Shown piece by piece: positions 1 to 64,000 of a stretch of DNA of 64,000 nucleotides (position 1 is its first letter; the number at the start of each line of letters is the position of its first letter). The translations under genes were made by a program, and so were the position numbers. Below the pieces are notes generated by a model, which ran no database searches, was not told where the DNA came from, and was given only the letters and a program-made list of their open reading frames with translations. This DNA comes from Candidatus Heimdallarchaeota archaeon (GTDB lineage: Archaea > Asgardarchaeota > Heimdallarchaeia > JABLTI01): assembly GCA_019056785.1 (NCBI GenBank), contig DXJV01000084.1, positions 134,492-198,491 of the forward strand. The letters run 5' to 3'.

Positions 1-1017
1 GAAAACTTATTGGAAAACTTTTTCGAACAAATAGCCAACCAACTTAACAACAAAGAAATCAAGAAATCGTTACAATACTTTGAATTCGATTGCTTAGAGA
101 AAAACAGACTGGATGAAAAGCTGCCGTTTTGGCACACGCTAGGGATAATCCGTGGTGTAGAATTAGCCAGCAAAACTTCTCAAGATTTTTTGGTGAGAAA
201 TGTCTTTAAAGCAGCAGAAAAATCAGAGAACCTAAAACAAAAAATCGCACCCGAAATTCTCGTAGACAAATTGACACAAGAAAAAGCCCATTATCGGATA
301 CTTTGGAATGTTGTACGTGTGGCTATCCAACAAGCGATAAATCAAAAAGATCCGAAATTGGTTCTTGCAATAAAGGACCCGCTTTTTGAGATAGGATTAA
401 AATTTATAGATAACGAATTAAAAGAAGCAAGTGAGGAAAAAGACATCCTATATTGGCAAGAACGGATTGAAGAATGTATTTTTTCTTATTTAGCTGCATT
501 ACTTCGTTCACTACCAGAAGAAGAGCAACAACAACTGCTACAAAGAATCCAAGAAGAGAATATCGATGAGCTTAAAAAATTAAAAATCAACAGTATTCTT
601 AAAGAACAGACAATAAAGAATTTTGAATCTTTTTCACTTGAAAATTATGACAATAAGAAAACTGTTGAGTTGTTACATGCCGGTTTGAAAGGTTTCAATC
701 TTCGGGTTATGGCTGAAAAGAAAGCAATGAAAACACTCAAAGAGAACTTGTTGACAATCCTTCAGGAAGAAGAAAAATCAAATAAAATTATTACATTACA
801 AAAGGAACTAAGCAAATTCACACAAGAAGTGCGGGATGTCTCAAAAGAGTTCCAATCACTTTTAATTGAGATCAGACAATTTTTGAAGAAAATAGAATAT
901 GGAGATAGCAAAGTAAAGGATTATTATACATCACTTTATGAAAAGTGCTCTGCAAAGAATTATCAAGGATTGTCTGAAATTTTAGCACTCTTAAAGAAAA
1001 ATTTCATGGAAAAATAA
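1..1017 (+). CDS. Hypothetical alpha-helical protein, probably 5'-truncated by the window
   Basis: The frame is open from base 1 (gaa aac tta ttg). The protein is E/K/L-rich and has no recognised motif. Confidence 0.7.
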   Translation, partial: ENLLENFFEQIANQLNNKEIKKSLQYFEFDCLEKNRLDEKLPFWHTLGIIRGVELASKTSQDFLVRNVFKAAEKSENLKQKIAPEILVDKLTQEKAHYRILWNVVRVAIQQAINQKDPKLVLAIKDPLFEIGLKFIDNELKEASEEKDILYWQERIEECIFSYLAALLRSLPEEEQQQLLQRIQEENIDELKKLKINSILKEQTIKNFESFSLENYDNKKTVELLHAGLKGFNLRVMAEKKAMKTLKENLLTILQEEEKSNKIITLQKELSKFTQEVRDVSKEFQSLLIEIRQFLKKIEYGDSKVKDYYTSLYEKCSAKNYQGLSEILALLKKNFMEK

Positions 1018-1044
1018 AAAAGAAAGAATCCCAACCACGGATTC

Positions 1045-1956
1045 TTATAACTCATCTTCTCCTTCTAATTGCCTTTCACCGCTGCGTTTGAGCCATAGTT
1101 TATAACCAAGACCCGTTTTTGTTGTGGCTAAACCACCTTCTGATGTTTCTTTTATTTCGCAAGGCATCATTCGACCGATTTCATCCATTGCAGTCACAAC
1201 ATCATCAAAAGGGATGACACTTTGAACGCCAGCAAGGGACATGTCAGCAGCAACAGTTGCAGAAACAGCCAGTAGCCCATTTCGTTTTATGCAAGGGACC
1301 TCAACTAAGCCTGCAACTGGGTCACATGCTAAACCCAAAGTATTCTTTAAAACAAGAGCAGCAGCATTTACTGCTTGTTCTGCCGTTCCACCTGCAATTT
1401 CTACTGCTGCGGCAGCAGCCATCGCAGCAGAAACACCTATCTCAGCCTGACAGCCATGTTCTGAACCACTAGTTGATGCTCGTGCATCACAAACTAAGCC
1501 AATTAAAGACGAAGCAAACAAACCTTTAATGATCATCTCTTCAGAAGCATTCAACTTTTCAGCAACGGTATAAACGACAGCCGGAACAACTCCAGCCGAG
1601 CCAGCTGTGGGAGCAGCAACTATGACACCCATTGATGAATTAAATTCTCCTATGCCAATAGCTCTTGCAGCAATCTTTAGAACAGAAGCACTCGAGAGTT
1701 TTTTTGTTTTCTTGGAAAGATAAGTCATCAGTTTATTTGCATTTCCTCCGCTCATGCCACTGGGGGATTCTTTAGTAATCTTAACACCTTGTTTGATGGA
1801 GTTAACCATGTAACTCCAAATTTTCTTCATGCCATTTAAAATTTCTTTTCGACTAACGCCCTGGATTTCAACTTCGTGTTCAATCATTATTTCGCCTAAA
1901 CTCTTATTCTCATCTTTAGCTTTTTTCAGAAATGGTAAAACACTATCTATTGTCAT
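1045..1956 (-). CDS. sdaAA: L-serine dehydratase, Fe-S dependent, alpha subunit
   Basis: Motifs IVAAPTAGSAGVVP, GCQAEIG, GLACDPVAGLVEVPCIKRN (Fe-S cysteines) and ETSEGGLA. Confidence 0.95.
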   Translation of the reverse strand: MTIDSVLPFLKKAKDENKSLGEIMIEHEVEIQGVSRKEILNGMKKIWSYMVNSIKQGVKITKESPSGMSGGNANKLMTYLSKKTKKLSSASVLKIAARAIGIGEFNSSMGVIVAAPTAGSAGVVPAVVYTVAEKLNASEEMIIKGLFASSLIGLVCDARASTSGSEHGCQAEIGVSAAMAAAAAVEIAGGTAEQAVNAAALVLKNTLGLACDPVAGLVEVPCIKRNGLLAVSATVAADMSLAGVQSVIPFDDVVTAMDEIGRMMPCEIKETSEGGLATTKTGLGYKLWLKRSGERQLEGEDEL

Positions 1957-2651
1957 TAGAATATCTCCTCTCCTTCTGTTAATCTAGGTAAGATGCGGAC
2001 CATTTTCATCCCTTCGATGTTGTCCAAACTCGTCTTCAATTCTGCTGGTGGTGAAAGTGAAATTTCTACTGTTGTTAAAGCATCACCTTCTCTTGGGAGG
2101 TCTTTACTTTGTAAGGATAGAATATTAATCTCGAATTGGGAAATTACATGAGTAATCTTTGAAAGTGTGCCCATAAGGTCCTGATGGCGCAGAATGATAG
2201 TTACGTTTTTTCCAGTAATTTCGATCTTATAGCCCAGCACTTCTCGGATAACAATATCGCCTCCGCCAACCGATTCTGCAATTAAATTGACCGGATTCTT
2301 TTCATCAATTATTTCGATCTTAATGCTATTCGGATGATAATTATGACCAAGGTCGATTTTCTTAAGAATAACATCCATTTTTGCCTTTTTAGCATACTTA
2401 TAAGCCTCTTTTATACGTTTATCAAATGTTTTAAAACCAAGCAAGCCACCAATAACAGCTTTGTCCGAACCATGACCACGCCATGTTTCTGCAAACGAGC
2501 CATGGAAATAGACAAACACTTTTTGCGGGTCTGCTCCAAACAATAACCTTGCAGCTCGGCCTATTCGGACCGCCCCTGCAGTATGAGAACTCGATGGACC
2601 CGTCATTATTGGCCCTAGTATCCTAAATGCGCTTTCATCTGTCATTCGCAA
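1956..2651 (-). CDS. sdaAB: L-serine dehydratase beta subunit with C-terminal ACT domain
   Basis: Motifs GPIMTGPSSSHTAGAVRIG, GSFAETWRGHGSD and HPNS, with an ACT-like C-terminus. Overlaps the alpha gene. Confidence 0.95.
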   Translation of the reverse strand: MRMTDESAFRILGPIMTGPSSSHTAGAVRIGRAARLLFGADPQKVFVYFHGSFAETWRGHGSDKAVIGGLLGFKTFDKRIKEAYKYAKKAKMDVILKKIDLGHNYHPNSIKIEIIDEKNPVNLIAESVGGGDIVIREVLGYKIEITGKNVTIILRHQDLMGTLSKITHVISQFEINILSLQSKDLPREGDALTTVEISLSPPAELKTSLDNIEGMKMVRILPRLTEGEEIF

Positions 2652-2719
2652 ATACCACCACTGTAATTAATGCGTTCTAACTATTTAGTAGTACTGTTTT
2701 TTCTCATTTAATCAATAAC

Positions 2720-4054
2720 TTATTCTTCACTGGAAACCATTGCCTTGGAAATGCGAATCATTGGTGCTATCGACCCTGCTTCATTTAAGAGCTCTTTGCC
2801 AACAGCATCAACATTTTTTAAGAGGGAAAAAACATTCGTACCGACCATCGTCTCCTTTAGGGGATGAGTTATTTCACCCTTTTCTATCAGAAATCCTTGG
2901 TCCACAAGAATAGATATATTGGGTGAGCCTGTCGTCGGCTCAAGAGAGGTATCTTTTAGATAGATGCCTTTTTTCGTTTCTCGGATAAGTTCTTCACTTG
3001 ACCAATCGCCGGCCTTTATTTGCAATTGATTGAGGTCAGGATAAGGTATTCCCCCCAAACTGCTTTTGGTTGCATGGGCAGTATTTGGGATATTAAGTGC
3101 ATTTGCAGTATAGGAATTTGAGAAGTAAGCAATAGCAATCCCCTTTTTTATTAATGTTATTTTTTGGTGGGGAACCCCTTCATCATCAAAAATAGCAGAA
3201 GCTGAACCTCCTGGATATAGCGGATTGTCATGAACAGTTATTTGTTCATGTGTAATTTTTTGTCCTAATCGATCTATAAAAAACGCTGTCTTAAGAAGAA
3301 CTTCATAAGCATTTAAACCTGTACCAAAGATTGTTAAAAAAGTGTCTTGAGTGCTTCGCTGATCGAGTATCACCGTCATTTCTTCGGACTTGACTTTTTT
3401 AGCGCCTAATAGAGAGACTGCGTTTTTTGCCGCATTTGAACCAATTTCGGCAGGATTAAATGTCGCGGCTTCTCGTATTCTTTGGTAATCCCATGAAGTG
3501 GCAATATCACCTGAGCGTTCAGCTTTAGCATAAATGACACCAGCAAGGGCAGTTGCTTTTTGGTTTACCTCTAAACCTAGGCTATTATAGATACTTTCCT
3601 CAACAACTTCACGTTCAAAGGTCCCACTAATTATCACATTATGCTTTTCAAGTCCTGCATCAATCGCTTCAATTGCGAGGTCTGTCAAGTGCCCATCAGG
3701 AAAATTAGTTATTGTTTTGTCATATAAACCGTTAACTTTCGGATAGACTGTAAATGGATCGGGAAGAGATTTAAACAATTCATCTGGAGGAGCAATCTTA
3801 CTTAGTTTCACAGCTTTTTTTGTAAGTTCCTTTAAAGAGCGCTCTGTGAGAAGAGTTGTGGTTGCAATTCCCAACCCCTTTTTTGTATAAGCTCGGATGC
3901 CCATACCAGAAATTGATTTGTTTTCTGAAGCGTTTATTGCACTTTTTTCTATTTGGACAGTCTCAGAATTTCCATGAAGAATAAAAAACTCCAGCTGATC
4001 AGCCCCTCTTTTCAGTCCAAAGTTAATGGCCTCATGTATTTGTCTCGAATCCAT
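2720..4054 (-). CDS. pmbA: PmbA/TldE family protein (start revised to ATG 4054, MDSRQ)
   Basis: Motifs GMGIRAY and FDDEGVP, no HExxH, adjacent to TldD. The revised start removes the overlap with tldD. Confidence 0.9.
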   Translation of the reverse strand: MDSRQIHEAINFGLKRGADQLEFFILHGNSETVQIEKSAINASENKSISGMGIRAYTKKGLGIATTTLLTERSLKELTKKAVKLSKIAPPDELFKSLPDPFTVYPKVNGLYDKTITNFPDGHLTDLAIEAIDAGLEKHNVIISGTFEREVVEESIYNSLGLEVNQKATALAGVIYAKAERSGDIATSWDYQRIREAATFNPAEIGSNAAKNAVSLLGAKKVKSEEMTVILDQRSTQDTFLTIFGTGLNAYEVLLKTAFFIDRLGQKITHEQITVHDNPLYPGGSASAIFDDEGVPHQKITLIKKGIAIAYFSNSYTANALNIPNTAHATKSSLGGIPYPDLNQLQIKAGDWSSEELIRETKKGIYLKDTSLEPTTGSPNISILVDQGFLIEKGEITHPLKETMVGTNVFSLLKNVDAVGKELLNEAGSIAPMIRISKAMVSSEE

Positions 4055-4056
4055 TG

Positions 4057-5448
4057 TTATTGCCCTCCAACTATAAGATCTCTCACTGCAAGCGATGGCC
4101 CACCAGCATGAATTGGGACCCATTGTGATTGCTTTCCACAACTTCCCGGAAAGGCATATGCTAAATCATTTCCCACACCGATAGTCTTTTGTAAAACTTC
4201 CAAGCAATGCCCCGTCAAGCTTACGTTTTGAATCGGTGCCAACAATTCTCCTTTTCTAACGAGATAGCCACCCTGCGCTGAAAAGTAAAATTCACCTTTT
4301 GCTGTATCAACATACCCCCCATAAGAGTATTGAAGATAAAGGCCATCCTTAATGCGCTCTAGCAATTCCTCAAAGGAAAGGTCACCTGTTCCCAAGTAGG
4401 TATTCCCCATTCGGACAATAGGTCGGTAATTAAAACTCATAGCACGTCCTGCACCATTTGGTGGAACATTCATTTTCGCTGCAGTTTCCAACGAATGAAG
4501 ATAACCAACTAAAACACCATTTTTAATTAATTCCCTCTTTGTTGTTGGGGTTCCCTCTGAGTCGAAATGATAACTACCTCGTAAGCCAGAAATAGTAGGG
4601 TCATCATAAAGATTGATACTCTTGGTGCCAATTTGCTGTCCCAGCTTTCCCTCAAATAAGGAATCATGAGCTAAAACAGCATCAGCTTCTTCAAAATGGC
4701 CAATCATTTCATGAACAAATACTCCTACTAATGATTGATCCATAACGACATTCATTCTTCCACTAGGAGGTTTTTGAGCTTTTAGCAATTCTACAGCACG
4801 TTTCGCTAACTCTTCCCCTTTCTCTGTTGTGTGATACTTTCTTATTTCTTCCCAACCGTTAGTCGTTCCTTTGGCAGTATAAACATTTTGCATGTTATCC
4901 CCCTCTCGAGAGGTGGCCATGCATGAAAGGTTAATATTGCTATACTCATTCGAAACTCTCGTGCCTAAAGAATTAACTACAATCTCAGTTTGAAACCATT
5001 CCCGGAATGTGGCATTTGTTGCAACAATTTTCTCGGAATATTCTCGGGTAACTCGTTCGAAGTTTTCTATAACAGCATATTTTTCTTCTATAGAGATATC
5101 GCGAGGATCCTCACGGAATTTCATTTTATGGGAGCCTTCAAAAACATACTCTTCAGGTATTACCCCCTTCTCTTTCGTTTTCTTTGCCGTGGCGGCCGCA
5201 ATTTTCATTGCCATTTCTATTCCTTTCTCGATTTTATGTTCTTTACTCCCAATAACAGAAACAAATCCCCACCCTCCGTTTATTAACGCCCGGATACCCA
5301 CCCCTTCCTCAGCTTGAAAGGTTATCTGTTCGGGCCGGCTGTTCTGAATGGTTGTTGCTAATCCCTCTCCTTGCTCCCAACGAACGTCTATAAAGTCACC
5401 CCTATTTAATCTAACTTTATCAAGCAATTTTTCTAATTTGTCAATCAA
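4057..5448 (-). CDS. tldD: TldD family metalloprotease
   Basis: HEMIGHFEE metal motif, DSEG, RMGNT and CGK. Confidence 0.93.
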   Translation of the reverse strand: MIDKLEKLLDKVRLNRGDFIDVRWEQGEGLATTIQNSRPEQITFQAEEGVGIRALINGGWGFVSVIGSKEHKIEKGIEMAMKIAAATAKKTKEKGVIPEEYVFEGSHKMKFREDPRDISIEEKYAVIENFERVTREYSEKIVATNATFREWFQTEIVVNSLGTRVSNEYSNINLSCMATSREGDNMQNVYTAKGTTNGWEEIRKYHTTEKGEELAKRAVELLKAQKPPSGRMNVVMDQSLVGVFVHEMIGHFEEADAVLAHDSLFEGKLGQQIGTKSINLYDDPTISGLRGSYHFDSEGTPTTKRELIKNGVLVGYLHSLETAAKMNVPPNGAGRAMSFNYRPIVRMGNTYLGTGDLSFEELLERIKDGLYLQYSYGGYVDTAKGEFYFSAQGGYLVRKGELLAPIQNVSLTGHCLEVLQKTIGVGNDLAYAFPGSCGKQSQWVPIHAGGPSLAVRDLIVGGQ

Positions 5449-5637
5449 CGTTTTTCCCAGACTGATTTTCTACTCTTCCTTTCCCCCTTCTTTTTTCTAA
5501 AGGTTTCTATTCCTCCCGGGTGGTTTTTTCCACTTCAAGAAAACTTGAACTAACGGTTCAAATTTCCTTAAAATAAATATTTAAATAGTTAGATGATTAT
5601 CTAATAAAACAGATTTAATCGTGAGATTAAGCGAAAA

Positions 5638-8600
5638 ATGGTGATAAAAAATATGTTGAAGAATAAATTAGTCAAAAAGTCACTAATGTTATCCTTCGCA
5701 GTGTTAATGATCATGAGCAGCTATGTCATGATCGATTCTAAAGCAGACACAGTCCCACCACAGCAAGGCATCCAACTTAAAGATGCGACATATAGTTCTT
5801 TATTCTATGCTGAAAGTGTGGAAATCTTCCCCTTTAGAAGCACTGCAGCAGGAGTCCATGCAGGATTTATAGGTGGCTCAGTAACGTTGCCTTTTGACTT
5901 GACAACAGCAGAATATAATAACTTGTTAGCGTTTTCACTTGTGTTGTCAAACCAACATACCTGGAGAAACTATGCCCCGCGTAGATTCTGGGATGTAGCA
6001 GATGGAGCCTTTTTAATGCTCGTCTTTCGAGGCGACCCGGATCTTGCATTGGACCGTGCAAGAGAAATCAAGGATATGGTTGGTGAAGCCTATGGCTTTA
6101 ATATGTACCTCGTTTTTGGCCACTATGAAAATACCAGGCAAATAACTATGCTTGTCTATCAAGGATGGCCTGACCCCCAAACTTTTGAAGACTTTACCGG
6201 ATTGTTCCCAAGCTATGTAGAAAATGATGGGCTTGGAAAAGGTGTTACAGTCAGCACTTTACTGAATGCACCATTGAAGGCGATGTCAATTTCCCTTTAT
6301 AGAGGCCCCATCTTCCGAATGATGTTGCCCGAGGACTTCAGAAAACTCTTCCCAACAATTGGTCAAACACCCAATTTCATGCCCTTGGTTGAATGTGCCT
6401 GGATTAATCCCGTAGGATTACAAAAGACAGGCTCAATAATGGAAATGAATTTAACGCGACTAATGCCTGGATTAGGAGGAATTGTTGCACCTTCGGCGCA
6501 AGCTAAAGCCTCTTTTGTCGGAATGAAACTCCCCTATGTTGTTGATGTTCTTGAAATCGACCCCCCAACCGATAACATGTATGCTCACTTGAAAGGTGAG
6601 TTTGAATGGACACTAAAATTGGACCTTGGCTTCTTTAACTACGAACGCCTTTTAGACGATATTTACGTAAAATATGACTTGAATATCACCGGATTAAAGT
6701 ATTACCCACAAGTTATCGGTGAAATGACTTTGAACCCAAGTTCGAGCTTGATGGGCGGTGGAGACATAATCTATGACTTTACCTTTACTAATGTTGGCAA
6801 CGAAGCTGCATATAATATCACTATGGGCTATGGCGAATTTAATAAAGCAGATATCGATGGATTCGTCCTCCCTGTGAACAACCCTGAATTAACTTTCGTT
6901 CCGCACCAAATTATGTACTATGATAACAACACCGGGCTCTTCACAAGCACATTCATGTCCGGGCCTGGCATAGGAACATTGGAAGGCTGGTTCTTCAATA
7001 CTACCGCCGGGGATTGGCATTTGAACAATCAGTATTTAAGCGATGATGAAATGGAACACATTATAGACAAAGTCTATTTGAATGAGACCTTTTTAGACAT
7101 CGATCCGATGGATTTCACCTTTACTGACAAGACAAATGAATCATATACCTTAACGGCTTTGATCCCACAACTAGACCCGAATGACACAATAACACTTAGC
7201 TTCGCTGTGAGAAACTTACCCACAGGAACATTAACACTTTACGATGCTGTAGCAGTAAATGCAACATATTACCAGATCTTAGTTAATCAAACAGTCGATT
7301 GGGGCACCTTTATGATAACCTTATTGCAAGGTGCAGGATCAACACTCCATCTCCCCGAGGATCAAGTAACTTGGAGCCATTGGTTCCCAGACCCGGTCAT
7401 CGGTTCAGGTTTCTTATATAAAGACCAATTCGGAGTGGAGTTCTTCGGACTTACCAACGGGTTAGTCATCCAGTTTTATGATGATGAAGCCATACTTGTT
7501 GGACAAGTGTCTTTGGACAAAGATGTCTACCGCTTCGGTGAAGATGTTAACTTTACCTTAAAACTGACAAACATTGGTGATGCAAATGCCACTAACATAA
7601 ACTATTCCTTCTGCCATGCCTTCCTCACTGAGGACTTTAATATACCTGTTATTAAAAAAGTGCCAGATAGTGATGGCGTTATTGATTTAATCAAACCAGG
7701 AGAAAGTAAAACAGTTTCCTACAGTTATCCTGCGGAAACAGATGTCGGCTTACATCCAGTTTTTGCTATTTTCAACTATACAAGCGATGAGACAACCGAT
7801 CCCGATTTTCCAGCGATTTTCAGCAGCGTTAATCACCCAGCAGTTTTCAGCAACATAGATTTTGCAATGGTGCTTCCACCTCCCCATAAGGAAGGAACAA
7901 CCGAACCCGTCTATCCCACACCGGAAGTAAATGTTACAACGGAGATACTTGGCTATACACCCAATGTGACTACTGTTGGAGACATGATTACTTTACGAAC
8001 AACTATTACCAACATTGGTGATGAAGATACGAATATTATCTATCGCCAGTACTTACCAAGACGGCTCCATTATGTCGACGATTCATTGAAGATCACAATC
8101 GATGGTACCCCTGTCACTCAATTTGAAGTGATCTATCAAGCCTATCAACCCAATGTAGAAGAATCGGGATATAATCCATTCATGCCCTCAGTAACCATTT
8201 ATGGGGGAACCATAGATGGAACACTCTATGGCATACCATTAGGCGTTGGAGAAACACTCGTCATCCAAGCAAACTTCACAATAGGCGCTGGGAAAGGAAT
8301 TGAACAAGTCGATTGGAATACTCTCTCTGGTGAGGACCTCGTTGGCTTATACATTCCTCCGGCTGAAGTTCGCTACTTTAGCAGATATCAAATCCAAGAG
8401 ACTCGTGATCTCAATGATGATACCGAAGTGCCTGTGGAGGAGGAATCTGTTGAAACCGCATCATTCCTAACAACAATTCATGGTACCACTATAAACAGCG
8501 AACCAGGAATCGACAACGAATGGGCTTCCACAAACTCTTGGGGCTCATATTCAGATAGCCTCTCACTCTTTATAGAAGAACTTTCAGGCCTGGGTATAAA

Positions 8601-8688
8601 TGCCATTTACTATGGTGCTGGAATTATTCTGGTGACCGGTGTTGCAATATTGATTTACTTCAAAGCAGCAAACGGTAAAAAAAGATAA
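5638..8688 (+). CDS. Large membrane-anchored cell-surface glycoprotein with Ig-like (CARDB/BatD-like) domains
   Basis: N-terminal signal peptide, repeated TNIGD/TNVGN Ig-fold motifs, many NxS/T sequons, and a C-terminal TM helix with basic tail NGKKR. Confidence 0.8.
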   Translation: MVIKNMLKNKLVKKSLMLSFAVLMIMSSYVMIDSKADTVPPQQGIQLKDATYSSLFYAESVEIFPFRSTAAGVHAGFIGGSVTLPFDLTTAEYNNLLAFSLVLSNQHTWRNYAPRRFWDVADGAFLMLVFRGDPDLALDRAREIKDMVGEAYGFNMYLVFGHYENTRQITMLVYQGWPDPQTFEDFTGLFPSYVENDGLGKGVTVSTLLNAPLKAMSISLYRGPIFRMMLPEDFRKLFPTIGQTPNFMPLVECAWINPVGLQKTGSIMEMNLTRLMPGLGGIVAPSAQAKASFVGMKLPYVVDVLEIDPPTDNMYAHLKGEFEWTLKLDLGFFNYERLLDDIYVKYDLNITGLKYYPQVIGEMTLNPSSSLMGGGDIIYDFTFTNVGNEAAYNITMGYGEFNKADIDGFVLPVNNPELTFVPHQIMYYDNNTGLFTSTFMSGPGIGTLEGWFFNTTAGDWHLNNQYLSDDEMEHIIDKVYLNETFLDIDPMDFTFTDKTNESYTLTALIPQLDPNDTITLSFAVRNLPTGTLTLYDAVAVNATYYQILVNQTVDWGTFMITLLQGAGSTLHLPEDQVTWSHWFPDPVIGSGFLYKDQFGVEFFGLTNGLVIQFYDDEAILVGQVSLDKDVYRFGEDVNFTLKLTNIGDANATNINYSFCHAFLTEDFNIPVIKKVPDSDGVIDLIKPGESKTVSYSYPAETDVGLHPVFAIFNYTSDETTDPDFPAIFSSVNHPAVFSNIDFAMVLPPPHKEGTTEPVYPTPEVNVTTEILGYTPNVTTVGDMITLRTTITNIGDEDTNIIYRQYLPRRLHYVDDSLKITIDGTPVTQFEVIYQAYQPNVEESGYNPFMPSVTIYGGTIDGTLYGIPLGVGETLVIQANFTIGAGKGIEQVDWNTLSGEDLVGLYIPPAEVRYFSRYQIQETRDLNDDTEVPVEEESVETASFLTTIHGTTINSEPGIDNEWASTNSWGSYSDSLSLFIEELSGLGINAIYYGAGIILVTGVAILIYFKAANGKKR

Positions 8689-8706
8689 CCCCCAAAATCA
8701 TTCACC

Positions 8707-8739
8707 GAAAGAGTCTAAGGCTTTTTTTTAGACTCTTTC
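8707..8739 (+). terminator. Stem-loop followed by pyrimidine tract downstream of the surface protein gene
   Basis: 12-bp inverted repeat GAAAGAGTCTAA...TTAGACTCTTTC followed by a T/C-rich run. Confidence 0.65.
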
Positions 8740-8954
8740 TTCCCCTCTTTTTCTATCTTGGCGTTTTTTCATACGAAAAGAAGTAAAAAATAGTTCTTGT
8801 AGGGAAAAAGCTCTTTTTAATTCAATCCCTGGCTTTTCGATCGAGAAGATTCAAAACACAAAGGAAAAATAGAAGAAAAATCTTTGATGATAAGCATGTT
8901 CCTACCGAAATAATTTTGATTCAATTTGTTATATTCCTAATGAGGAATTTGAAA

Positions 8955-10895
8955 ATGTCAAAAAAAGAAGTTAGTTCTGATTACCTTCGTGCGCGTGGCT
9001 TAAGTGAAGATGAGATTATTGTCTATTCTGCTGTTCTTGGCATGGGTAGTGCCACAGTAGGGGAGATTCAGCTTGTCACAAAAATGGAGTTGCCGGAAAT
9101 TTATATCAACCTTCGACAGCTGCAAGAGATTGGTTACATTAAACAAATACCCGGAAAAGTTCCACGATATATTGCTATGGAGCCTTTCCTTAAAGATTAT
9201 GCTCAACTCACAGCAGAAACCAAATTAGGCCTTCTCAATATGAAAGATAATTTCCAATCCCGAATGAATGAATTCGAGACGCGCATAAAAACCATTGTCC
9301 CGGGTCTTTCGGACTTTTGCGACCGAGAAAAGACAACCAAACTTACTGAGGTGCAAAAAAGATTCACTAAACTTGAGGATGGGTTAAAACAAATTATTGA
9401 TAACAGTTATCTCCAATTAAAACATATTGGGACGACATTGGCAACATGGCCTTCTGAAAGTATTGAAATTACCCTTCCTGCCTTTGAAGAAGACCTCGAA
9501 AAAAGTAAAGATAGCTTTGTTTCAGCAATTTCAAAATATGCCGACTCTTTAGTCATTGATTCACGTGACCTTAGAGATAAACTCGAGAAAGCAACAATCC
9601 ACCATAAAATCCTCGTGGCCGAAAGACTTGAGAAATTGAAAGGTGACATTGAAAAGTCCATAAATGAACTTAAAGACAACATTGTCAAACGTAATTTCAC
9701 CACCGCTACAAGTTATAGCGCAAATCTCGATGAAAAAGATGTCCAAGCGCGAGAAGATGCAGCAAAAATCATTAATGATTTGATTCGAAATGTCATCGTC
9801 TTGGCACGTGAGAAAGCGGGTGATATCAGCGCTGAAACAGCTCAAATGATAAACAACGCTTTAAAGCCACTTTTCCGTTCATTTGATTTCCTACAAAATG
9901 AAGTTAAGACTACCTTAGATAATGTTCTTGAAGAAAATTCGAACGAAGTAGCAAAACTAGTCAGACAAACAAATTCTTTAGTTGTATCGAGTATTCCAGA
10001 AGTCCTCGAGATAATTACTACTCACCTCGAAGAAATGCGGGATGAGTCAGCGAGATTTATCGATCAAAAAATAACTGATCCCTTCAAAGAGTTAGACAAG
10101 ATGAAAGGGGACATTTCTCGGGATATTTCCACGTTTAAAACAAACATTCGAAAAGAGGCGCTTAAACAAGATGAAAAAGCAAAAGCCTCAATTACAGATC
10201 GTTTGCAGAAAGCCGAAGAAAAAATTGATTTATCAAAAATAGAAATCCAAGATGCACTCTCATTGGCTCGAATTGACATCGAAGATTTAGTCCAATTATT
10301 GATAAAAGGGGTGATAAATGAAAATTCGGCTAAAATCAGCGAAGTGACTCAGGTGCTCCAAGAAGCTAACATTGTCTTAGAGAATACACTTGGAAACACT
10401 ATTTACCTTTTAGACAACACCGGAAAAACATTCGATGGCATTGTCAATATGTCAGAGAAGATTATGCCTATTGATGAAATTGAAGTTGAATTGGTTTACG
10501 GACAAAGAAGTATTGAACGCTTGATGAGAGACATGTTATTACGAACAAAAGAGGAATTAATTTTAGTTACTCCCACAATTATCACCGAGTTTCTCTATGA
10601 TATCGAGAAGCAACCACAGCTAGCTAATTTCCAAATTGTGTCTAATATTAAGGAAGAGGACATTGGCTTGCTGACATCACTTGTAAAGCGGGGCAATGTT
10701 ACTACAATGAATTATAAAAATGGGAACTACTGGATTGCAATTCGTGACAATGAAGAAATCCTATATGCACCAAAAATCCACAAAGAAAAGAATATTGCTT
10801 TTTACACCACTAACCCCAAACTATTTAAGATGTTCTTTGACTTAACAAACCAAAATGTCTTCTCAAAAATGAAGGCGCAAAATTTCCAAGCATAA
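8955..10895 (+). CDS. TrmB-like wHTH + long alpha-helical/coiled-coil region + TrmB-type C-terminal domain
   Basis: N-terminal GLSEDEIIVYSAVLGMGSATVGEI...GKVPRYIAMEP and C-terminal IAIRDNEEILYAP. ATG 8955 is preceded by GAGG. Confidence 0.8.
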   Translation: MSKKEVSSDYLRARGLSEDEIIVYSAVLGMGSATVGEIQLVTKMELPEIYINLRQLQEIGYIKQIPGKVPRYIAMEPFLKDYAQLTAETKLGLLNMKDNFQSRMNEFETRIKTIVPGLSDFCDREKTTKLTEVQKRFTKLEDGLKQIIDNSYLQLKHIGTTLATWPSESIEITLPAFEEDLEKSKDSFVSAISKYADSLVIDSRDLRDKLEKATIHHKILVAERLEKLKGDIEKSINELKDNIVKRNFTTATSYSANLDEKDVQAREDAAKIINDLIRNVIVLAREKAGDISAETAQMINNALKPLFRSFDFLQNEVKTTLDNVLEENSNEVAKLVRQTNSLVVSSIPEVLEIITTHLEEMRDESARFIDQKITDPFKELDKMKGDISRDISTFKTNIRKEALKQDEKAKASITDRLQKAEEKIDLSKIEIQDALSLARIDIEDLVQLLIKGVINENSAKISEVTQVLQEANIVLENTLGNTIYLLDNTGKTFDGIVNMSEKIMPIDEIEVELVYGQRSIERLMRDMLLRTKEELILVTPTIITEFLYDIEKQPQLANFQIVSNIKEEDIGLLTSLVKRGNVTTMNYKNGNYWIAIRDNEEILYAPKIHKEKNIAFYTTNPKLFKMFFDLTNQNVFSKMKAQNFQA

Positions 10896-11004
10896 CTAAA
10901 AAGAGAAAATAGGTGTTATCTATATAACAAAAGTGCTTAAATAGGAGTGTAAAAATGTTATTTAGAACAGAAGCACTAGCTTAGACTGTTGGAGGATTGA
11001 ATGA

Positions 11005-11346
11005 TTGCCAAAGAAAAACGACAAACTCCAAGAAACAGCACATGTAATGGCTGAACTCTATGAACTTCGAATTCCAGGCGAATTGATTGGCAAAGAAGTG
11101 ATAGACGCCTCTGCAAGGAAGATAGGCATCGTGCGAAATGTGAAATTGACTTTCCCGCCGGCCAAAATTAGTATCATCCTAAAAGGACTAGATATTGAGA
11201 TCCAACTTCCCATTGATTCAATTGCCACCATAGGTGGAGTAGTACAACTGAAAGAGACAATTAAACAAGCAGAAGAATTGGAAATCCGAGATGTAGCCCG
11301 GTTAAGAGATGAAATTGCAAAAGAAATTACAGCTTACTTAAGTTAA
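11005..11346 (+). CDS. PRC-barrel domain protein with C-terminal helix
   Basis: PRC-barrel pattern LIGKEVIDASARKIGIVRNV...LPIDSIATIGGVVQLK. GGAGG lies upstream of the TTG. Confidence 0.85.
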   Translation: MPKKNDKLQETAHVMAELYELRIPGELIGKEVIDASARKIGIVRNVKLTFPPAKISIILKGLDIEIQLPIDSIATIGGVVQLKETIKQAEELEIRDVARLRDEIAKEITAYLS

Positions 11347-11511
11347 AACTTTTTTTCCATTAGCAATTCTCTTGAAAAAGCCCAAAAAGGATTTTCCTTG
11401 AAAAAAACATCTAAAAAGGGTTTGGATTATTTATTAGTTATAGATACAAGAAAGTTGTCTTTCAGTAGGTCGGTTATAAGTTTAACTATCCTCATTGAGG
11501 AGGTAAAAAAA

Positions 11512-12810
11512 TTGACTAAAAATAATGAGAGAATGCTAAGAGAAGAACTTCGTGCAGCGGTAAATGAACGAGATTATTCTGTTGCTGTGGCAAAAGCCGA
11601 AGAGATGGCTCAATTCTTTGAAAGTAAAGGTGATAATACCAAAGCTATTGATTCATGGCGAGAAGTTGCAAGACTTTTTATTGAATGGGCAAATGATCAG
11701 CGTGAAAGCCGGACATATAAAAATTCGGCGAAATCGTTGGTTCATGCTGCGGACATTTTAAGCAAATTAGGAAATAACAGTGAAGCGGCACAAGCCATTG
11801 ACCTGGCAGCACAAGATTTGGTTTTTGCAGGCGACGAATATGTCGTTTGGAAGCAACCCGTGGGTGCAGGTGTTTGCTATTCTGCTTCAGCAGTATTGTT
11901 TATTCTCGTGTCTCAAGAAGATAAAGCCAATCAAGTAATCAATCAAGTACGAACTCGAGTGGATGCATTGCGCCATGATTCAACTGCAAGTAATTTAATC
12001 GAATTACCAGCTCAACTTCTCCAGGCGAAAAATAACTTAGATATTCGATTATTTAACAATGTTAAAACCATGATCTATGCAAGTTTAATCCCTGCAATGA
12101 CAAATAGCGGGCTTTCAGAGCTGGTTCCTTATATCGAACGAACTATTCTTGGTATAGAGGCGTTCATCAATTCCACCCAAAAGTATCCTGTGCTTGAATA
12201 TGAGATCAAGATGAAAGGCGAGGTGCAAGTCGATGAACCATTCGATATTGAGGTCCTCGTCAGAAATTCGGGAGAGGATACGGCTCATCAACTTGAACTT
12301 GAGATGGTACCGAAAGAGGAAATTACAATTGTCCGGGAATTCAGCAAACTAAAAGTCAAAGAACTTCCACCTGGCTCAGCAGTTGCTTTCACGTGGAGAT
12401 GCCTTGTTAAATCTGAGAACCTCCTTGAAGAGAATCAAACGATAAATACTTCTGGCCGCCTTAGTTTTTCAGATTCAAAAGGACTCAGACAAACAATCAC
12501 TATTAGTCCCATTGCCTTTACAACCATCAGTACTAAAGAACAAGAACAATTAGCAACCGAACTGAAATTAACCGAAGAAAAAATCAACAAATCTAAAGAG
12601 AAACTTTGTGAAGTGGGCGAAAAGGCAGGAAGGCAAGTTATCGAGAAAATCTTCGAAAGCATTAATCAGTTACTCAAGCAAACAAAAGGACTTCTTGATG
12701 CTGGTGCCATTCAAAACGCGAAGAATTGGAACAAATTGTTGCAACTCCAACTCGAATTGATCAACGACATTCCTAATCAGATTACCATAAAAGAAGAAGC
12801 CAAAGAGTAA
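11512..12810 (+). CDS. TPR/alpha-SNAP-like helical repeat + Ig-like domain + helical tail protein
   Basis: Ala-rich TPR-like helices and an Ig motif VRNSGEDTAHQLEL. TTG 11512 follows GAGGAGG. Confidence 0.65.
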   Translation: MTKNNERMLREELRAAVNERDYSVAVAKAEEMAQFFESKGDNTKAIDSWREVARLFIEWANDQRESRTYKNSAKSLVHAADILSKLGNNSEAAQAIDLAAQDLVFAGDEYVVWKQPVGAGVCYSASAVLFILVSQEDKANQVINQVRTRVDALRHDSTASNLIELPAQLLQAKNNLDIRLFNNVKTMIYASLIPAMTNSGLSELVPYIERTILGIEAFINSTQKYPVLEYEIKMKGEVQVDEPFDIEVLVRNSGEDTAHQLELEMVPKEEITIVREFSKLKVKELPPGSAVAFTWRCLVKSENLLEENQTINTSGRLSFSDSKGLRQTITISPIAFTTISTKEQEQLATELKLTEEKINKSKEKLCEVGEKAGRQVIEKIFESINQLLKQTKGLLDAGAIQNAKNWNKLLQLQLELINDIPNQITIKEEAKE

Positions 12811-12867
12811 AAAGAAGAACAACCTGTTGTCTTTATTACTAAAGTGTAAAAATGATACAACTGCCCC

Positions 12868-14286
12868 TTAAGGCATTGGAGAGTTAACCTTAATGCTCCA
12901 AGGGTATTTTTCTATGATTGATTTTACTATCGATTTAACTTTTCGTGCCTCATAGCTGTTTGCATAAAACAGAAAAACTCCCGTTCCACCTCGAATGCGT
13001 TTTAATTGTTGATAGACAGTCTTTGTTGTTCTAACCGAATCAAAAATAATTAATTGTTCGGCTTCCGGGAGATCAATATCTCTCTCACCAACAGGGGACA
13101 TAACAATTGCGGCTTGCCCGGGGTACTCTCGGAATTGTTGTAAAATGGCGTTTTTATCCAACACTTTCCCTGTTATCAAAAAAGCTTTAATGTTAACTCT
13201 TTGTAAATAAGCAACTATCGTTCTGGCAGTTTTAAGATAGGAACAAAGAACAACAATTTTTTTGGTTTTCTTGGCGAGTTCAACTACTTTGAGAATTTTT
13301 TGAGGGGTGGTGGGGAGCATACTAGAATCAATTGGGAGAGGGGGATGCAAGAATTTCTTCAATTGAGAAGGGACCATTGAAAAAAGATACTTGCGAATAA
13401 GAGCTAAGGTTTGAGCTTTACTACGCAACTCCAGAGAAACCGGTGCCTGCAAAAGCGCCTGGGGGCCGATCTCCGACAGTTGTGCCAAATAGTCAGGAGC
13501 TTCAACTTTCAATGCTTCTTTAATTTCTCGATAAGCTTCTTTTAATTCATCAGTGATAATATTGGAAAGATTTGAGATTGTAGGGTCTTCAACCCCAACA
13601 AGCTCAATGGATGTTACTTTCGTGAATTTTCTAATGTCTGTTCCTGCTAAGGAATCCATATAAATTAATTCAGAATTGGGGAGATAATGCAACAGAGTAT
13701 TCAACTCTTTCCGGATTTCCAGTTGCTCATTATCTAAAACATAATGCGAATCACGAAGCGTACCAGACATACCAATAATTAATGAAGAAGTAAATAACTC
13801 GAGTAAAGTTGACCATGGATAGACTAACACACGTCGTGAACCCATACGCCGGACGATTTTGTCTATTTCATTAATTATTACGATATCAAACGTACGGGCA
13901 ATCTCGGGATTTTTGGTGAGAATATTAGCCAGTTTTTGAGGTGTACAAAGCACAACACGGGACTCTGTAAGAATTTTCCGAGCAAAGGAACCACTAATAC
14001 CCGGACCAAGCCAATTAAACCCATTTACTCCGCCATATTCGTGCTGAAGAAAGGCACTCGTTTCATGAAGGGAAGAAGAGGAGAGAACAATCAACAAAAT
14101 ACGTTTATCAGGAAAGAGCCGTGTGAGAAGCTCGTAAGTTATGACTCGCTTACCCATACCACAATCCAACTCAAGGATAATGCTTCTCCTTTTTTGAGTG
14201 TGCAATTGAATCAAGTCTAAGATCAGTTGTTGATATCCTCGCGGGGTTATTGTACGGTTATAGTCAGCCACTGGAAGAGTCCTCAA
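12868..14286 (-). CDS. Hef/ERCC4-like SF2 helicase homolog with degenerate motifs
   Basis: PRGYQ, LDCGMGKR, CTPQ, IINEID, GMSGT, VGERDIDLP and QQLKRIRG occur in SF2 motif order. Confidence 0.75.
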   Translation of the reverse strand: MRTLPVADYNRTITPRGYQQLILDLIQLHTQKRRSIILELDCGMGKRVITYELLTRLFPDKRILLIVLSSSSLHETSAFLQHEYGGVNGFNWLGPGISGSFARKILTESRVVLCTPQKLANILTKNPEIARTFDIVIINEIDKIVRRMGSRRVLVYPWSTLLELFTSSLIIGMSGTLRDSHYVLDNEQLEIRKELNTLLHYLPNSELIYMDSLAGTDIRKFTKVTSIELVGVEDPTISNLSNIITDELKEAYREIKEALKVEAPDYLAQLSEIGPQALLQAPVSLELRSKAQTLALIRKYLFSMVPSQLKKFLHPPLPIDSSMLPTTPQKILKVVELAKKTKKIVVLCSYLKTARTIVAYLQRVNIKAFLITGKVLDKNAILQQFREYPGQAAIVMSPVGERDIDLPEAEQLIIFDSVRTTKTVYQQLKRIRGGTGVFLFYANSYEARKVKSIVKSIIEKYPWSIKVNSPMP

Positions 14287-14544
14287 TGATTCTCTTGCAC
14301 TTTTTTCTTAATAAAAGTATCAAGGGGCAAAAAGAACGCCCCTTTGATGGTAGCAAAGTGCGTGCTTGGTGCACGAAGTGAAGAACGATTAATTTTTTTG
14401 CCGAGGAGATGATTGCTGAGGTTAAACCCAAAAGCTAAACGTTCTTCATCTACCTTTACAATGGAGCTTTGTCTTAAAAAAAGAGAAACAAAAGAGTAGA
14501 CCGAAAGTATTTCGGCAAAAAAGAAGAGAAAAGAGAAGAACAAT

Positions 14545-14988
14545 TCATTGATCACTAAGAATAACATTCTCAATGTCAAAATGCCGTTTCGCCAGAAGGC
14601 GGGCGCGTTCGATGTTTCTGCCATCTTTTCCGATCGCTAACCCTCTTTGCCCTTGCTTAATTGTCACAAATGCAAGGTCGGGTTTATTTTTCCTCCGGAC
14701 GACAACGACTTTCTCAACGGTAGCAGGTACGAGGGCATTTTTTATGAATACCTCCGGGCTGTCATCGTCTTCGATAATTTCGATGTCTTTTGCCAATGCT
14801 GACTTCAATTTTTTAACATTGATTCCTTGTTTACCAATAGCTGTACCAATAGACCCTCGTTTAACTACAAAGATTATCCGATCCATTTTTCTATCGATAA
14901 TGCAGTCTTTCGGACTAACCTTTGTAATATTCACGAAGATATTCATTGTTTTTAGTTCATCGATAGAAAGCTTAATTCCACTTGACAG
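14545..14988 (-). CDS. nusA: Archaeal NusA (KH domains); likely CTG start at 14988
   Basis: Motifs AIGKQGINVK and AIGKDGRNIERA. The conserved N-terminus SSGIKLSIDE lies upstream of ATG 14946. Confidence 0.93.
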   Translation of the reverse strand: MSSGIKLSIDELKTMNIFVNITKVSPKDCIIDRKMDRIIFVVKRGSIGTAIGKQGINVKKLKSALAKDIEIIEDDDSPEVFIKNALVPATVEKVVVVRRKNKPDLAFVTIKQGQRGLAIGKDGRNIERARLLAKRHFDIENVILSDQ

Positions 14989-15027
14989 TTTTGTACACGA
15001 CCTGCTTCTTTCCTAATTGTTTTTCTC

Positions 15028-15336
15028 TTATTTTTTCTTTAACGAGCGGAGAATTTTACTGTCGCCCGGGTCATACACTGAGATTGCTGAAACAACATGA
15101 CCACGCCCACATAATGCCCCCAGATCATAGCCTGAGCCACTAAACTCGACGATAGGAATGTTGGCAAGCTTAGCATAATATTCAATCTGGCTTTTTTTCT
15201 CAGTAGGGCAATTTTTTGCGAGAATGATAAGTTGTGCTCTCCCAAGTTTAGTTGCTTTTATGGTTCTGTTAATCCCATAATCGCGTTTCCCGGTTCTAGC
15301 AATAATTTGAATTTCTCGGTTTAAATCGATTGACAT
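15028..15336 (-). CDS. rpl30e: 50S ribosomal protein L30e
   Basis: Motifs LIILAKNCP, IEYYAKLA, DLGALCGR and DPGDS, in the canonical position between rpoA2 and nusA. Confidence 0.97.
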   Translation of the reverse strand: MSIDLNREIQIIARTGKRDYGINRTIKATKLGRAQLIILAKNCPTEKKSQIEYYAKLANIPIVEFSGSGYDLGALCGRGHVVSAISVYDPGDSKILRSLKKK

Positions 15337-15428
15337 ATTACTTTACTCCAACAAAATGTTTTCTCAAAGTAATGATTAATACCTTTTAATTTGCAAGGGA
15401 ATTTAAAGTATTTCTTCGCATTGAAAAC

Positions 15429-19345
<3,917 letters not shown>

Positions 19346-19358
19346 TTTTCTAGTCTCC

Positions 19359-22300
19359 TTATGCTTGGTCCTTTAATTTTAATCTAGGAGCCATTCCCAG
19401 CGAAATGAGTTCTTGTAACAGTAATTTAAATGCATAACTCATAACTACTGGAGCAACATCTGCCTCGCCTTTACAAACAGGGCAGAAGTACTTGTCACGA
19501 TTGCGGTCATAGGTGGCAAGAACACCACATTTCCCACAAACGTTTATTGTCGTTTTATCAGATTCATCTAATAATCGTTCTTTTAGAAGCAAGGCAGCAC
19601 CATGGCCGACAAGACAATCACGTTCCATTTCACCAAAACGCAGACCACCTTCTCGAGCGCGTCCTTCTGTTGGTTGACGTGTGAGAATTTGTACAGGCCC
19701 ACGAGATCTGGCGTGGGTTTTGTCTTTAACAAGATGATGGAGCTTTTGGTAATAAGCTATACCCATAAAAATGTCGACGTCATATTTTCGGCCGGTAATA
19801 CCATTATACATTGCTTGTTTACCATAATAGTTCAAACCAAGTTCTTTCAAGCCCTTAACAAGCTCGTCAGAAGAAATGCCCTCGAAAGGTGTTGCATCAA
19901 CTGTGATTCCTTTCTTCGCGCCAAAAATAGCTGCCATTGTCTCGAGGATTTGACCAATAGTCATTCGAGAGGGGATAGCATGACAATTAACGATGATATC
20001 AGGAGTAATGCCTTCCGCTGTAAATGGCAAATCTTCTGGCGGGGCGATTAAACCAATAACCCCTTTCTGTCCATGTCGAGAGGCAAATTTATCACCAAGT
20101 TCAGGAATACGCATGTCCCGCATTTTGACTTTTACTAAACGATTGCCGTCGCTGGTTTCAGTCAGAATAACCGTATCAACAAATCCCTCTTCACTATGGC
20201 GCATGCTAATGCTTGTTTCATGACGAATGGGTGCGCGAACTTCGAATTCACTATACTCTTCAAGAAAACGAGGTGGAGAGGTTCGGCCAATAATCACTTC
20301 ATCGCCTTTAATTTGGCTCTCTGGCTCGACAATGCCATCAGCACTAAGGTGCACATAGGCTTCCGGTGGGCGGAATCCACGAACATCTTTGTCAATGCGT
20401 TCAAACTTGTCTTCTTGCCCCGCAGGATAGCGACGCTCTTCAGCCTCATATCGCCTAAAGAATGCTGAACGAGCAAGGCCACGTTCAATGGAATGTTTGT
20501 TAAAGATGATGGCGTCTTCCATGTTATATCCTTCATAACTCAGAAGAGCAATAACCATATTTTGTCCTGCCGGTCGCTTATCAAAATTAATAATATCCAT
20601 TCCATGTGTTTTTACAAGTGGTTTTTGGGGATAAAAGAGAATATGAGAGCGTGTATCAACACGTAACCGATAATTTGCAGCATACATTCCTAATGCTTGT
20701 TTAGCCATTGCAGACTCGTAAGTATTACGGGGGGATTGGTTGTGCTCTGCAAAAGGAATTAAGGAGGCGCAAATGCCAAGAATTGAACTTGGAGCAATCT
20801 CTAAATGGGTGTAGGAACTATCTTTCTCAAGGTCCTCGGGTTCCATGGCGATATAGGAACTCTCTTCTTCTTCTGCATCGAGATATTCAACAAAACCACG
20901 CTTTATCAAATCATTCCAAGTCCAAGCGCCATTCTTCAACTTCTCGACATGTTTTTGCTCGAGTTTTAACTTGCCTTTTTCGACAATTAAAAGGGGGCGC
21001 CGTACTCGGCCGTGATCACAATTGATCTGAATTTCTTCAACGTCTTCATAAAAGTTAACATTGACTTCAGGACTAATAAGCCCTTTTCGTCTTGCCTTTT
21101 TAATACTTGCAACGAAATTTTTGGGATCGGGATGAGAGCCTAACAGGCGGCCGTTCAAGAAAACCTTGCATGCATCTGTAGACTTCATGTTTTTTAATTC
21201 ATTCAAATTCAAAGAATAAAGAAAGTCTTCAATCTCCTTTTCATCAGTCCCCACACTAATGTAAGCTTCTAAAGCAAGGTTTTTCACCAAGCCACAGTTC
21301 GGGCCTTCGGGCGTCTCGCTTGGGCAAATCTTACCAAAATGAGTAGGATGAAGGTCACGAGCCTCAAAATGGGGTTGTGTCCTACTTAAGGGGCTAACAA
21401 CACGCCGCAAGTGGCTCAAAGTGGAAATGTAATTGGTTCTATCGAGCAATTGGCTTACACCGGCTTTTCCACCAACCCAATTGCCAGTAGCTAAAGCGTG
21501 GCGCAACCGCTCGGTAATTACATCAGCACGAACTGCTGTTTTAATATTAGGGGTTCGCCCACGAATGGCTGTTCGTTCCAATTGATATTTAATGTCGCGG
21601 CAAAGGCTCATAAATGCAACACGAAAGAGGGAAATAAGTGACTCACCAGAGAGTTTCAAACGTTTATTCGCATAATGATCTTTATCGTCTTCTTGTCTCT
21701 TGCCCAATTCAAGTTCAAGCAATCTTTGAGCCATCTGGCCCAAAAAGTAGGCTTTCCCAATACGGTCTTCTTCTGTCGTTCCAATGTGTCGCAAGAGGTA
21801 GCGGTCCAAAATTTCACGCGCACGCTTTATACGGTAATCTATTGTTTGCCCCACAGCGACACGTTTTCCAATAAAATCAAGAGCTTTTTCCTCATCCGTA
21901 ATTTCGGAAGCTTCATCAAGAGAGGGAATGAGCTCTTTTCGGACCTCCGGATCATCAGAAACGGCTTCCACAATAGCTTTATCGGAAGAAAGGCCAAGAG
22001 CTTTTAACAAAACAGCAAAAGGAATTTTACGAGGAACAGACGGGAAACTGACACTCAAGCTACCATCACGGGAGCGCTCCATCGTCACAGGAGCACGCAC
22101 ACCTTGGGCCGTACTAAATACCTTTGCCATACTGGTTGTGCTTCCGGTCTTGTGTTCAATTAAAATACGGTTTGGCGCCAAATCTTCTTGGGTGACAAGC
22201 ACACGTTCACTACCATTAATAATAAAATAACCACCAGGGTCGTTGGGGTCTTCACCTGCTTTAATCAGTTCTTCATCGGTCATGCGACTTAAGGGGCAGA

Positions 22301-22700
22301 CTTTCGATTTGAGCATGATGGGCATTCGACCAATAAACACAGGCGAAGTTTCTCGAGGAATCTCATTCCCTGCCTCATCAACTCGAACAGGGGTTAACTC
22401 GAGATATAAGGGAGCAGTATAGGTCAAATTCCTTATTCGGGCTTCGCTTGGATAAATATTATTAAGGGAACCATCCGCTTCACGGACATTTGGGGACTCC
22501 ATATAAATCTTGTTTATCTTGACATAGTAATTTGGGATCTCCGGCTTAATGCTGCCAATCTCTTGGACAACCTTTTGCATGCCATTTTGGATAAATTCAT
22601 TATAACTGTCAAGATGTTGACGAACAAGCCCCAGTTCCTTTACCATAGATTCTATAAGAATCCATCTATCTTCTATAGACAATTTATAAGTTTCAGACAT
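19359..22700 (-). CDS. rpoB: RNA polymerase subunit B (unsplit)
   Basis: Motifs GDKFASRHGQKG, ETPEGPNCGL and GGLRFGEMERD in a single 1113-aa ORF. Confidence 0.99.
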   Translation of the reverse strand: MSETYKLSIEDRWILIESMVKELGLVRQHLDSYNEFIQNGMQKVVQEIGSIKPEIPNYYVKINKIYMESPNVREADGSLNNIYPSEARIRNLTYTAPLYLELTPVRVDEAGNEIPRETSPVFIGRMPIMLKSKVCPLSRMTDEELIKAGEDPNDPGGYFIINGSERVLVTQEDLAPNRILIEHKTGSTTSMAKVFSTAQGVRAPVTMERSRDGSLSVSFPSVPRKIPFAVLLKALGLSSDKAIVEAVSDDPEVRKELIPSLDEASEITDEEKALDFIGKRVAVGQTIDYRIKRAREILDRYLLRHIGTTEEDRIGKAYFLGQMAQRLLELELGKRQEDDKDHYANKRLKLSGESLISLFRVAFMSLCRDIKYQLERTAIRGRTPNIKTAVRADVITERLRHALATGNWVGGKAGVSQLLDRTNYISTLSHLRRVVSPLSRTQPHFEARDLHPTHFGKICPSETPEGPNCGLVKNLALEAYISVGTDEKEIEDFLYSLNLNELKNMKSTDACKVFLNGRLLGSHPDPKNFVASIKKARRKGLISPEVNVNFYEDVEEIQINCDHGRVRRPLLIVEKGKLKLEQKHVEKLKNGAWTWNDLIKRGFVEYLDAEEEESSYIAMEPEDLEKDSSYTHLEIAPSSILGICASLIPFAEHNQSPRNTYESAMAKQALGMYAANYRLRVDTRSHILFYPQKPLVKTHGMDIINFDKRPAGQNMVIALLSYEGYNMEDAIIFNKHSIERGLARSAFFRRYEAEERRYPAGQEDKFERIDKDVRGFRPPEAYVHLSADGIVEPESQIKGDEVIIGRTSPPRFLEEYSEFEVRAPIRHETSISMRHSEEGFVDTVILTETSDGNRLVKVKMRDMRIPELGDKFASRHGQKGVIGLIAPPEDLPFTAEGITPDIIVNCHAIPSRMTIGQILETMAAIFGAKKGITVDATPFEGISSDELVKGLKELGLNYYGKQAMYNGITGRKYDVDIFMGIAYYQKLHHLVKDKTHARSRGPVQILTRQPTEGRAREGGLRFGEMERDCLVGHGAALLLKERLLDESDKTTINVCGKCGVLATYDRNRDKYFCPVCKGEADVAPVVMSYAFKLLLQELISLGMAPRLKLKDQA

Positions 22701-23193
22701 TCAATGATAGCCTCACTAACACAGACTTCTAGGACAATTTTTCCTTGCCAAAAAGCTAATGATCATATTTTTATTCCAGCTGGAAGAGCACACACTCTTT
22801 TCGTATATCTTCATTTTTTAAATCTTACTACTAGGAAAGGTTTTGCTCAGCGAATATTTAACCGAAACTATTATCCAGATATTTATCATCGTACAGCTTG
22901 TGGGATGATTCGTGACGGACAAAGGAGACGGAAAGTGAGCTCCTTACAAGTAAACAGCGAATAAAGGATTGCGTTTTTAAGGCACCACTATTGTTTTGAG
23001 CAGCTAGTCTTTTTCTTTCCCGGAGGGCTTTTTGACAGAGGATTGCTTTATCTTCTTTTTAATCATTTAAGCGAAAACCTATTGAATAATTTTTCGATGC
23101 CTTTGAAGTAAATAACGGGGATTTTTAATGGTGAAATATGGAACAGATTAATGGAAAAAACGCCCTCGGTAAAACAATAAAGGAAGCTAAGGA

Positions 23194-24150
23194 ATGCAAA
23201 GAAGTCAAGAAGTAGAGCAGCAAGTAGAAAAAGTATTAATCACCGGCTTGGACAATGCCGGAAAGAGCTCTATAGTGGACATTCTGAATTACTTGCCAAC
23301 AGAAGCAGTTTTGCGAAGAACGCCAAGTCAAGAATTAGAGATTTTTAACAAATCCTTTATGAAAAAAGAATTCGTTTTTTTTATCCCACCTGGACAGGAG
23401 ACTTTACGGCAAACAGAATTACACGGAACAATGAAAGGGGAATACTTTAGTAACGTTTCAACCTTTGTATTCGTCGTTGATGCAGCAGATAAATTGCGAG
23501 TACAAGAAGTTAGGCAAGAACTAAAATGTTCCTTGGAGGATCTTTTGGCGTTTTCTCCCGACTGTAAACAATTCTTAATCTTTGCCCACAAACAAGATTT
23601 AGAGGGAGCATTAACAAGTTTCGAGCTCGCCGAAAAAATAGTAGAACCACTCCAACAGCAATTTCCTTGCTTGAAAAACAAATTCAAGCTTTTTGAAACA
23701 ACAATCATTAATCCTGAGACAATTTATGAACCATTCTTAAAAGCAATCGCAAAACATGTTGGGCTTAATCGAATCGATTTCGACCAATTAGCAGAATGGA
23801 TACGAGAGCAAGTAAAAGCAAAAATTGTCTTGATAACAGACGCTGAGGGATTACTGGTGGGAGAAGCACAAAAAGGGCAAGAAGACACCATCATTTATTC
23901 AGCATACATTGCGAAGATCTTTTCAGCGACAGATGAATATCAAAGTGACATTTTCAGAGAAGGAATAAAAATAGCCATTCTCGAAGAGGAAAAGAAAGAA
24001 AACTACAGTATAGTCTCGAGAGTCAATTGTTCAAAAAAGGATTACCTAGCCCTTTTTATCGGCAATCCAAAAGTAAACCTAGGATTAGCAAGATTAATCA
24101 CCAAAAAAGGATTGGAAAGATTAGAGGTGGCATATCAACGGTACCGATAA
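23194..24150 (+). CDS. Rag/Gtr-like small GTPase fused to C-terminal roadblock domain
   Basis: G1 GLDNAGKS, G3-like IPPGQ, G4 HKQD and G5 ETTI. C-terminal roadblock pattern IVLITDAEGLLVG...YSAYIAKIFSA. Confidence 0.8.
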   Translation: MQRSQEVEQQVEKVLITGLDNAGKSSIVDILNYLPTEAVLRRTPSQELEIFNKSFMKKEFVFFIPPGQETLRQTELHGTMKGEYFSNVSTFVFVVDAADKLRVQEVRQELKCSLEDLLAFSPDCKQFLIFAHKQDLEGALTSFELAEKIVEPLQQQFPCLKNKFKLFETTIINPETIYEPFLKAIAKHVGLNRIDFDQLAEWIREQVKAKIVLITDAEGLLVGEAQKGQEDTIIYSAYIAKIFSATDEYQSDIFREGIKIAILEEEKKENYSIVSRVNCSKKDYLALFIGNPKVNLGLARLITKKGLERLEVAYQRYR

Positions 24151-24169
24151 TAGAAAGGAGATAGAAAAA

Positions 24170-25165
24170 ATGGATGGCAAAAATGAAGCGTTTTTATTAG
24201 TGGAATTTGACTCAATGAAAGGGCCATTGATTAGAATGGTAAGGCCAAAAAAGGCGACTTTAATTAAGAAAATAAATGAAAAGAAATTGCTAATCTGGAT
24301 CATCCGTGCGACAGAATTCTCAGTTCAAAGATTAGGGGAATTAACCGTTTATGCTAAAGCCCTTGCATTGGACGACCCGAACTTTAGCCGGAAAAAAAGG
24401 CAGTTTGGGGTAGCATTTTTAACGCAACGCACGTTAGAATTAACAGTGGCACAAAAGTTACTCGAGTTATTGATCCAAAAATGCAAAAAAGAAGCAAATA
24501 ACCAAGGATATTTTTTAATGTTACAAAAATTTTTGGAAACACTCGAGTTTGCTCAAGTTCAACTGGATGCAAATGCACTTGTAACCGAACCCGAAGAGAA
24601 AGAATTTGATTCAAATAAACTGCAAATCTTCAATAAAATAACCTTTGAATTTAAAGAGCTTGCTAAGGAAATAATTGTAAATGCTACAAACACCACAGAC
24701 CAACAAAATAAGCAAAATAATGCACCGCTCCAATTTGAAACGAGAAAAATAAAAGCTCAAGTTGAGCTACAAGGAGAGCGCCCTCAAGATTTGAGCTTAG
24801 CATTGAACCTTTTTTTGCGTATATTGGAGAGATTACCGAAAGAAGAGTTGCAGACGAGAATTATTGCGGCAGTTGAATATCTCGACAGATTATTGTTCGA
24901 GAAAGTAGATATCGAGTATTTCCTTTCATTTCTACATTACTTTATTTCAATGGAAGAATTCACTATCAGCGAATTTAAAAAAGAAGAATTGATCGCCCAA
25001 CTGAAGAACCTTCAAGAAACACATGGGGAATGGATAAAATGCTTAGTAACAGCAGAATTCACAGGGAAAAGCCTGGAACATTTTTTTAAAATAACGGGCT
25101 TTCGAAGAGAAGGGCTAGAATTACTAATTGATTTGCTTTTCATCAAAATAATTGCTGTTCATTAA
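24170..25165 (+). CDS. Longin/uDENN-domain protein, NPRL2/folliculin-like
   Basis: N-terminal LVEFDSMKGPLI strand motif, LDDPNFSRKKRQFGVAFL hairpin and a wHTH-like C-terminus. Confidence 0.65.
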   Translation: MDGKNEAFLLVEFDSMKGPLIRMVRPKKATLIKKINEKKLLIWIIRATEFSVQRLGELTVYAKALALDDPNFSRKKRQFGVAFLTQRTLELTVAQKLLELLIQKCKKEANNQGYFLMLQKFLETLEFAQVQLDANALVTEPEEKEFDSNKLQIFNKITFEFKELAKEIIVNATNTTDQQNKQNNAPLQFETRKIKAQVELQGERPQDLSLALNLFLRILERLPKEELQTRIIAAVEYLDRLLFEKVDIEYFLSFLHYFISMEEFTISEFKKEELIAQLKNLQETHGEWIKCLVTAEFTGKSLEHFFKITGFRREGLELLIDLLFIKIIAVH

Positions 25166-25210
25166 TAATACATTTAAAGAACAGAGGAGAATAATGGAAT
25201 GTGAATTGCA

Positions 25211-26014
25211 TTGACCAGCAAAAGGGATCTGACATCACTCCCCTCACTAATGGTTCCAGGACAACCGGCAATCCTATTCAATGATAAGAAAAAAGGAAGA
25301 ACATTAGTAGTCGCAGACCTGCACATTGGCTATGTCTACAATCAAAATAAAAGAGGGATAATTATCCCGATGGCGAGAACAGCAGAAGAAGAACTGCTGA
25401 AGCTGGTAAAAAAACTCGAGCCAAGAAGAGTCATTATTTTAGGCGATTTTAAAGATGAAATTTATGGCGCGGGCAACCCGTTAACCGGCAGAATTTTTTC
25501 TTTTATCAAAAAAATGACAGCAAAAGCACGATTAACAATTATCAAAGGCAACCATGATGGCAATCTCGAAGATTTTTTGAGTAAGCCAATTGAAATTATC
25601 CCTGCAACCGGAATGACATTAGAATTACTCGAGGGAATAAAAATAGGGCTCTGGCATGGACATGCAACACCAGCACTTGATGTTATGAATGCTCAAATAA
25701 CTATTTCAGCACACGCACACCCCGCATATAGTTTTCGAGATCAATTGGGAACAAAAATAACAGAAAAAGTGTGGGTGAAAAGCAAATGGCGCGAAGAAAC
25801 AAAAAAAAGAACCCACATTATTATGCCGGCGTTCAACCCTTACATTGATGGTTTCTCGGTAGATGGGGAGTTCTTTAAAAAGAATGTAACAATGCGTGAA
25901 GGGGTGGAGTTCTTGAAAGCAGAAGTTTTCACACTCGAGGGAGTCCTCTTAGGAACCATTGAAGAACTGCAAGAAGAACGAAGAAAAATAGAAGAGAAAA
26001 AAGAAACCAGATGA
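25211..26014 (+). CDS. Calcineurin-like metallophosphoesterase (archaeal COG1407-like)
   Basis: Motifs ADLHIG, ILGD, KGNHD, HGH, HAHP and MPAFN. Confidence 0.9.
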   Translation: MTSKRDLTSLPSLMVPGQPAILFNDKKKGRTLVVADLHIGYVYNQNKRGIIIPMARTAEEELLKLVKKLEPRRVIILGDFKDEIYGAGNPLTGRIFSFIKKMTAKARLTIIKGNHDGNLEDFLSKPIEIIPATGMTLELLEGIKIGLWHGHATPALDVMNAQITISAHAHPAYSFRDQLGTKITEKVWVKSKWREETKKRTHIIMPAFNPYIDGFSVDGEFFKKNVTMREGVEFLKAEVFTLEGVLLGTIEELQEERRKIEEKKETR

Positions 26015-26019
26015 AAAGC

Positions 26020-27405
26020 TCACTTCTTTCCATTTGCCCGAGCAACCACCACACCAGAAATCGCACTCTGCATAACGCCACGGGTAATGCCCGCACCATC
26101 ACCAATGAAGTATAAATTCTTGACGGTTTTCGACTCGAGATTTTTTGTCATATCAATACGAATACTATACAACTTGATCTCAGGAGCATAGATAAGTGTA
26201 TTTGGCCCATCAATCCCAGGCATGATAGCATTAAGGTGAGTAAGAAAGTCTCGCAAGTCACTCATCACTCTACTTGGAATAGCAAAACTAATGTCACCTG
26301 CAATAGCACTCTCGAGTGTAGGTCGAATAACGGAGCGTTTTAATCGCTCAAGGGTTGAACGACGACCGTTTTTCAAATCTTCGAAACGTTGGATAAGAAC
26401 AGAATTTCCACCAGAGAGCATGTTTGCTAAGTTAGCAACATGTTTAGCATAGCGAATGGGTTGCTTGAAGGGTTCTGTGAAATTACACGTGACAAGAATT
26501 GCAAAATTAGTGTTAGGACTATTTACATCAGTCCGGCTTTCACCATTCACACAAGTCGTTTCATCATAACGCTCAGTTGTTACGAATCCGCCAGGACAAA
26601 CACAAAAAGTACGGACATGGTCCTCATAGGTCCTTGTGACATATTCAATTTTGAACTCGTAAAGATTGTCAGTAAATTCTTTGCAATACTCATTTAAGGT
26701 TTCTACGCGAACACCGATATCAACGGCATTATTGGAGTAAGAAATTCCAAGTCGATTGCATTCGGCTTTCAACCAGTTTGTCCCGCCACGACCAACAGCC
26801 ATGACGACCTTTTTCGCCTTGTATTCTCGACCATCGGCAGTTCGGACGCCGATCGCAACACCATCTTTCACTAGAATTTTATCGACTTTCTTCCGTAAAA
26901 CAATGTTGATCTTATCTTTTAGATATTGATAGATGTTTTCCATAATTGCGGAAGCATTATCTGTTCCGAGATGGCGAATGGGGTAAGTGACGAGTTTCAT
27001 GTTTTCTTTCCGGCATAGGCTTTCCATACGCTCGACAAACTCAGGGTCAGGGCTAAAATAGCGATCACCACCATTACTAAAACTGAGAATGGTTTGATCA
27101 ACATATTCAATTAATTCAGAAAGCTCTTTCATACTGATAAAGTCGCTCATCCAACCGCCAACAGTGCCGGTGACATCTTTGGTGATTTTACCGTCGGACC
27201 AAGCACCGGCACCACCAAAACCACTGGTTATGTCACAAGTCTTGCAGGCAACGCATTCAATATTTTGCTCACGACGAGGACAATACCTTTTGGTAACTTC
27301 TTTACCCCGGTCAATGAGAGTAATATTAGTAACGCCTTGTTTAACTAATTCTAAAGCGCAAAAGATCCCTGCAGGACCTGCACCAACAATTACAAAGTCA
27401 TCCAT
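26020..27405 (-). CDS. FAD-dependent oxidoreductase (COG2509-like) with N-terminal Cys cluster
   Basis: Motifs GAGPAG, CxxCxxC, GFGGAGAWSDGK, VDIGVRVE, RTFCVCPGG and GDGAGITRG. Confidence 0.9.
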   Translation of the reverse strand: MDDFVIVGAGPAGIFCALELVKQGVTNITLIDRGKEVTKRYCPRREQNIECVACKTCDITSGFGGAGAWSDGKITKDVTGTVGGWMSDFISMKELSELIEYVDQTILSFSNGGDRYFSPDPEFVERMESLCRKENMKLVTYPIRHLGTDNASAIMENIYQYLKDKINIVLRKKVDKILVKDGVAIGVRTADGREYKAKKVVMAVGRGGTNWLKAECNRLGISYSNNAVDIGVRVETLNEYCKEFTDNLYEFKIEYVTRTYEDHVRTFCVCPGGFVTTERYDETTCVNGESRTDVNSPNTNFAILVTCNFTEPFKQPIRYAKHVANLANMLSGGNSVLIQRFEDLKNGRRSTLERLKRSVIRPTLESAIAGDISFAIPSRVMSDLRDFLTHLNAIMPGIDGPNTLIYAPEIKLYSIRIDMTKNLESKTVKNLYFIGDGAGITRGVMQSAISGVVVARANGKK

Positions 27406-27477
27406 CAGTTCTTACCTAGCTGTCATTTTTTTACTCAATAAAAAATTATTCGCTAACTATTATAAATGAAAGCAAAA

Positions 27478-28770
27478 TTATGCAAGGCGAAAGAGGAACA
27501 AAAGGAAATTACCAAAGAAGAGATAGAGAAGAAAACCAAGAAGCATAAGAAGAACAAAAGGAATACCTGGAGTAATCCAGACAAACTTCTTATTACGGGT
27601 TTGAAGCTGCCAAAGGGTTCGTAGCTGGCGCTTCTCCATTAAAGGCTCATCTTCTAATCCAAAACGCATTTTCAACTTCCAACTTGGCTCTCCCGTTTGC
27701 GTGCCAATTAGTTTACCTTGTAAGGAAGAGCCATGAAAATCACCGGTAAGTTTGCCTAGAAGTCGACCCTCAATTGAGCCGTCAAAAACGCCCTCCAGGA
27801 AACCAACAAATAATCCGGAAAAAGCACCAAAAGATCGCCCTTCAGAAACAATTAATTTCTCACCCTCGACAAAGTCAACGGCACGGTCCCTACCAAAAAG
27901 GTCAGTTTGATATTTTCGCAAAACATAATCGAGGTCCTCTTCGTTATCTTTTTTCTCGAGTTTCAAATGTTGAAAAATACTTTGTGCTTCAGCTATAATG
28001 GCATTAACATCCTTGTCAGCAAAGGTATGAGGAGCAGCGCCGGAAAGAACCTTACCGACGATTCTACCAGCAAATTCACCCTTTAAAGAACCTTCAAAAA
28101 ATCCCAAGAAAGAGCCATCCAAACGACCAGAGAAATCACCGGAAAAACGACCGGTAAAGGATCGATCGGGGAGAGCTTCAAGAAAATCGAAATGAAGTTT
28201 TTTAGGGGTAATCTTGTGGACAGCTTTTTGATAGCCAAAAAGAAAACAACGAGCCTTGTCAAAGAACGAACCTTGAACCTCAAGAAAAGGAGGAGAACGA
28301 AGAGCGCGTATACTGTTGTAGAGGAGTAAAATAAGAGGATAAAAAAGAGCAAAAAGAGCACTATTAAGAAGAATGGACACAACAGAGGAGTCAATGATCA
28401 GAAGGGGGGAGTCCGGCAGAAAAAGAAAAGGGGTGCGTTCTAAAAAGGGGTGTAAGGGAACAAGAACTGCAAGCGACCACAGCGCCTTAGAATCGGCACC
28501 ACCCCAAGCACCAATATAGAATAAAAGAAAGCCAAGGAGAAAACCAAGAACAATGTTAAGGAGCATTTCAGCAAGAACATCACTAAACACGCGGGGACCA
28601 TCATAGAAAATAAGGTAGAGAATATCTAGGACGAAACCAGCACCAACCATACTTAACCAGACAAACTCATGACGAACCTCTCGGAAAAGGAGATCTTGTA
28701 CAGCCGCGTAGAGAAGAGCAAGAAGAGTAAGAATGGGGACAAGAATCGAATAAACATCAAGGAAAGTCAT
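27478..28770 (-). CDS. A24 family prepilin/prearchaellin peptidase (FlaK/PibD-like) with Gly-repeat insertion
   Basis: Catalytic Asp motifs AAVQDLLFREV and GAWGGADSKAL; C-terminal VWITPGIPFV. Confidence 0.88.
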   Translation of the reverse strand: MTFLDVYSILVPILTLLALLYAAVQDLLFREVRHEFVWLSMVGAGFVLDILYLIFYDGPRVFSDVLAEMLLNIVLGFLLGFLLFYIGAWGGADSKALWSLAVLVPLHPFLERTPFLFLPDSPLLIIDSSVVSILLNSALFALFYPLILLLYNSIRALRSPPFLEVQGSFFDKARCFLFGYQKAVHKITPKKLHFDFLEALPDRSFTGRFSGDFSGRLDGSFLGFFEGSLKGEFAGRIVGKVLSGAAPHTFADKDVNAIIAEAQSIFQHLKLEKKDNEEDLDYVLRKYQTDLFGRDRAVDFVEGEKLIVSEGRSFGAFSGLFVGFLEGVFDGSIEGRLLGKLTGDFHGSSLQGKLIGTQTGEPSWKLKMRFGLEDEPLMEKRQLRTLWQLQTRNKKFVWITPGIPFVLLMLLGFLLYLFFGNFLLFLFRLA

Positions 28771-28792
28771 AACAAAAACAACCTCGGAACTA

Positions 28793-29749
28793 TTATTTCT
28801 TAGGGTCAGAAGGGGGAGAAGTTTGCTCATCTTTGGAGTCAGAACTCTCTTTTTGGGCCGGTCGAAGGAAGCCAGCAGTGATAAGAATATTACGAAGACG
28901 CTCTAAATCAGCCTCGGAGAGAGGTAAAACAGGGCGACGAGGAATGCCGACATTAACCCCCTGTAAATTCAGACCGGCTTTGATGGCTGCCGGGAAGGAC
29001 CCAAGCTTGAAGCCAATCTCGAGGGGGATCAATTTCGTTTGCAATTCCTCGAAGCGGCCCTTCATCTCAACATTAAGGGCCTCATACAGCTCGACAAGAA
29101 GGCTGGGAACAACATTGGCACTCGGGACAATTGCCCCTTCAACTTTCCCCTCTTGGATGGCCTGGGGGGCAAGAAGACCGCGACCGGCATAAACACGGAA
29201 GTCATCACGAACACTCGCGCTAATATCGAGCAATTTCTTAAACTCATTACTCATCTCAACAAGACCAACAATGTTACCGAACTTGGAGAGTTTGGCAATA
29301 AGCTCGGTAGGAAGGTCGATTTTACAGGAGTCAGGGTCATTGACAATCAGAAAACTATTATCAACATGCGAAACAACATGCTCAATATGAGAAACAAGCT
29401 CTGAAATATTAAGTTGGGGGATATGTGGTGGGTAGAGAACAAGACCATCAGCTCCACTGTCGGTGGCATAGGAAGCAATCTCAAGAATGCGATGCGTGTT
29501 ATCAGTAGGAAGACCAATAAAAACAGGAACAACGCCATTGACATGATCAACAACAGTGTCAATAACTTGATGAAACTCCTCGTCGTTAAGGGAATAAGAT
29601 TCAGAGCTATGAGCAGTAGGAAGGATGGCGTGGATCTCATTATTAATAAGATAGTCCACCAATTCTCGGAGAGCAGTCAAATCAAGTGTTTCGTCAGAAT
29701 GGAAAGGGGTGACACAAGGACAACCAATTCCTTTGAATTTCTTTGCCAT
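28793..29749 (-). CDS. DapA/DHDPS-family TIM barrel, catalytic residues substituted
   Basis: Family motifs VTPF, GADG, ANVVP, FPAAIKAGL and PRRPVLPL are present. GLVEMS replaces the usual GIKDS. Confidence 0.85.
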   Translation of the reverse strand: MAKKFKGIGCPCVTPFHSDETLDLTALRELVDYLINNEIHAILPTAHSSESYSLNDEEFHQVIDTVVDHVNGVVPVFIGLPTDNTHRILEIASYATDSGADGLVLYPPHIPQLNISELVSHIEHVVSHVDNSFLIVNDPDSCKIDLPTELIAKLSKFGNIVGLVEMSNEFKKLLDISASVRDDFRVYAGRGLLAPQAIQEGKVEGAIVPSANVVPSLLVELYEALNVEMKGRFEELQTKLIPLEIGFKLGSFPAAIKAGLNLQGVNVGIPRRPVLPLSEADLERLRNILITAGFLRPAQKESSDSKDEQTSPPSDPKK

Positions 29750-29791
29750 GACAATTCAGCTCGAATGTAACTCTTCATTGAAAGTTATAAT

Positions 29792-30082
29792 CTACTCCTT
29801 TTCAACTGATGACGTTAAAGATGATTTCTGAGAGGGTGAGGAGGCAGCCACAGCTGCAACAGAAGAACCCTCAGAGGTGGGGGGAGAACCAAGAGAACGA
29901 GAACTTAAAAGCGTTTCAATGCTACCGAAAATGCCAAGAAAGAACATCAAAAAACCCGGAAGGACAAGCCAGGGGTCGTCGCCGGGGAGAAGAGGGCGAG
30001 AAGGAGTGAGAGCGCCCCAAAGAATGAACAGTAACCCAAGAAGAGAAGAAAGAATAAACCAAGTATAGCGAGACTGTTGCAT
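29792..30082 (-). CDS. Small membrane protein with two TM helices
   Basis: Two hydrophobic segments and an S-rich tail; co-directional with its neighbours. Confidence 0.6.
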   Translation of the reverse strand: MQQSRYTWFILSSLLGLLFILWGALTPSRPLLPGDDPWLVLPGFLMFFLGIFGSIETLLSSRSLGSPPTSEGSSVAAVAASSPSQKSSLTSSVEKE

Positions 30083-30190
30083 AGACGTACACCAATTAAA
30101 GACATTGAAACGTTTAGTTCGTGAAATAACCATCGAAATAACCATAATTAAAGATTTTCAATAGACCAAATAAAAGAAAAAAACACCATA

Positions 30191-30871
30191 TCAAGAGAAA
30201 ATTTTGCCGTCAACGATGGCTAAAAGCTCCTTGTGGGCGTTCCTCAGAGCCTCCCGGCCAAGAGGAGTCAACTCATAGACCTTGCGCTCGCGGTCACCAT
30301 CAAACTGCGAGGAACTGACAATATATTGTTTTTCAACGAGACGATAAAGAGAAGGATAAATAGTGCCAAGAGCAATCTTCCGGCCGAAAAAATTAGCAAG
30401 ACGGTCAACAAGGTCGTAACCATGAAGGGGAGACTGATCGAGAATGAAGAGAATGCGGTACTGAGCAAGGGATTTTAGCAACTCGAAACCAGGGTCGTCA
30501 ACAGAAAGGTCAGAAGAAAGACCAGAAACAATGCGCCGGAGAGCAGAGAGAGCATTTTCAAGAGCAATGCGGCCAAGACGGGTGAGAAGATAGGTTTTGC
30601 GTTTGCGGCCGGCAACAAGAAGGTTGTGACTGAGAAGATACTCCTTGTGCTCCATGCGCTGGAGAAGAGGATAGATGGTGCCGGGAGAGAGACGACGACC
30701 GTAGACAGGCTCCAAAAGAGAAGTAAGCTCATAGCCATGAAGAGGACCACGACGGAGAATCAACAAGATGAGAAATTGCGTGAGACCGGAAATAAGCTCA
30801 TGACCAACTGGGGGGGAAACCGAAGAGGGGGAAGGATGACCAGGAGAGGAAAGATCAGTCTTTTCAGGCAA
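30191..30871 (-). CDS. Tandem double PadR-family winged-helix regulator (start uncertain)
   Basis: Two copies of PLHGY(E/D)L...GTIYP.L.R...RK.Y.LT.LGR.AL. The upstream part of the ORF-track call is low-complexity UTR. Confidence 0.85.
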   Translation of the reverse strand: MPEKTDLSSPGHPSPSSVSPPVGHELISGLTQFLILLILRRGPLHGYELTSLLEPVYGRRLSPGTIYPLLQRMEHKEYLLSHNLLVAGRKRKTYLLTRLGRIALENALSALRRIVSGLSSDLSVDDPGFELLKSLAQYRILFILDQSPLHGYDLVDRLANFFGRKIALGTIYPSLYRLVEKQYIVSSSQFDGDRERKVYELTPLGREALRNAHKELLAIVDGKIFS

Positions 30872-31062
30872 GATGCTCACAACACAAAGATGAAAGGAAA
30901 GGAGGATTAATATACACACTATAAAAAGAAAGGAGACTTTAAAAGATTTATTTATAACAAAGAAAAGGAAAAGAAAGGAAAGGAATGAAATGGAAAAGAG
31001 AAAAGAAAGGGAAAAAGGGCGGGAGAAAAAAAGCACGCCCGGAAAAAAAAGGAGAAGAAAAA

Positions 31063-32454
31063 TTATTTGCGCTTAACTTCGGTGATAACACCAACAGCAA
31101 CAGTCTGACCCATGTCACGAGCAGCAAAACGACCCAAAGAGGGGAAGTCAGCAAACTTCTCGCAAATGAAGGGAGCAAAAGGCTGGAAGGTAATCTCAGC
31201 AAAGTCACCCTGAAGAAGATAGTGACTGGGGTCATAATCGCCAGTGGCAACCAAAGATTTGCGCTGGGGGGACTTCTTGAGAATCTTGAAGTCAACAATC
31301 TGACAGGCTTGAGCAGCCTGACCAAGATGAATAATAGGAGCATAACCCTTGGACATGCCGGTAGGCTGACTGGCACCAGGCTTGGAGAGGTTCTTCAAAA
31401 CAAAGGTGCGGGCAACAAAAGTGTCGACAATCTTGGGCTCGTCCTTGCCAGGATGACCAACAACATCGCCCTTCTTAATCTCGTTGCGAGCAATGCCCTT
31501 GACATTGAAACCAATGTTATCGCCAGGCTTGGCCTCTTGCAACTGCTCATGGTGCATCTCAATAGACTGAACCTTAGCACGCTTCTTGGAAATGGGAAAG
31601 ATAACTTCCTCGCCAACCTTGAGAGTGCCAGACTCAATCTTACCAACAGGAACAGTGCCAACACCCTTGATGGCATAAATATCCTGAATAGGCATACGAA
31701 GAGGTTTGTCAACAGGAAGAGCAGGAACCTTGAACTCATTAAGAGCATCCATAAGAGTAGGGCCCTTATACCAGGACATCTTGTCACTCTTCTGAACAAG
31801 ATTGTCACCAGTCATACCACTAACAGGAATGAACTTGATACCAGAAACTTTTTCTTTGGAAACTAAACCACTCTTGACAAAACCATCAATGAGAGCCTGA
31901 ACACGCTCAACAACCTTATTATAACCATCCTCCTTAAAGTCAACAAGATCCATCTTGTTAACAGCAACAACAATCTGGTTAATACCAAGAGTAATGGCTA
32001 AAGTAAGATGCTCAATGGTCTGACCACCAGGAATACGACGATCACCCTTGGGGGTCTTCTCAATGCGCTCAGTAGAAAGACCAGCCTCTAAATCGTTCTT
32101 CTCAGCAGAAACAACAAGAATAGCAGCATTAGCCTGAGACGCGCCAGAGATCATGTTCTTGAAGAAGTCTCGATGTCAAGGAGTATCAATGATAGTGAAA
32201 ACAGCGCTCTTGGTTTCAAATTTGAAAAAGCTGACATCAATGGTCAAGCCACGCTCGCGCTCCTCCTGGAGCTTCTGGAGGACCCAAGCATACTTCCAAC
32301 TGGGTTTGCCAATCTTCTCGGCCTCCTCTGCATACTTGTCAATCAAACGCTTGTCAACAGCACCAGCAAGGAATAAAAGGTGACCGCACATTGTACTTTT
32401 TCCGTGGTCTACATGTCCTATTATTACTAGATTGAGGTGTGGTTTATCTGCCAT
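31063..32454 (-). CDS. tuf: Translation elongation factor EF-1alpha, interrupted by one in-frame TGA (32176-32178)
   Basis: [38 protein letters not shown] and [15 protein letters not shown]. The two ORF-track pieces are in the same frame (1392 nt total). Confidence 0.93.
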
Positions 32455-32675
32455 TTTTTTTCACCGTTTTTTTTAGTATTTTTTTTCTTTTTTTGTTTTT
32501 TTTTTCTTAGTCAAAATCATTTTCGTTTACTTTTTTTCTTTCTTTTTTGATTTTGCTGTTATGCTTTTTTTTCTTCTCTTTAAGAATTTTTTGTATTGCT
32601 TTGAATTCTTTCTTTTACTGCACTTTTTTCTTCTCTATAAAAATTTTGCTTGTGTTTTCATTTTTCTTCTTTTTT

Positions 32676-42135: not shown

Positions 42136-44481
42136 ATGGCTACAATACCATTCCTGACTAAAATCGGTTTAAGTGAGGAAGAGCAGAAAGTTTATCTTGC
42201 ACTTCTTGCTCTTGGGCCTCTCTCAGCTGGGGAAATCGCCAAATATTCCGGTATCAAATCGATTTCGAAAGTCAAAACCATTTTAGAGGGGTTATTCAAT
42301 AGGAACTATGCCTATAATATTGAAGGCTTAGTAGATAAAGCAATCGGGCTTTATCCATATCGTGAGATTGCTGCGGAAGCTGAAAAAGATAGTAAGAAAA
42401 TTGACGAGTTGGTCAGTGAGCTCAACAAGTATATCCTCGAGACAATCAAGCATCTCGAGCAAGTAATGGCTGATAGTGAGCAATTCGTTCGCACCGAGAA
42501 AAAGAAAACCACAGAACAGATTTCTTCTACAAGCGCGTCAGCACGAAGTACTATTGACAATAGTACAACTGAAGCCACAAACTCTATTGCATCCTCAGCT
42601 GATAGTACAAAGAAAAAAATCACCTCGAGTGCAAATGCATTCTTAAAGCATCAGACAGAAACTGTCTCAACCTTTGAAACGGCAACCAATGAGAACCTCG
42701 ACAGCTTTGCCAGCGACCTTAAAACAAATGTCCAATCGTCCTTAGAAACATTAGCGACAGACATTGAAACAACAAATAACACATTTAAAGCTGATGGGTC
42801 GGCAGCCGTAGAAGCAGCGAGTATAGCAATCAATCAACAAACGGATAAAATGGCTGATGAGTTAAAAACAGACTCTCAACAAAAACTCGAGGGAACACGC
42901 GATCACGTTCTAAACGGTTTAGAGAGTTTTGTAAACGAATCCGAAGGGAATGTCAAAAGCTTTAATGAGGAATTGATTGCTGCAACTACTGCACAGGCAG
43001 AACATATCAAAGAAACAACTGAAGAAGCAAAGAAAAACCGGATTGACATGAATCAACAGTTCAAAGTGGGTCTTGCTGAGAGCTTTGAAAATGTCAAAAC
43101 TGATATCGCACAAGATTTAACGGCTTTTCAAAAGAAATTTATCGACAAGTTAACGAAAATTGCTGATAAATTCAAGAAGCAAATTGATGATCTTAAAGAT
43201 GCCACTGCCCAAGATGTTGCTCTTCTCATCGAAGAAGCCAATACAACAATTGCAGGGCTTACTTCTCGTCATAATGAAGAAATTGCTGCTAATGTTGATC
43301 TTGATAACAAAGCAATTGAGGATGGAACAAGCTCCATGCTTGCCAAGGTTGATGAATATAATGCAACCGCGAAAAAGGCTATAGCAGACACCACAGAAAC
43401 CCTCAAGTCAAGTCTTACCCTTCTAAAGGCAAACTATAGTGGCGACATTAATAGCCAAATAGATGAGACTATTAAATCCATGCAGGCCATTATTACAAGT
43501 TCTACAACGGAAACAAAAGAGACTTTCAACGCCACAAAAACTGAGTTAACAACAAAACTGGACACCTTGGTCACAGATGTTACAGCTAAAACACGAGAAA
43601 TCACAACAGATCAAACAGAGAGCATTAAGGGAACAACAGATTCCCTTGTCGGAACGATCAAACAAAAACTGGGTGAAACTAAGAGCACACTTCTTAGCGA
43701 GACGAAAAAGACCAAAGAAAAGATTGCGACAGATGCCACAAGCAGTGTAGAAAACATTAGTACCACAGCTACAAATACTATGACACAGATTTCCGACCAG
43801 GCAAAAACAAGCATCAAGAATAATGAAGAGACGACCATAAAGGCTGTTGACACTATAAGTAAGATTATTGAAGACACCATTCGGAAGGAGATTACCGCAA
43901 CAAAAGGCAGCCTTGATGACTATGGAAAACGTTTTGCTAAAGATGCAGCAGAGATCGCCAAATTGTTGCTTGAATTTAGAAGTCAGCATGAGGGTCTTCT
44001 TACGGCAGTATCGGATTATCCAAAACCACAAATTGAAACTGCCATTCTCTATAGTAAAGATGCCATTTTCAACCGCTTAGATGACATTCTCACAACACGC
44101 ATCAAATCTAATGTGACAATAGTCATTCCCGACCCCACTGACATTCCTACCAAAACCATTGCCAAAGTGAAGGCTCAAGCTAAAATTACCATCATCTCTA
44201 AGATCGACGAGGTTGCCCATAAAGGAATCATTGATGAGTTGCGAGCTTCAGATGCCTTGCAACGGATCAAGATTCGGAAGATTGCCTCCCAAGACTTGCA
44301 AGGATTCTCAGAATACATCGCCTTTGATATAGATGGTGGTGAAGAGATGCTGATTGCTTTCAAAGACGAAACAGAAAAAGATTGGATCGGCATCCTTTCA
44401 CGAGCAGTCGGTTTCAAGAATGTCGTCATAGGAGAAACCTTAGGCAGACAAGCTTTGTCAATTTCTCGAGAACTCAAATAA
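42136..44481 (+). CDS. TrmB-like wHTH + about 550-aa helical repeat region + TrmB-type C-terminal domain
   Basis: GLSEEEQKVYLALLALGPLSAGEIAKYSG; a T/A/S/K/E-rich amphipathic middle; C-terminal FDIDGGEEMLIA. Confidence 0.8.
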   Translation: MATIPFLTKIGLSEEEQKVYLALLALGPLSAGEIAKYSGIKSISKVKTILEGLFNRNYAYNIEGLVDKAIGLYPYREIAAEAEKDSKKIDELVSELNKYILETIKHLEQVMADSEQFVRTEKKKTTEQISSTSASARSTIDNSTTEATNSIASSADSTKKKITSSANAFLKHQTETVSTFETATNENLDSFASDLKTNVQSSLETLATDIETTNNTFKADGSAAVEAASIAINQQTDKMADELKTDSQQKLEGTRDHVLNGLESFVNESEGNVKSFNEELIAATTAQAEHIKETTEEAKKNRIDMNQQFKVGLAESFENVKTDIAQDLTAFQKKFIDKLTKIADKFKKQIDDLKDATAQDVALLIEEANTTIAGLTSRHNEEIAANVDLDNKAIEDGTSSMLAKVDEYNATAKKAIADTTETLKSSLTLLKANYSGDINSQIDETIKSMQAIITSSTTETKETFNATKTELTTKLDTLVTDVTAKTREITTDQTESIKGTTDSLVGTIKQKLGETKSTLLSETKKTKEKIATDATSSVENISTTATNTMTQISDQAKTSIKNNEETTIKAVDTISKIIEDTIRKEITATKGSLDDYGKRFAKDAAEIAKLLLEFRSQHEGLLTAVSDYPKPQIETAILYSKDAIFNRLDDILTTRIKSNVTIVIPDPTDIPTKTIAKVKAQAKITIISKIDEVAHKGIIDELRASDALQRIKIRKIASQDLQGFSEYIAFDIDGGEEMLIAFKDETEKDWIGILSRAVGFKNVVIGETLGRQALSISRELK

Positions 44482-44689
44482 TCATTCAACTGACCACTAT
44501 TTGGATCTCTCTGAGGTCCAAACCTCTTTCTCTTTTTTCCAAGTAAAAAAAAATCAACCTGTTTGTTTCTCAAAAATCGAACATTTAAACGAAAAATGAG
44601 TATAGATAAATAATTTTTTAAAAAAAACTTTTGTCTTTACTAGGTGCTGAGATGTCTTTTTTGTAAGACGAAAAGCAGAAGGAATTAGT

Positions 44690-45433
44690 ATGCCAAAAGG
44701 TGAACGAAGCCACAAAACATTTCTCTTTGGAAGTGATGTTGATTTTGATTCAAAACAATTAGCAGTTGTCCTAAAACTTGGCGTCTATGGCGCTATTAAT
44801 AATCCAATTGACATTACGAGTGGTGAACTTGGGAAATATCTAGGCGTTTCCCAGCAAACTGCTGCAAGATACCTTGTTGAACTCGAGAAGAACCATCTCA
44901 TTGAACGAACTCGCACTTCTCGCGGGCAAGCAGTGCAAATCACAAAAATTGGCAAAGAGCTTTTGGAAAATCTCAGTATTATGATCACCAAAGCACTCTA
45001 TTCTCAGACCCGCTCTGCAGTTATTTATGGTGAAATAGAAAGTGGGTTAGGTGAAGGCGCGTGGTATATCAGTCAGGAAGAATATTCCAAGCAATTTAAT
45101 GATGTGCTTGGGTTTATCCCGTTCCCCGGAACCTTGAATTTACGTGTCTTGAATTTAGATGATTTAAAGAAAATCGCGCAAGTGCGTCAATCAGAGCCCT
45201 ATATTATCCATGGTTTTACAAAGAAAGGGCGGCATTTTGGAGATGTCATGTGTTATAAGGCGCGCTTCTCTGACGGAACCATGGGAGCGATTATTATCCC
45301 TAGTAGAACCCATCATAACAAAGATATCCTCGAAGCCATTGCTCCTGTGAACTTACGAGAACGGTTAGCGGAAAATGCCAGCATGCCGCTAAAAGATGGA
45401 AGTAAAATTAAAGTGGAAATTTTCCTCCAATGA
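44690..45433 (+). CDS. ribK: CTP-dependent riboflavin kinase with N-terminal wHTH (RbkR type)
   Basis: SQQTAARYL HTH; kinase motifs SGLGEGAWY, PFPGTLN, PSRTHH and APVNLRE. Confidence 0.93.
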   Translation: MPKGERSHKTFLFGSDVDFDSKQLAVVLKLGVYGAINNPIDITSGELGKYLGVSQQTAARYLVELEKNHLIERTRTSRGQAVQITKIGKELLENLSIMITKALYSQTRSAVIYGEIESGLGEGAWYISQEEYSKQFNDVLGFIPFPGTLNLRVLNLDDLKKIAQVRQSEPYIIHGFTKKGRHFGDVMCYKARFSDGTMGAIIIPSRTHHNKDILEAIAPVNLRERLAENASMPLKDGSKIKVEIFLQ

Positions 45434-45473
45434 CTTCGTGAGGGCCTCTGCAGCGCTTTTTTTACTTCTCTTT

Positions 45474-45968
45474 CTAAAAAGCCTCTTCAATTACTTTCAA
45501 AAGTGTTATGAATAGCTGTCTTACGATCTCTGCTTTCATTGCTTCTCTCGGAAGATTGGGGTCTAATTTTAGTTCACGCGCATATGTTTCTCTTCCGGCA
45601 ACAGCAATTGCAATAAAAACCGTCCCTTTTAACTTTCCCTCAATGGCTTCGCCAATAACACCAGTAGTGGCAAGCCCTAAGTCCGCACCATATATAGCCA
45701 CTCCTTCCGCCATAAGTTTCGCACATTCCAATGATATTGCTCCGAAGTTCTGTAGGACGTAACTCGGAATACCGAGGAATTCTTCTTTAGCATCATTTGA
45801 ATAAGCAATCACACTGTACTGTAGTACTTCTGAGGCACCATCAAAATCGGTTATAAAGGATGATGCAAGTCCACCGGTGCAGCTTTCTGCTATGGAAATG
45901 GTTAACCCTCGTGATTGTAATTCCTCAAGAACCATTCCTGCCAGTTCATTTACTTCATTCGTTGCCAT
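45474..45968 (-). CDS. CinA C-terminal/PncC (NMN deamidase) family protein
   Basis: Motifs AESCTGG, YSNDAK, GAISLECAKLMAEG and ATTG. Confidence 0.9.
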   Translation of the reverse strand: MATNEVNELAGMVLEELQSRGLTISIAESCTGGLASSFITDFDGASEVLQYSVIAYSNDAKEEFLGIPSYVLQNFGAISLECAKLMAEGVAIYGADLGLATTGVIGEAIEGKLKGTVFIAIAVAGRETYARELKLDPNLPREAMKAEIVRQLFITLLKVIEEAF

Positions 45969-46245
45969 GATTGCATTCCCAGCTATCTTTACTATCGCAT
46001 GTACTTTACCAGTGCTTATAAAATAAACGTTTTCTAATCTCTAACCTCGAGTTGCCCTACTATTACTCTTGGCTTTCCCACCCTTGATTAATTAATTCTT
46101 CACATCTATTGTGTTCATTCTTTTCTTAGTTGTCCCCCCAAAGTAGCTGTTTTTCGCTAATTAAAAAGAAGAGAAAGTAAATATTTATATAGTATTTTAG
46201 ATTTTCTCTATATAAAAATTATTATCCTTTCACGAGGTTTCTACC

Positions 46246-46377
46246 ATGTCTATAAACAATAAAAAGGAAAACAAAGTAAGAGAGAAGAACAAACAATTAC
46301 CAATTAAGATGGGACCAGTATGTATGGTTGCAGCATTGGGTTTTGTCGCTCTTTTACTTTTAGCTATCTTCATATAA
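46246..46377 (+). CDS. 43-aa tail-anchored membrane protein (Sec61beta-like?), not in the ORF track
   Basis: MSINNKKENKVREKNKQLPIKMGPVCMVAALGFVALLLLAIFI; GAGG upstream. Confidence 0.6.
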   Translation: MSINNKKENKVREKNKQLPIKMGPVCMVAALGFVALLLLAIFI

Positions 46378-46544
46378 TAATCGAGTAAGAGAGAATATGA
46401 GAGAAATCCTTTTCTCTCTTTTCTCTTTTTACGCCACCCAGCCGTTTTTTTAATATCAGTGTAGACATGGCGTCTAGCTCGACTATAAATCAACGTAACT
46501 GCTTTTAAATTAAAATGGGGGGATGAAAATGAGGAGAGAGAATT

Positions 46545-46680
46545 TGGAGCACAGGGTGAGATTCGAATTCGTGCATGGAGAGAGTCCTTCCATGTCTCAC
46601 GTAAAGCGGATAACTGCTCGCCCTTTCTGCGATTTCAGGGCGTTCTGCAGTCCGCCGCCCAACCACTAGACTACCTGTGC
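46545..46680 (-). tRNA. tRNA-Cys(GCA) with two introns (37/38 and 53/54) and encoded CCA
   Basis: Acceptor stem GCACAGG/CCTGTGC, U73, CCA; anticodon stem GCGGA/TCCGC; T arm GTGAG-TTCGAAT-CTCAC. Introns are 46612-46644 (33 nt) and 46568-46595 (28 nt); the mature length is 75 nt. Confidence 0.92.
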
Positions 46681-46870
46681 TCGTTTTTCGTTATTATTTT
46701 ACTTTCAAAACCTCTTTTTAAAGATAATGGCAAATTTTGCTATTATTTATGTTTTTATCTCGAGGAAACAGAGCTGTCCTCTTGCGAGTAGTCGGCGATT
46801 TTTCTCGCTGCACAAATAATTTTATTTATTGAGAGGAATTACTTTTGAATTGTTCTGGAGTGAACAAACA

Positions 46871-47815
46871 TTGACAAAAAAAGCTTCCAAAGAAAAAAAG
46901 TTGAAGAAAGTCAAGCATGCCAACATTTGGAAAGATATGACCGTTAAAGAATTATTAATGGAATATCAGAAAGTAGGATTTAATGGCAAAGAGCTGGCCA
47001 AAGCACGTGAAGTTATGTTAGCAATGCTTGCTGACAAGAACTGTATCAAGTTTGCCACCGTTGCCGGTGCTTTGATTCCTGGTGGCTTGAAAAAAGTAAT
47101 TTACAGTTTGCTTGAGTACAACCTTGTTGATGCTTTAATTGTCACAGGCTCTATTCTCACCCATGATCTTATTGAGGCTTTTGGCGACGCTCATTTTCAT
47201 GCACCACTTAAAGTGCCAGATTATGAGCTGCAAAAGCAAGAACTCAACCGCATTTATAATGTCGTTGTCCCCACCAAAGGTTATCGTGATTTAGAGGATG
47301 GCTTGCAGACTATTTTCCCTGAATTGCCTCAAGAAACGATGAGTGCCTCACGCTTTATTTATGAGTTAGGGAAAAAGATGCCGGTTAATTGTCTTGCGAA
47401 AATGGCTGCAGAAAAAGGCGTTCCCATTTACTGTCCCTCTTTACCAGACAGTATTCTTGGCTTCCAGGTTTGGATGTTTTCGAATTTGCATCCCTTAAAA
47501 GTTAATCCCGCTCTAGACCAACAAGATCTCCTAGATTTCACTTGGAAAGGTGACAATGATGAGACAAAAGTTGGCGCGTTAATAATCGCGGGAGGAGTAC
47601 CAAAACACTTCTTGGCATTGGCTGCCCAAATCGCAGGCAAGTCTTTAGATTATGCGGTGCAAATAACGATGGACCGTCCCGAACATGGAGGTGTTAGTGG
47701 GGCATCTATTAGTGAAGCTATTTCATGGGGAAAAGTCGATGCTCATGCAAAGACTGCAAACATCATTGCGGATGCAACTATTGCTTTACCACTGCTAATA
47801 GCATCCCTATTATAA
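46871..47815 (+). CDS. dys: Deoxyhypusine synthase (start uncertain)
   Basis: Motifs GGGVPKH-like IAGGVPKH, GGVSGASISEAISWGKV (catalytic Lys) and ADATIALP. Confidence 0.93.
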   Translation: MTKKASKEKKLKKVKHANIWKDMTVKELLMEYQKVGFNGKELAKAREVMLAMLADKNCIKFATVAGALIPGGLKKVIYSLLEYNLVDALIVTGSILTHDLIEAFGDAHFHAPLKVPDYELQKQELNRIYNVVVPTKGYRDLEDGLQTIFPELPQETMSASRFIYELGKKMPVNCLAKMAAEKGVPIYCPSLPDSILGFQVWMFSNLHPLKVNPALDQQDLLDFTWKGDNDETKVGALIIAGGVPKHFLALAAQIAGKSLDYAVQITMDRPEHGGVSGASISEAISWGKVDAHAKTANIIADATIALPLLIASLL

Positions 47816-47879
47816 ACAACAAACGCTGTTTTATACTGGACTATTTACTGTAACTAGAACTAATACAATCAAGTTACTT

Positions 47880-48150
47880 AAAAACAATGATGGTATACAG
47901 TAATTAAATCACCCAACGTTGGCATCTACCACACCTTTGAAGGTTACAACCTCATTACTGGTTAATGACGTTTGTGTAATCAAGTCTTGCCTTTGTAGAT
48001 AGACATCTCTTGTGAAAGTTTTGGTACTTTCATTTCTACACCAAATTAAGTATTATCTGAGAAGAGCCCTTCATCAGGTATCGAGTAGCAAGTTTTTAAC
48101 AAACACATTAAGATGACCATTGTGGAGGGTTACAAAGATTGCATGAGTAT
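47880..48150 (-). pseudogene. Decayed copy of the 49315..50440 precursor gene
   Basis: 47898-47985 aligns with 49960-50046 (DLITQTSLTSNEVVTFKGVVDA vs ELIAQTSLTSSDVVTFKGVIDA). Confidence 0.75.
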
Positions 48151-48378
48151 TGAGATTAGCATTTGTAGAGCAAAGTGGTGGTCCTAAATCCTATTAGTTT
48201 ATTACTCGCATTGGTTTGGATTATATTAGTTGTTCTCCCTTTGCCTGTTGCACATGGAGTCTTCACCAGCAGACTTGCGAGTAAAAAAAAGGACTCATCT
48301 TAGTCTTATTTCCATTTTTTCTTTGGTATACCTTCCTTTAAGAGTAATTTTTCTTTTAAATTTCATTTATAGTTGCTA

Positions 48379-49227
48379 TCAATCCACTGTTGTAAAAGAC
48401 TCAATCTCAATGAAGTTCGTTCGTCTCTTATTTGCAAGTATACCATCAATTATGTAAAAGAGGTTGATGGTAACGAGTAATCCTAATTGCACTAAGAGAT
48501 ATAGAAAAGGTTGCGTCGAGAAGATAGAACCATCTAGAAAGTGGAAATTGGGATACGCATCAGGATAAATAAAGTTAAAGTAAGCATTATCCAAAAACAC
48601 TGTTAAAAGTCCCCAGATTAGTACATTTATAAAAAGGGCAATTAAAAACCTATAATCTATCTTAATGATCTTTTTATACTTATTAAATCCAATGACTTTG
48701 AAACAACGAGAATAATACCAATAAATACTGGTAAAGAGCACAACTACTTGAAGCACAATGATGAAGGCAAAGAGTATTCCTTCAAGAGGGGATGGGATAA
48801 ATCTTAGAGGGCTTGTACTGGGGTCTCCGGGGAAGCTGCTTTGTTCATACTCGTAAGGGAAACCGGAAAGATAGAAAAGTCCTAGAATTGCAGTAGAAAT
48901 GATAAGAAATAGTACCCCCTCAATTACTGAAAGTATTAATTTTCCTTGTAAATCCTTATTCCTGTAAGAGCGATCATGCCAATTATCATAGGTCTCCTTA
49001 TCTGAAACAATAAAATATGCCGTTGCCATGAATATTAAATAGAAAAAGGCTATTTTTAAAATATCGAGAAAAAAATAGAAAATATTGAATAACCCTGTTA
49101 CCATGGAAAACCCAAAAGCTAAAACAACACCAGCAATATAAAGGCCTATCCGCAATCCTATGAATCGTTTTTTCCAATAAGCACTTTGTTTAATTATGAG
49201 TCGTATTCTCTTTATTGAGCTTGTCAT
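48379..49227 (-). CDS. Multi-pass membrane protein (about 6 TM), candidate immunity protein
   Basis: Multiple F/I/L-rich segments; lies directly downstream of the putative toxin precursor. Confidence 0.7.
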   Translation of the reverse strand: MTSSIKRIRLIIKQSAYWKKRFIGLRIGLYIAGVVLAFGFSMVTGLFNIFYFFLDILKIAFFYLIFMATAYFIVSDKETYDNWHDRSYRNKDLQGKLILSVIEGVLFLIISTAILGLFYLSGFPYEYEQSSFPGDPSTSPLRFIPSPLEGILFAFIIVLQVVVLFTSIYWYYSRCFKVIGFNKYKKIIKIDYRFLIALFINVLIWGLLTVFLDNAYFNFIYPDAYPNFHFLDGSIFSTQPFLYLLVQLGLLVTINLFYIIDGILANKRRTNFIEIESFTTVD

Positions 49228-49314
49228 TATTCTACACTCTTTGCTTTTTTATCCATCATTTATATTTATTTTAACTTGTCACCATTTTTCTTTTTTAAAA
49301 AAGAAAGATGATGG

Positions 49315-50440
49315 TCACCCAACAACATAGTCGTTGTCTAGTAAACCCACCACAAAATTAGCAACATAAATACCTATCAAAGATATTGTGGTAGCAATTC
49401 TTAAGAAAGTAGCTGCACCACCTAAAGCAGCATCAGCTAAAAATTCCAAAAGAAGGATGAGAGCAGCAAAGGCTGTTAACACCCAAAAAGCAATTCTCTC
49501 CCATGCGGGGGCAGCAGTAAAAGCAGAAATAAAACATTCTAAGGCATCATGCAAAACACCAGAGATTTTCAATTAGTTCATCTATTGTCATTGCCCCGTC
49601 AGTATAGTAGGCAAAATTTAAGAGTAAGGACATCACTCCAACCACGAAGAATTCTGCTGCAGCAGCTTGTAAGAAACTAAATTGATTGTACGAGATATAG
49701 ATTGCTAATAAAATTTGCACTACTAAGACGAACAGCATTAAAAGATGGTAGGCTAATTCAATACCGCTCATTTTACACATAACATAACTTTGTAGGCTTC
49801 TAAGACCATTGTATGAAGGAGGTAAATCGATGCTACTTGCAGAACCTCCTCCTGGTTCAAACTCAAAAAGTGGCTCATAAGGCTCTTCTCCCTGATACAA
49901 GGAAAGGTAATGAGCAGATGCTTTTAGTAAAGGTTCATCTGAACCCGTTAGAAGCCATGCAGTGATTAAGCCACCCAATGTTGCATCTATCACACCTTTG
50001 AAGGTTACAACGTCACTACTGGTTAATGATGTTTGAGCGATCAATTCTCGAGAATAACAGGATAAAATAATGTCGATTGATGAAGACAAAACCACTTCAT
50101 TAGCAAATCTTCCCCAGGGAGTTAATTTATTTTTAATGGTTATTCCCCCCTTGTTTCCATGACCAATCCAGATCAAAGGTTGAACAGACCTATGAGCAAA
50201 AAGCCAGTATTTAAACGAGCCATATTCAAGAATAGTTAACTCAGGGATGTGCTCTTGCAATGCGTTACTTGCAGAGGTTATTGCTTTATCTTCTCTATCA
50301 AGATGAATTGCGAAAATCCCCGGCACAAAAGTTGAAAATGCTTGTACAAACGGAACAGTTATCATTAACATAACCATGGTAAGGACCAGCACTATTTTTG
50401 TGCCTTTGTATGTCAAAATTCTACCGAAATTGTTACCCAT
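49315..50440 (-). CDS. Secreted protein: signal peptide + His/Cys (clan CD-like) domain + hydrophobic C-terminal domain; frameshift near 49560
   Basis: LIWIGHG...IILSCYS and an EPGGGSASS linker. The reading frame shifts at ENLW/GVLHDA. Confidence 0.65.
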
Positions 50441-50817
50441 TTTTCCAACCCTCTATAATAAGAAAGTGATTAAAACAATTGAAGGTAGAATTTATTACTC
50501 TAACTAGTTTTTACCGTACTACTAGTGAAACTAAGGGTGTAAAATTATTTATTTCCCACAAGAATCGCCATTATTTTTTAATGTTGGTTTTTTCCCACAA
50601 TTGTTCTACTTTTACAATAGTCACACCCAGAGAGATGTTTAAAGGCACACATCAGCGTTCCTTTGTGCTTGTTCTGAAAGAAAAGATAAAATACTATAAC
50701 AACCATATATATATTATTGAGAAATTGAAGTAATGCCCAAATATTTATTATGGTTTAATATTTCGATTTAAGCCACGCAAAAATGTCAGATATAGCTATG
50801 TTTGAATATTGGAGGAA

Positions 50818-51465
50818 ATGATTTTTAGAATGTCTACCCTAGATACTGATTATAATCTTCTTGAATCAGTCGTAAGAGAAATTGGAGGGGACGAAGCTGT
50901 AAAAGTTGCGAGTTTGTTGGATCCCACAGAGGAAACCACAGATGAAGCAATTGCAGCAAGTGCAGATATGAAATTAAATGCTGTTCGCAAGGTACTTTAT
51001 CGGTTATATGATGCCCGCCTGGCAGAATTCCGGCGGATTCGCGATAAAAGCACAGGCTGGTTCATCTATTTTTGGCGGTTAAAACCCAACAGAGTTGAAG
51101 AATTAGTCATCAGCAGAAAAGCAACTGTTTATCGCAAATTAAAAACACGACTTGATTATGAGAAAAAATATCACTTCTTCAAATGTGACCAGGAATATTG
51201 CCCGAGGTATACTTTTGATGAAGCGATGGAGAACAACTTCCGGTGCCCAGAATGTGGTGGCGAGCTCCGAGCATTCGACAATTCAGAAATTATCAAACGC
51301 TTAAGTAAAAAGGTTAAAGAGTTGCGAAAATCGCTGGAAGAATCTGGAGTGGATGTAGACGCGCTGGATAATGGCGTTTTAGAAGACATCAATCAAATTA
51401 TTGCCTCCAGTAAAATGGCCGCAGCTGCAAATGGCTCTGGAAACGCAGATCAAAGCTCCAAATGA
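50818..51465 (+). CDS. tfe: Transcription factor E (TFE/TFIIE-alpha), start uncertain
   Basis: TDEAIA...VRKVLYRLY...RDKSTGWFIYFW and zinc ribbon FRCPECG. Confidence 0.96.
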   Translation: MIFRMSTLDTDYNLLESVVREIGGDEAVKVASLLDPTEETTDEAIAASADMKLNAVRKVLYRLYDARLAEFRRIRDKSTGWFIYFWRLKPNRVEELVISRKATVYRKLKTRLDYEKKYHFFKCDQEYCPRYTFDEAMENNFRCPECGGELRAFDNSEIIKRLSKKVKELRKSLEESGVDVDALDNGVLEDINQIIASSKMAAAANGSGNADQSSK

Positions 51466-51505
51466 GCAATAGCTACATCCTCTTTTCTGTCGGAGAATTA
51501 ACAAT

Positions 51506-52282
51506 ATGCAAAAACTGCTGCTTTTAACAAAAGTACACTCAACTGACCGGGGGAGTTTTAAAAGAATTCAGGCAGAGCTGGAAGATAGGCTCAAAGATTT
51601 AACTGTAATCATTCAAACGATTAATATCTATGATAATGGCTTTATTGCTTTAACACTCGAGGGAGAGGATGAGATTGCTGCAAAAAACTATCTGAGCAAA
51701 TTATATGGGAAGGCTATTCCTCTCGAGGAGCTCAAAGTAGGGGACACACTCAAAGGGTTTATTTGTTCAAGTGGAAAAGTAGGCTTTGGTCTCTTTGTTG
51801 ATATTGGCATAAAAGAACCCTACGCAGTGGATGCATTGATTCCTCTTTATGCCCTTCGTGAACAACTCGTCGAAGGGAGAAAATTCTCTACAAGACAATT
51901 GATTGAACTATTTGGTTTGGTAAATGATTACCCTCTGGAAATTACAATTCAAAAAGTAAGCATTGGTCTTAAAAAAATCGAAGCTCAGCTATCTGAGAAG
52001 CAAGTGGAATTATTCCGGAAATGGCAGGAAGAAGGCTTAGAACGACTCTTAATTATTGGCGAAAGAAGAGATAGAATAATCAATGCTTTGGAAAAAACAA
52101 ACCATCAGAAAGACATCATTGAAATTGAGCAACTGGGCTGGTCAGAATATGCACTCACATGTAAGTTCAATACAACTGCTAAAGGATTAATACCTGAAAT
52201 AGGCAAAATACTACCCCATGCTAAATTCGAAATTTTTTCGCCGGCAAAAATTAGGAAACAGCTAAAAGCGAAAAGTAGCTAA
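51506..52282 (+). CDS. DUF2110-like OB-fold protein
   Basis: Motifs GEDEIAAKNYL and GKVGFGLFVDIG; this family is commonly found next to tfe. Confidence 0.8.
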   Translation: MQKLLLLTKVHSTDRGSFKRIQAELEDRLKDLTVIIQTINIYDNGFIALTLEGEDEIAAKNYLSKLYGKAIPLEELKVGDTLKGFICSSGKVGFGLFVDIGIKEPYAVDALIPLYALREQLVEGRKFSTRQLIELFGLVNDYPLEITIQKVSIGLKKIEAQLSEKQVELFRKWQEEGLERLLIIGERRDRIINALEKTNHQKDIIEIEQLGWSEYALTCKFNTTAKGLIPEIGKILPHAKFEIFSPAKIRKQLKAKSS

Positions 52283-52285
52283 TGG

Positions 52286-52990
52286 CTATTGCTGATTCGT
52301 ACCAACCATTCCTCGTTTTTCTAAGAGTGGGAGAACAGCCTTAAACAACTCTGAAGCAAGCTCATAAATGCCCTTATTTGCGTTCAATAAAAGATACTTG
52401 CCAATGTTGTCTGTATGATAAATTTCGAGAAACAATGCTCGTACCTGAGAAAGATACTCTAGGCCTTCGAAAGTATTGCTTTTTTTTCGCTGGGAATAAA
52501 TGCGTTGAAGAGCAATTGCCGGTTCAAGATCAAAAATAATAGTTAAATCGGGTTCTGGAAATTCCCGTCGGTTGAGAGCGAGAATGCTTTTCCAATCGTT
52601 ATTTTTTCGTGCACCTTGATAACAAGCTGTGGAAAAAAAGTAACGGTCAAGAAGGACAATTGCTCCTCTCTTGAGAGCTGGGAGAACTCGTTCTCGGACA
52701 TTCCATGCACGGTCCCGCATGAACCAATCCAATTCTTGCTCTAAAGAGACGCGCCCTGATGAATAACTCGCACGCAACTTTTGTCCTTCGATAGTTTGGT
52801 CCGTTGGTTCTTTGAAAAGTTCTACCTGTAACCCAAGACCCTCGAGTTTAAATTTCAAAAGTTTCGCCTGGGTCGTTTTACCGGTACCATCTATTCCTTC
52901 GAATACTATTAACAGACCTGGCTTTGTTTTTTCCACACAGATCGATTCCCTTGATTTGTTGTAATTGGTTTGTACATTTAAAGTTGTCAA
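52286..52990 (-). CDS. tmk: Thymidylate kinase
   Basis: Motifs FEGIDGTGKTTQ, KEP, LDRY, YQG and PDLTI. Confidence 0.95.
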   Translation of the reverse strand: MTTLNVQTNYNKSRESICVEKTKPGLLIVFEGIDGTGKTTQAKLLKFKLEGLGLQVELFKEPTDQTIEGQKLRASYSSGRVSLEQELDWFMRDRAWNVRERVLPALKRGAIVLLDRYFFSTACYQGARKNNDWKSILALNRREFPEPDLTIIFDLEPAIALQRIYSQRKKSNTFEGLEYLSQVRALFLEIYHTDNIGKYLLLNANKGIYELASELFKAVLPLLEKRGMVGTNQQ

Positions 52991-53059
52991 TAAAAAAGTA
53001 TCCGTTTTAGGAAGAGAAAAAAAGAATAGAATGAAAAGAGGGAGAGAATTCTTTTGGTT

Positions 53060-54961
53060 TTATTGAAAGCTTGAGAAGATGGGACGCTTGCTTAACAACA
53101 GAGGGAGGGTCAATGGGATATAGGGGAGACCTTTTGTTTCTGTGCAGATACGTTGTATAAGTGCCTTTTCCGTCATTTGAACCTCTTGACGGTTCTCTTG
53201 CCGGATTCTCACTGGGAATGTTTTTGAAGCAAGCTCTTTATCGCCGATTACAATGATATAGGGGATCCACTCTTGCTCTGCAGAGCGTATTTTTTTGCCA
53301 ATTCGTTCTGAACGGTCGTCAATATCTACTCGTATATTTTGTTTGCTGAGTTTTTTGGCAATTTTCTGACAATGAACCAAATGCTCTTCAGAGACGGGCA
53401 AAAGGCGAACTTGCGTTGGTGACAACCAAACAGGGAACATAGGAATTTTGCCTTGTCGTTGCTCTGTATAAGCTTTTTCTAAGAGGGCATAAACAATGCG
53501 TTCAATAGCACCGGAAATGCTTGTATGTAGCAAAAGGGGCCTTTGTTTTTGATTTTGTTGGTCAACAAAACTAATGTCAAAGCGCTCCGAGTTTTCAACG
53601 TCAATTTGTACCGTACTTAAAGCAGACGCTTTGTCTTGATTATCAATAATATTAAACTCAAACTTGCAAATGAAGTAGGCGTAGCGTTTGTCAAATAACT
53701 CTATTAAGGCAGGGCGATTCCTGGCTTTTACCATTTTCGCAAACCATTTTTTATTCTCTTCAAAAAAGTCCTTTTGAGCGCGAAAAACAGATTCATAATC
53801 AAGTTCAAAGGCTTGAAGGCAATTAACGGAGAGCTTGAATTGTTCTTCAAATGCTTGTTTAGCCATAGGTAAGTCCTTAGCGATAGTATGCATATCTGGC
53901 ATTGTAAATGTTCGAAGGCGGCGTAGAGCGGCCAATTCACCTCTCTGCTCGCGTCTGAATGAATAATGAGTCATTTCAAACAATTTAATTGGTAATTGCG
54001 AATAAGAGATTTGAGCATCAGAACTAATTAAAAACTGGCCAAAACAGGCGGCGAATCGCAAGAAGAAATTATCCGAGCCGGATTTCACAATGTATTGCCG
54101 CGCAGGAAAACGATGCATGTACTTCTCAATGGCAGGATGAGTAAAGCTATACATTATTGGGCTTTCAATAGGCATTGCACCGTACTCTATAGTAAGGTCT
54201 TGAACATACTGCTCAAGGAGGTGTTTAACGATCCACCCCTTAGGATACCAGCGAAAATTCCCGGCGTCGCTACCTGGTTCGTAATCAACCAGCGCGAGTT
54301 TTCGCATTAGATCTGCATGTGGCGGGGGCATTTCTGAGGCTCGTTTCTTCTCAGTTTCATATACAACAAACTTCCGAAGGTTTTTTGCCTCTGCTTTAAA
54401 TCGATAATCTTTCACAGGCGTTAGAGTCCCATCTGGGTCCATAATATAAAATTCATGTTTGGTTTCCTCTTCCCCTTTAAGCGCTTCACTTTCAATGGTC
54501 TCAACTTTGATAGCTCCTTCATGCCCAGACACCTCACCAATGCTCCTTGAGAGCTCCGAGAGGGGGTGACCTTTACATTTGATATTAAATGCCTTATACC
54601 AGCCAAACGGCGCGCGGGTAATTGCATAGGCTTTCTTCTTCAAACTACTTTCAATCAATTTCAAAACATGTAAAGCCACATCCGGCCTGGCAGGATTATC
54701 AGAAAGATGAACCCAAGGGTAGAGAACGATCGTAGTGGTGCCAACCTGTTTTGCTACGTCTTCAATCTCTTTCACTGCCTTTTCAGCAATGCTTTCAAAA
54801 TTTGCTTCGTCTTGTTTTTCAATAGAGGAAAACACAACTAAGCATTCATCAACGTGATGTAACTGCTTCTCTATCTCCTCAGCGGCTTTTATCGCCTTTT
54901 TTTTGGGTTCATATTCAATAAAATCTGAATGTACGGTGAGTAAACGCAAAACAATCACCAA
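53060..54961 (-). CDS. thrS: Threonyl-tRNA synthetase, archaeal type with N-terminal editing domain
   Basis: Motifs RAPFGWYKAF, CKGHPLSELSR, LRFAACFGQF, FTMPDMH and SGAIER. Confidence 0.97.
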   Translation of the reverse strand: MVIVLRLLTVHSDFIEYEPKKKAIKAAEEIEKQLHHVDECLVVFSSIEKQDEANFESIAEKAVKEIEDVAKQVGTTTIVLYPWVHLSDNPARPDVALHVLKLIESSLKKKAYAITRAPFGWYKAFNIKCKGHPLSELSRSIGEVSGHEGAIKVETIESEALKGEEETKHEFYIMDPDGTLTPVKDYRFKAEAKNLRKFVVYETEKKRASEMPPPHADLMRKLALVDYEPGSDAGNFRWYPKGWIVKHLLEQYVQDLTIEYGAMPIESPIMYSFTHPAIEKYMHRFPARQYIVKSGSDNFFLRFAACFGQFLISSDAQISYSQLPIKLFEMTHYSFRREQRGELAALRRLRTFTMPDMHTIAKDLPMAKQAFEEQFKLSVNCLQAFELDYESVFRAQKDFFEENKKWFAKMVKARNRPALIELFDKRYAYFICKFEFNIIDNQDKASALSTVQIDVENSERFDISFVDQQNQKQRPLLLHTSISGAIERIVYALLEKAYTEQRQGKIPMFPVWLSPTQVRLLPVSEEHLVHCQKIAKKLSKQNIRVDIDDRSERIGKKIRSAEQEWIPYIIVIGDKELASKTFPVRIRQENRQEVQMTEKALIQRICTETKGLPYIPLTLPLLLSKRPIFSSFQ

Positions 54962-55057
54962 TTATAGTTTTCTTTAGCGGGAGATTCTTCCGCCTTGCAT
55001 TTTTCTATCTTCATAGAAATAAAAGCTTTTGGGAAAAAAGCAAAATATTTTTGTAAA

Positions 55058-55885
55058 TTATTTCAACACACGAAACATAACTGAATCTAACATATTTTCC
55101 GGAAAGAATTCCAGCATCTGTCTACTTTTATTGTTTTTTATACGGTAGCGTGCTCGCGGCCTTTTCTTATACATCAGTTTATAGACCGCCTTTGCTATAT
55201 CATCAGGGTTTGCACAATGACCTTTTTCCGCTTCACAAGTAGTTATAACACGTTTTAGAAGATTGGGGAAATGTGTTTGCTTCAGATCAAAATCCTTTGA
55301 ATAAACCTCAATAGTGGTATCTATTAACGATGTATCAACAGCACCAAGTTGAAGATGGATCACTTTCATATCTAGGAACATTAATTCACGACGCAAGGCG
55401 TCAGAGAACGCTTCGAGAGCACATTTTGTCATGGAATAAGGGCCATTTAAGGGAAAAACGAGACGACTGGCTTCTGAGCCGATGTTAATTATCCGCCCCT
55501 TTTTCGCGTATAATAAGGGAAAAAGAGCTTTCGTTGTTTTATATACTCCTAAAACATTCACGGCAAAAATCTGTTCCATTTTCTTTTCAGAGACTTCAAT
55601 TAAAGGCCCTCCTACGAACAGACCGGCATTATTTACTAAACCATCTAATCCCTCCACCTGTGAGCAAATTTTTTCACGCGCTTTTAAAATTGAGGTGACA
55701 TCTGTCACATCCATATATATAGGGGCAAGATTTGGTATATTCTCGAGATTTTCAAGCGCACGCTCATTTATATCTGCTGCGAAAACAAAATCGCCACGTT
55801 CAGCAAAATAACGCGAAATTGCCAGGCCAATGCCACCTGCAGCACCTGTTACTAGGATTGCTTTCGTATCGTTAGTCATCATCAT
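55058..55885 (-). CDS. Short-chain dehydrogenase/reductase
   Basis: Motifs TGAAGGIG, NNAG and YSMTK. Confidence 0.95.
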   Translation of the reverse strand: MMMTNDTKAILVTGAAGGIGLAISRYFAERGDFVFAADINERALENLENIPNLAPIYMDVTDVTSILKAREKICSQVEGLDGLVNNAGLFVGGPLIEVSEKKMEQIFAVNVLGVYKTTKALFPLLYAKKGRIINIGSEASRLVFPLNGPYSMTKCALEAFSDALRRELMFLDMKVIHLQLGAVDTSLIDTTIEVYSKDFDLKQTHFPNLLKRVITTCEAEKGHCANPDDIAKAVYKLMYKKRPRARYRIKNNKSRQMLEFFPENMLDSVMFRVLK

Positions 55886-55959
55886 TTGAATCGTCCATCA
55901 ATAGCTGGTAATAACTACAATTGTCAAAGATTACAACTTTCAACTAATTTAAAAATTTC

Positions 55960-56925
55960 TCATTCCGGTGGTTCTTCCGCTTCTGCCCTTAAAACTTCAT
56001 AGAGACCTTCTTTAAATGAGGTAACTTCTTTTTCCGACGCTTTTTTAATAGTGATCACTAAAACATAGAGAAAGAGTGCTAAAAGGAGAAGAGTAAATAC
56101 CAATGAGATAACAAGCCAATTCATTGCACGTGGCAATGAGAAATAGTTAACTGAGAGATAGAAAGTAGCATCAAATGGAGCAAGTGCATCTAAGTTTTCT
56201 TTCCGTGCTAAAACCGTGAACCAGTAGTGCTCACCCTCTTCTGTCGTCGCGTTGCTTATTTGATAATAACTAAGCGTATTTGGATGAATAGTAAACCGAC
56301 TTTCTTCAAGAAAAGCAGCGGTAATGCTTTGTTGCCCGACATCAATGGGCAGAATTATTTCTAACTCTTGATAATCTAATGTTCCATCCCACGTAGGCCG
56401 TTCTAAGCTAATGGAAACTAAATCTGGATCATTATTATAATGGAATAGTTGATTTGATAAAAAGAAATCTGCCGTGTAGGTTAAATGGTACAACACTGTT
56501 TCGTTAAAATATAACGCCGATCGATTCTTCAAGCTAAAAAGAAAAGAAGTCGTCTGACTAAAAACAGAGCTATAATTTAATGCCAAAATATTTCCGTGAT
56601 TAATTGCATAGGTTTCTGCCGCGACAATCGCGACAGCTTCATTTTCAACTAAAGGGCGAAGATACATCCCTTTGTGAGAAGCTTCCGGGGTGCAATTAAC
56701 TAAGATGGTAACTTTACCCAGGCCATTTTTCTCCAACTTAATTACTGTTTTAACCCAGTTTAAATCTGCAGCATAAAACCCTTCATTTGGCGTTACGGTG
56801 ATTTTTTCCGGTAGAGGTGGAGCTTTTTGAGATGTTATTTGCGAGAGGTTGAGAAGAAGGGGGAATATGAAAACAATTAAGAAAATAATGAATAAACTTT
56901 TGCATTGTTTGCCCCGGGAAGCCAT
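55960..56925 (-). CDS. Exported beta-rich protein with N- and C-terminal TM segments
   Basis: Hydrophobic termini and NxS/T sequons. Confidence 0.7.
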   Translation of the reverse strand: MASRGKQCKSLFIIFLIVFIFPLLLNLSQITSQKAPPLPEKITVTPNEGFYAADLNWVKTVIKLEKNGLGKVTILVNCTPEASHKGMYLRPLVENEAVAIVAAETYAINHGNILALNYSSVFSQTTSFLFSLKNRSALYFNETVLYHLTYTADFFLSNQLFHYNNDPDLVSISLERPTWDGTLDYQELEIILPIDVGQQSITAAFLEESRFTIHPNTLSYYQISNATTEEGEHYWFTVLARKENLDALAPFDATFYLSVNYFSLPRAMNWLVISLVFTLLLLALFLYVLVITIKKASEKEVTSFKEGLYEVLRAEAEEPPE

Positions 56926-57067
56926 GTCTACTAACCACTTTTGAAATTCTGATAAACTTAATCTAAAGAGTCGTTCAAAAAAGCTCCGATTAGTAAGTTA
57001 TTAACGAAAAAAGACTGAAAGATTTAATGCTGAAAACTCAATGAAAGTATAGTGGAGGAAACCCAAC

Positions 57068-59395
57068 ATGGGAAAGAACAAGGTCAACCAATTAGATGCT
57101 AAAAAACTACTGAAAGAAAACTTATTAGTACTACCAGTCGTAGCAGAAATGCTTGAAGCCAAAACCAACCTTGGAAAAGGCGAAATTGAAACGCCTAAGG
57201 AGATTAAGGAGATCGATGCGCTTATTTTTTCTCGCGGGAGATTAAATGCACAATTTTTCCGTGGGAATCGCTCATTGTTTGTCGTCCCTTCTTGGGTAGA
57301 ACGGATGCTCCACCCTAAGAGTAAAGGAGTTGTTTCTTTAGGGCACTGTGCCTCCTTTATTAATACAAACTATCGCAATTGGGTTGCTTTTGGGGGAGTA
57401 AATTGTCACTCAGAAGGTATTGTGACTGATCGAGGGTTAGTGGTACCACTAAATAATGGGTATGGAATTCTTACAGGCCTTTTTGACGGAGAAAAAGTCT
57501 ATTTCTCGTCTAGCGACGGGAAAAATGTTCAAACACTCCTGGAAGGGCATTTGCCAATAATCGTAAATGAATGGGAACTTGATGGCGAAAAAATATATCA
57601 AACTGTTTATGCCGGCAAACAGCTGGAAAAGGAAATTGGCGTGCTTCAATTTCGAAAAAATAAAAAAAATAAAGGAAAGCTCTTAGTTTCTCTTCGGCCT
57701 TTTAATCAAGAGGGGGTCTTTTTAATTCACTCAATAAACTATTCGCCCAAAAATCGCCTAATAACAATTAACAATAAATTTTTCTTGCAGTTGCAGCAAA
57801 CGCCCGAGAAAATATTCATCGGCAACTACCATAGCTTTGGCGATTCGGCAAGAAATGTAATTAAAGAAGGATTTGTAAGTAAAAATGGCACAGAAATAAA
57901 AACCGAGTGTTCAGTTGGGTTGGCAAATATGACCTTTCTATTTCCGGAAAACGAAGAGCATATAGAAGTTGTATTTTCCATGACAGACAATTCCCTTGGC
58001 AATGAGCACCTGGCGATTGATACAGTTACAACAGAATGGAAAAACATACTAGCAGAAGGGTTACAACTCAGCACTGGGAACAAAGAAATGGACAGACTTT
58101 ATCTTGCCAGCCTTGCAAATTTATTATTACTCACTGACCCCGGGACCATTACTCCAGGACCAACCGAATATCATCGCTTTTGGTGTAGAGATGCCGCCTT
58201 TCTTATTAATGCTCTGGACAAAAGTGGCTATCATAATTATGCTCGGGAAGTTTTAGCACAATTCATTAAACGACAAAGACCAGATGGATTTTACTACAGC
58301 CATGAGGGGGAGTTTGATTCACCCGGGGAAGGTATTTGGGCCTTTACGGAACATTATAAATTGACTCGAGATATTGCCTGGCTTGAAACTGTTTTTCCCT
58401 CAATCGAAAAAGCTGCCAAATGGATTATCTCCACGAGAAGACATGAGCAAAAGAAGATGTCCTTAGAAAGGAATGAACAATTAACGAAAGGGCTTCTCCC
58501 TCCAGGATATAGTGCAGAACATCTCGGCCCATGTGACTACTTCTACTGGGACAATTTCTGGGGGGTAGCAGGTGTCAGAGATGCTGCCTATTGTGCAAAA
58601 GTGTTAGAACACAACTCCGCGCCATTCCTTCAAAAAGAATATCAAGATTATCTCTTCGACCTTTTGGCTAGTACCACCCGACTCTTCCAAAAATTCGGCT
58701 TCTTACCGGTAGGACCTTTTCGTAAAGGCGACAGTGCAATGATCGCCAACCTCGTTGTCTTTCATCCAATTAAAATCTGGGATGGTAAAAATGAAATTCT
58801 TAGGAAGACCGCTGAAGAGATTTATCGAACATATACTTATAATGGTGGCTTTTTCCATGAAGTTGCCTGGAATTGTTATGGAACATATTTAACCATGCAT
58901 TTAGCTGAAGTTTTTCACGGGCTTCATGATAGCGCCAAAGTTCGAGAGCTTCTTAAGTGGTTAATTAAACACCAGACATGCCCGATGGGGTGGGCTGAAG
59001 GAATAAGTCCACAAACAATGCAGGGCGGCATGGGCGACAGCCCCCATGGCTGGGCAAGCGCAGAGTGGATCCTTTTACTACGGAATTTGTTCTGTTCAGA
59101 AACATTAGATGGGTCAATAAAGTTGCTCTCCGGTTTCCCAGTGGAAAACCTCAGAAAAGGTATTGAAGCGAAAAGCCTGCAGACATATTATGGAAAGGTC
59201 AACTTTAAAGCAAGGCTTACAAAGAAAAAACTCTCGGTGAAACTTTTACAAAATATCAGCATTTCATCACTCAAAATCATGACTCCTGCACTTGTCTCTA
59301 AAATTATTACTGATAAAGGTGATGCGTTTAAAATTGGCGAACAAACTGTCGAGATTTCAACCAAAGCAAAAAAAGTTATCATTGAATTTGAATAG
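57068..59395 (+). CDS. Six-hairpin (alpha/alpha)6 glycoside hydrolase-like protein
   Basis: Motifs YHRFWCRDAA, QRPDG, DNFWGVAG, WAEG and GDSPHGWASA. Confidence 0.8.
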   Translation: MGKNKVNQLDAKKLLKENLLVLPVVAEMLEAKTNLGKGEIETPKEIKEIDALIFSRGRLNAQFFRGNRSLFVVPSWVERMLHPKSKGVVSLGHCASFINTNYRNWVAFGGVNCHSEGIVTDRGLVVPLNNGYGILTGLFDGEKVYFSSSDGKNVQTLLEGHLPIIVNEWELDGEKIYQTVYAGKQLEKEIGVLQFRKNKKNKGKLLVSLRPFNQEGVFLIHSINYSPKNRLITINNKFFLQLQQTPEKIFIGNYHSFGDSARNVIKEGFVSKNGTEIKTECSVGLANMTFLFPENEEHIEVVFSMTDNSLGNEHLAIDTVTTEWKNILAEGLQLSTGNKEMDRLYLASLANLLLLTDPGTITPGPTEYHRFWCRDAAFLINALDKSGYHNYAREVLAQFIKRQRPDGFYYSHEGEFDSPGEGIWAFTEHYKLTRDIAWLETVFPSIEKAAKWIISTRRHEQKKMSLERNEQLTKGLLPPGYSAEHLGPCDYFYWDNFWGVAGVRDAAYCAKVLEHNSAPFLQKEYQDYLFDLLASTTRLFQKFGFLPVGPFRKGDSAMIANLVVFHPIKIWDGKNEILRKTAEEIYRTYTYNGGFFHEVAWNCYGTYLTMHLAEVFHGLHDSAKVRELLKWLIKHQTCPMGWAEGISPQTMQGGMGDSPHGWASAEWILLLRNLFCSETLDGSIKLLSGFPVENLRKGIEAKSLQTYYGKVNFKARLTKKKLSVKLLQNISISSLKIMTPALVSKIITDKGDAFKIGEQTVEISTKAKKVIIEFE

Positions 59396-59479
59396 TATTC
59401 TCGCCTTCATTTCACAAAGCTAATTAAGCTCAAAGCATTCAAAATTTGTAATGGCGTATTCTACTGGCAGTGATCACCC

Positions 59480-59641
59480 ATGAAATTTGACATCATCATG
59501 AAGGCAGATGCTATCGGGAGAGTAGCTGTCGGGCGAGTGCTTGGAATGGAAAAAGTAGAGCTTTTTGATGGAACAGAGTTCGCAACCACAACGCTTTCCT
59601 TGAAACACAGACAAGTTGATCCTGAGGAGCTTATCATTTGA
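59480..59641 (+). pseudogene. Probable C-terminal remnant of a DadA/sarcosine-oxidase-beta-like FAD oxidoreductase
   Basis: IMKADAIGRVA...ELFDG...VDPEELII resembles that family's C-terminus. No upstream FAD-binding region is present. Confidence 0.5.
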
Positions 59642-59654
59642 TAAAAAATCCAAA

Positions 59655-59990
59655 TTAGACTAGTTTCTGTAGTTTAGAGATGTCTTTAAGCGAGGCTTTA
59701 ACTTTTATTTTTCCCATAGTAAATGCTCGCATACCATTGATGCTTCCATCAATAAGGCCAATTAGAGTATCCTCTTTCATTTTAAATTGGATTTCAGCAT
59801 CCTCGGCTTCGGTATTAATAAGCTCACCAGGAATTCCATCTTCCACTTTGAAATGCCAGTACTCATCACTGTCTGTGAAGTAGTACTGAATTGTCCGATT
59901 CCAACCTTTAAACTCTTTTTTCGCATCTTCTGTTAGGAGTTTTTTACGAGCTGCTTCTAAAGCTTCGATCACTTCTTCACGTGTTGGCAT
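59655..59990 (-). CDS. SCP2 sterol/lipid carrier domain protein
   Basis: Motif LIDGSINGMRAFTMGKIKVK; 111 aa. Confidence 0.9.
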   Translation of the reverse strand: MPTREEVIEALEAARKKLLTEDAKKEFKGWNRTIQYYFTDSDEYWHFKVEDGIPGELINTEAEDAEIQFKMKEDTLIGLIDGSINGMRAFTMGKIKVKASLKDISKLQKLV

Positions 59991-60149
59991 TCAAATTTCT
60001 CCGTTAAATGCTATTTTAGTCGGGTGAAATACTAAATTATCATATATTCTACAGATGAAATTAAAAATTCTTCCGTCAATATGGAACGAGGAATATTTAT
60101 TAAAAACGATTGTTTAACACAAATAGAAAATTTGTTGGTATGAAGAAAA

Positions 60150-61202
60150 ATGACAACAACAAAGATAACTCTGGAAGAATTAAAACCGAAATTTTTAGAT
60201 GCACCAAATAGATACAATAATTGGTATAATACAGCCGATTTTACCTTTAATGGTGTGGATTATTGCCTTAAACTTTCTCTAACAGAAGGCACACTACTTG
60301 GTCAACAAAATTTCATGAGCCTTTCTTCGGAACCGCTGAAAATTGTGGAAGAAAATGGTATTGCAGTGCTTAAAAAACCGGAGAATGACATTAACCTAAT
60401 TTTTGAGGGCAATGACTTTCATTTTGATTTAGATAATGAGAGCCTAACTGTTGAAATGGGCGATATGAAAGTTATCTGCAAAGAAGATGAACGGCGAGTT
60501 ATTTGTAAGAGCAAGGAATTAAACATAGATATAGTTTCCAAACCTCGAGGACCAATTTTCTATTGGGGGAAAAAAAAAGGAGCTCTATGTCAAGTAACAG
60601 AAGGGACAGAAGTCGCAGGAATTGAATCACTCTCAACCATTAATGGAAGTATCACTACTAACAAACAAAAAATTGATCTAAAAGATGCGCGAGGACTTTT
60701 TGAGCGTGTGTGGTTTGGAAAATTAGACTTCTTTCAAATTAGAATTATGAACTGGCTTTATGCGAATTTTGATCAGCTCTACACATATATTTGCCATACC
60801 GAATCACAAAAAAATGACGGTGGGGGATTTCATTTTGAAACAGGAAAGATCTATTTGCTTGAGACTGATGACTACTTATTTGCTGACAGGTTTGAAATTG
60901 TCCCAGAAAGTTGGGTTTATTTCGAAGAAGCAAAACGATTTATCCCATGGGAGCAATCAGTTGAAGTACGAACCCAAAAAGGAAGACTGAAATACACCAT
61001 CAAACCCTATCGCTATCCCCAGTTGATTCAGCCACCAATACGAATGTTTGACTTTGTAGTGGACAATATCCCCGGATGGAGTTCCTTATTCTATGACCTT
61101 CCCGTAAAACTTGAAGGAAAATTCATCTTTAAAGATGGCGAAAAACTAGAACTCACAAATGGGAGAGGCATCAACGAGCTAATTAGACTGGTTCCTCTTT
61201 AG
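60150..61202 (+). CDS. Hypothetical beta-rich protein (AttH/lipocalin-like?)
   Basis: NWYN, ARGLFERVWFG, NWLY and G.GINE pattern. Confidence 0.55.
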   Translation: MTTTKITLEELKPKFLDAPNRYNNWYNTADFTFNGVDYCLKLSLTEGTLLGQQNFMSLSSEPLKIVEENGIAVLKKPENDINLIFEGNDFHFDLDNESLTVEMGDMKVICKEDERRVICKSKELNIDIVSKPRGPIFYWGKKKGALCQVTEGTEVAGIESLSTINGSITTNKQKIDLKDARGLFERVWFGKLDFFQIRIMNWLYANFDQLYTYICHTESQKNDGGGFHFETGKIYLLETDDYLFADRFEIVPESWVYFEEAKRFIPWEQSVEVRTQKGRLKYTIKPYRYPQLIQPPIRMFDFVVDNIPGWSSLFYDLPVKLEGKFIFKDGEKLELTNGRGINELIRLVPL

Positions 61203-61293
61203 GAACCATAATCCTTTTTTCTCCTCAATTATTACTCTGCTCAGAAATCCTTTTATGATATTTAGCTTTACTTATTATTTGGTGTTATGAAAT

Positions 61294-61728
61294 TTGAATA
61301 AAGCAGTTTATTATAAGTTCATGTTCATTATTTCCGGCAGCCTGAATATTTTGGCAGCTTTGTTGTTTGGTATTTTTGCTTTGACCTTACCAGACTTTTT
61401 CTCATATTTTGGCTTACAAAAACCTAATGGCTACATTTGGTATCTTACCTGCCTTCTTTTTGCGGCGATTATGGGGTTCCAATATTTCCTTGTAGGGTTA
61501 GACATCTCAAAAAATCACCTTGTTGTTTCATCTGGCATCTTTTCTAAATTCGCCTCCTTTTTCGTTGCTTTACTGTTCTTTATCTTGGGTTCATGCAACT
61601 GGGTTCCGTTGTTACTAACAGGGGTAAATCTGGTCTTTGGGGCTTTGTTCATAGAATTTTTTGTGAATTACAAAAAACTTGACACGCAAGAAATTATGGC
61701 GGCATATAGCCCACTTAAGAAGGGTTAA
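61294..61728 (+). CDS. Four-TM membrane protein
   Basis: Four hydrophobic segments. Confidence 0.7.
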   Translation: MNKAVYYKFMFIISGSLNILAALLFGIFALTLPDFFSYFGLQKPNGYIWYLTCLLFAAIMGFQYFLVGLDISKNHLVVSSGIFSKFASFFVALLFFILGSCNWVPLLLTGVNLVFGALFIEFFVNYKKLDTQEIMAAYSPLKKG

Positions 61729-61843
61729 TTCTAATCCTTCCCAAATCTTTTTTATACAAACAACAACATTCTTTTACTTTAATACACATTAATAATGTGT
61801 CGGGCCGGCTTACTAGCAACCCGTTAATAGTAAGGAAAATAGT

Positions 61844-63142
61844 TTGGTGGTTAGTTTGTCAATTTATGACGATCTGCTCAGTGGCGATGAATATCTTAAA
61901 GAATACAATTTGAAACGCAACCCTTTTGATAAGATTTCAGCGGAGTCTATGACAAGTGAAGAGATAAAGGAAATGCATGTTGTAACAGCTGCGGATAAAA
62001 AAATCGCCACGAATCTCTCGACCATCATAGGTGGGGGCTCTGCGACAGTCGCCTTAATAGGCGAATATGGTTCTGGAAAGTCTATTCGTGCAAGCTCAAT
62101 TGCAGAGACTCTAAAGAACAAAGGAGCATTAGTCTTTTATACCAAACTTCCAGGAGGAGCACCGGGGATTGTAACTTATGCCTTGTTCGAAAGTGTCTGC
62201 ATACCCATTATTAACAATAAAGATGTTCCTGAGGAACTTCAAGAATATGCCAGTAAATTATGGGATGAATTTCGGGAGATTAATTCACTTCCCGAAACAA
62301 AATTCAAACCGTATGAAGCCGGACAAAAACTCGCCGGTCTTTTTCACGAAATTAGCGACAAAGGATTTACTTCGGGACTCGTTATAGATGAATTTGAAGA
62401 AATTATTGAGGCATCAATCCAGCGGGAAGTTAGAAAGACATTTGAAATCTTGCGCGAATATCTCAGCCATGCAGTGGGAATAAGTAAACACATCACAGTT
62501 ATTTGCTCCACTCCAAATGCCTGGGCATCGCTTAAGGAGATCCACCCGGCTGTGGCAACGAGAATACATGTAGAAATAGAATTTAAACCTGTAAATGAGC
62601 AAATTGCGGTTGAAATTGTCCGGAAACGCTTGAATGCTTTTCGCCCCACAAAACAAAAAGACCTTTCTCCCTTTACGGAGGAAATTATTCACACAGTCAA
62701 TAAACAATATGCAACTGGCAACCCCCGAATGTTGCTGCTTGTCTTGCGATCCATTTTAGATGTTGCTGCTCACGCAAAGGTTAAAGAAATCGACCAGCAA
62801 ACCATCGAGAAAGGGGTAGAGTTTGCCAGAGAAAAATTAAAGGATGCACAAAGCGAACGCATAAAACAGATTCTTACGCCCAAGATGCGTGATATTCTTG
62901 AAATCATTATCGGGGAGAAGGAAGGGGGGCCAGTTATTGGAACGGCTTTAGCCGATGAATTGGGAATGGACCAAGGAAATCTCTCTCGCTATCTCAACCA
63001 AATGGCGGCATTAAACTTCCTAAATAAACATCGCGACGGCCGGATTGTTTCCTATGAAATCAAGCCCGAACTCCGATTGATTTTCGCTGAGGAACTGGGG
63101 CTAACACAAGACAAGCAAGCAGAAAAAAATGAAGAAGAATAG
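61844..63142 (+). CDS. AAA+/P-loop ATPase with C-terminal winged HTH
   Basis: LKRNPF, Walker A GEYGSGKS, Walker B VIDEFE, GNPR and HTH LADELGMDQGNLSRYL. Confidence 0.85.
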   Translation: MVVSLSIYDDLLSGDEYLKEYNLKRNPFDKISAESMTSEEIKEMHVVTAADKKIATNLSTIIGGGSATVALIGEYGSGKSIRASSIAETLKNKGALVFYTKLPGGAPGIVTYALFESVCIPIINNKDVPEELQEYASKLWDEFREINSLPETKFKPYEAGQKLAGLFHEISDKGFTSGLVIDEFEEIIEASIQREVRKTFEILREYLSHAVGISKHITVICSTPNAWASLKEIHPAVATRIHVEIEFKPVNEQIAVEIVRKRLNAFRPTKQKDLSPFTEEIIHTVNKQYATGNPRMLLLVLRSILDVAAHAKVKEIDQQTIEKGVEFAREKLKDAQSERIKQILTPKMRDILEIIIGEKEGGPVIGTALADELGMDQGNLSRYLNQMAALNFLNKHRDGRIVSYEIKPELRLIFAEELGLTQDKQAEKNEEE

Positions 63143-63152
63143 AAAGGAAGAT

Positions 63153-63470
63153 TCACTCGAGTGTTTTCAAGCGGTTCTCTACAGAACGGAGCTTCTGTTC
63201 GGCGGAAGCTTTTTTATCGCGTCTGTCATCAATATTGATTAGCGTTGCTACCCGTTTTACTCCCATTTTAAAGGGGATTTCATGGATTTTCTTAATGACG
63301 GCAAAAATTTCATCTAATTCCCCTTCGAGAATACTCCCAAAAGGTGTAAGGGTATGTTTAATTCCTGATGCTTCAATTTCCTTCACGCACTCTGCAATAT
63401 ATTTACTTAAACTTGGGCTTCCAGTACCAAGTGGGATAACTGTCACATTAGCTAAAGGCATTACTTTCAC
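63153..63470 (-). CDS. MTH1187/thiamine-binding family protein
   Basis: Motifs PLGTGSPSLSKYIA, LTPFGSILEG and IDDRRDK. Confidence 0.92.
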   Translation of the reverse strand: MKVMPLANVTVIPLGTGSPSLSKYIAECVKEIEASGIKHTLTPFGSILEGELDEIFAVIKKIHEIPFKMGVKRVATLINIDDRRDKKASAEQKLRSVENRLKTLE

Positions 63471-63660
63471 CTCTGTTTTCCTAGCTAGTAATTTATTTAT
63501 CTTCCCTAATTATTAAAGACTCTGCCAGTAAGCGTTTCTTAAGCAGAAACATTGCTCTCCTATCGTTGGTAGTGCATTAGCATAAATGCTGTAAAATACT
63601 GAAAGTTGAAAGAAAATTCTAGGTAAAAAAAGAATAAAAAAAGAAAGAGTTAGGGCTTTC

Positions 63661-64000
63661 TTAATGCAAGAATTTGCTTGTAAGAAGCCGTTCTTTGTGT
63701 TTTGGTTGAGTATAATCAGGGAAGAAAATCGGTGATGGGGGATTCTTTACTTTGTATTCATCGCATAATGCGTTGTACTGTTCTACATGAGAAAGTGTTA
63801 GTTTACCAAGCGAGACTTTCTGCACACGTTTTGCGGCAGATATTCCTGCAGCACGACCAAAAACACTGACCTCGAGTAAACTATTACCCATCAAACGATT
63901 GCTACCGTGGGTTCCACCGGTAACTTCGCCAGCAGCATAAAGATTAGGAACAGGGGTCTCAGCATTTGCATTGATCTTTAAACCACCATTTTGGTAGTGC
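63661..64000 (-). CDS. Fumarate reductase/succinate dehydrogenase-like flavoprotein, C-terminal part (runs off the window)
   Basis: HYQNGG, LYAAGEVTGGTHGSNRLMGNSLLEVSVFGRAAG. Confidence 0.85.
   Translation of the reverse strand, partial: HYQNGGLKINANAETPVPNLYAAGEVTGGTHGSNRLMGNSLLEVSVFGRAAGISAAKRVQKVSLGKLTLSHVEQYNALCDEYKVKNPPSPIFFPDYTQPKHKERLLTSKFLH

What the first reader, a model, noticed from the sequence alone, without database searches (positions are those of the whole stretch)
23194..25165. Two-gene Rag-like GTPase + NPRL2/folliculin-like GAP module
Seen: ORF1 has GTPase + C-terminal roadblock architecture with G4 HKQD and G5 ETTI. ORF2 starts 19 nt downstream with LVEFDSMKGPLI and contains LDDPNFS-R74-KKRQFGVAFL. 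Established: Rag/Gtr GTPases have HKxD/TSI motifs and a roadblock CTD. NPRL2 (GATOR1) and folliculin use a longin-hairpin Arg (NPRL2 R78, FLCN R164) as the GAP finger on Rags. Inference: this is a minimal cognate Rag-GAP pair, a possible prokaryotic precursor of the mTORC1 amino-acid sensing switch, and it is transcribed divergently from the RNA polymerase operon. Both folds are already reported in Asgards. The operonic pairing with a retained Arg finger is the notable part.
Basis: partly seen in the sequence, partly recalled or inferred. Interest (0 to 1): 0.82.

Follow-up and report, generated by a model that had tools for sequence, protein, structure and literature searches.

The report
Archaeal Rag-like GTPase with longin partner
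A Heimdall-group Asgard archaeon encodes, back to back, a Rag-type GTPase and a protein whose first domain carries the two signature motifs (including an invariant arginine) of the eukaryotic Rag switch-off factors NPRL2 and folliculin. The same gene pair recurs in two other Asgard lineages, so it is a good but biochemically untested candidate for a minimal archaeal GTPase and GAP pair.

Summary
ORF1 (23194-24150) has an Arf/Rag-type G domain (GLDNAGKS, PPGQ, HKQD, ETTI) and a roadblock-like tail, and its model best matches full-length RagA, Gtr1 and LokiRagO. ORF2 (24170-25165) starts 19 nt later behind an AAGGAG. It has no Pfam hit, but its model is a longin fold whose top solved matches are NPRL2 chains of GATOR1.

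A longin profile finds human NPRL2 as its only real PDB sequence hit (weak, E 0.13). That alignment puts G18-P19 on NPRL2 G20-P21 and the invariant R74 on the catalytic R78.

The ORF2 family is confined to one GTDB family, where the whole block from rpoB to the peptidase gene is syntenic, so adjacency there proves little. However, the same GTPase-then-longin pair, overlapping or at most 4 nt apart, occurs with different flanks in Njordarchaeota (5 of 5 genomes) and in a third family. Some Njord longins reach Pfam Folliculin.

Binding and GAP activity are not shown, and the complex prediction gave no verdict. Both folds and the GP plus Arg motifs are already published for Asgards. I did not find the fixed GTPase partner in the papers I could search. 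This scan has already found the same kind of pair on other genomes.

The parts
23116..23130 (+). Conserved CGGGGATTTTTAATG block, a candidate archaeal BRE/TATA promoter of the pair, about 65 nt before the ORF1 ATG
   Evidence: This is one of only two conserved blocks in the 493-nt intergenic region across 9 related genomes. The promoter role is inferred.
23194..24150 (+). ORF1, a Rag-like GTPase of 318 aa: Arf/Rag-type G domain (about residues 10-190) plus a roadblock-like C-terminal domain (about 195-318)
   Evidence: Pfam Arf 1.2e-18, Gtr1_RagA 2.7e-15 (profile positions 1-218 of 232), Robl_LC7 0.034. AF2 model at pLDDT 65 with alpha-beta-beta-alpha-beta-beta-beta-alpha topology in the tail. 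Foldseek best hits are full-length RagA, Gtr1 and LokiRagO, E about 1e-17 to 1e-15, TM 0.53-0.70.
23245..23268 (+). G1 P-loop GLDNAGKS (Arf-type)
23386..23397 (+). G3/switch II PPGQ: the catalytic Gln68 is kept, and the Walker-B Asp is replaced by Pro
   Evidence: P66, G67 and Q68 are invariant in the family. Aligned to WDIGGQ of Arl3, with a 6-residue switch II insert.
23587..23598 (+). G4 HKQD (Rag-type His)
   Evidence: H132, K133 and D135 are invariant
24151..24169 (+). 19-nt spacer with the Shine-Dalgarno-like AAGGAG (24155-24160), as expected for an internal cistron of an operon
   Evidence: Co-transcription is inferred.
24170..25165 (+). ORF2, 331 aa: N-terminal FLCN/NPRL2-type longin domain (about residues 4-135), a beta-rich middle part (142-200) and a helical C-terminal part (208-330)
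   Evidence: AF2 model at pLDDT 84. Foldseek top 5 hits are NPRL2 chains, E 5e-5 to 7e-4. VIA Z 10.6-11.4 to NPRL2; longin alone to 6ces_N Z 10.7, rmsd 3.1 A, 128 residues aligned. NPRL2, Npr2p and FLCN clusters appear in the ESM-Atlas fold search.
24221..24226 (+). GP motif (G18-P19) directly before longin strand beta2
   Evidence: Invariant across three Asgard families. Beta2 is residues 20-24 in the model. Aligned to NPRL2 G20-P21.
24389..24391 (+). Codon of Arg74, the candidate arginine finger, within the invariant DPNFxRKKRQFG (24374-24409), between beta4 and beta5
   Evidence: Invariant in 22 of 22 members. Aligned to NPRL2 R78 by the profile search. Model elements: E58-65, H70-74, E77-85.
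25211..26014 (+). Metallophosphoesterase gene 45 nt downstream: a co-oriented neighbour in this family only, not part of the conserved core
   Evidence: Pfam Metallophos 1.2e-6; TIGR00024 6.3e-25, below its cutoff. Present in the f1 loci. In the two Njord loci where downstream sequence was read, what follows the longin gene differs; I did not search those loci for this gene.

Best explanation
ORF1 and ORF2 form a co-transcribed, cognate small-GTPase and regulator pair. ORF1 is a Rag-architecture molecular switch: an Arf/Rag-type G domain with the catalytic Gln68, plus a roadblock domain that probably mediates dimerisation. ORF2 docks its FLCN/NPRL2-type longin domain on the GTP-bound G domain and inserts Arg74, positioned next to the G18-P19 motif, into the nucleotide pocket. 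This accelerates GTP hydrolysis, so ORF2 acts as the GAP that switches ORF1 off. Shown here: the folds, the motifs, their conservation, the alignment to NPRL2 R78 and the conserved gene pairing. Inferred: binding, GAP catalysis, co-transcription and dimer states. What the switch controls downstream is unknown. A role in TOR-type nutrient sensing is not supported.
For: ORF1 fold and family. ORF2 longin fold with NPRL2 chains as top solved matches. NPRL2, Npr2p and FLCN clusters appear in the Atlas fold search. The GP motif and Arg are invariant within the family and across three Asgard families. The longin profile A5 has human NPRL2 as its only non-designed PDB hit and aligns GP to G20-P21 and R74 to R78. 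The Njord members of the same longin group reach Pfam Folliculin: the L043 protein scores 6e-5 and 23.4 bits against a cutoff of 23.3, and P0096 scores 2.4e-4. According to PMC12290439, the GP motif plus Arg finger distinguishes GAP-type longins (FLCN, NPRL2, SMCR8, C9orf72) from GEF or adaptor longins. Gene pairing: the spacer is 19 nt with an SD-like sequence. The same GTPase-then-longin order, overlapping by 1-26 nt or separated by at most 4 nt, is found in Njordarchaeota (5 of 5 genomes) and in a third GTDB family (2 genomes), with unrelated flanking genes. ORF1 and the pair GTPases are reciprocal best hits in 4 of 5 genomes. They form one group in the ML tree, but with weak support: 65/27, and 70% of bootstrap trees.
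Against: There is no biochemical or structural evidence of contact. The NPRL2 sequence match is below significance (E 0.13), and ORF2 itself has no Pfam hit. Generic non-GAP longins score nearly as well on the longin domain alone: Ykt6 Z 9.2, Loki roadblock-longin Z 10.3. Within the window's own family the whole six-gene block is syntenic, with rpoB 87-91% identical, so adjacency there could be inertia. Monophyly of the pair GTPases is weakly supported. Eukaryotic NPRL2 and FLCN act only as heterodimers with a second longin protein, yet no ORF2 paralogue is detectable in this 83%-complete genome. ORF1 lacks the Walker-B Asp, so its nucleotide chemistry may be unusual. Most Asgard genomes with weaker matches to the longin profile show no adjacent GTPase.
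Confidence: 0.55

Rival explanations
1. ORF2 is a cognate partner of ORF1 but not a GAP. It would act as a longin-platform GEF, scaffold or effector (as in TRAPP, Mon1-Ccz1 and DENN proteins), with R74 and the basic RKKR patch serving structure, membrane binding or partner binding.
For: Most longin-domain regulators of small GTPases are GEFs or adaptors (stated in PMC12290439). Mon1-Ccz1, CPLANE, DENND and adaptor longins appear among the structural matches at Z 7-9. The motif RKKRQ is strongly basic, and R77 is also conserved. The C-terminal two thirds of ORF2 have no assigned function.
Against: The GP motif is reported to be absent from non-GAP longins (PMC12290439), yet it is invariant here. 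R74 aligns with the catalytic R78 of NPRL2. The top structural matches are NPRL2 and Npr2 over the full length.
Confidence: 0.2
2. ORF2 is a GAP-type longin but its target is a different GTPase (one of the ArfR/Arf-like or other Rag-like paralogues), or ORF1 is regulated by its own roadblock domain in the MglB manner. The adjacency would then reflect co-regulation rather than direct contact.
For: The genome holds at least 8 further small-GTPase paralogues. SMCR8-C9orf72 acts on Arf, and PMC12290439 leaves open whether ArfR or Rag is the partner. The complex prediction was not specific enough to decide. Within family f1 the synteny extends to unrelated genes.
Against: The pair is retained, with overlapping reading frames, in three families with different flanks. 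In G000, ORF1 is the only GTPase of its clade apart from one long-branch sequence.
Confidence: 0.15
3. There is no functional link to GTPase regulation. ORF2 would be a lineage-specific protein whose longin-like fold and Arg are coincidental, placed next to ORF1 by chance or inertia.
For: ORF2 has no significant sequence-family hit. Its family is confined to one GTDB family.
Against: The model is confident and its top hits are NPRL2. The motifs are invariant across families. The pairing recurs in distant lineages with translationally coupled spacing.
Confidence: 0.07

Closest known systems
NPRL2 (yeast Npr2), the catalytic subunit of GATOR1/SEACIT, GAP for RagA/B (Gtr1); PDB 6ces, 7t3a/b, 9o5a, 8adl
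   Same: Both have an N-terminal longin domain with EF-x3-GP before beta2 and [YF]-S-R-x4-F before beta5. R74 aligns with R78. NPRL2 gives the best structural matches over the full length. The proteins are similar in size (331 vs 380 aa). The neighbouring gene encodes a Rag-architecture GTPase.
   Different: The sequence match is not significant (E 0.13), and there is no Pfam NPR2 hit. No NPRL3-like second longin protein was detected in the genome. I did not search for a DEPDC5 homologue. Equivalence of the C-terminal domain is unresolved, because the global superpositions have rmsd 14-15 A. GAP activity is untested.
Folliculin (FLCN-FNIP2, yeast Lst7-Lst4), GAP for RagC/D, and SMCR8-C9orf72, GAP for Arf
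   Same: These are the same class of GP-motif plus Arg-finger longins (PMC12290439). The Njord members of this pair family reach Pfam Folliculin PF11704. FLCN and FLCN/SMCR8-type clusters appear among the fold matches.
   Different: ORF2 has no DENN domain after the longin domain and no FNIP or C9orf72-like partner gene. ORF2 itself does not hit PF11704.
GP-motif/Arg-finger longins of Heimdallarchaeia (Traffic 2025, PMC12290439) and NPRL2-like Asgard families (Liu et al., 10.1101/2020.10.19.343400)
   Same: They share the same fold class, motifs and phylum. ORF2 is best seen as a further family of this published class.
   Different: Those papers do not name a GTPase partner, and PMC12290439 explicitly asks whether it is ArfR or Rag. 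Liu et al. describe NPRL2-like proteins mainly in Thor and Loki, and as fusions to two-component domains. Here the longin gene is fixed directly behind a Rag-like GTPase gene in three families.
Asgard Rag-like GTPase-roadblock proteins (LokiRagO, PDB 8yl2; LokiRagM, 9m28/8zla; MK-D1 Rag-like proteins, Tran et al. 2024, PMC10933270) and eukaryotic RagA/Gtr1
   Same: ORF1 has a G domain plus a C-terminal roadblock domain. It matches 8yl2 over the full length by sequence (E 2.8e-9) and by structure (TM 0.64-0.70). It carries a switch II insert, as Tran et al. noted for GTPase-RB architectures.
   Different: The G-domain sequence scores higher against Arf/Arl than against eukaryotic Rags. G3 is PPGQ, without the Asp. 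The oligomeric state is unknown. Tran et al. found that MK-D1 GTPases are generally not in operons with longin or roadblock genes, whereas this one is.

Membership tests
FLCN/NPRL2/SMCR8-type GAP longin domains | Longin fold (beta-beta-alpha-beta-beta-beta-alpha-alpha) | tested here: met
   AF2 model at pLDDT 84 with elements E6-14, E20-24, H38-46, E51-55, E58-65, E77-85, H91-109, H114-131. VIA to 6ces_N: Z 10.7, rmsd 3.1 A, 128 residues.
FLCN/NPRL2/SMCR8-type GAP longin domains | GP motif at the end of the beta1-beta2 loop (criterion from PMC12290439) | tested here: met
   G18-P19 lie directly before beta2. They are invariant in three Asgard families and align to NPRL2 G20-P21.
FLCN/NPRL2/SMCR8-type GAP longin domains | Conserved arginine at the position of NPRL2 R78 / FLCN R164 | tested here: met
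   R74 is invariant in 22 of 22 members and aligns to R78 in the profile-to-6ces_N alignment. Its spatial reach to the nucleotide could not be tested.
FLCN/NPRL2/SMCR8-type GAP longin domains | Significant match to Pfam NPR2 (PF06218) or Folliculin (PF11704) | tested here: inconclusive
   ORF2 and its 21 close relatives give no hit at E up to 10. The Njord pair longins, linked to ORF2 by profile search (E 8e-7), hit Folliculin at 6e-5, right at the gathering score.
FLCN/NPRL2/SMCR8-type GAP longin domains | Arg-dependent stimulation of GTP hydrolysis on a Rag or Arf GTPase | not testable with these tools
   This needs a biochemical assay.
GATOR1 complex (NPRL2-NPRL3-DEPDC5) | A second, non-catalytic longin subunit (NPRL3-like) forming a heterodimer | tested here: not met
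   The own genome (83% complete) holds only ORF2 when searched with P0002 at E up to 10 and with the longin profile A4. This was tested at sequence level only.
GATOR1 complex (NPRL2-NPRL3-DEPDC5) | A DEPDC5/Iml1 subunit | not tested
   I did not search for it.
GATOR1 complex (NPRL2-NPRL3-DEPDC5) | NPRL2-type architecture after the longin domain (TINI and C-terminal domain) | tested here: inconclusive
   VIA aligns residues 4..331 to NPRL2 6..326 with 201-209 residues, but at rmsd 14-15 A. The Atlas NPRL2 cluster aligns 190 residues over 4-247 at TM 0.42. The C-terminal part alone gave nothing usable.
Rag/Gtr GTPases | G domain fused to a C-terminal roadblock domain | tested here: met
   Gtr1_RagA scores 56.9 bits against a cutoff of 22, and Robl_LC7 is weak. 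Full-length Foldseek matches to RagA, Gtr1 and LokiRagO. The tail is modelled at low confidence, pLDDT 45-70.
Rag/Gtr GTPases | Canonical G motifs, including DxxGQ and HKxD | tested here: inconclusive
   GKS, Q68 and HKQD are present, but G3 is PPGQ without the Asp. The P-loop GLDNAGKS is Arf-type, and Arf/Arl outscore Rags by sequence.
Rag/Gtr GTPases | Placement inside the RagGtr clade with eukaryotic Rags (as in 10.1101/2024.02.28.582541) | not tested
   My tree holds only Asgard paralogues.
Rag/Gtr GTPases | Dimerisation through the roadblock domains | not testable with these tools

The most novel reading that the evidence does not exclude
The GTPase-then-longin operon is a surviving minimal form of the ancestral module from which eukaryotic Rag-GATOR1 and Rag-FLCN (and perhaps Arf-SMCR8) switches descend. 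In this form, one Rag-like GTPase is switched off by one homomeric Arg-finger longin protein, inherited as a unit since before the split of Heimdall-group and Njord-group Asgards. That would mean the Rag/longin-GAP partnership predates eukaryotes and TOR.
Probability: 0.3. Interest if true: 0.8.

Novelty: new variant of a known kind. Interest (0 to 1): 0.6.

Why it matters
Two recent papers state the gap directly. Tran et al. 2024 (PMC10933270) say that Asgard GTPases cannot be matched to their GAPs or GEFs from genome layout. The 2025 Traffic paper (PMC12290439) asks which GTPase family partners the GP-motif/Arg-finger longins of Heimdallarchaeia. A conserved, translationally coupled pair names one concrete GTPase for one concrete longin. 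Both proteins are small and soluble-looking, so the question can be tested directly with a pull-down and a GTPase assay using an R74A control. If GAP activity is confirmed, the Rag/longin-GAP relationship would be shown to predate eukaryotes. If it is not, the GP/Arg signature would be shown not to predict GAP function.

Tried and rejected
1. Complex prediction of ORF1 + ORF2 + GTP + Mg gave no verdict. The scores were 0.40, 0.46 and 0.46, but a control with chain 1 replaced scored 0.27, which is inside the required margin. I do not use this for or against binding.
2. No RNA run was listed for this stretch, so co-transcription could not be examined.
3. Pfam and NCBIfam scans of ORF2 and of all 22 family members found no meaningful family.
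4. The PDB sequence search with the full-length family profile A1 returned only designed proteins and TRPV2 noise. NPRL2 appeared only with the broader longin-only profile A5.
5. The Atlas search for the C-terminal 138-331 of ORF2 gave no usable hit by features, and the structure rows at TM 0.29-0.38 are unrelated. I therefore leave that part's fold and role open.
6. The third database search, with the mixed alignment A3, was capped at 8000 candidates and added only two Njord-type proteins.
7. The sigma-70 promoter and terminator scan does not apply to an archaeon, and its counts were at shuffle level. The Rfam scan of 22000-26500 found nothing.
8. I looked for rpoH in the rpoB-ORF1 intergenic region and found no ORF of at least 30 aa that looks real.
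9. I considered treating the metallophosphoesterase as a third module member and rejected this. It is conserved next to the pair only in family f1. In the two Njord loci I read, what lies downstream of the longin gene differs, although I did not search those loci for the gene.
10. I considered the position next to the RNA polymerase genes as meaningful and rejected this for the same reason: it is seen only in family f1.
11. Model coordinates are not exposed to scripts, so the distance from R74 to the GP motif could not be measured.
Full report
THE OBSERVATION. ORF1 is 23194-24150 (+), 318 aa, and ORF2 is 24170-25165 (+), 331 aa. The spacer is 19 nt and carries AAGGAG 9 nt before the ORF2 ATG. 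All quoted motifs are present: GLDNAGKS, HKQD and ETTI in ORF1, and LVEFDSMKGPLI and DPNFS-R74-KKRQFG in ORF2. rpoB lies divergently, 493 nt upstream.

ORF1. Pfam gives Arf (1.2e-18), Gtr1_RagA (2.7e-15, covering 1-218 of the 232-position profile) and a weak Robl_LC7 hit. The AF2 model is confident in the G domain but weak in the tail (mean pLDDT 65). The tail nevertheless has roadblock topology. Foldseek puts full-length RagA, Gtr1 and the solved Lokiarchaeal LokiRagO first, with E about 1e-17 to 1e-15 and TM 0.53-0.70. By sequence alone the G domain is nearer Arf/Arl, and it has a 6-residue switch II insert. This matches what Tran et al. 2024 (PMC10933270) describe for Asgard GTPase-roadblock proteins: 'Rag-like, but also close to Arf'. 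I therefore call ORF1 Rag-like by architecture and leave its clade (RagGtr or ArfL) open.

ORF2. No Pfam, NCBIfam or PDB sequence hit was found for ORF2 or its family. The family is small: 38 database hits and 14 representatives at 50% identity, all from Heimdall-type MAGs. The alignment-based AF2 model (pLDDT 84) shows a longin domain (4-135), a beta-rich middle part and a helical C-terminal part. The five best Foldseek matches among solved structures are NPRL2 chains of GATOR1, with E 5e-5 to 7e-4. VIA-align gives Z 10.6-11.4 to NPRL2 and Npr2. On the longin domain alone it gives Z 10.7, rmsd 3.1 A and 128 aligned residues to 6ces_N. Ordinary longins are not far behind (Z 8-10), so fold alone does not settle the subtype.

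The motifs help to settle the subtype. K17, G18 and P19 are nearly invariant, and D69 to G80 including R74 is invariant, across 22 members. A broader longin profile (A5) has human NPRL2 as its only non-designed PDB hit. The hit is weak (E 0.13), but the alignment puts EF-x3-GP on NPRL2 SEFHPTLGP (G20-P21) and R74 on R78, the published catalytic arginine. PMC12290439 reports the GP motif as specific to GAP-type longins (FLCN, NPRL2, SMCR8, C9orf72) and notes the same GP plus Arg arrangement in Heimdallarchaeial longins. The ESM-Atlas fold search also returns NPRL2, Npr2p and FLCN/SMCR8 clusters. Whether ORF2's C-terminal two thirds correspond to NPRL2's remains unresolved.

IS THE PAIRING MEANINGFUL? 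In ten species-level genomes and one metagenome contig, the block rpoB(-) | GTPase(+) longin(+) phosphoesterase(+) | FAD protein(-) A24 peptidase(-) is fully collinear. These genomes have rpoB 87-91% identical, and a 400-genome sample of the phylum finds the full-length family only in one GTDB family, in 11 of 11 genomes. Adjacency there could therefore be inertia.

The informative result came from weak longin-only hits in that search. In Njordarchaeota (named; 5 of 5 genomes) and in a third family (2 genomes), a 318-336 aa GTPase-roadblock gene is followed directly by a 228-291 aa longin gene. The GTPase carries GKT, xPGQ, HKQD and (N)TSI motifs. The longin keeps EF[DH]xxEGP and the Arg. The two genes overlap by 1-26 nt or are separated by at most 4 nt, and they sit among quite different neighbours. 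Some of these longins reach Pfam Folliculin: 6e-5 at the gathering score, and 2.4e-4.

ORF1 and these GTPases are reciprocal best hits in 4 of 5 genomes. In an ML tree with 15 paralogues they form one group, clearly apart from the other G000 GTPases (100/99). The group itself has weak support: 65/27, and 70% of bootstrap trees. Longin-profile hits in other families, mostly in f20, showed no GTPase within 1.5 kb. The pairing is therefore lineage-restricted, in line with Tran et al.'s remark about MK-D1.

MECHANISM. The best-supported reading is a cognate switch-and-GAP pair, with ORF2's longin domain supplying Arg74 to the ORF1 nucleotide pocket, where Gln68 is retained. The folds, motifs, alignment and pairing are shown. 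Contact, catalysis, co-transcription and oligomeric states are inferred. The rival readings are a GEF or scaffold role, a different GTPase target, or no link at all. They are weighed in the report sections. The complex prediction gave no verdict and no RNA data were available.

WHAT IS NOT SUPPORTED. The evidence does not support membership of GATOR1 proper, because no second longin paralogue was found and I did not search for DEPDC5. It does not support a role in TOR signalling, since Liu et al. (10.1101/2020.10.19.343400) note that Asgards lack a homologue of the TOR kinase catalytic domain. It gives no reason to attach significance to the RNA polymerase neighbourhood.

NOVELTY. Rag-like GTPases, NPRL2-like proteins and GP/Arg longins are all published for Asgards (10.1101/2020.10.19.343400; PMC10933270; PMC12290439). 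I found no paper in the searchable library that reports this fixed GTPase and longin operon. Subscription papers, such as the Nature Microbiology version of Vargova et al., could not be read. This scan has itself already reported the same kind of pair on other genomes (e1-2567186, e1-5382812, e1-5497722). I rate it a new variant of a known kind. It is moderately interesting, because it turns an explicitly stated open question into a simple experiment.

Noticed in passing
window 22701-23193: The 493-nt rpoB-ORF1 intergenic region has no credible ORF and no rpoH. It contains two blocks conserved across 9 related genomes. One is about 130 nt next to the rpoB start and includes AGCTGGAAGAGC and CTTTTAAAT (ATTTAAAAG on the rpoB strand, TATA-like). 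The other is CGGGGATTTTTAATG at 23116-23130, upstream of ORF1. The first block suggests a long conserved rpoB leader.
   Followed up: partly
window 23386-23397; L026, L043-L047, L067-L074: The pair GTPases and the other Njord Rag-like paralogues replace the Walker-B Asp of DxxGQ with Pro, Thr, Phe, Ile or Val, giving an xPGQ motif, while keeping GK[ST], Gln and HKxD. This looks like a clade-wide departure from the canonical Mg-coordinating motif.
   Followed up: partly
L067-L074 (genomes G293, G295): Each Njordarchaeota genome holds 4-5 further 284-321 aa Rag-like (GTPase plus tail) paralogues, forming three well-supported subclades distinct from the longin-paired one. Their neighbours were not examined.
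   Followed up: no
L048 (genome G007, family f11) 595-1959 (-) and 1-473 (-): A 454-aa protein has a longin-like N-terminus (KFDEVKGF, so no GP) and a weak Pfam Folliculin hit (0.048). It is followed 121 nt downstream by a canonical DVGGQ small GTPase. This may be a second, reversed-order version of the theme.
   Followed up: no
window 25211-26014: The metallophosphoesterase (TIGR00024 SbcD_rel_arch 6.3e-25 and PdeM-like 4.5e-19, both below cutoff) lies 45 nt after ORF2 and is co-oriented. It is conserved there throughout family f1, but what follows the longin gene differs in the Njord loci read.
   Followed up: partly
P0017/P0066, P0027/P0063, L008: NCBI labels some records that carry this block as 'candidate division Zixibacteria bacterium' or 'Candidatus Bathyarchaeia archaeon'. 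The one such record I compared (L008, labelled Bathyarchaeia) has rpoB 91% identical to the window's and the same gene order. The taxonomic labels of these MAGs are probably wrong.
   Followed up: no
window 23000-26100: Near-identical DNA (at least half of the sampled words) is held by 8 runs of marine sediment and hydrothermal vent metagenomes from several studies, so the organism or close strains recur in such habitats.
   Followed up: no
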